A stretch of 42,259 nt of DNA from assembly GCF_000143415.4 (NCBI RefSeq), contig NW_003314371.1:1-42259 (forward strand), given 5' to 3'. Below are positions 1-42,259 of the stretch, piece after piece. The translations under genes and the position numbers were made by a program. The notes under the pieces are model-generated. The model was not told where the DNA came from and made no database searches. It worked only from the letters and a program-made list of their open reading frames with translations. This DNA is from Selaginella moellendorffii. Taxonomy: Eukaryota; Plantae; Lycopodiophyta. The stretch's first letter is position 1; each line of letters opens with the position of its first letter.

Positions 1-479
1 TAGCCCAAGCATGTATTAATCATTGATTTCTCTATCTTTTTATTAGTAATTTAACTTCCTCAAAGCCGATTGCTAGCTTTCTTCTTTTTCCAGAGAGTTA
101 GCTTTTGGTGCATTAACTAGTCTCTTTGACTCTTTTTACTTGTTGTTAGTTTATCTTTCTTCCTAATAAATCAAAAGTGTAAACTTGAGCGTAACTAATA
201 AAATGTGACACAATTAGAACAATAGGATTAATTGTAGTGTTTCATCTACAATTGAGTTGATGACAGTTGTAGCATTATTGTTATTTTACTTGTATATGGC
301 CCAAGTATTCATAGACTTCATTTGAAATAATGGAAGAATGCTCATCAAATATTAATCCTAAAACCTAGTATCAACAACTCATGGCAATTATAAAAGTCAA
401 CTCAAGTTTGTTAGTAATATTAGATCATCAGATGCTATAAAAGTCATTTAAAGTTGCATGACATTTTTATTTGAACAAA

Positions 480-900
480 ATGGTAAAACACTTTGTGCCC
501 CTTTGACATATGCATACTAAAGAGATGGTATATAACCATTTCAATTTGAATGTAGCAAATTCACATACTTTATGATCATTTGTTTGAAGGTTTGAACGAG
601 CCATTCCACCAAACCATGTGAATGATAAATATTATAAAAGTGTGGTATATCTCTAGCTAATGTGAAATGCCTCTGCCATAAATATAAGACCATTATAATC
701 CATTCTGAATAAAAATGCTAAAACACCACTTGATTGAGGAAAAGTATCCAACAATACTCACAAATGCACTAAGAAAAGTATTAACTTTCACCCAATAAAT
801 CAAGTAGTTGAAAACAATAATGATATACTTATTGCTAACAATTGACCATAGAAAAGACCTATCAATCAAACATTGCAACCTTAAATGAATAGAAAAATTA
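480..900 (-). mobile_element. Decayed Ty3/Gypsy-type retrotransposon integrase core fragment
   Basis: Minus-strand frames read SNKYIIIVFNYLIYWVKV (cf. integrase NKYI.VAVDYFTKWVEA), DYNGLIF (cf. SDNG..F) and YHSHGLVEWLVQTFKQMIIKYV..N*NGYIPSL*YAY (cf. YHPQ.NGLVER..QTLKQML.KYV..W..YLP...AY). Stops and frameshifts are present; boundaries approximate. Confidence 0.6.
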
Positions 901-1491
901 TAGTTATGTCGCAAATGTGACTTCAAGTATTGAAAGTTACCTGTCGGCTAATCCTTACAGACACTTTTTTCTTACTGCCATGATGGCATGAGGTCAATAT
1001 TGCTAAACCTTTTATCAGTCCCTTTTGTACTAGTGAAGTTAATTGGGCATTTCGAGTGTACTTAAATCAGACGAGCATAAAGATGGAATTCCTACATGTT
1101 ATTAGCTAAGCATACTTAGCTAGGTAAGGAGTTCCTGTCTTGTTATATCTTGCATTAGCTAGTGACAAGAACCCTTGCATATTGAGACTAGTCCCTCAAT
1201 AACACTGGATGATAGTTTACTGTGTTTGCTAAATACCTTCGCTATCATGCCCTTTGTGTTAGTTTCATTTCGGTCTCAAATGCTATTTATGGAAAGTGTC
1301 TAAATTCGCTTATTTGGCATATTTACGAAATGTAGAGATTGTCCTTAACACAATGGTGTTCGCCCTGTGTCTAAATTCACAATCTAACACCATTCCATAT
1401 TTAATAAGTTTTGAGCTTGTCTCAAAGTCTAACTCTTGGTACTAAAGAAGGCTCAAGGTGAAATCCCAAAATCCCAAAGCATGTGTTTCTC

Positions 1492-2017
1492 AAGGGAGGG
1501 GGGGGGATATGAGGGGTTCTAAATGTATAGTAGGGATAGTGGGTAAGTCGAGCATGACTAACCAACATGAGGCATAGTTTAGCTTTTGCTTGCGTGTTTG
1601 TTTTTGTTCTGCATCTGGCTTGGGTCTATGCCCAAGTTCCATTCCATGCTAGCTAGTGAAGTACCCCCATATCCTTGCGTTAAGCCACTGGTATGCTGAA
1701 ATAACGCCAGACTCCATTTGCCTCTGTTTTGCGTGCTAATCCTAGCGTTGGGATGTTGGATGCTCTAGGACTATTTTAAGTCACTCCGTGCCCATATCCC
1801 TTCACTCCTTGGGTTGTACACTCAAGAGTTGCTCTATGGTCTGGTTCCTTTGCTCCTCGGCTCCATGCTTAGGAGTTTGGTTCTGTTCCTTCATTCAATA
1901 GCCCAAGGCCCTGAAACTCAGGTTCTGCACCATTGTCCTTTGGACACGTGGCATGTGACACATGGCACATGGAGGGTTGCAGTTCCGCTTCATGGTCATC
2001 CTTGGCAAATCACCACA
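1492..2017 (+). mobile_element. Polypurine tract followed by a probable 3' LTR relic of a different LTR retrotransposon
   Basis: The purine run at 1492-1507 (aagggaggg+gggggga) is followed directly by tatgagggg (possible decayed TG start). A GC-balanced ~510 nt segment ends in ...caccaca before the sequence returns to AT-rich. No partner LTR or TSD found. Confidence 0.35.
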
Positions 2018-3530
2018 GGATAAAAGGTGAAAACCACGTATGCTACAAGTTGACTCTAACTATCCTTTTATAACATGAAAGGGAGTATGATGAGCTTGGC
2101 ACTAAATGCAGCTATACACATACTAAATAACATTATGTCAGATCTCCCACCTAAAGAAATATATATACGACTTTTTAATCATATGACGATGTCCTATATG
2201 TCCATCTAGAATAGAAGAGTTATAGTAAACATGGAGAAAGCATGAAATAAAGATCAAAAGCACCATCAACCATAAATGGTTATTAAGATCAGTCCCCATA
2301 AAATAAAGAAGGTTGTTCTTAAGGCAATATTGAAAATGTAAATATCAAAATGGCAAATCATTAGCAAATGATTCAGGATTCTTAAACCTATCATGAAGCC
2401 TTTAAATATACAATTAAACCTTTTGAGCCTCATGAATATTGTTAAGATAAGGTAAATTTAGTTTTGCATCTTATGGATACTAGATATTAAGGACAACATC
2501 TGCTAATTGCATGAAATCCTTATCCAAAAATCCACTAATGTTGGAATAATAGGCTTATCAGAAATACAATAAGAGAGTGAAAAAGGGACAGAAGCTCAAA
2601 AAAAGGCATCAACATTAGTTATAAAACTCTTTGGGTAATATATAACTTTGAAGTCATATATTTGAAACTTTAAAGTATAACTAACAAAAAATTTCTTTTT
2701 CAATATTAAAGTGACCTCAACAAAGCTAAACCTCTGATTTTTAGGGTTTGTGGCAGAAGAACCCTAAGAACCATACAAAACTTCTCAAAACCCCCAAATT
2801 GTTACTAAAGACTCCTTTATCATATAATAAATCACCTTTGTTAATTGCAATATATGGTTGATGTATACAACTAGATGATGTTGACTAGGCACACTTGTGT
2901 TCTTTTGTATTAACACAACTCCAAAATCAATATCAAAAGTATCCATACCATAAAATGAAGATCAAATGTAAATAGGATATACAAAAACTAAAGGAATCAT
3001 CAACACCTTTTTAAGATCTATAAATCCCACTTAACTAGATGAAAAATTCTGTGCAAACTCAAGATGACACACATGCACTACAAGCTCTACCTCATCTAAT
3101 GCATTTACATATGTATGGTCGTGCCATAGAGAATGAAGATTGCCTCTACTATATAATCCAAATATAAACAATAATATGGCTGAGCAATAAAAGGCGAACT
3201 TAAATTAGTATTAACCAATAAAAATAAAATAACAAGGGATCTCTTGTTATAAAGTCAAGCTTGAAAAGTAAACGCTTAAAGAACTAGTGCTAAGTGAACC
3301 TCTTGATGGTATAAAAATGGAGGCATCACTAACTTATTTCACATAAATCCCTCCACTACTTGTATAATTCCTCATTTCCTAAAAGAATCTCAGTGTCAAG
3401 ACTTTCTACCACAACAATATCAATAAGACATTATTGATACTTAAACCTTCACCCATGTTAATTCGGGAAATGCTAACCCTAAACCATAAAAGCTTAAGAA
3501 AACTTTAAACCCTAAAATTGGCTGATAATG

Positions 3531-5088
3531 TGTAAGCGACTAATTTTTCTATTTTACTTTAGTCACTTAACCACACCTTTGACCATTTGGAGGAGTCTTA
3601 CTCACAACCTCCATAAGTCTTATTTAGGACTTAGGGACGTGCTAGCCCCGTGAATGGCATCTATGCCATTTATCCTTTACATTTGGTCCAAGTGCTCCAC
3701 GTGTTTGATCCCATGACTAACACTTAAAGGTACCACTGATATATCAGTCTATTATGCTAATGCCATGCTCATTTGCCCTTGTCACATTAGTAATGTAAGA
3801 CCACTTGCATCATAGTCTCGTTTCTTAAAGACTGGGCCATCTACCCATGAATGGTCATCCCTTGACCACACCTTAGCACAACTAAAATGCTAGGAGACAT
3901 AAGGAACACCCTTCCCTAATGTCCTTTCTTCTGTCCCCAAGTCCCTCTTCATCCACAGCCATGTTGGCTGACACTATCATCTGGTTAATGTCCAAAGGCT
4001 TGACCACTAAGTTTCACTATCCTTTAGGACTTCCTCACCATATGACTATATCATTGGTCACTACACTAAAGTACTACTCCTCTTCCTTTTCAAAATCTAA
4101 GACTTTGGGACGATATTTCAAAACACCGTTGCCTTATGTGAGCTTCATGGGTACTCTCCCCACCTTCTGCCTTTAGGTGCCCTAGCCATGTGGCTAGAGC
4201 AAAGTTCTAATGAGCCATGCCAAGTATCCAAGTAGGTAGTGCCACCCATATTTAGATTGGGAGCATCGACCATTCAATCTCCTAGAGGAGCTAAAGTCGG
4301 CTCTTGAACACTTCACTAAGCTACCCCGCTTGTTTATTTGTATTCACTCTAGCCTTGGACTACTCAATGGTTTTATTATCACCCAACACGTAGGCATAGC
4401 CTTCTTTAGTCACATTGGCCTTTCCTAGCCAAATTAGCTTCACTAGAGTCCTCCCCCTACTATACTTTTGGAGCTCATTAAACCCCCTAGGGTTTGGGAG
4501 ACAAATGCTTTGGGTTTTCATCCTTGGACTCGAAATCGAACTTGAACTCAGATTTGGACTTGAACTCGGACTCAGTCTCGGACTCAGTCTCGGTCTCAGT
4601 CTTGGTCTCGGTCTTAGTCTCAGTCCTGGCCTTAGTCTCTTTCTTAAACTCAACCTTGAACTCCATCTCGGGTCCATCTTGGACTCCAACTCAGGTCCAT
4701 CTCAGACTTCATCTCAGACTCTAACTCGGGTCCATCTCAGACTTCAACTCAGGTCCATCTGAGGTCTATCTTGGACTCCATGTTAGACTCCATTTTGGAC
4801 TCCATCTCGAACTCCATCTTAAGTCCATCTTAGACTCCATCTTGGGTCCATCCCAGACTCTATCTCGGACTCTTTCTCAGACTCTTTTTTGGACTCCATC
4901 TTTGACTCCTTCTTAGACTCTTTTTTGGACTCTATCTCAGACTCCATCTTTACACTTCCATGTGTCATGTGTTAGTCCTCTTGTGTCCCTTTTCTAGGAA
5001 CTCATTTATTGTTCATTTCATGCTCATTCCTCAAGTACTTCGTTGGGAGTTCCACTCCCACTCTTGACTTTTTGAGTCAGAGCTTTTA
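3531..5088 (+). mobile_element. LTR-like element copy A (host copy, interrupted near its 3' end; short remnant continues at 6771-6784)
   Basis: Begins TGTAAGCGACTAATTTTT and aligns by eye along its length with the reverse complement of 5185-6765 and with 40431-41951. Confidence 0.75.
4526..4950 (+). repeat. Degenerate 6-bp/12-bp tandem repeat array inside LTR copy A
   Basis: Repeated ctcggt/ctcagt hexamers are followed by gactccatctc(a/g)-type 12-mers. Confidence 0.85.
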
Positions 5089-6765
5089 TATGAGACACAA
5101 ATCCTTAAGCCCCAAAGTGGAGCCGAAAGGGTGCCATGTGGTAGTGGCCGAAGCGGAAGCCAAACAAGCATAACACATTTGGATTAAAAGCTTCGACTTG
5201 AAAAGTCGAAAGCAGGAGTGAAACTCCCAACGGAGTGCTCAAAGAACAAGCACGAGGCAAGCAATAAGAGAGTCTCTAGAAAAGGGACACAAGAAGACCA
5301 ACATATGACATATGAAGGAGTCTGAGATGGAGTCTAAGATGGACCCGAGGTGGACCTGGGATAGAGTTTGAGATAGACCCGAGATGAAGTCCAAGATGGA
5401 CCTGAGGTGGACCCAAGATGAAGTCTGAGATGAACCCAAGATGGAGTCCGAGATGGACCCAAGGTGGACCCGAGATGGAGTCCGAGATGAACCCGAGATG
5501 GAGTTCAAGATGGACTGAGATGAAGTCTGAGATAGACCTGAGATGAAGTCCAAGATGGACCGAGATGAAGTCTGAGATGGAGTCCAAAATGGACCGAGAT
5601 GGAGTCCGAGATGGACCCGAGATGGAGTCTGAGATGGAGTCCAAGATGGATCCGAGATGGAATTTGAGACAAGACCGAGATTGAGATCGAGACCGAGACC
5701 GAGACCGAGTATGAGTTCGAGATTAAGTCGGAGTTGGAGCCAGAGTCGGAAATACTAATATAGGTTGGGTGAAAGCCCAAAGCGATCGTCCCCCAGGAGG
5801 GTGCTACAGGGGGTCCCAAAAGTATAGTAGGGAGAGTGTGGGGGTTGGACTCCAGTGGAATTAATTTGGCTAGAAAAGGCCAATGTGGCCTAGAAAGGCT
5901 ATATTCGCATGTTATATGATGATATAACCACTGAGAAGTCTAAGGCTAGAGTGAATACAGACAGAGAAACAGGGTAGCTTGGTGAAGTATTCAAGAGCCA
6001 GCTTTAGCTCCCTTGGGAGATCCAATGGTCAATGCTCCCAGTCCAAGTGTGGGTGGCACTACCTACTTGGATACCTAGTGTGGCTCATCGGAACCTCGCT
6101 CTAGCCACCTAGCTAAGGCACCCAAAGGTGGATGGTAGGGAGAGTACCCACAAGGCTCGTGTAAGGCTGCGGTGTTTCGAAATATTGTCCCAGAGTTCCA
6201 GACTAAAGAAAGGAAGAAGAGTAATCCTTTTGTGTGGTGACCAAAAATGCGGTCATGTGGCAAGGAAGTCCCAGAGGCCAGTGGGGCATAGTGGTTAGGC
6301 CTATGGGCCTTGACCCAGTAGCAGTGTTAGCAAACACGGCTGTGGACAAAAAGGGATTTGGTGAGGACCAATAAAAAGATATTGGGGAAGGTTGTTTTCC
6401 ATGTTTGTGGGCATCCTAAGGATGCTAATGAGTGGATCTAGGATGATCACTCATGGATGATTTAGTCTTTGACAAACAAGACTGTGATATAGGTGGTGTT
6501 GGATCACTAATGTGATAAAGGTGAATGGGCATAGCTTTAGCATAACGAATTGATATATTAGTGGTACTTTTGAGTGTTAATCATGGGATCAGACATGTGG
6601 AGCACTTAGACCAAATGCAATGGTTGAGTGACATGGATGCCATCCCGAGGCCAGCAAGTCTCCAAGTTTGAAATAGGACTTTTGGAGGTTGTGAGTAAAA
6701 CTCCTCCAAGTGATTAAAGGTGTGGTTAAGTGACTAAAGTAGAATGAAAAATTTAATCACTTACA
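5089..6765 (-). mobile_element. Solo LTR copy B (~1.68 kb) inserted antisense into copy A with a 5-bp TSD TTTTA
   Basis: On the minus strand it begins TGTAAGTGATTAAATTTTTC and ends GTGTCTCATA (CA end with probable C>T). It is flanked by TTTTA at 5084-5088 and 6766-6770. The host sequence resumes after it (gtccaaatgtgtta). Confidence 0.75.
5318..5750 (-). repeat. Same 12-bp/6-bp tandem array inside LTR copy B
   Basis: Repeated gagatggagtcc / gagatggaccc units, then gagacc hexamers. Confidence 0.85.
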
Positions 6766-6904
6766 TTTTAGTCCAAATGTGTTAGATAAATTATTTGCAT
6801 TTTAGGTCTCTAGTACAATCCATGATTACGACCTACTTGTAACATCATTAGAGCATTAAAAATAGCTAATGTTCATTTTCTTCTGCTGGCAAGCTTTGAG
6901 GATC

Positions 6905-7680
6905 CACCACTCCCTTGCAAATTCTCCAGAAACCTTCTCCTCCCTACTGGCTTTGTCCATGTCCCGTATGCTGCATTCCCGTGGATCGTGCCTTAAACGC
7001 GTACTCTCCTCAAGGGAGGTTCCCACAGCTTGTACTCTCAACCCTTAACTATCTCCACAGTAACTCAACACACGCAAGCTTTGGTGGGAGTTTTACCATT
7101 GAAGAAAGGATTCGAGATTGAAGTGCACAACATGGATTATCTCCACGAGTGCCAGATGGTGGTGACATCTGCAATATTTGGGAACTACGATCATCTGAAG
7201 CATCCTGCAAGCTTGAGTAGCACAAGCGTCAGAATGGTCTGCTTCGTAATGTTTGTGCCACTTTGGAATTAATCCGGCACAAAGATCCTGGTGTTCAGAG
7301 AATAATCCACGTCCAGAGCAATGCATACGCCAAGCCAAAATTCCAAAGATGCTACTCCACAGGCTCGGGTCACTTCTCTGGATCGACGGCAAGCTGTGCT
7401 TGGCGGTGGATCCTATCCAGATACTAGAGATATTCCTCTGGAGGAGCAACGACACCATGACCATCCCCAACCATTTCCAACGCTGGGATGCTTTTGAGGA
7501 GGCCAAGGCTGGCAAGATGGAGTTCATGGTCTAGTGCCGTACAACAGCAGTGCCAGGATGTTCTCGTGCCTGTGGTTCAACTCACCCCGACATATATGCG
7601 GTTGTGCGGGACAGGGTCATCACCGGATCAGTATGTTCCAAGATTGCGAGAGGCAGAACATAACCAGGTCCACTTCAGTC
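6905..7680 (+). pseudogene. DUF616 / MUCI70-like glycosyltransferase pseudogene fragment
   Basis: Successive frames give PCPVCCIPVDRA..L.YL..FGG, then VVTSAIFGNYDHLKHP..VCFVMFV, then RQAKIPKMLLHRL..LWIDGKL.L.VDP.QILE.FLWR..NH..R.DAFEEA. These are characteristic DUF616 blocks, split across frames with deletions. Confidence 0.75.
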
Positions 7681-8824
7681 TAAGACTAGATTGTTTTAGA
7701 ATAAACATGTTTATATGCCACTGTGGAACATATGTATAATCAAGTGCATGCAATGCATGAAAGAAAAAGGACATCTTAAAGCCGAAGCTGTCCACGCATT
7801 TTAGCTTTCAAATCTCTCCATCTTGTGTCTCATCTTTCTTGTTTCTTGCCCTCATAACTGACAATGCACTCGGGAGGCCATATAGCGGTATGATCCCCAT
7901 CTCCGGCTAGCACAACACAGACAAGTTCGAGATGCTTCTGAAAGCCTGGGGCTCATCACCACACCTCAAGGAGACGCCCAAAAGTTGATGATCAGGGTGG
8001 TGAAGCATCTAGTATCACCACCGCAAAGCTTGCTTCTTGGAGCATAGCAACGGGGAGCGACCAAACTGGACTCTTTCAGGGCCCATTTCCACCTTGGTGA
8101 CTAGCAGCATCAACGCTGTAGTGAACTTGATGATGCGGCGTGCTTGGATCCACTTGGAGTTATGTTGTAGATGGATTGCGATTGAATCCAGCCATGTTTT
8201 GGTAGTTGAAGGTGTGGAAACAATTTGAGAATGTGTATATTTCTTGGTTTATAATTTATATTTATAGCATGTAATTTGTAAAGCAAATTATAACCTAAGA
8301 CAATCCGGTGACAACCGAATACAACTTGATGAGAGAGGCGGCGGCGGCCGGTGGGACCGGTGATGCGCTAATAATCCTCCCTTGGGCGTATGCCCGGGTC
8401 GCGGGAGGCCAGCCGCCACTCGGGGTTGGGGTAAAACGCGCTGGGTGGGGACAACTGAGGACAATCAAAATCAACCAAGGACAACCAAAGAAAAGAAATT
8501 TAATCCAGGTTATAGAATATTCATTAGAATCTATAGAACCTCTGGATCTCAAACCAGTTTTTAAATTGATGATCGGCTAGAGAAGAGAGAAAACCTCCCT
8601 GCTTTACTCGGACAAACTCGAGCAAAGTGTTTTCGACTGCGTCAAGCTTATCCAGCTGCTAAATCACCGAGGCTTGCGCCAGGGACCTGGAAATACTTTG
8701 CGCCACGCATGCCAGTTGCTGCGTTGGACCGGTAAAATGAAAATCAAAGACCTGATGCTGCTTGCCAAAGATCGGAAGGGCCGGGGAGAGCTCTCTGCTG
8801 ATGAGTTGCAAGACGTGGGCTCTA

Positions 8825-10567
8825 CTACTTGGTGGTCAGCTTTTTGCGAACTGCTTGAGTGACGTAGTCGATGTAAACCTGAGTGACAAAAGGATGTTAC
8901 GAAGGAAGCTCTGTACAAATGAAAGACTTACATTGCCGTCGTATGATAAAGATGCAAACACCCAGGGGTCTCTAGCACTCCACGCGATGCCTGATTGACA
9001 AGCGGTTTCACAAAAGGAAGTACAAAGTGCGCGAAACAAACCGTAAATGCTGTCTTCGTGCTCGTGATGAGAGCGAACAAGGGGATCCGAAATCTTTGGA
9101 GAACTCAGAGAACTGAAAAAGAGATGTAAACAACGAGCTAGCGTTTCAATCGAGAGGTTCACAAACCTTTTAGATTTGCCTTCGGCAGGAGGAGGTACGT
9201 ACCAAAGGTTCACCATTGCATCGGTGCCTGCGCTCTTCAGCTCAACCAGTATAGGTTGCACATTCAAGAGTGACAACAAAAGCTTACGAGAATCAGTTCT
9301 TCGTACCGACGGTTGTATTGTACTCGCAATGTCCTACAACTGAGAAGTTAGCACAACCCGAAGACTTATCGAGGAGAAAATAGTCACCAGTGTGCATGCC
9401 CAGGCAGTTCCGATAGTGGCATACCCGACATCCTCAAATCCCATACTCGAACTTTTGAGTCGTCTCCAGAAGTAACCTGAGAAACCGACAGGCACTCGAA
9501 TCCAGAGGACAAGTTTGATGATCATACTATTGTGTGCTGCCGTTTTGGATTGTAATCCAAGTCACGAACTTGTCCTGCATGAGCTTGATCCACAGTGCTC
9601 GCTTCTCTGGAACAAGAGACACATCAAGTTTCAAAAAGAAAAGAACTTGCAGTAGGATCTTACTTCATAGTTCGCAGATCCCAGCACTTCAAGGAAGTTC
9701 CACACGCAGTGGCGACGATGTATACGTCGTGAGGACTCCAACAGCCTCCGGCCATCTGCTGCAAGCCAGAAGAGACACGCCCCAGCTCCTGGTACACAAA
9801 CGCAACACGAGTATCTCAGAAAATCTCCGGTTTGCAGACTCTTTACCTTGGCAGGCTTTCCAGACGGATCCAAATCCCAGACATATAAATTCTCAGCGTC
9901 GATGCTAACTATCTGGTGATGTTTCCCTTTCGGGAACCAAAGAGTGCTGCAAGGAAGCGAAACACAATCGGTGTAGAAGAGAGAATACACTCTACGTACC
10001 ATTTGATGCGCTGTGTATGTCCGTCTAGAGAGGCTAGTTTTTGCAAAGGCGTGTTTGCAGCACCCCTTGCTCGCTCCGGTAACTTCCAGATTGCAGCACC
10101 GAATTCACCAGCTGCACAACGAAGAATCAATAAGAAACAGGGAGAAAACTAGTAGAAGTTGCTACATCTTACCGGATGCATACACAGTGGACAAGATGCT
10201 CACATCAAATGGACAAGCCGAGAGTCCCCAGATCTCGGAAGGATGCGTGTATAGTCCATCGAAAGCTAGAGCTCCGGTCTTGTCTCCAATTTGCAAGAGG
10301 TGTATCTACATTCCAACCAAAAGGAAAACAAAACGAAGATAGCGGGCGAAAAAATCTCCACTCCACACCTCATTCTCCTCCCGCAGGCTCAGCGTACCAA
10401 CAAGAAATCGCGTCCGCTGCGTGTCAGCTACAACAGCCGCGATGCATCTAGCCTGAAGAACAAAAATGATCATCCGCATTGTCAAGAGTCAGATCTGCGA
10501 TCGATCCAGCGGAAGAAACAAATGGCACCTGGTACTTGACGCCATAGGTGTTCTGCGAGCCTTGCAT
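8825..10567 (-). CDS. DWA2: WD40 protein, DWA2 / EIPR1(TSSC1)-like; multi-exon
   Basis: ATG at 10567. GT-AG spliced exons read MQGSQNTYGVKYQ|ARCIAAVVADTQRTRFLVGTLSLREENE|IHLL..HPSEIWGLSACPFD..|GAAIWKLPE..|GGCWSPHD..WDLRTMK..ELPGHAH..SAGTDAMVNLW..HEDSIY|GIAWSARDPWVFASLSYDGN|VYIDYVTQAVRKKLTTK*. TAG at 8825-8827. Confidence 0.85.
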
Positions 10568-11512
10568 CGCATCCTCCTCTCCTCCTGCCCTAAAATGATC
10601 GTAGAATATTCGAAGATTCCGGCTCTACATTTTAGGGTGCCACACACCTTCTCGTCGTGCTCGGGTACAAACGAGAAAATTGTTTCGAAGTTTGCAATGG
10701 AAGGATTCTTCCTGGAATACCATGGAGGGTTTCTTCTTGGTTTTCAAGAACAAAATTACAAGTCTTAGAAGGTGCTCTTTCGCGCTTTGAGCTAGAGACC
10801 AAGTGAGCACTGTGTTGGATTGTTACATGCTTGACACGGGAGAAGGATTCAGTTGCTCACTGTCGTCCTCGTAAGATCGAGAAGTTTGCCACTTTCATGC
10901 CTGGTTTTACTTTCTTCCAGGACACTGACTTTGAAATCGCATTCAATGGCGGTTCCGTTTTGAGGCGGTCAACGAGGTCAACGCGGTCAAGGGCTGGTAG
11001 ACGCCTCATGACAGATTTTTGATCAGCTCGAGGCCACATGCAGATGCCGAATTAACGCTGCTTCGACTGAGGATCTAAAATACGTGGACGAGGTACTATA
11101 GCATTAGGAAAATCGTCTTAAATTTCTTTGAATCTCAGGTGCCTTTACCTGATCATCTCGACAACTGGGCGCGTACGATCATGGTCTGGTCCAAGCCATT
11201 GATGCCATGGGTAATAGCTTTAAGTTGCTTCTTCTGGTTTTTGTCGAAATAATGCTTCTCATCCTCTGCTGCGAGTACGTGCTTCCGAGGGACAGGCCTT
11301 CTACGATCCGGACTTGATGAGATAGATAGAGAAAACCAAATACACGTTGCGAGTTGAGTCGATTCTCATGATGGAATTCGCGACTTGATCCACAAGTGCC
11401 ACGATCTGGCCAAAAGCTTACACCACCCAGAACGCATGCAATGGAAAGTAAAATAGAAGAGCTTGTTGCTTGTTTGGTTTGAACATGTTGATGGTACCAT
11501 ACTGACGCGAGG

Positions 11513-12328
11513 CTATTTTCTGGTCAGCTTCTTGCGAACTGCTTGAGTCACGTAATCGATGTATACCTGAAGGAGACAAAGAAGGGTTTTCTACCAGTAA
11601 AAGACATACATTCCCATCGTATGATAGAGATCTCTTGCACTCCAAGCGATGCCTGTTTGACAGATTAAAAGACTGTAAAAGGATGGGACACAAACCAAAA
11701 ATGCTGTCTTCATGCTCGTGGTGGGATCGGACGAGATTTGGAAAGCTCACAGCTGAAAGAGATGTAAGTCGCACACAAGTGTTTCAATCGACAGGGTTAC
11801 GAACCTGTTAGTTTTGCCTTCAGCCGGAGGAGGTACGCACCAGAAATTCACCATTGCATCGGTACCTGCGCTCTTCAATAAGTTGCACATCCAGGAGTGA
11901 CAACAAAAGCTTGCGAGAATCAGTCCTTCGTATAGATGGTTGTATTGCACTCGTAATGTCCTGTGATCCACAACCAGAAGATACAGAAGTGTGCGTGTCC
12001 AGGCAGTTCAGAAAGTGACATACCTGACATCCTCAAATCCCACATCGAACTTTTGAGTTGTCGCCAGAAGTTACCTGAAAATTCCAACAGGCATTGAAAC
12101 CGAGACGAGAGATGAACAAGCATACTATTGTGTGCTGCCATTTTGGATTGTAATCCAAGTCACGAACTTGTCCTGCATGAGCTTGGTCCAAAATGCTTGC
12201 TTCTCTGAAACATGAGACATATCAGGAAGAAAAATGCAGTACTTGAGGATCTTACTTCATAGTTTACAGATCCCAGCACTTTAAAGATGCAGTGGTGACG
12301 ATTTCTATGTCATGTGGACTCTAACAAC
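11513..12328 (-). pseudogene. 5'-truncated duplicate of the DWA2-like gene
   Basis: Colinear, including introns, with ~8825-9750. It begins within the CWSPHD exon and has a 16-nt frameshifting deletion that removes PWVFA before SLSYDG. Confidence 0.8.
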
Positions 12329-13236
12329 ATATTTTACTATTTTTCACTGTAACAAGCTAAAGTGATGCTAGTGACAATAGTGTCCAATTTGGTCAAACCC
12401 CAACTGAGTGCTGATGTGGTAAGTGGGTGAGGGTCTTTAGTTTGTATGGGGAGGATGGGAAGAGACAAGCAATGGGCATTGAGTGTGAGCATGTGAGTGT
12501 ATTTTTGTGTTTCAAAGGTTGATCTCCTTTGGTTTCTCTAGTTTCTTTGTTTGTGGCCGTGAATGGAGAGTTAGTTCTTGTTATTGTGGAAATGAGGGGT
12601 AGCCACATTGCTCTCACGAACAGTGTGTGATTATCCATTCCTGGACATATGTGGAAGATTGATGATTGCTAAATTGAGCATCATGAGTGGTTGTTAATTT
12701 GAAAAATGTAAATAGAGCCTGCTTTATGTGGCATTGGAGACTTTCAATGAGAATCCTAAGGGCATTGTTGGAAACTGATGCAGCAAATCGAGGCAAAAGC
12801 CTAATTTTTGAGGCATAGCAAGTGAGCCAAACAAGAAATCTGTGTTGAACACTCTATGCGTGTGAGAGGAAGTTTATTATGGCTAGTTGCTAACATTTCT
12901 TTTTTGGGGAATGAGGCAAATGCTGCTTAAGTCTAAGAAATGAGGGAGACAAAATCCCAACGGTTGTGTTTGCTAAGCAAATTGTCAAAGGGCCAGGTTG
13001 AACAAGCTATAGTGGCTTTGAGATCAACAAGCTATGGTGGCTCCAAATTCTCTCAAGTTGTTATAAAGGATTATAGAGAGTTGATTTTGATTCTAATGGC
13101 TGAGTATTTTTGCTAGATTGTGTTATGTCGAGGGTTATGGGCGCTAGGGTGTTTTATATTGTGTTCTTGTAATCTTTTTTGGTTTATCTGGTTTCTTTGC
13201 TTAAAATAATCGTAGAATATGCGAGAAATATGCATT

Positions 13237-14748
13237 TTAGGGTTCTTGCATTGGGGAGCGCCATTCTTTCGATCCTATCAACTGGATCCCAGTCGGTACG
13301 TCTTGGCAATTGCGTACATTGGGCTCGAATCTTGGATCGCTTCGGCGCTTGCAATCGCATCCGTACGGCGCCGCGGCGTGGAAGCAGGGATCCATGGAAA
13401 TCAGCCTGGAGCAATTGGCCGTGGCGCTGCGATCGTCATTGTCAGCGAGGAGGAGCCACGGTTTGATCCCGGCCAGGCCCTGGGCGACGTACCCAAACGT
13501 GGATCCGGGGCTCGTGACGAGCTCGTCACACATTGAGAGCAGTACCATCTCCGCCAGCGCCTTCTCGTCGTGCTCCAAGTTGTCGGTCCTCTGCGATTCT
13601 TCGTGGCTCGGGGAGAGAACTCTCACGACTCCATCCGATTCCAGGGAGAAATCTCGTAGCCTCTGGAAGAAGAACCGATCCAGCGATGTCACGAGCGCCG
13701 TGGTCTTCGATCTGGATCTGTTCGACGGGAGATCAAAGAGGCTGTTTTGGAGGAGGCACTGGATCATCGCTTGGGCGAAGCTGGATTGCGAGTGCGGTCG
13801 CAGGCCCAGATTGGGCGCGAGCTGGCGCATCTGGATCCCGATCAGCTTGGTCGAGTCCGCCATGGAGGCTTTGTAGAATCTAGAAGCTTGATGCCACACG
13901 GAGTTGGATGGAGAGAACAAGTATCGCCCAAGGTGGTGGAACACGACGGTCTCTTGCTCCGCCGGGAAGAGACGATCGAGCTCGGCCTTGAATTGCGGCA
14001 CCGCGTACAAGCTGGGAGCGTAGTACTGGCTACTCCGGATGGACAGCCACGCCACTCGATCGCCCAGCGCGCGCTGCTGCCGCTCGCAGAAGAAATTCTC
14101 GCCCAGGCTTGTCTCGCTGATGATGTCGATGGAGAGGTGGCTGCCGAGCACCCGATCGAGATCGTCGGCGCAGAAGCGATGATCGAACTTGGGCTTGGGA
14201 TCGCCGAGCGCGAATTTGTTGAGGATCTCCCGAGAGACTAGCCAGGAGCTACGAGGGAATGGCTCGCAGAAGAGATTTGCCATGTCCTCGCCGGGATCGA
14301 TGAGGAGCACCCTGTCCGTGAGGAGCGCGTAGAGGAAAGTGGCGGCGATGGACACCATCTTGTTGCCAAGGCCGCTGAAGTTGATCCACACCACGAATTT
14401 GCACTCGCCGGTCGTGAGATTCCCGCGGCGATCCCAGGATTGGGGATGATCTGGAGCGCAGCGCGCGTGGAGATCTTCGTACGAGCGCAGTCTTCTCTCG
14501 AGGTTTGTAGATGGGATGTTGCGATCGATTGCGGCTGCACGGTAGTATAGGTGCCGCTGGAGCCGGCTCTGGCATCGATCGTTCTCCCGGATGGGCAGCA
14601 ATCCATGCAGCGATTCTCTATCGCGAGAAGCTCTCGAGGAGGAGAAGTAACAAATTCCTTTGGCTACCTCCCAGATCCGAAACTCTAGAACCAGCAAGTA
14701 GATAGAAATCGCGAGAATTCCCGGCACTAGCATTTTCGTCGCGCCCAT
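13237..14748 (-). CDS. GT37 galactoside 2-alpha-L-fucosyltransferase (xyloglucan FUT1/MUR2 family), intronless
   Basis: First ATG at 14748 (MGATKMLV) followed by an N-terminal TM helix. Motifs: CKFVVWINFSGLGNKMVSIAATFLYALLTDRVLL, LFCEPFP.SSW, VFHHLGRYLF.PSN.VW, IGIQMR, KALAEM.LLS.CD.LVTSPGSTFGYVAQGLAGIKPWLL, SMDPCFH. Confidence 0.92.
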   Translation of the reverse strand: MGATKMLVPGILAISIYLLVLEFRIWEVAKGICYFSSSRASRDRESLHGLLPIRENDRCQSRLQRHLYYRAAAIDRNIPSTNLERRLRSYEDLHARCAPDHPQSWDRRGNLTTGECKFVVWINFSGLGNKMVSIAATFLYALLTDRVLLIDPGEDMANLFCEPFPRSSWLVSREILNKFALGDPKPKFDHRFCADDLDRVLGSHLSIDIISETSLGENFFCERQQRALGDRVAWLSIRSSQYYAPSLYAVPQFKAELDRLFPAEQETVVFHHLGRYLFSPSNSVWHQASRFYKASMADSTKLIGIQMRQLAPNLGLRPHSQSSFAQAMIQCLLQNSLFDLPSNRSRSKTTALVTSLDRFFFQRLRDFSLESDGVVRVLSPSHEESQRTDNLEHDEKALAEMVLLSMCDELVTSPGSTFGYVAQGLAGIKPWLLLADNDDRSATANCSRLISMDPCFHAAAPYGCDCKRRSDPRFEPNVRNCQDVPTGIQLIGSKEWRSPMQEP

Positions 14749-15033
14749 CCGGCCCAAAGTTTGGTGATCTCCAAACTCCCAAAGTTTGAAATTCCAAAGC
14801 AACGAATATTCTCTGATTTGTGCCAGGGTACGGATACCCTGCCGTCCGTACGTCTCCGAGCTCTCAGGAGCTATGCTGTGCCTCTACGCTAGGGTTTGCG
14901 GCAGCGCAGCGAAGATCCGGGGCGCTCTCCACATCGGTACGTCTTTCAAGCTGCAGGGATCCCGAGCTCCATTCTCCGCGGCGATCGCCTGATCCGGACG
15001 GAGCGGCGCGAGAGATCGGAGGGGAGCGACAAG

Positions 15034-16510
15034 ATGGACAAGGTCGCGGGATGGGTTGGAGGAAGCCTGGCGTCGGCATTCTTCGCGTCGCTGGAGCGAT
15101 CGTCGTGCGTGACCTTGTCGACCACGGACACGGACGACGAGGAGGACGTGCCGCTCGAGGTCCGGGTGGATACCGGGCACCAGAGCAGCGCGTCCTGCGC
15201 GGATCATCAGGGCTACAAGCTGGGGCTCGTCGGCCACGACAAGTTCGTGAGGAGCAATCCCATGTCCGATCGCTTCGGTGTTCTTGGCTTCCACCACGTC
15301 GAGTTTTGGTGTGGCGATGCCTCCAACACCTGGCGGCGATTCGCGTGGGGGCTGGGGATGCATCTGGTGGCCAAGTCGGATCACAGCACAGGGAATCACA
15401 CGTACTGCAGCTACGTGATCAGCTCCCGTGAGCTCGTCTTCGCCTTCACTGCTCCATACTCGTCCAAGAAGGCCGACCAGGAGCTCAGCCAGATGCCACA
15501 CCCGGGCTTCTCATCGAGCGACGCGCGGCGGTTCTTCTCCATGCACGGGCTGGCGGTGCGAGCGGTGGGGCTGCTGGTGGAGGACGCGGAGGAGGCTTTC
15601 CGGAAGAGTGTTCTTGGCGGAGCTCTGGCGGTGTTTCAGCCCCAGGAGCTCACGGACGAGGCCACCGGCACGAAGGCTGTGATAGCAGAGGTGAAGCTGC
15701 TCGGGGACGTGGTGTTGAGATACATAAGCTTGAAGGGATTCTCGGGAGCTTTCTTGCCGAATTACACGCCGGTGGAGAGCCTCCCGCTCACTTCCGGGTT
15801 TGTGAGGCTCAGCTACGTTGCGGCGAATGTTTACAACCTTCTCGACACCGTCAACCACATTGTCAAGTTTACGGGATTCCACGAGGTGGCCGAGTATACG
15901 ACGGACGACGTTGGGACCAAAGACAGCGGCTTGAACACCATGGCTCTTGCGAGCAACAACGAGACGGTTGTTTTTTCGCTGAGTGAGCCGACTTACGGGA
16001 CCAAGCGCAAGTCGCCCATTCAGACTTACCTGGAGCAGAATGAAGGCTCAGGGATCCAGCGCTTGGCTCTTCAGTGCGACGACATTTTTGGGACTGTGAA
16101 TGATATCCGTGATAGGATCGATGCTGGTGGCTTTGAGTTCTTGCCAGCTCCTGGTCCCGAGTATTATGATTCCATGCGCGGAAAAGTTGGCAGCGTTTTG
16201 ACTGAAGAGCAGATACTTAAATGCCAAGAGCTCGGTATTTGGATCGACAAGGACGAGCACGGCATTCTCTTACAAATATTTACCAAGCCCGTAGGAGACA
16301 GGTACGTGTGTCGTATTTCCTTGGCACGATCTAAGTTGTTTTCTACGCAGGCCCACCCTGTTTCTAGAGATCATCCAGCGTTTGACTTCGATCGAAAGCC
16401 AGAGTTTTCAGGCGGACAAGTTCGATGTTGTTGGGAAGGATAACTTTTCGGCACTGTACCGATGCTTGGAAGAGTATGAGAAGACTCTGGATGCAACACG
16501 GCAGATGTAG
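15034..16510 (+). CDS. HPPD: 4-hydroxyphenylpyruvate dioxygenase-like protein with a degenerate active site and an extra N-terminal module; exons 15034-16301, 16351-16510
   Basis: Motifs: FVRSNPMSDRF..FHHVEFWCGDA, HGLAVRAVG, GFHE.AEYTTDDVGT.DSGLN, GTKRKS.IQTYL, LLQIFTKPVGDR|PTLFLEIIQR, GKDNF..EEYEKTL. A 49-nt GT-AG intron restores the frame; TAG at 16508-16510. Confidence 0.88.
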
Positions 16511-16941
16511 CAATGTAAGTTACTGGTTCGTCGACAAGCAGCAATGAGCTACTCAAGTAAACGCTGTGCATCCCCTTGGACGTTGGGTAGGGTCGTTTGG
16601 TTGGGAGGAGTATTTCAAACTTAAATGCGGGGGTGGCTGCAAATATGTGTTACGAAATTGAATCAGATGGTAATGTGGGATGTGGGAAGAACAATCAGAA
16701 AAAAAGAAAAGAAAAGAAGGAAAGTCCTCTACGGAACTACGCAAGAAGAGAACTCAAGGACTGTGCGGGGGAAACTCGTCTCGTACATTTAGCCATTTTT
16801 CTTCTTCATTCATCGGCGATGACTTGAAACGTTGGAGAACGAGTATCAACACGATAGTAGCTACTGCGCGACAAAAAAATTCACGAATAATTTGGAACTT
16901 GAGCAGCGGCAGGCTGGGACGTAAAACCAATCGGTTTTCGT

Positions 16942-17738
16942 TCATGCTTTGATCTTCTTGGGAGCTGCTTGGTTGTCCAAGACGACGTAGCTTCCACACC
17001 TGGGACACTGTGGATTCTTTGGGGACAGCATGACGTACATGAGGCAGCTCTTGCATCCGGTCACTATAATTCCAGACGAGGAGCAGTCGTCGCAAGAAGA
17101 GGTCCGTTTGTGGTCCAAGTTGGTCCCCTCGGCGGCCAGTTTTGATGAAGAAGAAACAGCTGCTAGATTGCGTGGAGAAGCCGGCTTGCATCCTAAATTC
17201 AGTTCCAGGTCCAGGTGCTCTTCCAAGGTGGAAGTCGGGCTGTTGTTTTTCGCGTGGTGAGCTTTGACGGAGGTGGCTCGGCTGCTGTTGCTCTGGAGGA
17301 GATCGAGGCAGAGAGACGAGCTCCGATTCAACGAGCCAGACTGTAGGAGCCGGGGATCGTCAATGGTGCTCAAACCGGTGCTACAGTTGACGAAAGTTAT
17401 GGAGCCAGACTGCGGCAAGAGAAGAACTTTCAGCCAAGAGAAAGGAAGAGGAATGGACAGCAATGAGTTCTTGGTACCTTCAAGTCGAGGCGCTTCTCCC
17501 ATCCGGTTGGAAGCGGTGGCTCTTTTTCGTGATCCAGATGGACAGTCTCCGAGGATTGGCACGGACGGATTGCTGGCGGAAGCGGTCCCGAGCTGTCGAC
17601 CGGCTTTCCCATCATCAGGCTGAGGATCTTCTGGGGGTCCTCGCTCCAGGCGTGTGGCTCCTTGGCACTTGTCGTCTTGATCGAGCTTGTGCACAATTCA
17701 GCAGCCTGCCAGCCCAGCTCCATTGTTGCAACTGTCAT
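16942..17738 (-). CDS. CFL1: CURLY FLAG LEAF 1-like protein (WW domain, EAR-like motif, C-terminal Cys zinc ribbon); exons 17738-17478, 17409-16942
   Basis: PLPTGWEKRLDLK|SGSITFVN..TG.ST.DDPR (WW domain split by a GT-AG intron), LDLELNL, and GCKSCLMYVMLSPKNPQCPRCG. Confidence 0.82.
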
Positions 17739-17791
17739 CCGGAAGTGGAAGAATACGAGGCGAAGAGGTGGAAGGAAAGATGGGATAGGAC

Positions 17792-17832
17792 GAAGAAGAA
17801 GAAGAAGAAGAAGAAGAAGAGCAGCAGCAGCA
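17792..17832 (+). repeat. (GAA)9 plus (GCA)4 microsatellite just upstream of the CFL1-like start
   Basis: Directly visible in the sequence. Confidence 0.95.
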
Positions 17833-20800
17833 GCTATAGATGGCTAGATAGATTGGAGGAAACGGGGGAGAAGGGAAGGAGCACAGGGAAAGGAAGACTA
17901 GTATAGAACGAGAACGTGAGGGACGTGCTTTGAATAGCAGCGGAGAAGCGTAAAGGATGCCAAGACTCTCCCCATGAGCTGCATACAATGATAAGTAGGC
18001 GGGCGAGCTCTTTGTCCGGCCAGCCAGCCAGTATTTCTCTTCAGAAAGGTGGGGTCTGCAGCCCGTGCTTTGCATTAAATGCAGGTATCTTTAAGCAGCA
18101 CTTCTCAGCAAGTAAGTATGCGATCTCTCCCCTCATTTTCTCCTTGCTTTCCGTTTTTTGCTAGTTGGCTTTCCTGGCTGGTGGTGGTGGTGGTGATTGA
18201 CTAAGCAAGCAAGCATTCATGCTGGCATTTGCATTTGCATTGGCAGTGATTGCATGCTCTTAGTTGAGATCTCGCCGATTTCAATCCCATCATATACTGA
18301 AGTCCAAAAATCTCTTTAACCACCCGAAACAGGGAAGACGAGGAGGGGGGCCTCTCAAGTGGTGAAGTAGCTTGCATCAAGCCAAATCCACCTGACGCTC
18401 AGCGGCAGCAACAGCATGAACGAGGTGCATTATGGAGAGGGTGTGTGGTCCAACAAAGGAAAGCAGCAATGACGGAAAGAAAAGTGAGCGACTTTATCAG
18501 GCGTGCATCAAGCGTAAGTAGTAGCCAATGCTGGTAAGTATATATTCGGGTTTTCTTTCCTTTATCTTCGTGTTGTTTCCTCCTTGCATGTTTCTCCTCT
18601 GGCTTCTTGCTTGATTGCGCTTCCTTTTTTTTTTCGTTATGGTTTGAGTTTAGCTGCATTAAGTTAGTCTAGATGCTGGTTCCTGAGAGTGCGGGTGGGA
18701 TTTACAGGTGGTTCAGAGGAAGCACTGTTTCCCATGCCATCTATCAATTAATGCTCTCTGACAAGTACATTCATTGCTTTCCAGGTCGCCACCACATTTT
18801 CTTTGGTCAGCAGAAGGCGATCACAGCAACAAGCAGGAGAGAATTCGTAACGCAAAGCAGCTTTCGTTCCTCCTAATCGGTATGTTAAAAGCGGAGAGGG
18901 TGCTCCTGGCCTGGCTGCTTTAAGCTCGTTGAGGTATCACAATTCCTGGAACTATCTTTTGTTATGATCTCTCCCTTGTCCCTTTTTTTATTCTTTCCCC
19001 TCGTCGACTTTTAGGCTTTTGAGCTTCTTTCTTTATTGCTTTAGCCTTTGGGTTTGATCGTGATGCCTTCACATTCTCAGCAGAATTCAATGCGTCGCGC
19101 TAACAAATTTGCTTTTTGCTACATTGCAGCCAGGCATCAAGTTGGGGGACGGGTACTTTGACATTACCTGGCATTTTTCCCGTCTATCGTTTTCCCGCTT
19201 GTGCTTGCTGGTTGGAAGCCTGTAAGTTAAGACATATCCAGTTACAGTTACCTAACTATTTCAGCAGGGACACCACCAGCGGACTCGCACTATTTGGCCA
19301 GTGCATATCACTGGAAACGTTTGTTTGGAAGCATCCGCTTTTGTCAAGCTTCACGCTTAGACATTTGTTTACCCGCCTGCCAGAAGAGCAACAAGACTTT
19401 CGGGTGTCCTCCGAGGACATACAGGCTTGGACTTTCGGAGGTTATTTTATTCTGTTGAGATCATTATCACTGGCATTATCTCGTTGGAGTTGACCGGGTG
19501 AGTACGCTTCCCATGTTTTTTTCTTTGTTTGATTCGTTTTCTCTTTCTCAAGCTTCCTAAGTGATTTCCTGGTTGGTTTGGTGTTTCAGACTTTGGGCGG
19601 TGGTGAATTACACCGTCCAGCTCTTAAGGCACATCCCAGAATCTATAATGGCTGCTGCAGTCTATTTCCTTCAGAGCACACATGCTGAAAAAAAGTACCT
19701 AGTGTCGCTCTCGGGATGCATACACCATGCAGCAGCAGTTCATTACTATCTACTAGCGACGATGTACAATGCTTCAATGGTTCAATTGAAAGCTTGGTAG
19801 GCCTTCAATGGTTCTGTCTGGCGTTCGTTCCTCTCTCCTCAATGCAGGTGTAAATTTCTTCAGAGCGGCCATGAAAGTTTTCAGGCCATGGAGAGCTTTC
19901 AGCCATCGTCACAAATGCGAGGTTGCGTTTCTCTCTTTTATTTGCAATTGTTCCTTGCTGATACTTTATTGGTTCTTCCTTTCTTTTCTTTCGGCTTGAA
20001 TTGAAGCTGACAGATGAACGCTATGATCGAGCAATGGTTGGTAGGACATTTCTCATGGAAGTTGCAGTGGTAAAGTAAGTTTTGCTTTGATCTCCTCGTG
20101 AACTTTGTAGTATTTTTTCTTCTCTTTCAGGTACGCTGATACTGTGGATGCCTTGAGCTGCAAAGTGCCCCTTGTGTCGGCGTGAAATCAACATCCCACA
20201 GGTAAAAGAACGAGCAATTTCCTTCCAAGCTATTTGCTTTTGTGGCCGAGGTAAACTATTAGATTTGTTTCCTCATCCTTGAATGTTGACAGGGAGATGC
20301 ATTCAAGGAAGGTGTTGGCACAGCAGTTATTGAAAACGTTGAGCAATTCTGTCTGGTGTCTCTATTTGGGATCTTATCCTGTGTCTCTTCTCGCCAGAAG
20401 ATATATCTCATGAACGGTGTGATGCTTCAATCAGGTTGGTTCTTCCTTTTTTTTCCTTGATATTAATTCGTTTTAGAAACATTTTGTTTGTGCATCGGTA
20501 GTGTTGCTGGCTGTTGGCATTCCAGCCAGTGAACGCATCCTAGCTGTGTACTGCACTGGTGCGTGGCTGCTACTTGGAAATCTAGGATCATGGATTTCTG
20601 TCCATATTTTTCTCTTCATCGACTTCTGAAACGAAGACCGACTTTTTGAGTATGTCATCGAGAACTGTTCTCAATATCACAGCACCGGGAAAAGCTACAA
20701 AGGATAAAACAAAGGTTTTCTTTCAATGTTTTCGTGCTTGGATACTGATTTCTTCCTTGGAACAGGACTCAGGAGCAGAAAATGAATCTTTTATCCAGTC

Positions 20801-21046
20801 GAATCAAGTAAGAGCATTTAAGTTTGTGGATGTTCTCAAGCTCAATCCCGTAGCTTACAGACAGTCATCGGACTTGAATGGTGCAAGCTTGTCACCAATA
20901 AATGCCCCGAACCCCTGCTCCTGTTCTGGCGATATACGAACCAAGTGAGATCAGATCTTTTCTCTTTCCTTTCTTTATGTAACAGGCTCACACACACTAT
21001 TCACACAGAGCTATCTATCCACAAGAAGATCGCGATCTTCGCTTTA

Positions 21047-21370
21047 CTAAGTGGAGCGAGCTCGCTTGAGGCCTTGCTCCGCTGGATAAGTTCCGGTAGC
21101 AGCAGTGACTTGCGAAGGGAGATTGCTGAAGCTGCGAATAAAAGAGGTGGGGAGGCCGGCGTAGAGCTCCACCACTCTCTTGATGTTGTAGTTGAGCTCC
21201 TTAATGAGCATCACATTTCGGGAGAGGCTCTCCGGGATCTGGGACTCCTGGTTGACGTTGATCTCCTTGATGAGCAGCCGGTTGTGGTCCAGCAGGAACT
21301 GGACCTGGTGGAAGGTTCTCTGGAACACACCCCATGCCTTGCCTTCTGCTCCACCCAAGCTGGAGTCCAT
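21047..21370 (-). CDS. ELF4: ELF4-like (DUF1313) circadian-family protein; probable 5'UTR intron 21384-21449
   Basis: W..FQRTFHQVQFLLDHNRLLIKEIN.NQES.IPESLSRNVMLIKELN.NIKRVVELY is the ELF4/EFL signature. Confidence 0.9.
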   Translation of the reverse strand: MDSSLGGAEGKAWGVFQRTFHQVQFLLDHNRLLIKEINVNQESQIPESLSRNVMLIKELNYNIKRVVELYAGLPTSFIRSFSNLPSQVTAATGTYPAEQGLKRARST

Positions 21371-21818
21371 CTCTCCTCAAATCCTGTAACAAATACTTCC
21401 AGCTTGTAAGCGGCCAGAAGAACAGAACTTGGGAATGAAAGCAACCCACCTTGACAGTGTTCTTGGTTTCTCTCCTGGATGGAAGACACCGAGGCTCGAA
21501 GCGATGGGTTTTCTTCTGCGAGGAAAAACCTTTGTGAGCTCTGTCACTTTCTCGCTTGCCTGCTTTTCTTCTTCGTTGGAAATCCGAATGTAAATCCTAG
21601 ACAGCCCAAACGCATGAGCATTTTCGTCTAGTGACGAGAATAAAGTGGAAAAGCGACAACGTATGGGCACACCTTTCTATGCCCAGTTCTTGGCTCTGCA
21701 AAAGCCAGTTTTATTAGCACGCGCTGGGAAAGGAAAATAGTCGCACGAAACATGGACGCCTGGACGAGGATGTTCTTTTACCGGTGCGTCGTGTGCTGGC
21801 TGTGGCTTTCGTCTTTGC

Positions 21819-23589
21819 TTACGAGCTTTTCTTGCCAGACAGGAAGTGCTCCGCCACGATCCGTCTCTGGATCTTCCCCGTCGCGGTTCTCGGCAGCTCG
21901 TCCGCGAAGAACGTCCGGCGTGGGAGCTTGAACTGCGCCAGGTTCTTTTTGCAGAAGGCAAGGATGTCTTGCTCGGTGGCGGACTCGCCTTTGTGTAAAA
22001 CAACGGCCGCGTTCACCTGGAAAAGAGGGTCGTTTAATGAAACACTGCTTCTCAGGAGAAACGCTCTCACCACTTCTCCGTATTTTTCATCCGGCGCTGC
22101 AAATGCCACGGCTTCTGATACTGCCGGATGAGCGAGCAAGACGGCATCCACCTCGAGGGGCGAAATCTTTTCGCCTGCACAAAAGCTTTAGAGATGAAAA
22201 AAGAAAAGAACAAGGATCACACAAAGACGCACCTCCCTGATTGATGAGCTCTTTAATTCTCCCGGTTAAAGTTACGTAGCCATCCTCGTCGAGAAAGCCT
22301 CTATCTCCAGTATGAAACCAGCCGAAAGCGAAAGCCGTCTTGTTAGCCTCGGGATTGTCCTTGTACCCCGTGGTCACATTCGGGCCGCGGATGCAAACCT
22401 CTCCCTGCTTGGTCTTCTCCTGCTTCTCGCCATTGTCATCCAGAATAGCCAGCTCTATCCCCGTTGGCTTGCCTACAGTCCCCGGCTTGTGAGGCCCGTG
22501 AGAAGGTAAAGGATTGGACGTCATCTGGTGGCTCGCCTCCGTCATCGCATACGCCTCCAAAACCGGAGCCGAGAAAGCCTCTTCCAAGTTCGCAAGCACC
22601 GCCGGCGCCAGCGACGCGCTACAGCTCCGGATGAATCTCAGCTCCGGATACTCGGCCTCCGGATTGCTCTTGTGACGAGCCAGCAAAATCTGATGGACCG
22701 TTGGCACCGCCGAGTACCACGTAGCTCCATACTCCTTCACGTCCTTCCAAAAGGTGGCGGCCGAGAAGCGTCCAGCGGCTGGGAGAATGGCTGTCCCACC
22801 CGATGTCAGCGTCGAGAGCAAGCTACACATGAGGCCGTGGACGTGGAAGAGCGGCAGCACCACCACCGTCTTGTCAGTCACCGAGAGCTCGTAAGTTCCC
22901 ACGATATTCTTCACGGAGGAGGCGAGGTTGAACTGGGTGAGTGGCACCCCCTTGGGTCTGCTCGTAGTCCCGGAGGTGTGGAGGAAGAGGGTCACATCGC
23001 TTCCAACCGGATGTGGGAGATCCAGATCTTCCTTCTCGGAGTTTAGCTCGAGCCTGTTCTTGGGGGTGACTTCCACGATCAGAAAGCCCGTCTCTTCCTC
23101 TTTCCCCCAGTGGATTCCTGCCACTGGCAAGCCGAGCTGGTCAGCAGCCTCCTCGGCGCTCTTGTTTCCTTCCAGCCCTGGGACTAGCAGCAGCGACGAT
23201 CCAGCATCTTGCATAGAGAATCGAAACTCCTCCGGTGTGTAGGCGGAGTTCAAGGGAGCTGCGACGCAGCGGAGCTTGGCCACGGCCAAGAACACCACGA
23301 CGAACTGCCAGAGAAAAAGAAAATGCGAAATTTCGACACAGGATTGGCCCTATCCTCACGCGCTTACCTCGATCGTGTTGGGGAATGCGAGCGAGACGAG
23401 GTCGCCAGGATTCAATCCGGTGCGCTTGAGCTTGGACGCCGTGCGGAGAATCGCTGCCTGGAGCTCGGCGTGCGTGAGGCGCGGGCCTCCGGAGGCGATC
23501 AATGCATCGCTGTCCGGCTCCAGTGAGGCGCCGTCGACGAGGAGTTCGATCAGCGTGAGATTTCCATCCGAGGGAGTTGTGGCGGCCAT
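21819..23589 (-). CDS. AAE3: Oxalate--CoA ligase (AAE3-like acyl-activating enzyme); exons 23589-23368, 23304-22233, 22174-22071, 22016-21819
   Basis: Motifs: LFLHTSGTTSRPKGVPLTQ.NL, VVLPLFHVHGL, LRFIRSCSASLAP, APVLEAYAMTEASHQMTSNPLP, GWFHTGD.G, GGEKISPLEVD, LPRTATGKIQRRIVA. Three GT-AG introns. No C-terminal SKL. Confidence 0.92.
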
Positions 23590-23751
23590 TGCTAGATCGA
23601 AGAGACGAACACTACACGTGTCACGCAAGAACCCTATGTTCTAAAAGGTAAATAAACCCTATGTGACGGCATATACCATAATGTGACAGAATATACTACA
23701 ACAGCGATTTTAGGGTTCTATAGTTTTAAAAATTTGAATGATAATTTTTAG

Positions 23752-25365
23752 ATGCTCGATCGCCATGCGTCCTTGGACCTCGTAGATCCTCCCAATTCTT
23801 CCTTGCATGGTCTCCATTCGCGCATCGATCCATCCAATCGATCTCGCCCTGACGCCTTCGCGGGCAACAAGCTCATCCAGATGCACGGCAAGCGCGGCAG
23901 CGTCGAGGAGGCGCGCCGCGTCTTCGATTCGATCCAATCCAAGGATGATTACTCCTGGGCGATGATGATTCACGCCTACGCGCGCAACGCCCGGATGGAT
24001 CACGCGCAGCAGCTCTTCGACGCGATGCCGCGGCGCAACCTCGTGTCCTGGACCGCGATGCTCAGCGGCTATGCCCGGATCGGTCATCTCGAGCGCGCCA
24101 AGGGATTCTTCGATTCCATGCCGGAGCACGGCCTCCACTCCTGGACGGCGATGCTCACAGCCTACGCGATCCACAGCCAGCTCCTCGCGGCCGCCAAGAT
24201 CTTCGCGGCCATGGAGGAGCGCGATCGGGTCTCGTGCACGGCAATGCTCTCGGCGTACGCCAAGAACGGGCGCCTCCGCGAGGCGAAGAAGATCTTCGAC
24301 GCGATGCCCGAGTGGGATCTGGTGACGCGCGACGCGATGCTCGCGGCATTTGCCGACGCTGGGCAACTGGATCGCGCAGAAAGGCTGTTCGAATCCATGG
24401 AGGAGGCCGATCTTGTGGCCTGGACTTCGATTCTCACTGCCGCAGGAGCCACGGGGCGCGTCGCTAGCGTCAAGAAGATCTTCGATCAAATGCCCGAGAG
24501 CGATCTTATCTCCTGGACCGTGATGCTGGATGCATTTGCCCAGAACGGGCATTTGGAGGAGGCCAAGCTCTTCTTTGATAGAATGCCCGAGCACACGATC
24601 TTCGCGTGGACGACGATGCTCAACGCGCTCGCCCAGCATGGATACCTCGACGAGGCAAAGCTTCTCTTCGATCGAATGCCACACAGAGATCGCTTCGCCA
24701 CGACCTCGATGCTCGTCGCGTATGCCCACAACGGGCATCTGTGCGAGGCGCGCGAGATATTCGATTCCATCCACGGCAAATCGCTCGTCCCGGAGACGGC
24801 GATGGTGTCCGCCTACGCGCGTGCCGGCAAGCTCCGCCTCGCCGAGCGCCTCTTCGATCAGATGCAAGAGCGCAGCATCGTCTCCTGGAACGCGATGCTC
24901 GCGGGCTACTCCCACAATGGCCGCTCCATCGCCCTCTTCGCGGCGATGAATCTCACGGAGTTCCCAGACGAGATGTCGCTGTGCTGCGCGCTGCTGGGTT
25001 GCGCCCACCTCGGAGATCTCCATCGCGGTTGGGAGTTCTTCGTGGCTATGGCGATGGATTTTGTTCTAGCGCCGCGCAAGGAGCACTACTGCTGTATGGT
25101 GAGCCTCCTGGGGCGCGCCGGGCATCTCGCCCACGCCGAGGAGCTCCTCCACTCCATGCCCTTTGTGCCCGAGGCGCTGGATTGGACGTGTTTGCTCAGC
25201 GCTTGCCACGCCCACCGCGACGCCGAGCTCGGGGCTAAAGCCGCCAAGCTCGTGATTGGCATGGATCCACACCATGGCGCTGCCTACGTGCTCCTTACCA
25301 ACACGCATCGATCGAGGGCGCTTAGAGGGCGATTGGATTCTTGTTCGATCGATCAAGTGGATTGA
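23752..25365 (+). CDS. PLS-class PPR protein with E domain, no DYW (putative organellar RNA-editing factor)
   Basis: Tandem ~31-aa repeats (SW.AML.AYA..G.L..A...FD.MP) followed by P.KEHY.CMV.LLGRAG.L..AEEL...MPF.P....W..LL.AC..H....G and AYVLL.N. Confidence 0.92.
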   Translation: MLDRHASLDLVDPPNSSLHGLHSRIDPSNRSRPDAFAGNKLIQMHGKRGSVEEARRVFDSIQSKDDYSWAMMIHAYARNARMDHAQQLFDAMPRRNLVSWTAMLSGYARIGHLERAKGFFDSMPEHGLHSWTAMLTAYAIHSQLLAAAKIFAAMEERDRVSCTAMLSAYAKNGRLREAKKIFDAMPEWDLVTRDAMLAAFADAGQLDRAERLFESMEEADLVAWTSILTAAGATGRVASVKKIFDQMPESDLISWTVMLDAFAQNGHLEEAKLFFDRMPEHTIFAWTTMLNALAQHGYLDEAKLLFDRMPHRDRFATTSMLVAYAHNGHLCEAREIFDSIHGKSLVPETAMVSAYARAGKLRLAERLFDQMQERSIVSWNAMLAGYSHNGRSIALFAAMNLTEFPDEMSLCCALLGCAHLGDLHRGWEFFVAMAMDFVLAPRKEHYCCMVSLLGRAGHLAHAEELLHSMPFVPEALDWTCLLSACHAHRDAELGAKAAKLVIGMDPHHGAAYVLLTNTHRSRALRGRLDSCSIDQVD

Positions 25366-25371
25366 GAATTG

Positions 25372-27093
25372 ATGACTCTCTCGCAGGGAATGATGATCAT
25401 CGAGGCTAACAACAGCATTCCTCTCGATCGGGATGCCTGCATTGAGCTCATCCAGTCGTGCCGGAGCCTCGCCATGGCATCGATCGCGCATTCTAAATCC
25501 CAGCATCTCTTCCACAGCGATTCCTTCGTGAGGAATCAGATGATCCGGGCGTATGGGCGGTGCGGCGACGCATCGCGCGCTCGAGATATCTTCGATTCCT
25601 CGCCGGCAAACAGGGATCGATTCTCGTGGGGTCTTCTTCTCGCAGCATATGCCCATAATGGGCATCTTGAGCTTGCAAAAGAAACCTTTGATTCCATGCC
25701 CCGGCACAACCTCGTCGCCTGGACGACGATGCTAGCAGCGTTTTCTAATCGTGGACACGTGGCAGAATCTAAGCGGTTGTTTGACTCAATGCTAGAACGA
25801 AATATTCTGTCGTGGACCGCTATGCTTTCTGCATATGCCCAGGCCGGAAATCTAGAAAGCGCCAAGTCCTTGTTTGATTCCATGCCCGAGCACGATCTAG
25901 TCGCTTGGAATGCCCTTCTTTCGGCATATTCTATCAACGGGAATCTTCACGGCGCAAAGCGCATGTTTGATTCTATGAAGGAGAAAGACGTTGTGTCGTG
26001 GAACGCGATGCTTCACGCATATGCCCAATCAGGGCATATTGATCAAGCAATAGGGATCTTTAAGAACACTCCAATGCAATCCTTGGTATCTTGGACGACG
26101 ATTCTTGTGGCATATTCGCAAGCCGCGCTCTTGGATAAAGCAAAAGGGCTGTTTGACAAGATGCCGGAGTGGGATATAGTCTCTTGGAATGCTATTCTAT
26201 CAGCATATGCCCGGAGTGGGCGTGTCAAGGAGGCAAAGAGGCTGTTTGATGGAATGGAGGAGAAGGATCTAGCGTCGTTCATAACCATGGTGACGGCATA
26301 TGCTGCTAACGGACATTTGGAGGAGGCCAAGGTCTTTCTTGACGGAATGGCACAATGGGACATTGTCACGGTGACGGCGCTGCTAACGGCATATGCTGAG
26401 AGAGGGTATCTGGAAGATGCTAAGCGCTTGTTCGATGGCATTGAGAATCCAGACCACATTCTCTGGGCAGCAATGCTTAACGCATATTCCCAAAACGGGT
26501 ATCTCGCCGAAGCGCTAGAGCTCTTTCGAATGATACCCGAGCACAACAATTTCCTCTCCATTGCGATGCTCGTAGCATATGCCCAACGTGGGCATCTAAA
26601 TCTCGCGATCTCTATATTTGATCGCCTACCGGAGAGGAACTTGATTGCCTGGAACGCGATCCTAGCATCATGCGTCAACAACGGACGATGCGAGGTTGCG
26701 GTTGAAAGCTTTCACTCGATGAAGCTCGTGGATGTCCCGGATGAGATGAGCTTCATGTGTGTTCTTGCGGGTAGTGAGCTCCAGTCGAGCGTCAGCTCCT
26801 TCCTCTCGATGATTACGGACTTTAACATCGCGCCGAGCAAGCAGCACTATTCTTGCGTCATTGATCTCCTCGCGCGATCCGGGCACTTGAGCCACGCCAA
26901 AGATCTCATCACAAACATGCCATTTGTTCCAGATGCTCTCGACTGGAGATCTTTACTCGCTGCTTGCAAGAGCTCCAACAATCCGGGACTGGGAATCCAC
27001 GCCACGAAACAAGTCGTGAGTTTGGAGCCTAGAGATTCGTCGCCTTACATGCTCCTGGCGAACTTGACCACCGAAAACCAGGAACTTCTCTAA
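25372..27093 (+). CDS. Second PLS-class PPR protein with E domain, no DYW
   Basis: Same repeat type, ending PSKQHYSCVIDLLARSGHL..A.DLI..MPFVPD..DW.SLL.AC..SPYMLLANL. The start may be the ATG at 25372 or 25390. Confidence 0.92.
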   Translation: MTLSQGMMIIEANNSIPLDRDACIELIQSCRSLAMASIAHSKSQHLFHSDSFVRNQMIRAYGRCGDASRARDIFDSSPANRDRFSWGLLLAAYAHNGHLELAKETFDSMPRHNLVAWTTMLAAFSNRGHVAESKRLFDSMLERNILSWTAMLSAYAQAGNLESAKSLFDSMPEHDLVAWNALLSAYSINGNLHGAKRMFDSMKEKDVVSWNAMLHAYAQSGHIDQAIGIFKNTPMQSLVSWTTILVAYSQAALLDKAKGLFDKMPEWDIVSWNAILSAYARSGRVKEAKRLFDGMEEKDLASFITMVTAYAANGHLEEAKVFLDGMAQWDIVTVTALLTAYAERGYLEDAKRLFDGIENPDHILWAAMLNAYSQNGYLAEALELFRMIPEHNNFLSIAMLVAYAQRGHLNLAISIFDRLPERNLIAWNAILASCVNNGRCEVAVESFHSMKLVDVPDEMSFMCVLAGSELQSSVSSFLSMITDFNIAPSKQHYSCVIDLLARSGHLSHAKDLITNMPFVPDALDWRSLLAACKSSNNPGLGIHATKQVVSLEPRDSSPYMLLANLTTENQELL

Positions 27094-27307
27094 GATCTCG
27101 ACGGAGCCGCTTTCATTATTATCCAGATGAGCTGAAACGAGCTCGATCCGCTTATGGAGAATCTAAGTGTTGCAACTATCTCTTTTTGTTGATGCTGTTA
27201 AGAGGCAAAATTCGGCTAAACAAACAAAGCTTTCTTCTTCTGAGCAATGGCTGGGACTTTTTTTTCTCTTCTCCTACAAAAGAGGAGGTGAAGCTGACAC
27301 TGAACAA

Positions 27308-27392
27308 CATTTGAAACGGGGCCTGGCACATCACCCCCAGGTAGTTGTCGTCCTCCAGCCGGTAGCATGACTTCTTGTGGAGAACTTTGTCC
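27308..27392 (-). pseudogene. Relic of the gamma-CA last coding exon (duplicate of 30804-30888)
   Basis: DKVLHKKSCYRLEDDNYLGVMCQAPFQM here versus DKVLRKKWCYQLEEDNYLGVMRQAPFQM in the intact gene. No upstream exons. Confidence 0.8.
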
Positions 27393-27393
27393 A

Positions 27394-30050
27394 AGGAGTG
27401 GGGTTTAGATTAGAAAGAGAACAAACTAACAATCTCAACATCACCCCACAAGAATACAGGCCGATGAACACAGGAAGTTAATGGAAACACAGACCTTGGT
27501 GCAAGCTGGCTATTTATTGCGGACCTGTAGCAAAGTGTAGCACTTAAAAATAAAGAAGAAACAAAAATAAACCTAATTTAAAAAGTGCTCCAGACATTCT
27601 CTTTAAGACCTTCTGGGACTTGGAATCACAGCCTTAAAAAAACTCTTCCATCATGTGCACAATTTTCACTCTCAATATATAGATCTCATCAAATTCACAA
27701 CCACGTTTCAATAACTCAAACACCTTAATATTACAAACTAGCTAGATTTTCAAATAGTTTTATCATTTGAAAATTATTTTCACAACAATTTCTTGTCCTT
27801 TTTATGAAGAGTTTCTGAGCAAAGCTTGCCACTCCAATAGAATTGGAGTTTTGTGCAAAGCCATTGCTCTTGTTCTTGTGGCTGAAGCAATATCTACAGC
27901 AATATGAATTTACTTGGTGTTTAAGAAAGTTTATAATTTATAAATACAAAGCTGCATCACTTTGCTCCAATGGAAGAAGAACATGTTCCCATCACATTAG
28001 CTCAATGCATAAAGATAGAATGGGATCAACTAATAACTTTAAGCCTGAAGGCCAAATTTTGCTAGGAGTATGCTCAATGCCTCTAGGCTGTTAAAAACCA
28101 AGAGATTGCCTTAGCAAGGGCAGGGCCTGTGAGGCATATGAAGCACAAGACTACACTGGCCACAGGCCTTCCAAATGGACAAATGCATGATCAAGTTTAT
28201 AGCCAATTGCTATCACCAAGGATGTCCAACTTGATCCTAGCTCAGCAGCTCAACATTGGTAGAAATTCTCTAGACAAGTTTTCAATTTTTATGGCAACAA
28301 CTATATACATATATATGCATAGAATAAGCGAACATAACTAGGCATATAGGTGAACTTGAGTTCAAGTTTTTATTATTATAAATGGTGTTGAGTTAAGCTT
28401 TTGACCTCATCCTTTCATGCCAAGTGTGATTTTGAGGTGTCTCTCCTTTGTTTTATATTTATTTATCTTTCTTCTATTTTTTTAATTTTTATTCTACTTC
28501 ATCCTTTTACTTTTGTTTTCATTACTTTTATCCCTCTATTATTTTTTTTTCATATTTTCATTTTGCTCCTCTATTCCATTTTTAAATCCTTCAACAATCT
28601 TTATGTTTTAGTAGTTAACCAAGTTAAGAAAGAGTATGCTAATCTTTTCGACTTTAACCTCTTGTCTAGGGCCAAGATTATAATGCATCATCCTATTCCA
28701 ATTCAGGATAGTTGTTGAATTAAAGTTCTTGTTTAGCGTTAGTCATTGAAAAAGATCAAGATTTTATACATAAATGTTAAAGAGATGTTAAAGAAAGGTG
28801 TTATCTGAAAATTTCAAAATCATTGAGCGTATGAACATTATCTTATGACAAAGTCTAATGGGAGTATTCAATTTTACATTGACCATTGTCCATTAAACAA
28901 GATGATTATCTCAGATGGTATACCTTCTTCTTTACACTGCTAATTTATTGAATCATCTGAGTTGGTTCACTAAGTTAAATTTTGTTTCTAGGTCTTTACA
29001 AATGTTAATGGTTAAGGAAAATGTTCCCAAAGCTACATTTTGTACACCATTTAGTTTGTACAAGTTTTTAGTAATGTTGTACAACTTCTATCATCATCCA
29101 ACTATAGAGTACAATGTGAATAAAATAATACTAGTTTCATTTTCCCAATTTTACAGTATATAAATAGGCTTTTTGCTTAATGGAAGGGATCGTTTGTGGC
29201 AAGTTAGATTACAAGTTTATGAAGTTTAATTTAATAAGCCAATTCTTTAAAATTTTTATATGTGCAATAATTAAAAGGCTTCATAGAAAGGGATTAGGAA
29301 TAATTGGCACCATCTACAAATACATTAGTGCTTTTTCTTAATGTTTTTTTAAATCTTGGTCAATCAATTAAAGAACCTTAATTGCCTTCCATTTTTCTAA
29401 AGAAAAAGGGATAATATGAGGTCCAAATGTACAATTATAATGCCATATATTGGACCATTTTTTCTTATATATAAACTAAGGTATTTGGGTTAATTAAATA
29501 TGCATATTTTTATATTTCATTTCCATATTCCATACACTCACAAAGGCAATTATATGCTTGAGATCTTGGGATATAATACTCTTTCTAGCAATCTTAGGAT
29601 GCAAAACTTTTTCTAGCATTAGAGAGTTGGGTAGAGATTGTTTTCCCTAGATCCAGCAATATATAGGTGTGGAAATTGACTTTCCCAACACAAGCATCTA
29701 AATCTTCTAATTTCTATATAGAAATTTAATCATGGAATGCAATCCTAGCATCCTGCATGAACAATGGATATTCTCCAAGATCTTTTAGAAATGGCTAACA
29801 CTCTCTATACATTCTTACCTTAAAATGTGTAAGAACCCATTACCCATTAACCATTGTGGAGGAGAAATATTTAAGTTCACTATACCAAGAATGATGATTC
29901 TTTCTATAATAAGAATCTTATTTCAATTTTGATGATTTGTATTTTGTTAAATATGTTTTAAGTGCAAATAACCTCTATATAAACACAGAAGCACAAGTGA
30001 AAATATAATCACAAATATATTAGGAGAAATTTAAGGTGCTTAAACCTTGA
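27394..30050 (-). mobile_element. AT-rich insert, probably a heavily decayed transposon (possibly non-LTR/LINE-derived)
   Basis: Abrupt AT-rich block between the two halves of a duplication. Faint minus-strand fragments (HPKIARKSII, EKWKAIKVL) recall a LINE RT C-terminal region. No intact ORF. Confidence 0.3.
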
Positions 30051-30055
30051 CAGTG

Positions 30056-30505
30056 AAGAGAGGGTATCTGGAAGGTTCCAAGCATCTGTTTGATAAACGG
30101 GTATCTTGCTGAGAGCATGATACCTTTGCAATATATGCCCCACACGGGCATCTAGATCTTGCGATTTCCACGTTTGATTGCCTACTGGAATGCGATCCTG
30201 GCATCGTGTGTCAACAATGGACGATGTGAGGTCGCGATCGAAAGCTTCGATCTCCCGGATCGTGTTCCGGTCGAGCATCTCGATGAACTTTAGCAGAGCA
30301 AGCAGCACTATGCGTGATCAATCTCCTCTCACGATCTGGGCACTTGGGCCAGGTTAAAGATCTCATCACAAACATGCCATTTGTTCCAGACGCAGATCCT
30401 TGAATCCACGCCACGAAACAAGTCGTGAGTTTGGAGCCTGGAGATTCGTCGCCTTAACATGCTCCTGGCGAACTTGACCACGAAAACCAGGAGCTTCTCT
30501 GAGAT
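30056..30505 (+). pseudogene. Deleted duplicate of the 3' end of the second PPR gene
   Basis: Blocks match 26398-27095 (e.g. agagggtatctggaag, gcaagcagcactat, aaagatctcatcacaaacatgccatttgttccaga, gctcctggcgaacttgaccac), with many internal deletions. Confidence 0.85.
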
Positions 30506-30761
30506 CTCGGAGGAGCCCGAGTGGATTCTTTTCTTGTCTTTCGTTATTATCCAGATGAATGGATCGAACTGAGCTGAAACGAGCTCGATCCACTTATGAA
30601 AAATCGAAGTGTGCTGACTGTGTCTCTTTGTGTTGATGATGTTGGGAGGAAAAATTCGGCCAAACAAACAAAGTTTTCTTCTTCTGAACAATGGTGGGAC
30701 TGTTTTTTCTCTTCTCCTGCAAAAGAGTAATCTCGAGAGAAAAATAGCGAAGCTCTCGAGC

Positions 30762-31847
30762 TTACCCAGTGGCTGATCTCTTGACGGCCTTGACGCCGAA
30801 TGGCATTTGAAACGGCGCCTGGCGCATCACTCCGAGGTAGTTGTCTTCCTCGAGCTGGTAGCACCACTTCTTGCGGAGAACTTTGTCCTCCTCGATCTCG
30901 TCCGAGTACTTCTCATTCTCCTGCGCGTGCACGATTGCCAGGTTGCTGTAGTTTTCGGCCGACTTCGTGATAAACGAGGTCTCCTCCTCGGTGAGGTTCC
31001 TCAGGAACCTGGCCGGGTTTCCAGCCCAGATCTGCGAGGACGAGTAGAATCAATCAAAACAAAGTTTTGTTTCTTCTTTTCTGTGACTTACCTCTCCAGA
31101 AGGAATGCGGGTGTTTTGCGTGACCAATGAACCAGCTCCCACCATCGCGCCCTTCTCAACGTAAACTCCATCGAGCAAAGTCGCGCCCATTCCCACAAAG
31201 GACTCGTCATCGACAGTGCAGGCATGAAGCACCGCATTGTGGCCTAGAAACAAACTTCTCACAAACTTTGGCGATGAAAGGAAAAAAAAAAAAGAAGAAT
31301 AGACGTGCTCACCGATTGTCACTGCGTCGCCTATAATCGTTGGAGCAACTTTGCCACTCATGCCCGTTCTTGCTACGTGAACGAGAGTATTATCCTGGAT
31401 ATTTGTTCCATAGCCGACTCTTATCTCATTCACATCACCTAAGTAGCAAAGAACTTAAACACAGGGAAGAACACACCAAAAAAAATCTCTTTTAGTACCT
31501 CTTAGAACGCAGCCATACCAGATGGACGAGCCTCCGGCAACGCTAACATCCCCAATAAGCGTGGCACTGGGAGCTATAAATACATTCTCCATCACTTCCG
31601 GCTTCTTGTCGTAGAGATTCATGAGCGTCCGATGCCTATTCACTGCGGCGCGCAACGATCAGTCCCTAGAAATCACCGCGCAGCTAGAACCCTAGCGCGA
31701 GAGCCGCAAATATTCCTGGGAATCGAGTCGAGACTTACATTGCTCCCGGAAGATGTAGTTGCCTTGAATCCTGCATCCCAGCCGGTCCAGCGCCTGGCCA
31801 GTCTCGCGAATCCAGAAGCCGATCTGGTAGAGCGCCCTCCCCGCCAT
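30762..31847 (-). CDS. GAMMACA: Mitochondrial gamma carbonic anhydrase (complex I CA domain); exons 31847-31739, 31642-31499, 31438-31313, 31243-31092, 31031-30762
   Basis: MAGRALYQIGFWIRETGQALDRLGCR.QG, RHRTLMN, SSIWYGCVLRGDVN, GTNIQDNTLVHV, TIGHNAVLHACT (three His retained), GNPARFLR. The 3' end is ambiguous because the stop overlaps a GTAAG donor. Confidence 0.9.
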
Positions 31848-32192
31848 CGCTCGCCCGCTCCACAGGCTCTGGAAAACCCCTTGAACCTAGACATTCCCGA
31901 GAATATGCCAAATCGAGAATGATTTCGTGCACATTCTGTCAGTCCACAAACGGTGTGCCGTTTGTGGCATATTCTGTTACTCGTAACAGGAATCGAACGC
32001 GCGTCATTTACAAAACCGTTTGAGCGGTGACGTGGCCCCCTGGTTATAAGCCTGGTTAAAGATCTCTCTCTTTGTTTTCTCGCTCGAGTGCTCTTTTGCG
32101 TGAGCTCTCTAGCTCTCTAGCGGCGATATTTCCAGGGTTTGCTCGGCCGCCGCGATCGATCGATCTAGCGGAGGGGAGTGAGCGGCGGCGCA

Positions 32193-33026
32193 ATGGCGGC
32201 TGGATCCGGATCGCCGACGAGCATTGTGCCCAAGCTCCAGATCTTCATCGGCTACGACCCTAGGGAGCACGACGCGTTCGAGGTATGCCGCCACTCCATC
32301 CTCCGCCACGCCACAATGCCGGTGGAGATCACCCCCATCAAGCAATCCCAGCTGCGCGCCAGCGGGCTCTACACGCGGACCAAGGATCCCACCGAGAGCA
32401 CCGAGTTTTCCTTCACGCGCTTCCTCACGCCCTTCCTGGCGGGCTTCCACGGCTGGGCGATGTTCGTCGACTGCGATTTCCTCTACACGGCCGACGTCCG
32501 CGAGCTGGCCGCCCTCATCGACGATCGCTACGCGGTGATGTGCGTCCAGCACGACTACACCCCCAAATCGGCCACCAAGATGGATGGCGTCGTCCAGACG
32601 AGCTATCCGCGCAAGAACTGGTCGTCCATGGTGCTCTACAATTGCGCGCACCCCAAGAACATGATCCTCACGCCCGCGCTCGTCAGCTCCCAGACCGGGG
32701 CATTCCTCCATCGATTCCTCTGGCTCGACGACGCTGACATTGGATCCATCCCCTTCGTGTGGAACTTCCTCGTCGGCCACAACAAGATGGGCGATGGCGC
32801 CGGGCTCCCAAAGGCGATCCACTACACGTCCGGGGGGCCGTGGTTTGAGGCGTGGAAGGATTGCGAGTACGCGGAGCTGTGGCTGCGCGAGAGGGAGGAT
32901 CTCCGGCGGGCCCAAGCGATGATCCACAAGAACGCGGCGTCGATGATCCACCACGCGGACGATTTGCTCAAGCTGGAGATGGATGGGAAGGCGCTGGAGG
33001 ACCGAGTGGCGGAGGTGAGCGCGTGA
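32193..33026 (+). CDS. CDI: CDI-like nucleotide-diphospho-sugar transferase, intronless
   Basis: Motifs: IFIGYDPRE, ESTEFSFTRFLTP.LA, WAMFVDCDFLY, KMDG.VQT.YPRKNWSSMVLYNC.HPKN, GAFLHRF.WL, WNFLVGH, KAIHYTSGGPWF. Confidence 0.88.
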   Translation: MAAGSGSPTSIVPKLQIFIGYDPREHDAFEVCRHSILRHATMPVEITPIKQSQLRASGLYTRTKDPTESTEFSFTRFLTPFLAGFHGWAMFVDCDFLYTADVRELAALIDDRYAVMCVQHDYTPKSATKMDGVVQTSYPRKNWSSMVLYNCAHPKNMILTPALVSSQTGAFLHRFLWLDDADIGSIPFVWNFLVGHNKMGDGAGLPKAIHYTSGGPWFEAWKDCEYAELWLREREDLRRAQAMIHKNAASMIHHADDLLKLEMDGKALEDRVAEVSA

Positions 33027-33176
33027 GAGAGATTTTCCCCCCAAATCTAGCGATGGGGAACAAGGATTCTTTTCTATGCTCTAGAATAAGCGCTGTTCTT
33101 CGTGTAAAATATATTTATACATACACATTCTTTGGGTCTCTAGTGGCTAGGGTTCCTCGCGAAATATTTCGAGGCG

Positions 33177-34055
33177 ATGACGACGATCCGGCGCTTCACC
33201 TGCGCGGATCTCTTCCGGATGACGCACATCAACTTCGATCACTTGACGGAGACGGTAAGCTTGTCCCTCCTCGCAGCGCTACCTAGCTTTGCTTCGATTG
33301 GAAGAATGGGATCGATTGATTCTGGCCCTTGTGCTTGTTGTTGCCAGTTTAATATGCATTTCTATCTCACTTATCTCTCGCAATGGCCCGACTACTTCCA
33401 TGTCGCGGAAGCTCCCAATGGACATCTGATGGGATACAGTGAGAACTTTGTTTCTTTTTTTTTTTTCTCGGAGATGTCTCATTATTCTTTGTGGCAGTAA
33501 TGGGGAAAGTGGAAGGCATCGGTGAATCGTGGCATGGGCATGTAACAGCAGTGACTGTAGCTCCAGAGTACAGGCGGCAGCAATTGGCGATGAAACTCAT
33601 GAACATTTTGGAGGAAGTCACTGAGAAAACGTGAGTTCTTTCCGTTTTTTTTCTTTTGTTTTTCCTGCTGTTTTGCTTGCATTGTTCATTGACGAATGAT
33701 CAACCATGGTTCCAGCTACAATGGCTACTTCGTGGATTTGTTCGTGAGAGCATCCAATACTCTCGCCATAAGGATGTACAAGAAGGTAACGAGTTTTCTC
33801 TTAAAAACCTCCATTGCTCACCGGAAAATCGTTCCTTTGCAGCTGGGATATGTAATATACAGAAGGGTGATCAAGTACTACTCCGGCGAAGAAGACGCGC
33901 TAGGTGCGTTGCTTTTCATTTTTGAAGGAGATGGCGTTCTATATATTTCTTGCGTTTGTCCAGATATGCGGAAGCCTATGCCGAGAGATGTCGAGAGAAA
34001 ATCCATAATCTCGCCTAAGCAGATGGTCACTCCAGAGGAGCTGGAGTACGACTAG
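33177..34055 (+). CDS. NAA20: N-terminal acetyltransferase B catalytic subunit; exons 33177-33254, 33348-33438, 33498-33630, 33716-33785, 33843-33903, 33964-34055
   Basis: Spliced product: MTTIRRF..DHLTET|FN..FYL.YL..WPDYF..MGY|IMGKVEG.GESWHGHVTAVTVAPEYRRQQLA..|FVDLFVRASN..AI.MY.K|LGYVIYRRV..YYSGEEDAL|DMRK. Confidence 0.93.
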
Positions 34056-34091
34056 CAGCTTGCATGACCTAATGCAATAGAGTAATAAAAG

Positions 34092-35810
34092 ATGGCGGCC
34101 TTTCTGGGGTATCCGAAGCGGAGGGTCTTTATCCATGCAGCGAGCGAGCAGGGGAGCGATGCGCAAATTCTGGCTACGAAGGTGGCGTTCGTGCCGCCGC
34201 CTGCCGAGATCAACGACATTTCGGGTTTGTTCAACTGGTTAGAAGCCAGGCACCAGGTGGAAGATGTGCTTACGGTGCGCGGTTGGATGCGGCTTGCGCA
34301 GCAAGAGGGGAGTCTGCCGTCCGAGTTCGACTTGCACGCCAGGAGAGCAAAGCAGGAAGTCGTGCCGACAGGAGTTTGTGAGTGGGGCGATAGCTTGGCC
34401 CTCAAAATCGCCCCGTCCAGCATCAACAACGAGAACTATATGCTGCTACAAGGTGTAGATCCTACAACAGGTCTCCGGCTGCCCAAGATCCCGGCGTTTT
34501 CCAACTATCGCCCTCAGCATGCCAAGCCGCCAATACCCTTGACGCTCGCTCATCCAGTGTTTGCAAGGTTTAAGGATGTTTTCCATGGACCTGGCCAGCA
34601 ACCGGATCGGAACGATTACAAGTTCTACCTGAAGATGGCAAGTGCGTTTTCACGCTGTTACACAGATGAAGCGGACTACAAGTACGAAGCAGCTGAACTT
34701 TGGAAGCAATACACGGGCATCGAATTCATCAACGAGCTTAATACCGGGGGTGGCACTTTGGGGGCGCGGCTTTTCGCTCTGAAAGCTATTCTGGCAGCAC
34801 TGGAGGCGAAGTTGGGACCTTTCCGCAGCAAAAGTGATCCGGGAGCACAAGCTCCGCAGTACGTGCGCCTGTACTGGATGAGGAAGGGTAACAGGAAACG
34901 GTTCTACAACACTTGTTACCCGGCGATTTCCATCGAGCAGCTCGGTACTCTTGTCCGGGTGAGTGCGGTAGCAACTCTGGATCGCTTCTGCTGCATGCCG
35001 CTTACGCCTTTCGTCAACTTCCTGCAACTCCAAGGTGACGATGTCCGAGCAGCTGAGCAAGGCGTCCGGTTAATCTTGGCTGTGAAGGTTGCACTGACGG
35101 AGCTCGCTGCTTTCTACACCAACTTCGAAAGCGGCCCACCGAGGGACTTGTTCTTCACGAGGAGCACTCCGTATCCGCTCCAGAACTGCGCAGCTGTGCC
35201 GAGGCGTTTCGGAGATAAGCTTGTCTACCTAGTGCAGCATGCTGAAAGGCTTGTTGTCGTCAAGTTCGTGCAGCGTCCTTATGGGGAAGACGTTCACAGG
35301 GCTTGGGCTGCAAGAGGTTGTGCCCCTGAGCTCTACGGGGTCTCTCTGCTTCAAGGAGGCTGGTGGCAGGTCAAGATGCAATATCTGGGAGAGGGTGACG
35401 GGTGGAAAGTCTTACAGGCGTGCCCGGATGCGGATGTGCTGAGGCCCAAGGTGCTTGAGGCTCTTGCCGCTGCGCAGCAGATTCCCGTGACTTCTTCTTC
35501 AGCTTCAGGTGAAGTTGGCGTTGGCGGTGGCGTACATGGTGACATGAGGGACGTCAATGTCATGGTGCGCCGCTCGGCAGATGGTACACTGGACGTGAAG
35601 TTCATAGACTTCGACTGGGCTCGGGCTGAGGGATCGACGTCGGCTTACTACCCGCCGTTTATGAATCACCTGCAGGTTAACTGGCAAGGTGGGGAGGATG
35701 GCAAGCCGATGAAGCAGGAGCATGATACTGCTCTGCTGTCGCTGAAGCAAGCGGCCCAGTCGCTCGACGCTATGGCAAGTCCACCATCGAGTTCGTGGGG
35801 ACCTTTCTAG
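34092..35810 (+). CDS. Intronless 572-aa Crinkler-type protein: restriction-endonuclease-like region plus atypical protein kinase domain
   Basis: Kinase motifs: VVVKF..PYG..VH..A..G.APELY, VHGDMRDVNVMV, VKFIDFDWA, YPPFMN..W..KPMKQEHD. Upstream are HPVFARF, LEAK..SDP.AQ..Y and PAISIEQLG..RVSAV, typical of the CR REase+kinase architecture. Confidence 0.7.
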   Translation: MAAFLGYPKRRVFIHAASEQGSDAQILATKVAFVPPPAEINDISGLFNWLEARHQVEDVLTVRGWMRLAQQEGSLPSEFDLHARRAKQEVVPTGVCEWGDSLALKIAPSSINNENYMLLQGVDPTTGLRLPKIPAFSNYRPQHAKPPIPLTLAHPVFARFKDVFHGPGQQPDRNDYKFYLKMASAFSRCYTDEADYKYEAAELWKQYTGIEFINELNTGGGTLGARLFALKAILAALEAKLGPFRSKSDPGAQAPQYVRLYWMRKGNRKRFYNTCYPAISIEQLGTLVRVSAVATLDRFCCMPLTPFVNFLQLQGDDVRAAEQGVRLILAVKVALTELAAFYTNFESGPPRDLFFTRSTPYPLQNCAAVPRRFGDKLVYLVQHAERLVVVKFVQRPYGEDVHRAWAARGCAPELYGVSLLQGGWWQVKMQYLGEGDGWKVLQACPDADVLRPKVLEALAAAQQIPVTSSSASGEVGVGGGVHGDMRDVNVMVRRSADGTLDVKFIDFDWARAEGSTSAYYPPFMNHLQVNWQGGEDGKPMKQEHDTALLSLKQAAQSLDAMASPPSSSWGPF

Positions 35811-35930
35811 CCTCTCGTATGCCTTTCAGAGAATTCCGGTGAAGGAGTTCACTCCACTTGCTACTGCTCTGTTAGACTTTGGAATCCGCAATATCCAGGA
35901 CAGCCTTTACGCCCTTTTGTTTGTCTAGCT

Positions 35931-37156
35931 ATGGCGGCCATTCACGTCTTCTGGCATGATGGGATGCTCAAGCACGAGCCGCTTCATGGGATCTTTGACT
36001 CACTCAGCGGCGCAGGGCGTTTGTTGGCTGTCTTGGATCAGCACCCAGAGAACGCAACCCGGGTCCTTAACATCAAATCCATTCTCGAGAAAGGACCCAT
36101 CTCTCCTCGGATCGTGTGGCACCAGGGAAGGATGGCAACCATTCAGGAACTTCACCTCTTCCATGACCCAGGTGGGTTTTTCGAGTCTCATCTCATCTCT
36201 TGCAACTCTTAGTTTCTCTTATCACAGATTATATCCAGAAGCTGATCGACGCTGACAAAGCTGGTGGCACGACGATCTTTGCTCCTGGAACCTGCTTCAA
36301 TCCCGGCTCCTGGGAAGCGGCTCTTTTAGCTGCCGGATCCACACTTGACGCTGTGAAGCACGTCCTGGAGGGTAAGTCGAATCTGGCCTACGCACTGGTG
36401 AGACCTCCAGGCCATCACGCGCAGCCTTCTCGAGCCGACGGCTACTGCTTCCTCAACAATGCCGGACTCGCCGTCCAGTTTGCTCTCAGCTCCGCTTCTG
36501 TAAAAAGAGTAGCAGTGGTGGACATCGACGTGCACTATGGAAACGGAACCGCCGCTGGATTCTACTCGAGAGACGACGTCTTGACGATCTCGCTCCATAT
36601 GGATCACGGCCCCTGGGACGAGTCTCACTCCGCCGAGTTCGGGCAGCCGGAAGAAGCTGGCACAGGGAAAGGAGTCGGATACAACGTTAACATTCCTCTT
36701 CCAAACGGGACCGGCGATAGAGGATACCAGCACGCGATGGAGAAACTTGTGGTTCCAAGGCTGGAGAGCTTCGAGCCGGAGCTGATCGTTGTCACCATGG
36801 GCCAGGATTCTAGTGCTGTAAGAAAGCAAGCTTCCTTTGCAGCTAGCTACTAACATTTTCGTTCTTCGCAGTTTGATCCAAATGGAAGGCAGTGCCTGAC
36901 AATGAAAGGCTACCGTGTCCTGGGAAGGATGATCCGCGAGCAAGCCGAGAAGCATTCGAGTGGCCGGATGGTGCTCGTCCAGGAAGGAGGATACCAGCCA
37001 TGCTACACGGCCTTTTGCGTCCACGCGACGCTCGAGGGTGTTGCGGGGGTGGACGAGGCGCTGCTGGACGATCCCATTGCCTACTATCCAGAGGACGAGA
37101 CATACGCCATCCTCAAAGTGGCCGAGCTCGAGAAAAGACTCCATCAACTTGGTTGA
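35931..37156 (+). CDS. HDA8: Histone deacetylase 8-like (class II RPD3/HDA1); exons 35931-36171, 36228-36817, 36872-37156
   Basis: Motifs: VFWHDGMLKH, HPENA.RV.NI.SIL.KGPISP, AYALVRPPGHHAQP..ADGYCFLNNAGLAV, DIDVHYGNGT, GQDSSA|FDPNGRQCLTM.GYR, VQEGGY. Confidence 0.92.
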
Positions 37157-37373
37157 AAGATCCAAGAAAAATGGAGGTACATTACCATTTCGTGATCTAG
37201 AATGCAGCGCTTCCATAACCCTCGTGATCTTGTGCGCTAGGATTGTCAGCAAAGATTGCAAGAGCCTAGAACACACCGAGAAGAAAAAAAATACAAAGAT
37301 TCCAAGTCCGCGCGGCGAGAGCTTATTCCACAGGCAAAATGTGGCCAAAGAGATCTTACTCTCTCTCTCTCCC

Positions 37374-37859
37374 TCACGCCGAGGCCTCCGCCGCCGCTGC
37401 CTTGGCTGCCGCCGCCTTGGCTCTAGCTTCTCGGGCCTCCCGGGCTCCGCCGACCTGGTATCCCCCATCTGGGCGATCCTTCTCCTCCTCCCAGATGCCG
37501 CGCTTGGGACCTAACACCCACGCCCGGGGCAGGGGCATCTCGTCGATAAACTTCTTGACGAACTGGATGTGCTCGGGGTTGTGGGGATCGTACTCGTAGT
37601 CGAGCTTGACGGGCGGCGCGACGCGGTGGGTCTCGCGAGTGTGGTACCTGATGTCGAAGATGCGGTCGGGCTCCGTCTGCGGTATGATGGGCGTCACGTC
37701 GGGCGTGGCGGGCGACATGCGGCGGTACTCAGTCGCCTTCTGGTTCGCCTCCACGTACTCGGGGTGCGATGTCGGCCCCGTGAACTCCCACGGCTTCTTG
37801 ACGACCTTACGGATCATCTTCCATACCGTCTTCCCTATCTCCTGGGCCTTCTCCTTCAT
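37374..37859 (-). CDS. NDUFA7: Mitochondrial complex I accessory subunit B14.5a (NDUFA7-like), intronless
   Basis: KKPWEFTGP.SHPEY.EA..KATEYR..SPAT......P...P...FDI.YH.R...R..PP matches the plant B14.5a pattern. It ends DGGY plus an Ala-rich tail. Confidence 0.8.
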   Translation of the reverse strand: MKEKAQEIGKTVWKMIRKVVKKPWEFTGPTSHPEYVEANQKATEYRRMSPATPDVTPIIPQTEPDRIFDIRYHTRETHRVAPPVKLDYEYDPHNPEHIQFVKKFIDEMPLPRAWVLGPKRGIWEEEKDRPDGGYQVGGAREAREARAKAAAAKAAAAEASA

Positions 37860-37860
37860 C

Positions 37861-37861
<1 letters not shown>

Positions 37862-37901
<40 letters not shown>
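37862..37901 (+). repeat. (TC)20 microsatellite, read as (GA)n on the NDUFA7-like strand, 2 nt from the start codon
   Basis: Directly visible in the sequence. Confidence 0.95.
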
Positions 37902-37908
<7 letters not shown>

Positions 37909-40900
37909 TCTCTCGCCCTAATTATAAATCTTCATAAAATATTTTAATCACAATGCAAAGGTAACGAACAAATAATAAAGAACTACAAAATATATGGTGG
38001 TGCAAACCATTAATTTAAGTGTGTCTTACATTTAACAATAATGTAAATACTCTTTTCATGTAAAAGGATATTTTTAAATAAATTAAATATTTAATAAGAA
38101 TAATTATCATTCAATACACATATGGCCAGGGCTCCAAAGAAGGATGGCATATCATTGCTATATCAATAAACAATGAATATATAATTGCATAAAGGTGCAT
38201 CTTTTATTTACAGATGTGTGGATATATATTTTTTCAATTGCACACACTATTATAATCTATATAATCACTATAATAGCAATCAAAACATGATTATGTATGC
38301 ATTATAATATTTGCATTGGCCATGCTATGCATATAGGGGCCATGCAATGTGAACACTTCATCCATGTGTGAAACCATGTCATCCCCTGTTTTATGACAGC
38401 AGGATTGCATGCTTCCAACATGCTATACACCACAATCTTTGTCAATCTGTTAATAACCTTATTTACTGTATATTGTTGCTGTAGGATTTTACTCCTCTAG
38501 ATCATTCTTGGTGTAGAGCTTGAGTGCCAATTGTAATATGTGTGGCATTTGCAATTCTTTCTATTATGAGGTAGAGATTGGTGAAACTCTAGATCAACAC
38601 CCAACTGCATTTAACTGTTGAAACATTGCAATTATATGCTCAATGCATTAAAAGGCTTAATCACATGCTCTAGTGCAGTAGTGGTGTCATTGAACTGGCA
38701 TAACTTGTAGTGGATAATAACTAGTGCATGGAGGCTTATGGCCAACATTATTTTAGCAGGCAATGTCTATAATGCTCGGTTTAAGTGCATTTCTAATCCA
38801 ATTGAATTTCACCATGCATTTTTGCCATTTTTGCCAAACTTAAAAGGCAAAGAAGAAGATGCTTATATAGCAAATAAACTGATGTAGATTAGGAATTCAC
38901 ATATGGCTATGTATGCTAATATATATATATGCCTTGAACAAAAGGTAATATCCAAAAGATTATTTTATAAGTCACATATTGTGTTTAAACAATTCAAGAA
39001 CACATGTCTTTTAAATTTATAAATCTTACAAGATAATAAACTTTTTTGCCAAGCTGCCCACATTAGGTATACCTCCTTTGGGAAATATACCTCCCCCCAA
39101 ACATGCAATCACAAATTTCTTGTTATATGACATGGCAACACAAAGTTTAATATTTATCCTTTATTATAAAATTGAATAAAGTTTTGGTTTGCTTAACCAA
39201 ACCTATGGTAGTGGATATACCTAAGATATGATTGAATATTCTAGGATATTCTACCATCTTATTCATTTAGATTAATCTTGTATTTATAAAACAAATACTT
39301 AGTTATTCTTTTTTAAGTACTTATAAACAGTATTTAGAATCTTATCTATTTTTTATTTTTTACACTTGATAAGTTTATTTGATTATCAAGGATGATATGA
39401 GTCTAAATAAACTCTTTTGGTCAAATAATGATCAACCCCAAAGTGGTTGATAGTGATGCTAATTTATTTGCACATAACAACATTGAAATAGATTTGACAA
39501 AGTTTTCAATGATGATCCATTTTATGTAAAACTTTAATTGATACCTTAGAGTTGCACATTGAATTTTGGAAAAGGTCTTGCTATGGTTTGTTAGTTTAAC
39601 ATTAGCACTTGAAGTAAATTATTGGATGGAAATAATTGAGGTATTGACGTTTTTAGCACTTGTGTTAGTAAAAGTGGCATTATTATGTTGAGTGATGAAG
39701 AATTTTCCTTAGAGCTTGATTTTTCATATTATTTTTCTTATTAATGTTTCAATTCCACATTTGATCTTAAAGATGATTGAAAAAGATTGTTAATGCAATA
39801 TGGATATCTGAAGTTATGGTTTTTGTGATTAAGATTTTGGATATTTATTTTGTATTTATGATGTCAGTTTTAGATATTGAGTATATAGGCATTTTGGTAA
39901 ACGCTCATGTATTTTATTAGGTCATGAGAACTTGTGTTGAAGTGAACCTATATGAATTTGTAAGTAGGAGGAAGTTGATTGAGTCTTGAAAATTTACATT
40001 TCTAAACTAAGAGTGATTCTTTCTTTAAGTTGGAAAATTTTCTACAAATTTTTTTAGACTTTTTCAATGGTTAATCTATTAATCATTTTGCTTGAAAACC
40101 ATTCTATTTTTGTGAGCCATTGCAAGCTAGTAAAAGGGTTAGAGTTAACTTCAGTTGGATTAAACATTAGTAGATAGTTTGTATGTTGCAGCCTAAAAGG
40201 GATGCCAACTTTTGAGGCTAAAATAGCTAAGCTAAATAAAAGGTAGAGTTAGTGTAGAAAAATAGTTGTTGTGCTTTTTTAAAAAGTGACATTTATACCT
40301 TTTTTTTGTAGTGTTATGCTTGGTGGCAAGTTGGACTTTGCATTTTATTAAACTCTAAGAGTAGTGAACTCTCACTAATCTTGACTTGGTTTTAGTGGTA
40401 TTGCACCTTGGTTTGGTTGAGGATGATGATTGTAAGTGACTAAATTTTTCATTCTACTTTAGTTACTTAACCATACTTTTGACCATTTGAAGAAATTTCA
40501 TTCACAACCTTCATAAGTTCTATTCCTGACTTGAAAACATGCTAGCCCCGTGAATGGCATCTATGCCACTCAACCATTTTACTTGGTCTAAATGCTCCAT
40601 GTATTTGATCCCATGATATACACCTTAAAAGTACCATTGACAAATCAGCCCATTACACTAAAGCTATATCCATTTACCTTATCTCATTAGTAATCCAAAA
40701 CCATTTATGCCATAATCTCATCTCTCAAAGACTAAACCATTTATTTATAAGTGGTCATCCCAAAACCACACTTTAGCATCCTTAGGATGTCTGGAGATGT
40801 GGGTAACACCCTTTCCCAATATCCTTTTTTCAATCCCTACTAAATCCCTCTCCATCCACTATTGTGCTCGTTAACACCACCACTGGGTCAGAGCCTGAAG

Positions 40901-41044
40901 GCTTGACCACTAAGTCCCATTGACCTTTGGGACTTCCTCACCACGTGACCATGCCTTTGGTCACTATGTAAAAGGATTGCTCCTCACAGTCCAAGACTTT
41001 GGGACAACACTTCAAAACACCATAGCCATACACGAGTCTTATGG

Positions 41045-41225
41045 NNNNNNNNNNNNNNNNNNNNNNNNNNNNNNNNNNNNNNNNNNNNNNNNNNNNNNNN
41101 NNNNNNNNNNNNNNNNNNNNNNNNNNNNNNNNNNNNNNNNNNNNNNNNNNNNNNNNNNNNNNNNNNNNNNNNNNNNNNNNNNNNNNNNNNNNNNNNNNNN
41201 NNNNNNNNNNNNNNNNNNNNNNNNN
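41045..41225. other. Assembly gap (181 N)
   Basis: Run of N. Confidence 0.99.
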
Positions 41226-41400
41226 GTCCATCAGTATTTACTCTAGCCTTGAACTCTTTAGTGGTTATATCATCACCTAACACGTGGGTATAGCCTTCTT
41301 GGGTCATATTGGCCTTTCCTAGCCAAATTGATTCCATTAGAGTCCAATCCCCACACTCTCTCTACTATACTTTTGGAATGGAAACCCTTTGGAATGGAAA

Positions 41401-41535
41401 GGCTGAGTGGCATAGATGCCATTCATGGAGCTAATAAATCCTTAAGTCTAGAATAGGACTTATGAAAGTCATGAGTGAGACTCTCGAAGGTATGATTAAG
41501 TGATTAAAGTAGAATGGAAAATTTAGTCGCTTACA
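41401..41535 (-). mobile_element. Antisense 5' fragment of the same LTR inside copy C
   Basis: The reverse complement starts TGTAAGCGACTAAATTTTCC and runs to ...gaatggcatctatgccactcagcc. The host resumes at atattagtatt. Confidence 0.7.
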
Positions 41536-42259
41536 ATATTAGTATTCAAATTTGGACTCGGACTCAAACTTGGTCACGGTCTTGTTCTTAGTTTCAATCT
41601 TGATCTTGGACTTTGGTCTTGGTGTCCATTTCAGACTCTTTTTTAGACTCCATCTTGGACTTCATTTCAAACTCCATCTCTGACTCTATCTTAAATTCCA
41701 TCTCAGACTTAGTTTTTATACTTCCACATGTTATATATTGGTCCTTTCATTTCTTTTTTCTAGAGACTCACTTATTGATCACTTCATGCTCATTCCTTAA
41801 GCACTTCATTGAGAGTTCCATTTTCACCCTCAACTCTTCGAGTTGGGGCTTTTAGTCCAAATATTAATATTACATTTGTTTAGCTTCCACTTTGGCCACT
41901 ACCATATGATACCCTTTTAAGCTCTATTTTGGGACTTAGGGATTTGTGTCATGGACAAAATTCAATAAACAATAAACCATTTTATAAAGTAACCTTATCA
42001 TGGATTACCATTTTCATCCTTAGCACTAAACCAATATTCATCAATGGTTTGACACTAAAGGCTCACCATGCCTTGCCCATCTTTTAAGAAGCATAGTGTT
42101 TCAAACTTAAAGTTTCATTGGATCACCAATAGTAGTTCTTTATATTCGTTCTTTTAGTTCTCAATAAACTTGTTGGAGACACCTTCTCTATTCTAATTTT
42201 ACTACTCATTTCAAAATAATCTTAGCCTCTACTAACATAATCATTGGACTCTAGAACTT

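Follow-up and report, generated by a model that had tools for sequence, protein, structure and literature searches.

Selaginella moellendorffii carries an HPPD paralogue, XP_002990594.2, that is probably a pseudoenzyme: a transcribed and selectively maintained protein unable to hold the catalytic Fe(II) or to make homogentisate. Its gene occupies positions 15034-16510 on the forward strand of the window, the 42,259-nucleotide stretch of contig NW_003314371.1 that was analysed, and consists of two exons encoding a plant-type HPPD homologue of 475 amino acids. HPPD, the entry point to plastoquinone and vitamin E, is an important target of herbicides, and plants are commonly viewed as having active HPPDs only. 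A conserved, expressed HPPD that lacks the iron site constitutes a natural experiment on the fold minus catalysis, although as a single-species case it is of moderate importance until its role is shown. A literature search found no paper linking a Selaginella HPPD to lost iron ligands.

All features of the gene lie on the forward strand. The 5' untranslated region (14917-15033) is defined by RNA contigs, one of which (X1) starts at 14917 with an adapter-like loose end while the others (X5, X10 and X14) start at 14990. It contains no ATG upstream of 15034, and the ATG at 15034 is the first AUG 3' of these starts (14917-14990). Exon 1 (15034-16301) comprises codons 1-422 and two bases of codon 423, encoding an N-terminal peptide module followed by the N-terminal barrel and the greater part of the C-terminal, catalytic barrel. 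The module spans residues 1-40 (15034-15153) and reads WVGGxxASAFFxSLExxSCVxLSxTDxDDE. A 49-nt GT..AG intron in phase 2 (16302-16350) splits the Arg codon of VGD/R and is absent from X1, X5, X10 and X14. Exon 2 (16351-16510) provides the remaining base of codon 423 and runs through residues 424-475 to the stop codon (16508-16510); it contains Glu429 (GAG, 16367-16369), a loop four residues shorter than that before the C-terminal helix of Arabidopsis HPPD, and the altered gate segment DVVGKDNF ahead of that helix. The same RNA contigs cover the 3' untranslated region (16511-16941), which harbours a 21-nt allelic insertion after 16637, and extend past it into a convergent GIR1-type zinc-ribbon gene.

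Joined through the split Arg, the translations of the two exons equal database protein P0411, S. moellendorffii XP_002990594.2, and neither haplotype contains an internal stop or a frameshift. The intron is removed exactly in contigs from four runs belonging to four studies, which establishes presence at the RNA level rather than a level of expression; the runs were presumed to be RNA, and the exact skip of the intron is itself evidence for an RNA origin. Two alleles appear side by side in the contigs at 15622-15754, so both are transcribed. A first, sequence-only reading of this DNA had described a full-length frame with a clean 49-nt intron and no disabling stop, a description borne out by the protein match and the RNA contigs; the search for expression that it called for thus yielded spliced transcripts in four studies, from both alleles.

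The protein belongs to the HPPD sequence family, showing significant full-length similarity to characterised HPPDs. It is about 50% identical to Arabidopsis HPPD (PDB 1sp9), matched by exon 1 over residues 54-422 (E=1e-116) and by exon 2 (E=9e-7), with a core of equal length. The family has the two-barrel vicinal-oxygen-chelate fold (PF00903/PF14696), and the Pfam Glyoxalase domain is matched here. An AF2 model recovers both barrels and the C-terminal gate helix (pLDDT 83.4, pTM 0.83) and aligns with the Arabidopsis (1sp9, 5xgk) and rice enzymes at Foldseek TM scores of 0.90-0.94 by target, a fold that is an alignment-driven prediction rather than a solved structure. The protein scores 281.3 bits with the TIGR01263 equivalog model, whose cut-off is 277. 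Because of this narrow pass the protein is called HPPD in NCBI and UniProt, which serves as a warning for annotation.

The active site departs sharply from this family resemblance. Arabidopsis HPPD holds its iron through the triad His226/His308/Glu394 (PMC6750108); the equivalent positions in XP_002990594.2 are Tyr261, Arg343 and Glu429, such that two of the three Fe ligands are gone (H226Y and H308R). The first is lost where Ser260-Tyr261 (AGC TAC, 15811-15816, with the Tyr codon at 15814-15816) replaces the invariant Asp225-His226, turning RLDH into RLSY, and the second where Arg343 (CGC, 16060-16062) replaces His308, turning GLQH into GIQR. Both substitutions, and the survival of the Glu in FLEIIQR, had been noticed from the letters alone, and alignment to 1sp9 confirms them. 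Alignment to Arabidopsis HPPD equally upholds the three further changes noticed then, from RKSQIQ to RKSPIQ, from LPINEP to FSLSEP and from GGFGKGNF to DVVGKDNF.

The hydrogen-bond network Ser267-Asn282-Gln307-Gln293, required for turnover in the Arabidopsis enzyme (PMC6750108), reads Thr, Ser, Gln and Pro, with two of its four residues replaced and a third changed conservatively (Ser267Thr). Asn282 is lost with the replacement of Pro280-Ile281-Asn282 by Ser315-Leu316-Ser317 (15976-15984), and Gln293 by its replacement with Pro328 (CCC, 16015-16017). In Arabidopsis, catalytic efficiency falls about 160-fold in N282A and about 3700-fold in Q293A (PMC6750108); N282S and Q293P break this network in the Selaginella protein. 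About ten pocket-lining residues are replaced, and the pocket and gate are altered by V228A, V269A, P280S, M335L, L368W, G415-F419 and G422D. The four substrate-contact residues (Phe381, Phe424, Asn423 and Gln379) are nonetheless all retained and, together with Gln307 and Phe392, make up a surviving half of the aromatic pocket.

Such changes are exceptional in the family. D225, H226, N282 and H308 are invariant in 119 of 119 full-length homologues, and among 113 further homologues and fragments the one other loss of a His is in a partial Humulus model (H308N). Nine substitutions (D225S, S267T, V269A, P280S, N282S, Q293P, L368W, F419V and G422D) fall at positions that are near-invariant among 233 homologues. 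Across 106 columns with at least 97% conservation, P0001, a database protein used besides P0411 as the full-length reference for this gene, deviates at 16, all of them in the C-terminal barrel, where other HPPDs deviate at 0-2. Five of the ten literature-defined catalytic residues are changed; for the 96 conserved columns outside this set the number is 11 (Fisher p=0.0067). The initial impression that damage is concentrated in the active site with the fold kept therefore stands, on the Fisher test, the normal N-barrel and the AF2 fold. Loss of HPPD activity is predicted from these residues, since without the catalytic Fe(II) no homogentisate would be formed. Some metal site on the protein may still be conceivable, as Tyr and Glu can bind metals.

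An error of assembly or sequencing at both His codons, signalled by reads with CAC, would have produced the same appearance, but it is already refuted and can be regarded as virtually impossible. The TAC and CGC codons recur in the second haplotype (L001, GL377576.1), contigs of four independent runs from four studies span both without a single difference, and another seventeen conserved positions have also changed. RNA editing back to His was also considered and is ruled out by the RNA contigs, which carry TAC and CGC.

Purifying selection acts on the coding sequence just as strongly as it does on the genome's canonical HPPD. Between the two alleles there are 11 synonymous and 7 non-synonymous differences, giving an omega of 0.19 (P=0.0006 against 1; 18 differences within one species), which is not above the allelic value of 0.22 for the canonical paralogue, SELMODRAFT_165961; counts were made exon by exon for the former and on joined exons for the latter. 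Constraint is also unevenly distributed. Against Diphasiastrum the N-barrel is 73% identical, the C-barrel 59% and the C-tail 40%, where pairs of canonical HPPDs share 58-77%, 71-84% and 52-79%, respectively. The N-barrel and N-module are normally conserved, and divergence is found only in the catalytic barrel and C-tail. Three features expected of a pseudoenzyme are accordingly present: catalytic residues lost with the fold kept, expression at the RNA level, and purifying selection as judged by allelic omega within S. moellendorffii.

These data bear on whether the gene is a pseudogene in the making, in which catalysis was lost once a duplication had left it redundant and a transcribed frame is open so far merely by chance. 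A redundant canonical copy does exist in the genome, no orthologue sharing the Tyr and Arg was found in any other species searched, and the terminal branch is long (1.01 versus a median of 0.28). When neutral evolution of the whole gene was simulated, ignoring indels, 1.5% of replicates were free of stops at the observed excess divergence, and across assumed excess divergences 1.5-26% of frames still stayed open. Against such decay stand the allelic omega, equal to that of the canonical enzyme; the N-barrel and N-module, which show no excess divergence while decay should strike all parts alike; the lack of a stop or frameshift in either haplotype; and exact splicing in four studies. A pseudogene in progress is thus very unlikely, in line with the earlier opinion that neutral decay does not explain the gene, for which spliced mRNA, expression of both alleles, the omega and the rarity of open frames under neutrality now speak.

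The separate canonical HPPD that was to be sought in this genome is SELMODRAFT_165961 (P0031). It is changed at 1 of 105 conserved columns, possesses all catalytic residues and presumably makes the homogentisate. Its N-terminus is rich in Ser, Pro and Arg, free of acidic residues and like a plastid transit peptide, and its 63-nt intron matches the 49-nt intron of the XP_002990594.2 gene in position and phase. The paralogues share no flanking synteny outside the coding region, which rules out a recent segmental duplication. In the tree, XP_002990594.2 groups with Diphasiastrum (support 86), and an AU test does not reject a sister grouping of the two Selaginella copies (p=0.58). Orthologues with the same Tyr and Arg substitutions, which were to be looked for, did not turn up: there is none among the 233 homologues, and word-index searches with exon 1, or with the C-terminal half for fragments, returned none either. 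The nearest non-Selaginella match in these searches is 66% identical; close matches came from a hornwort, ferns, Sphagnum and others, with no orthologue retrieved from other Selaginella species.

The N-terminal module offers a further clue. It is conserved in the HPPDs of Marchantia, Riccia, Sphagnum and Spirogloea, and hence occurs in liverworts, a moss and a streptophyte alga; seed-plant HPPDs lack it. The module is ancestral. It also exists in ferns and seed plants as free small proteins, 212 of which were found by an exhaustive profile search; a word-index search with the N-terminal 60 residues, being limited by the word index, gave no small-protein candidate. Matches to residues 1-60 in the ESM Atlas score 0.80 and are leads only. 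The motif string was found in no paper by literature search, and the retained module represents a first lead on a large, uncharacterised family of plant mini-proteins numbering hundreds.

XP_002990594.2 would then have been retained for a non-catalytic job requiring both the HPPD fold and the N-module. The favoured mechanism is binding, in which an Arg343-Glu429 pair, proposed from residue positions rather than coordinates, would substitute for the metal, and the surviving half-pocket could hold an aromatic acid without turnover. The N-module would link the protein to the partner served by the module in active bryophyte HPPDs. Alternatively, L368W, H226Y and H308R might fill the pocket. In its most specific form, that of a metal-free receptor for an aromatic acid of the tyrosine pathway in which Arg343 and Glu429 stand in for Fe(II) and the N-module carries the signal, the proposal is a long shot. 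If true, the spikemoss gene would be a living link, with the mini-proteins descending from, and acting in, the control of homogentisate, plastoquinone and tocopherol.

A non-catalytic job could also be that of a regulatory partner, the dead copy forming heterodimers with SELMODRAFT_165961 and tuning its activity or location in the manner of a prozyme. Plant HPPDs are dimers, the canonical paralogue is encoded in the same genome, and the N-terminal domain, which is the best-conserved part of XP_002990594.2, reportedly stabilises the dimer interface (PMC13260116). There is documented precedent for a dead paralogue activating or redirecting an active relative (PMC5201418, PMC12727527). However, one N-terminus is transit-peptide-like and acid-free whereas the N-module of the other is acidic, and because of this difference the two proteins probably reside in different compartments. 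The N-barrel of SELMODRAFT_165961 is also more diverged (64% versus 73% identity to Diphasiastrum). Such a partnership is considered unlikely.

Equally, the protein could be a repurposed enzyme performing another reaction, either independent of metal or at a new Tyr/Glu site, on an aromatic substrate specific to Selaginella. The whole body is under purifying selection, half of the aromatic pocket (Q307, Q379, F381, F392, N423 and F424) is kept, and HPPD relatives with altered chemistry are known, such as hydroxymandelate synthase (PDB 2r5v), which is among the search matches. A liverwort copy from Calypogeia (P0036) has changed nine of the same pocket positions, but with the triad intact. The 2-His-1-Glu triad is in fact kept in all known catalytic relatives of HPPD, Arg is not a metal ligand, and two of the four network residues required for turnover are lost. 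The known metal-free members of the fold superfamily, such as the bleomycin and mitomycin binders, are binding proteins and not enzymes. A new catalytic function is accordingly held to be quite improbable, and the pseudoenzyme remains the preferred reading.

Among known systems, the bryophyte and streptophyte-alga HPPDs (Marchantia PTQ30333.1, P0002; Riccia, P0005; Sphagnum-type, P0004; Spirogloea, P0024) share the architecture of XP_002990594.2, with a WVGG..AFFxSLE..SC..L..TDxDDE module preceding the HPPD body and an overall identity of 58-62%. They retain every catalytic residue, however, and are presumably active enzymes. Calypogeia fissa CAM6102953.1 (P0036) is likewise a second copy with the N-module beside a canonical one, and its domains are asymmetric in the same way (68% in the N-barrel, 58% in the C-barrel and about 30% in the tail). 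It has changed F253, V269, P280, M335, G415, G417, G418, F419 and G422, which are otherwise invariant, yet it keeps His226, His308, Glu394 and Ser267-Asn282-Gln293-Gln307 and may still be an oxygenase. Its divergence is an independent event in a liverwort.

Animal HPDL is an HPPD paralogue whose pocket diverged after duplication; it keeps the 2-His-1-Glu site and is still an enzyme. The pocket of the paralogue hydroxymandelate synthase (PDB 2r5v) likewise diverged after duplication, and it too remains an enzyme with the site retained, whereas XP_002990594.2 has lost it. Parallels outside the family are the Trypanosoma brucei AdoMetDC prozyme (PMC5201418) and the eudicot TSB-like pseudoenzyme (PMC12727527), both expressed and conserved, with catalytic residues absent beside an active copy. 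The non-catalytic plant beta-amylases are similarly expressed, conserved paralogues without catalytic residues where an active copy is present (PMC6394054). In these cases partners or roles have been demonstrated, while the two Selaginella copies likely occupy different compartments.

The 4-hydroxyphenylpyruvate dioxygenase (HPPD)-like gene (15034-16510, + strand) consists of two exons, 15034-16301 and 16351-16510, separated by a 49-nt GT..AG intron (16302-16350). Its 475-aa product contains 0 internal stops and is identical throughout to Selaginella moellendorffii XP_002990594.2 (P0411), bearing out the full-length frame and intron of the sequence-only reading. The allele on the assembly's second haplotype (GL377576.1, locus L001), SELMODRAFT_91092 (P0001), differs from P0411 at 7 residues. 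Aligned to Arabidopsis HPPD (PDB 1sp9; exon 1, E=1e-116 across residues 54-422; exon 2, E=9e-7), the copy carries Tyr in place of the iron ligand His226 (TAC, 15814-15816, +) and Arg in place of His308 (CGC, 16060-16062, +), keeping Glu394 (GAG, 16367-16369, +). The loss of two ligands and survival of the third thus stand as first read, as do all the other motif changes listed at the time.

These substitutions are exceptional. Among 119 full-length homologues from land plants, green algae, oomycetes, and amoebae, D225, H226, N282, and H308 never vary, and Q293 is unchanged in 118. The Tyr/Arg pair occurs in 0 of 113 further sequences, fragments included, and just one of these lacks either His: the partial hop model P0188 (Humulus lupulus ‘HPPD-like, partial’, H308N). 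At otherwise invariant catalytic positions, N282T accompanies Q293P in P0164 (Eucalyptus globulus), and P280A accompanies N282S in P0145 (Beta vulgaris). These three angiosperm entries may be faulty models or represent additional diverged copies. An artefact in Selaginella has next to no probability and is refuted by a check of the two codons: the second haplotype keeps TAC and CGC, and contigs of four runs, each from a different study, span both codons with no difference from the window. The same RNA contigs leave no room for an assembly error or for editing of the RNA that would restore His.

The damage is confined to one part of the protein. With P0001 as the scored sequence, 16 of 106 conserved columns (≥97% conserved) are changed, compared with 0-2 in other HPPDs and 1 in the canonical Selaginella copy. 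A recount against a reference set without the two diverged copies gives 19 changes: D225S, H226Y, V228A, F253Y, S267T, V269A, P280S, N282S, Q293P, H308R, M335L, L368W, G415K, C416F, G417D, G418V, F419V, G422D, and K291Q, the last in one allele only. Every changed conserved column lies in the C-terminal barrel. An active-site set taken from a substrate-complex paper, independently of the observed changes, comprises H226, H308, E394, S267, N282, Q293, Q307, Q379, N423, F381, and F424 (PMC6750108); the conserved columns include 10 of these 11, of which 5 are changed, versus 11 of the remaining 96 (Fisher p=0.0067). In Arabidopsis HPPD, catalytic efficiency is reported to fall about 160-fold with N282A and about 3700-fold with Q293A (PMC6750108). 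Identity to the HPPD of the lycophyte Diphasiastrum is 73% in the N-terminal barrel (canonical pairs, 58-77%), 59% in the catalytic barrel (71-84%), and 40% in the C-terminal tail (52-79%). The AF2 model (pLDDT 83 overall, >90 for most of the core; TM 0.90-0.94 against Arabidopsis and rice HPPD) predicts that the copy keeps the HPPD fold, in agreement with the earlier view of damage concentrated in the active site of an intact structure.

The gene is expressed. Contigs from four studies (runs X1, X5, X10, and X14) omit exactly 16302-16350 with its GT..AG ends, which marks them as products of spliced mRNA. Their starts, at 14917-14990, lie 5' of the first AUG at 15034, and they therefore include the N-terminal extension. 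Across 15622-15754, three runs yield two contigs in parallel, one matching the window and the other carrying six second-haplotype differences, so both alleles are transcribed. Between haplotypes the copy shows 11 synonymous and 7 non-synonymous differences (dS 0.034, dN 0.0064, omega 0.19; binomial P = 0.0006 against neutrality) and one further difference in the intron, with local non-coding divergence of about 1.8-3.3%. The canonical paralogue shows 7 and 5 (dS 0.020, dN 0.0044, omega 0.22), and the dead-site copy is thus constrained like the real enzyme. Early pseudogenisation, in which the gene would be starting to decay, is very unlikely; the allelic omega well below 1, the frame open in both haplotypes, and the domain asymmetry count against it. 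Decay should have diverged the N-barrel equally, which it has not. In a neutral substitution simulation of the whole gene that ignored indels, 1.5% of replicates were stop-free at the observed roughly 37 excess C-barrel replacements. The original argument against neutral decay therefore holds.

RNA contigs run unbroken from the 3' end of the gene (16511-17400) into a convergent GIR1-type zinc-ribbon gene (about 16942-17694, − strand); the two transcripts probably share a tail-to-tail overlap, or else their contigs have merged. The 3' UTR also carries a 21-nt insertion allele after 16637. The divergent upstream neighbour, a xyloglucan fucosyltransferase (PF03254) homologue (13237-14802, − strand), has a contig depth of about 3-7 versus about 90-290 for the HPPD-like gene in the same runs.

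A separate canonical HPPD, anticipated as a check, is encoded by SELMODRAFT_165961/174278 (P0031/P0414) and possesses all catalytic residues. Both Selaginella genes contain a single intron at a matching codon and phase, indicating a DNA-based duplication; no flanking synteny is left between them. In the tree, the diverged copy groups with Diphasiastrum (support 86) on a long branch of 1.01 (median 0.28); a sister relationship of the two Selaginella copies also survives the AU test (p=0.58). The first roughly 50 residues of the canonical protein are Ser/Pro/Arg-rich and acid-free, and read as a putative plastid transit peptide. A role for the diverged copy as a heterodimeric regulator of the canonical enzyme is unlikely, weakened by the probably different compartments of the two proteins.

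The diverged copy instead begins with a peptide module (residues 1-40; 15034-15153, +) of the motif WVGGxxASAFFxSLExxSCVxLSxTDxDDE, common to catalytically intact HPPDs of Marchantia, Riccia, Sphagnum-type mosses, and the alga Spirogloea. From this distribution, the ancestral module was kept here and replaced by the transit-like peptide in the canonical copy. A profile search of 1.84 billion proteins returned 212 cluster representatives at E<=0.001, mostly 56-180 residues long; those examined are ‘uncharacterized’ proteins of Kalanchoe, Dioscorea, Brachypodium, Urochloa, and the fern Ceratopteris. The module forms the core of at least 212 small-protein clusters in ferns, monocots, and eudicots (proteins P0234-P0382). 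No paper on it was found. It looks like an ancient HPPD-attached piece that later became free-standing mini-proteins in euphyllophytes.

The copy is most likely a pseudoenzyme: Fe(II) would not be held in the 2-His-1-Glu site, two of the four residues of the Ser267-Asn282-Gln307-Gln293 H-bond network are missing, and consequently no homogentisate would be made. HPPD activity has very probably been lost, and new chemistry is distinctly unlikely, the triad being kept in all known catalytic relatives. Selection probably maintains this putative pseudoenzyme for a task that relies on the intact fold, on the N-terminal module, and on the normally conserved N-barrel, which is reported to stabilise the dimer interface (PMC13260116). 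That task is most likely binding, either of a partner held through the module and dimer scaffold, or of an aromatic acid in the half-retained pocket, where we infer that Arg343 and Glu429 might pair in place of the metal. Alternatively, L368W, Tyr261, and Arg343 could themselves occupy the pocket.

P0411 and P0001 are both labelled ‘4-hydroxyphenylpyruvate dioxygenase’ in NCBI and UniProt. P0411, devoid of its iron site, barely passes the NCBIfam equivalog TIGR01263 (281.3 bits, 4 over the cut-off of 277; canonical copy, 339), and automated pipelines will accordingly label it an active enzyme. The gene, a probable dead paralogue of HPPD, is already public under that name, and no paper noting the lost ligands was found. 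There is solid evidence for a real, maintained copy, in the one species known so far.

By sequence and fold the protein belongs to the HPPD family, but without the defining catalytic features it does not belong among the HPPD enzymes. At the levels covered here it qualifies as a pseudoenzyme: it has lost catalytic residues while keeping the fold, its RNA is expressed, purifying selection acts on it, and an active paralogue exists. An independent second HPPD copy with the module exists in the liverwort Calypogeia fissa (CAM6102953.1, P0036; CAM6082240.1, P0415). Like the Selaginella copy, P0036 combines a conserved N-barrel with a diverged C-barrel; 19 of 106 conserved columns are changed, and 9 of the pocket positions altered in it are altered in the Selaginella copy as well. 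Unlike it, P0036 keeps the iron triad and may be a neofunctionalised oxygenase. Once a second HPPD arises, the pocket of the module-bearing copy tends to be freed from constraint.
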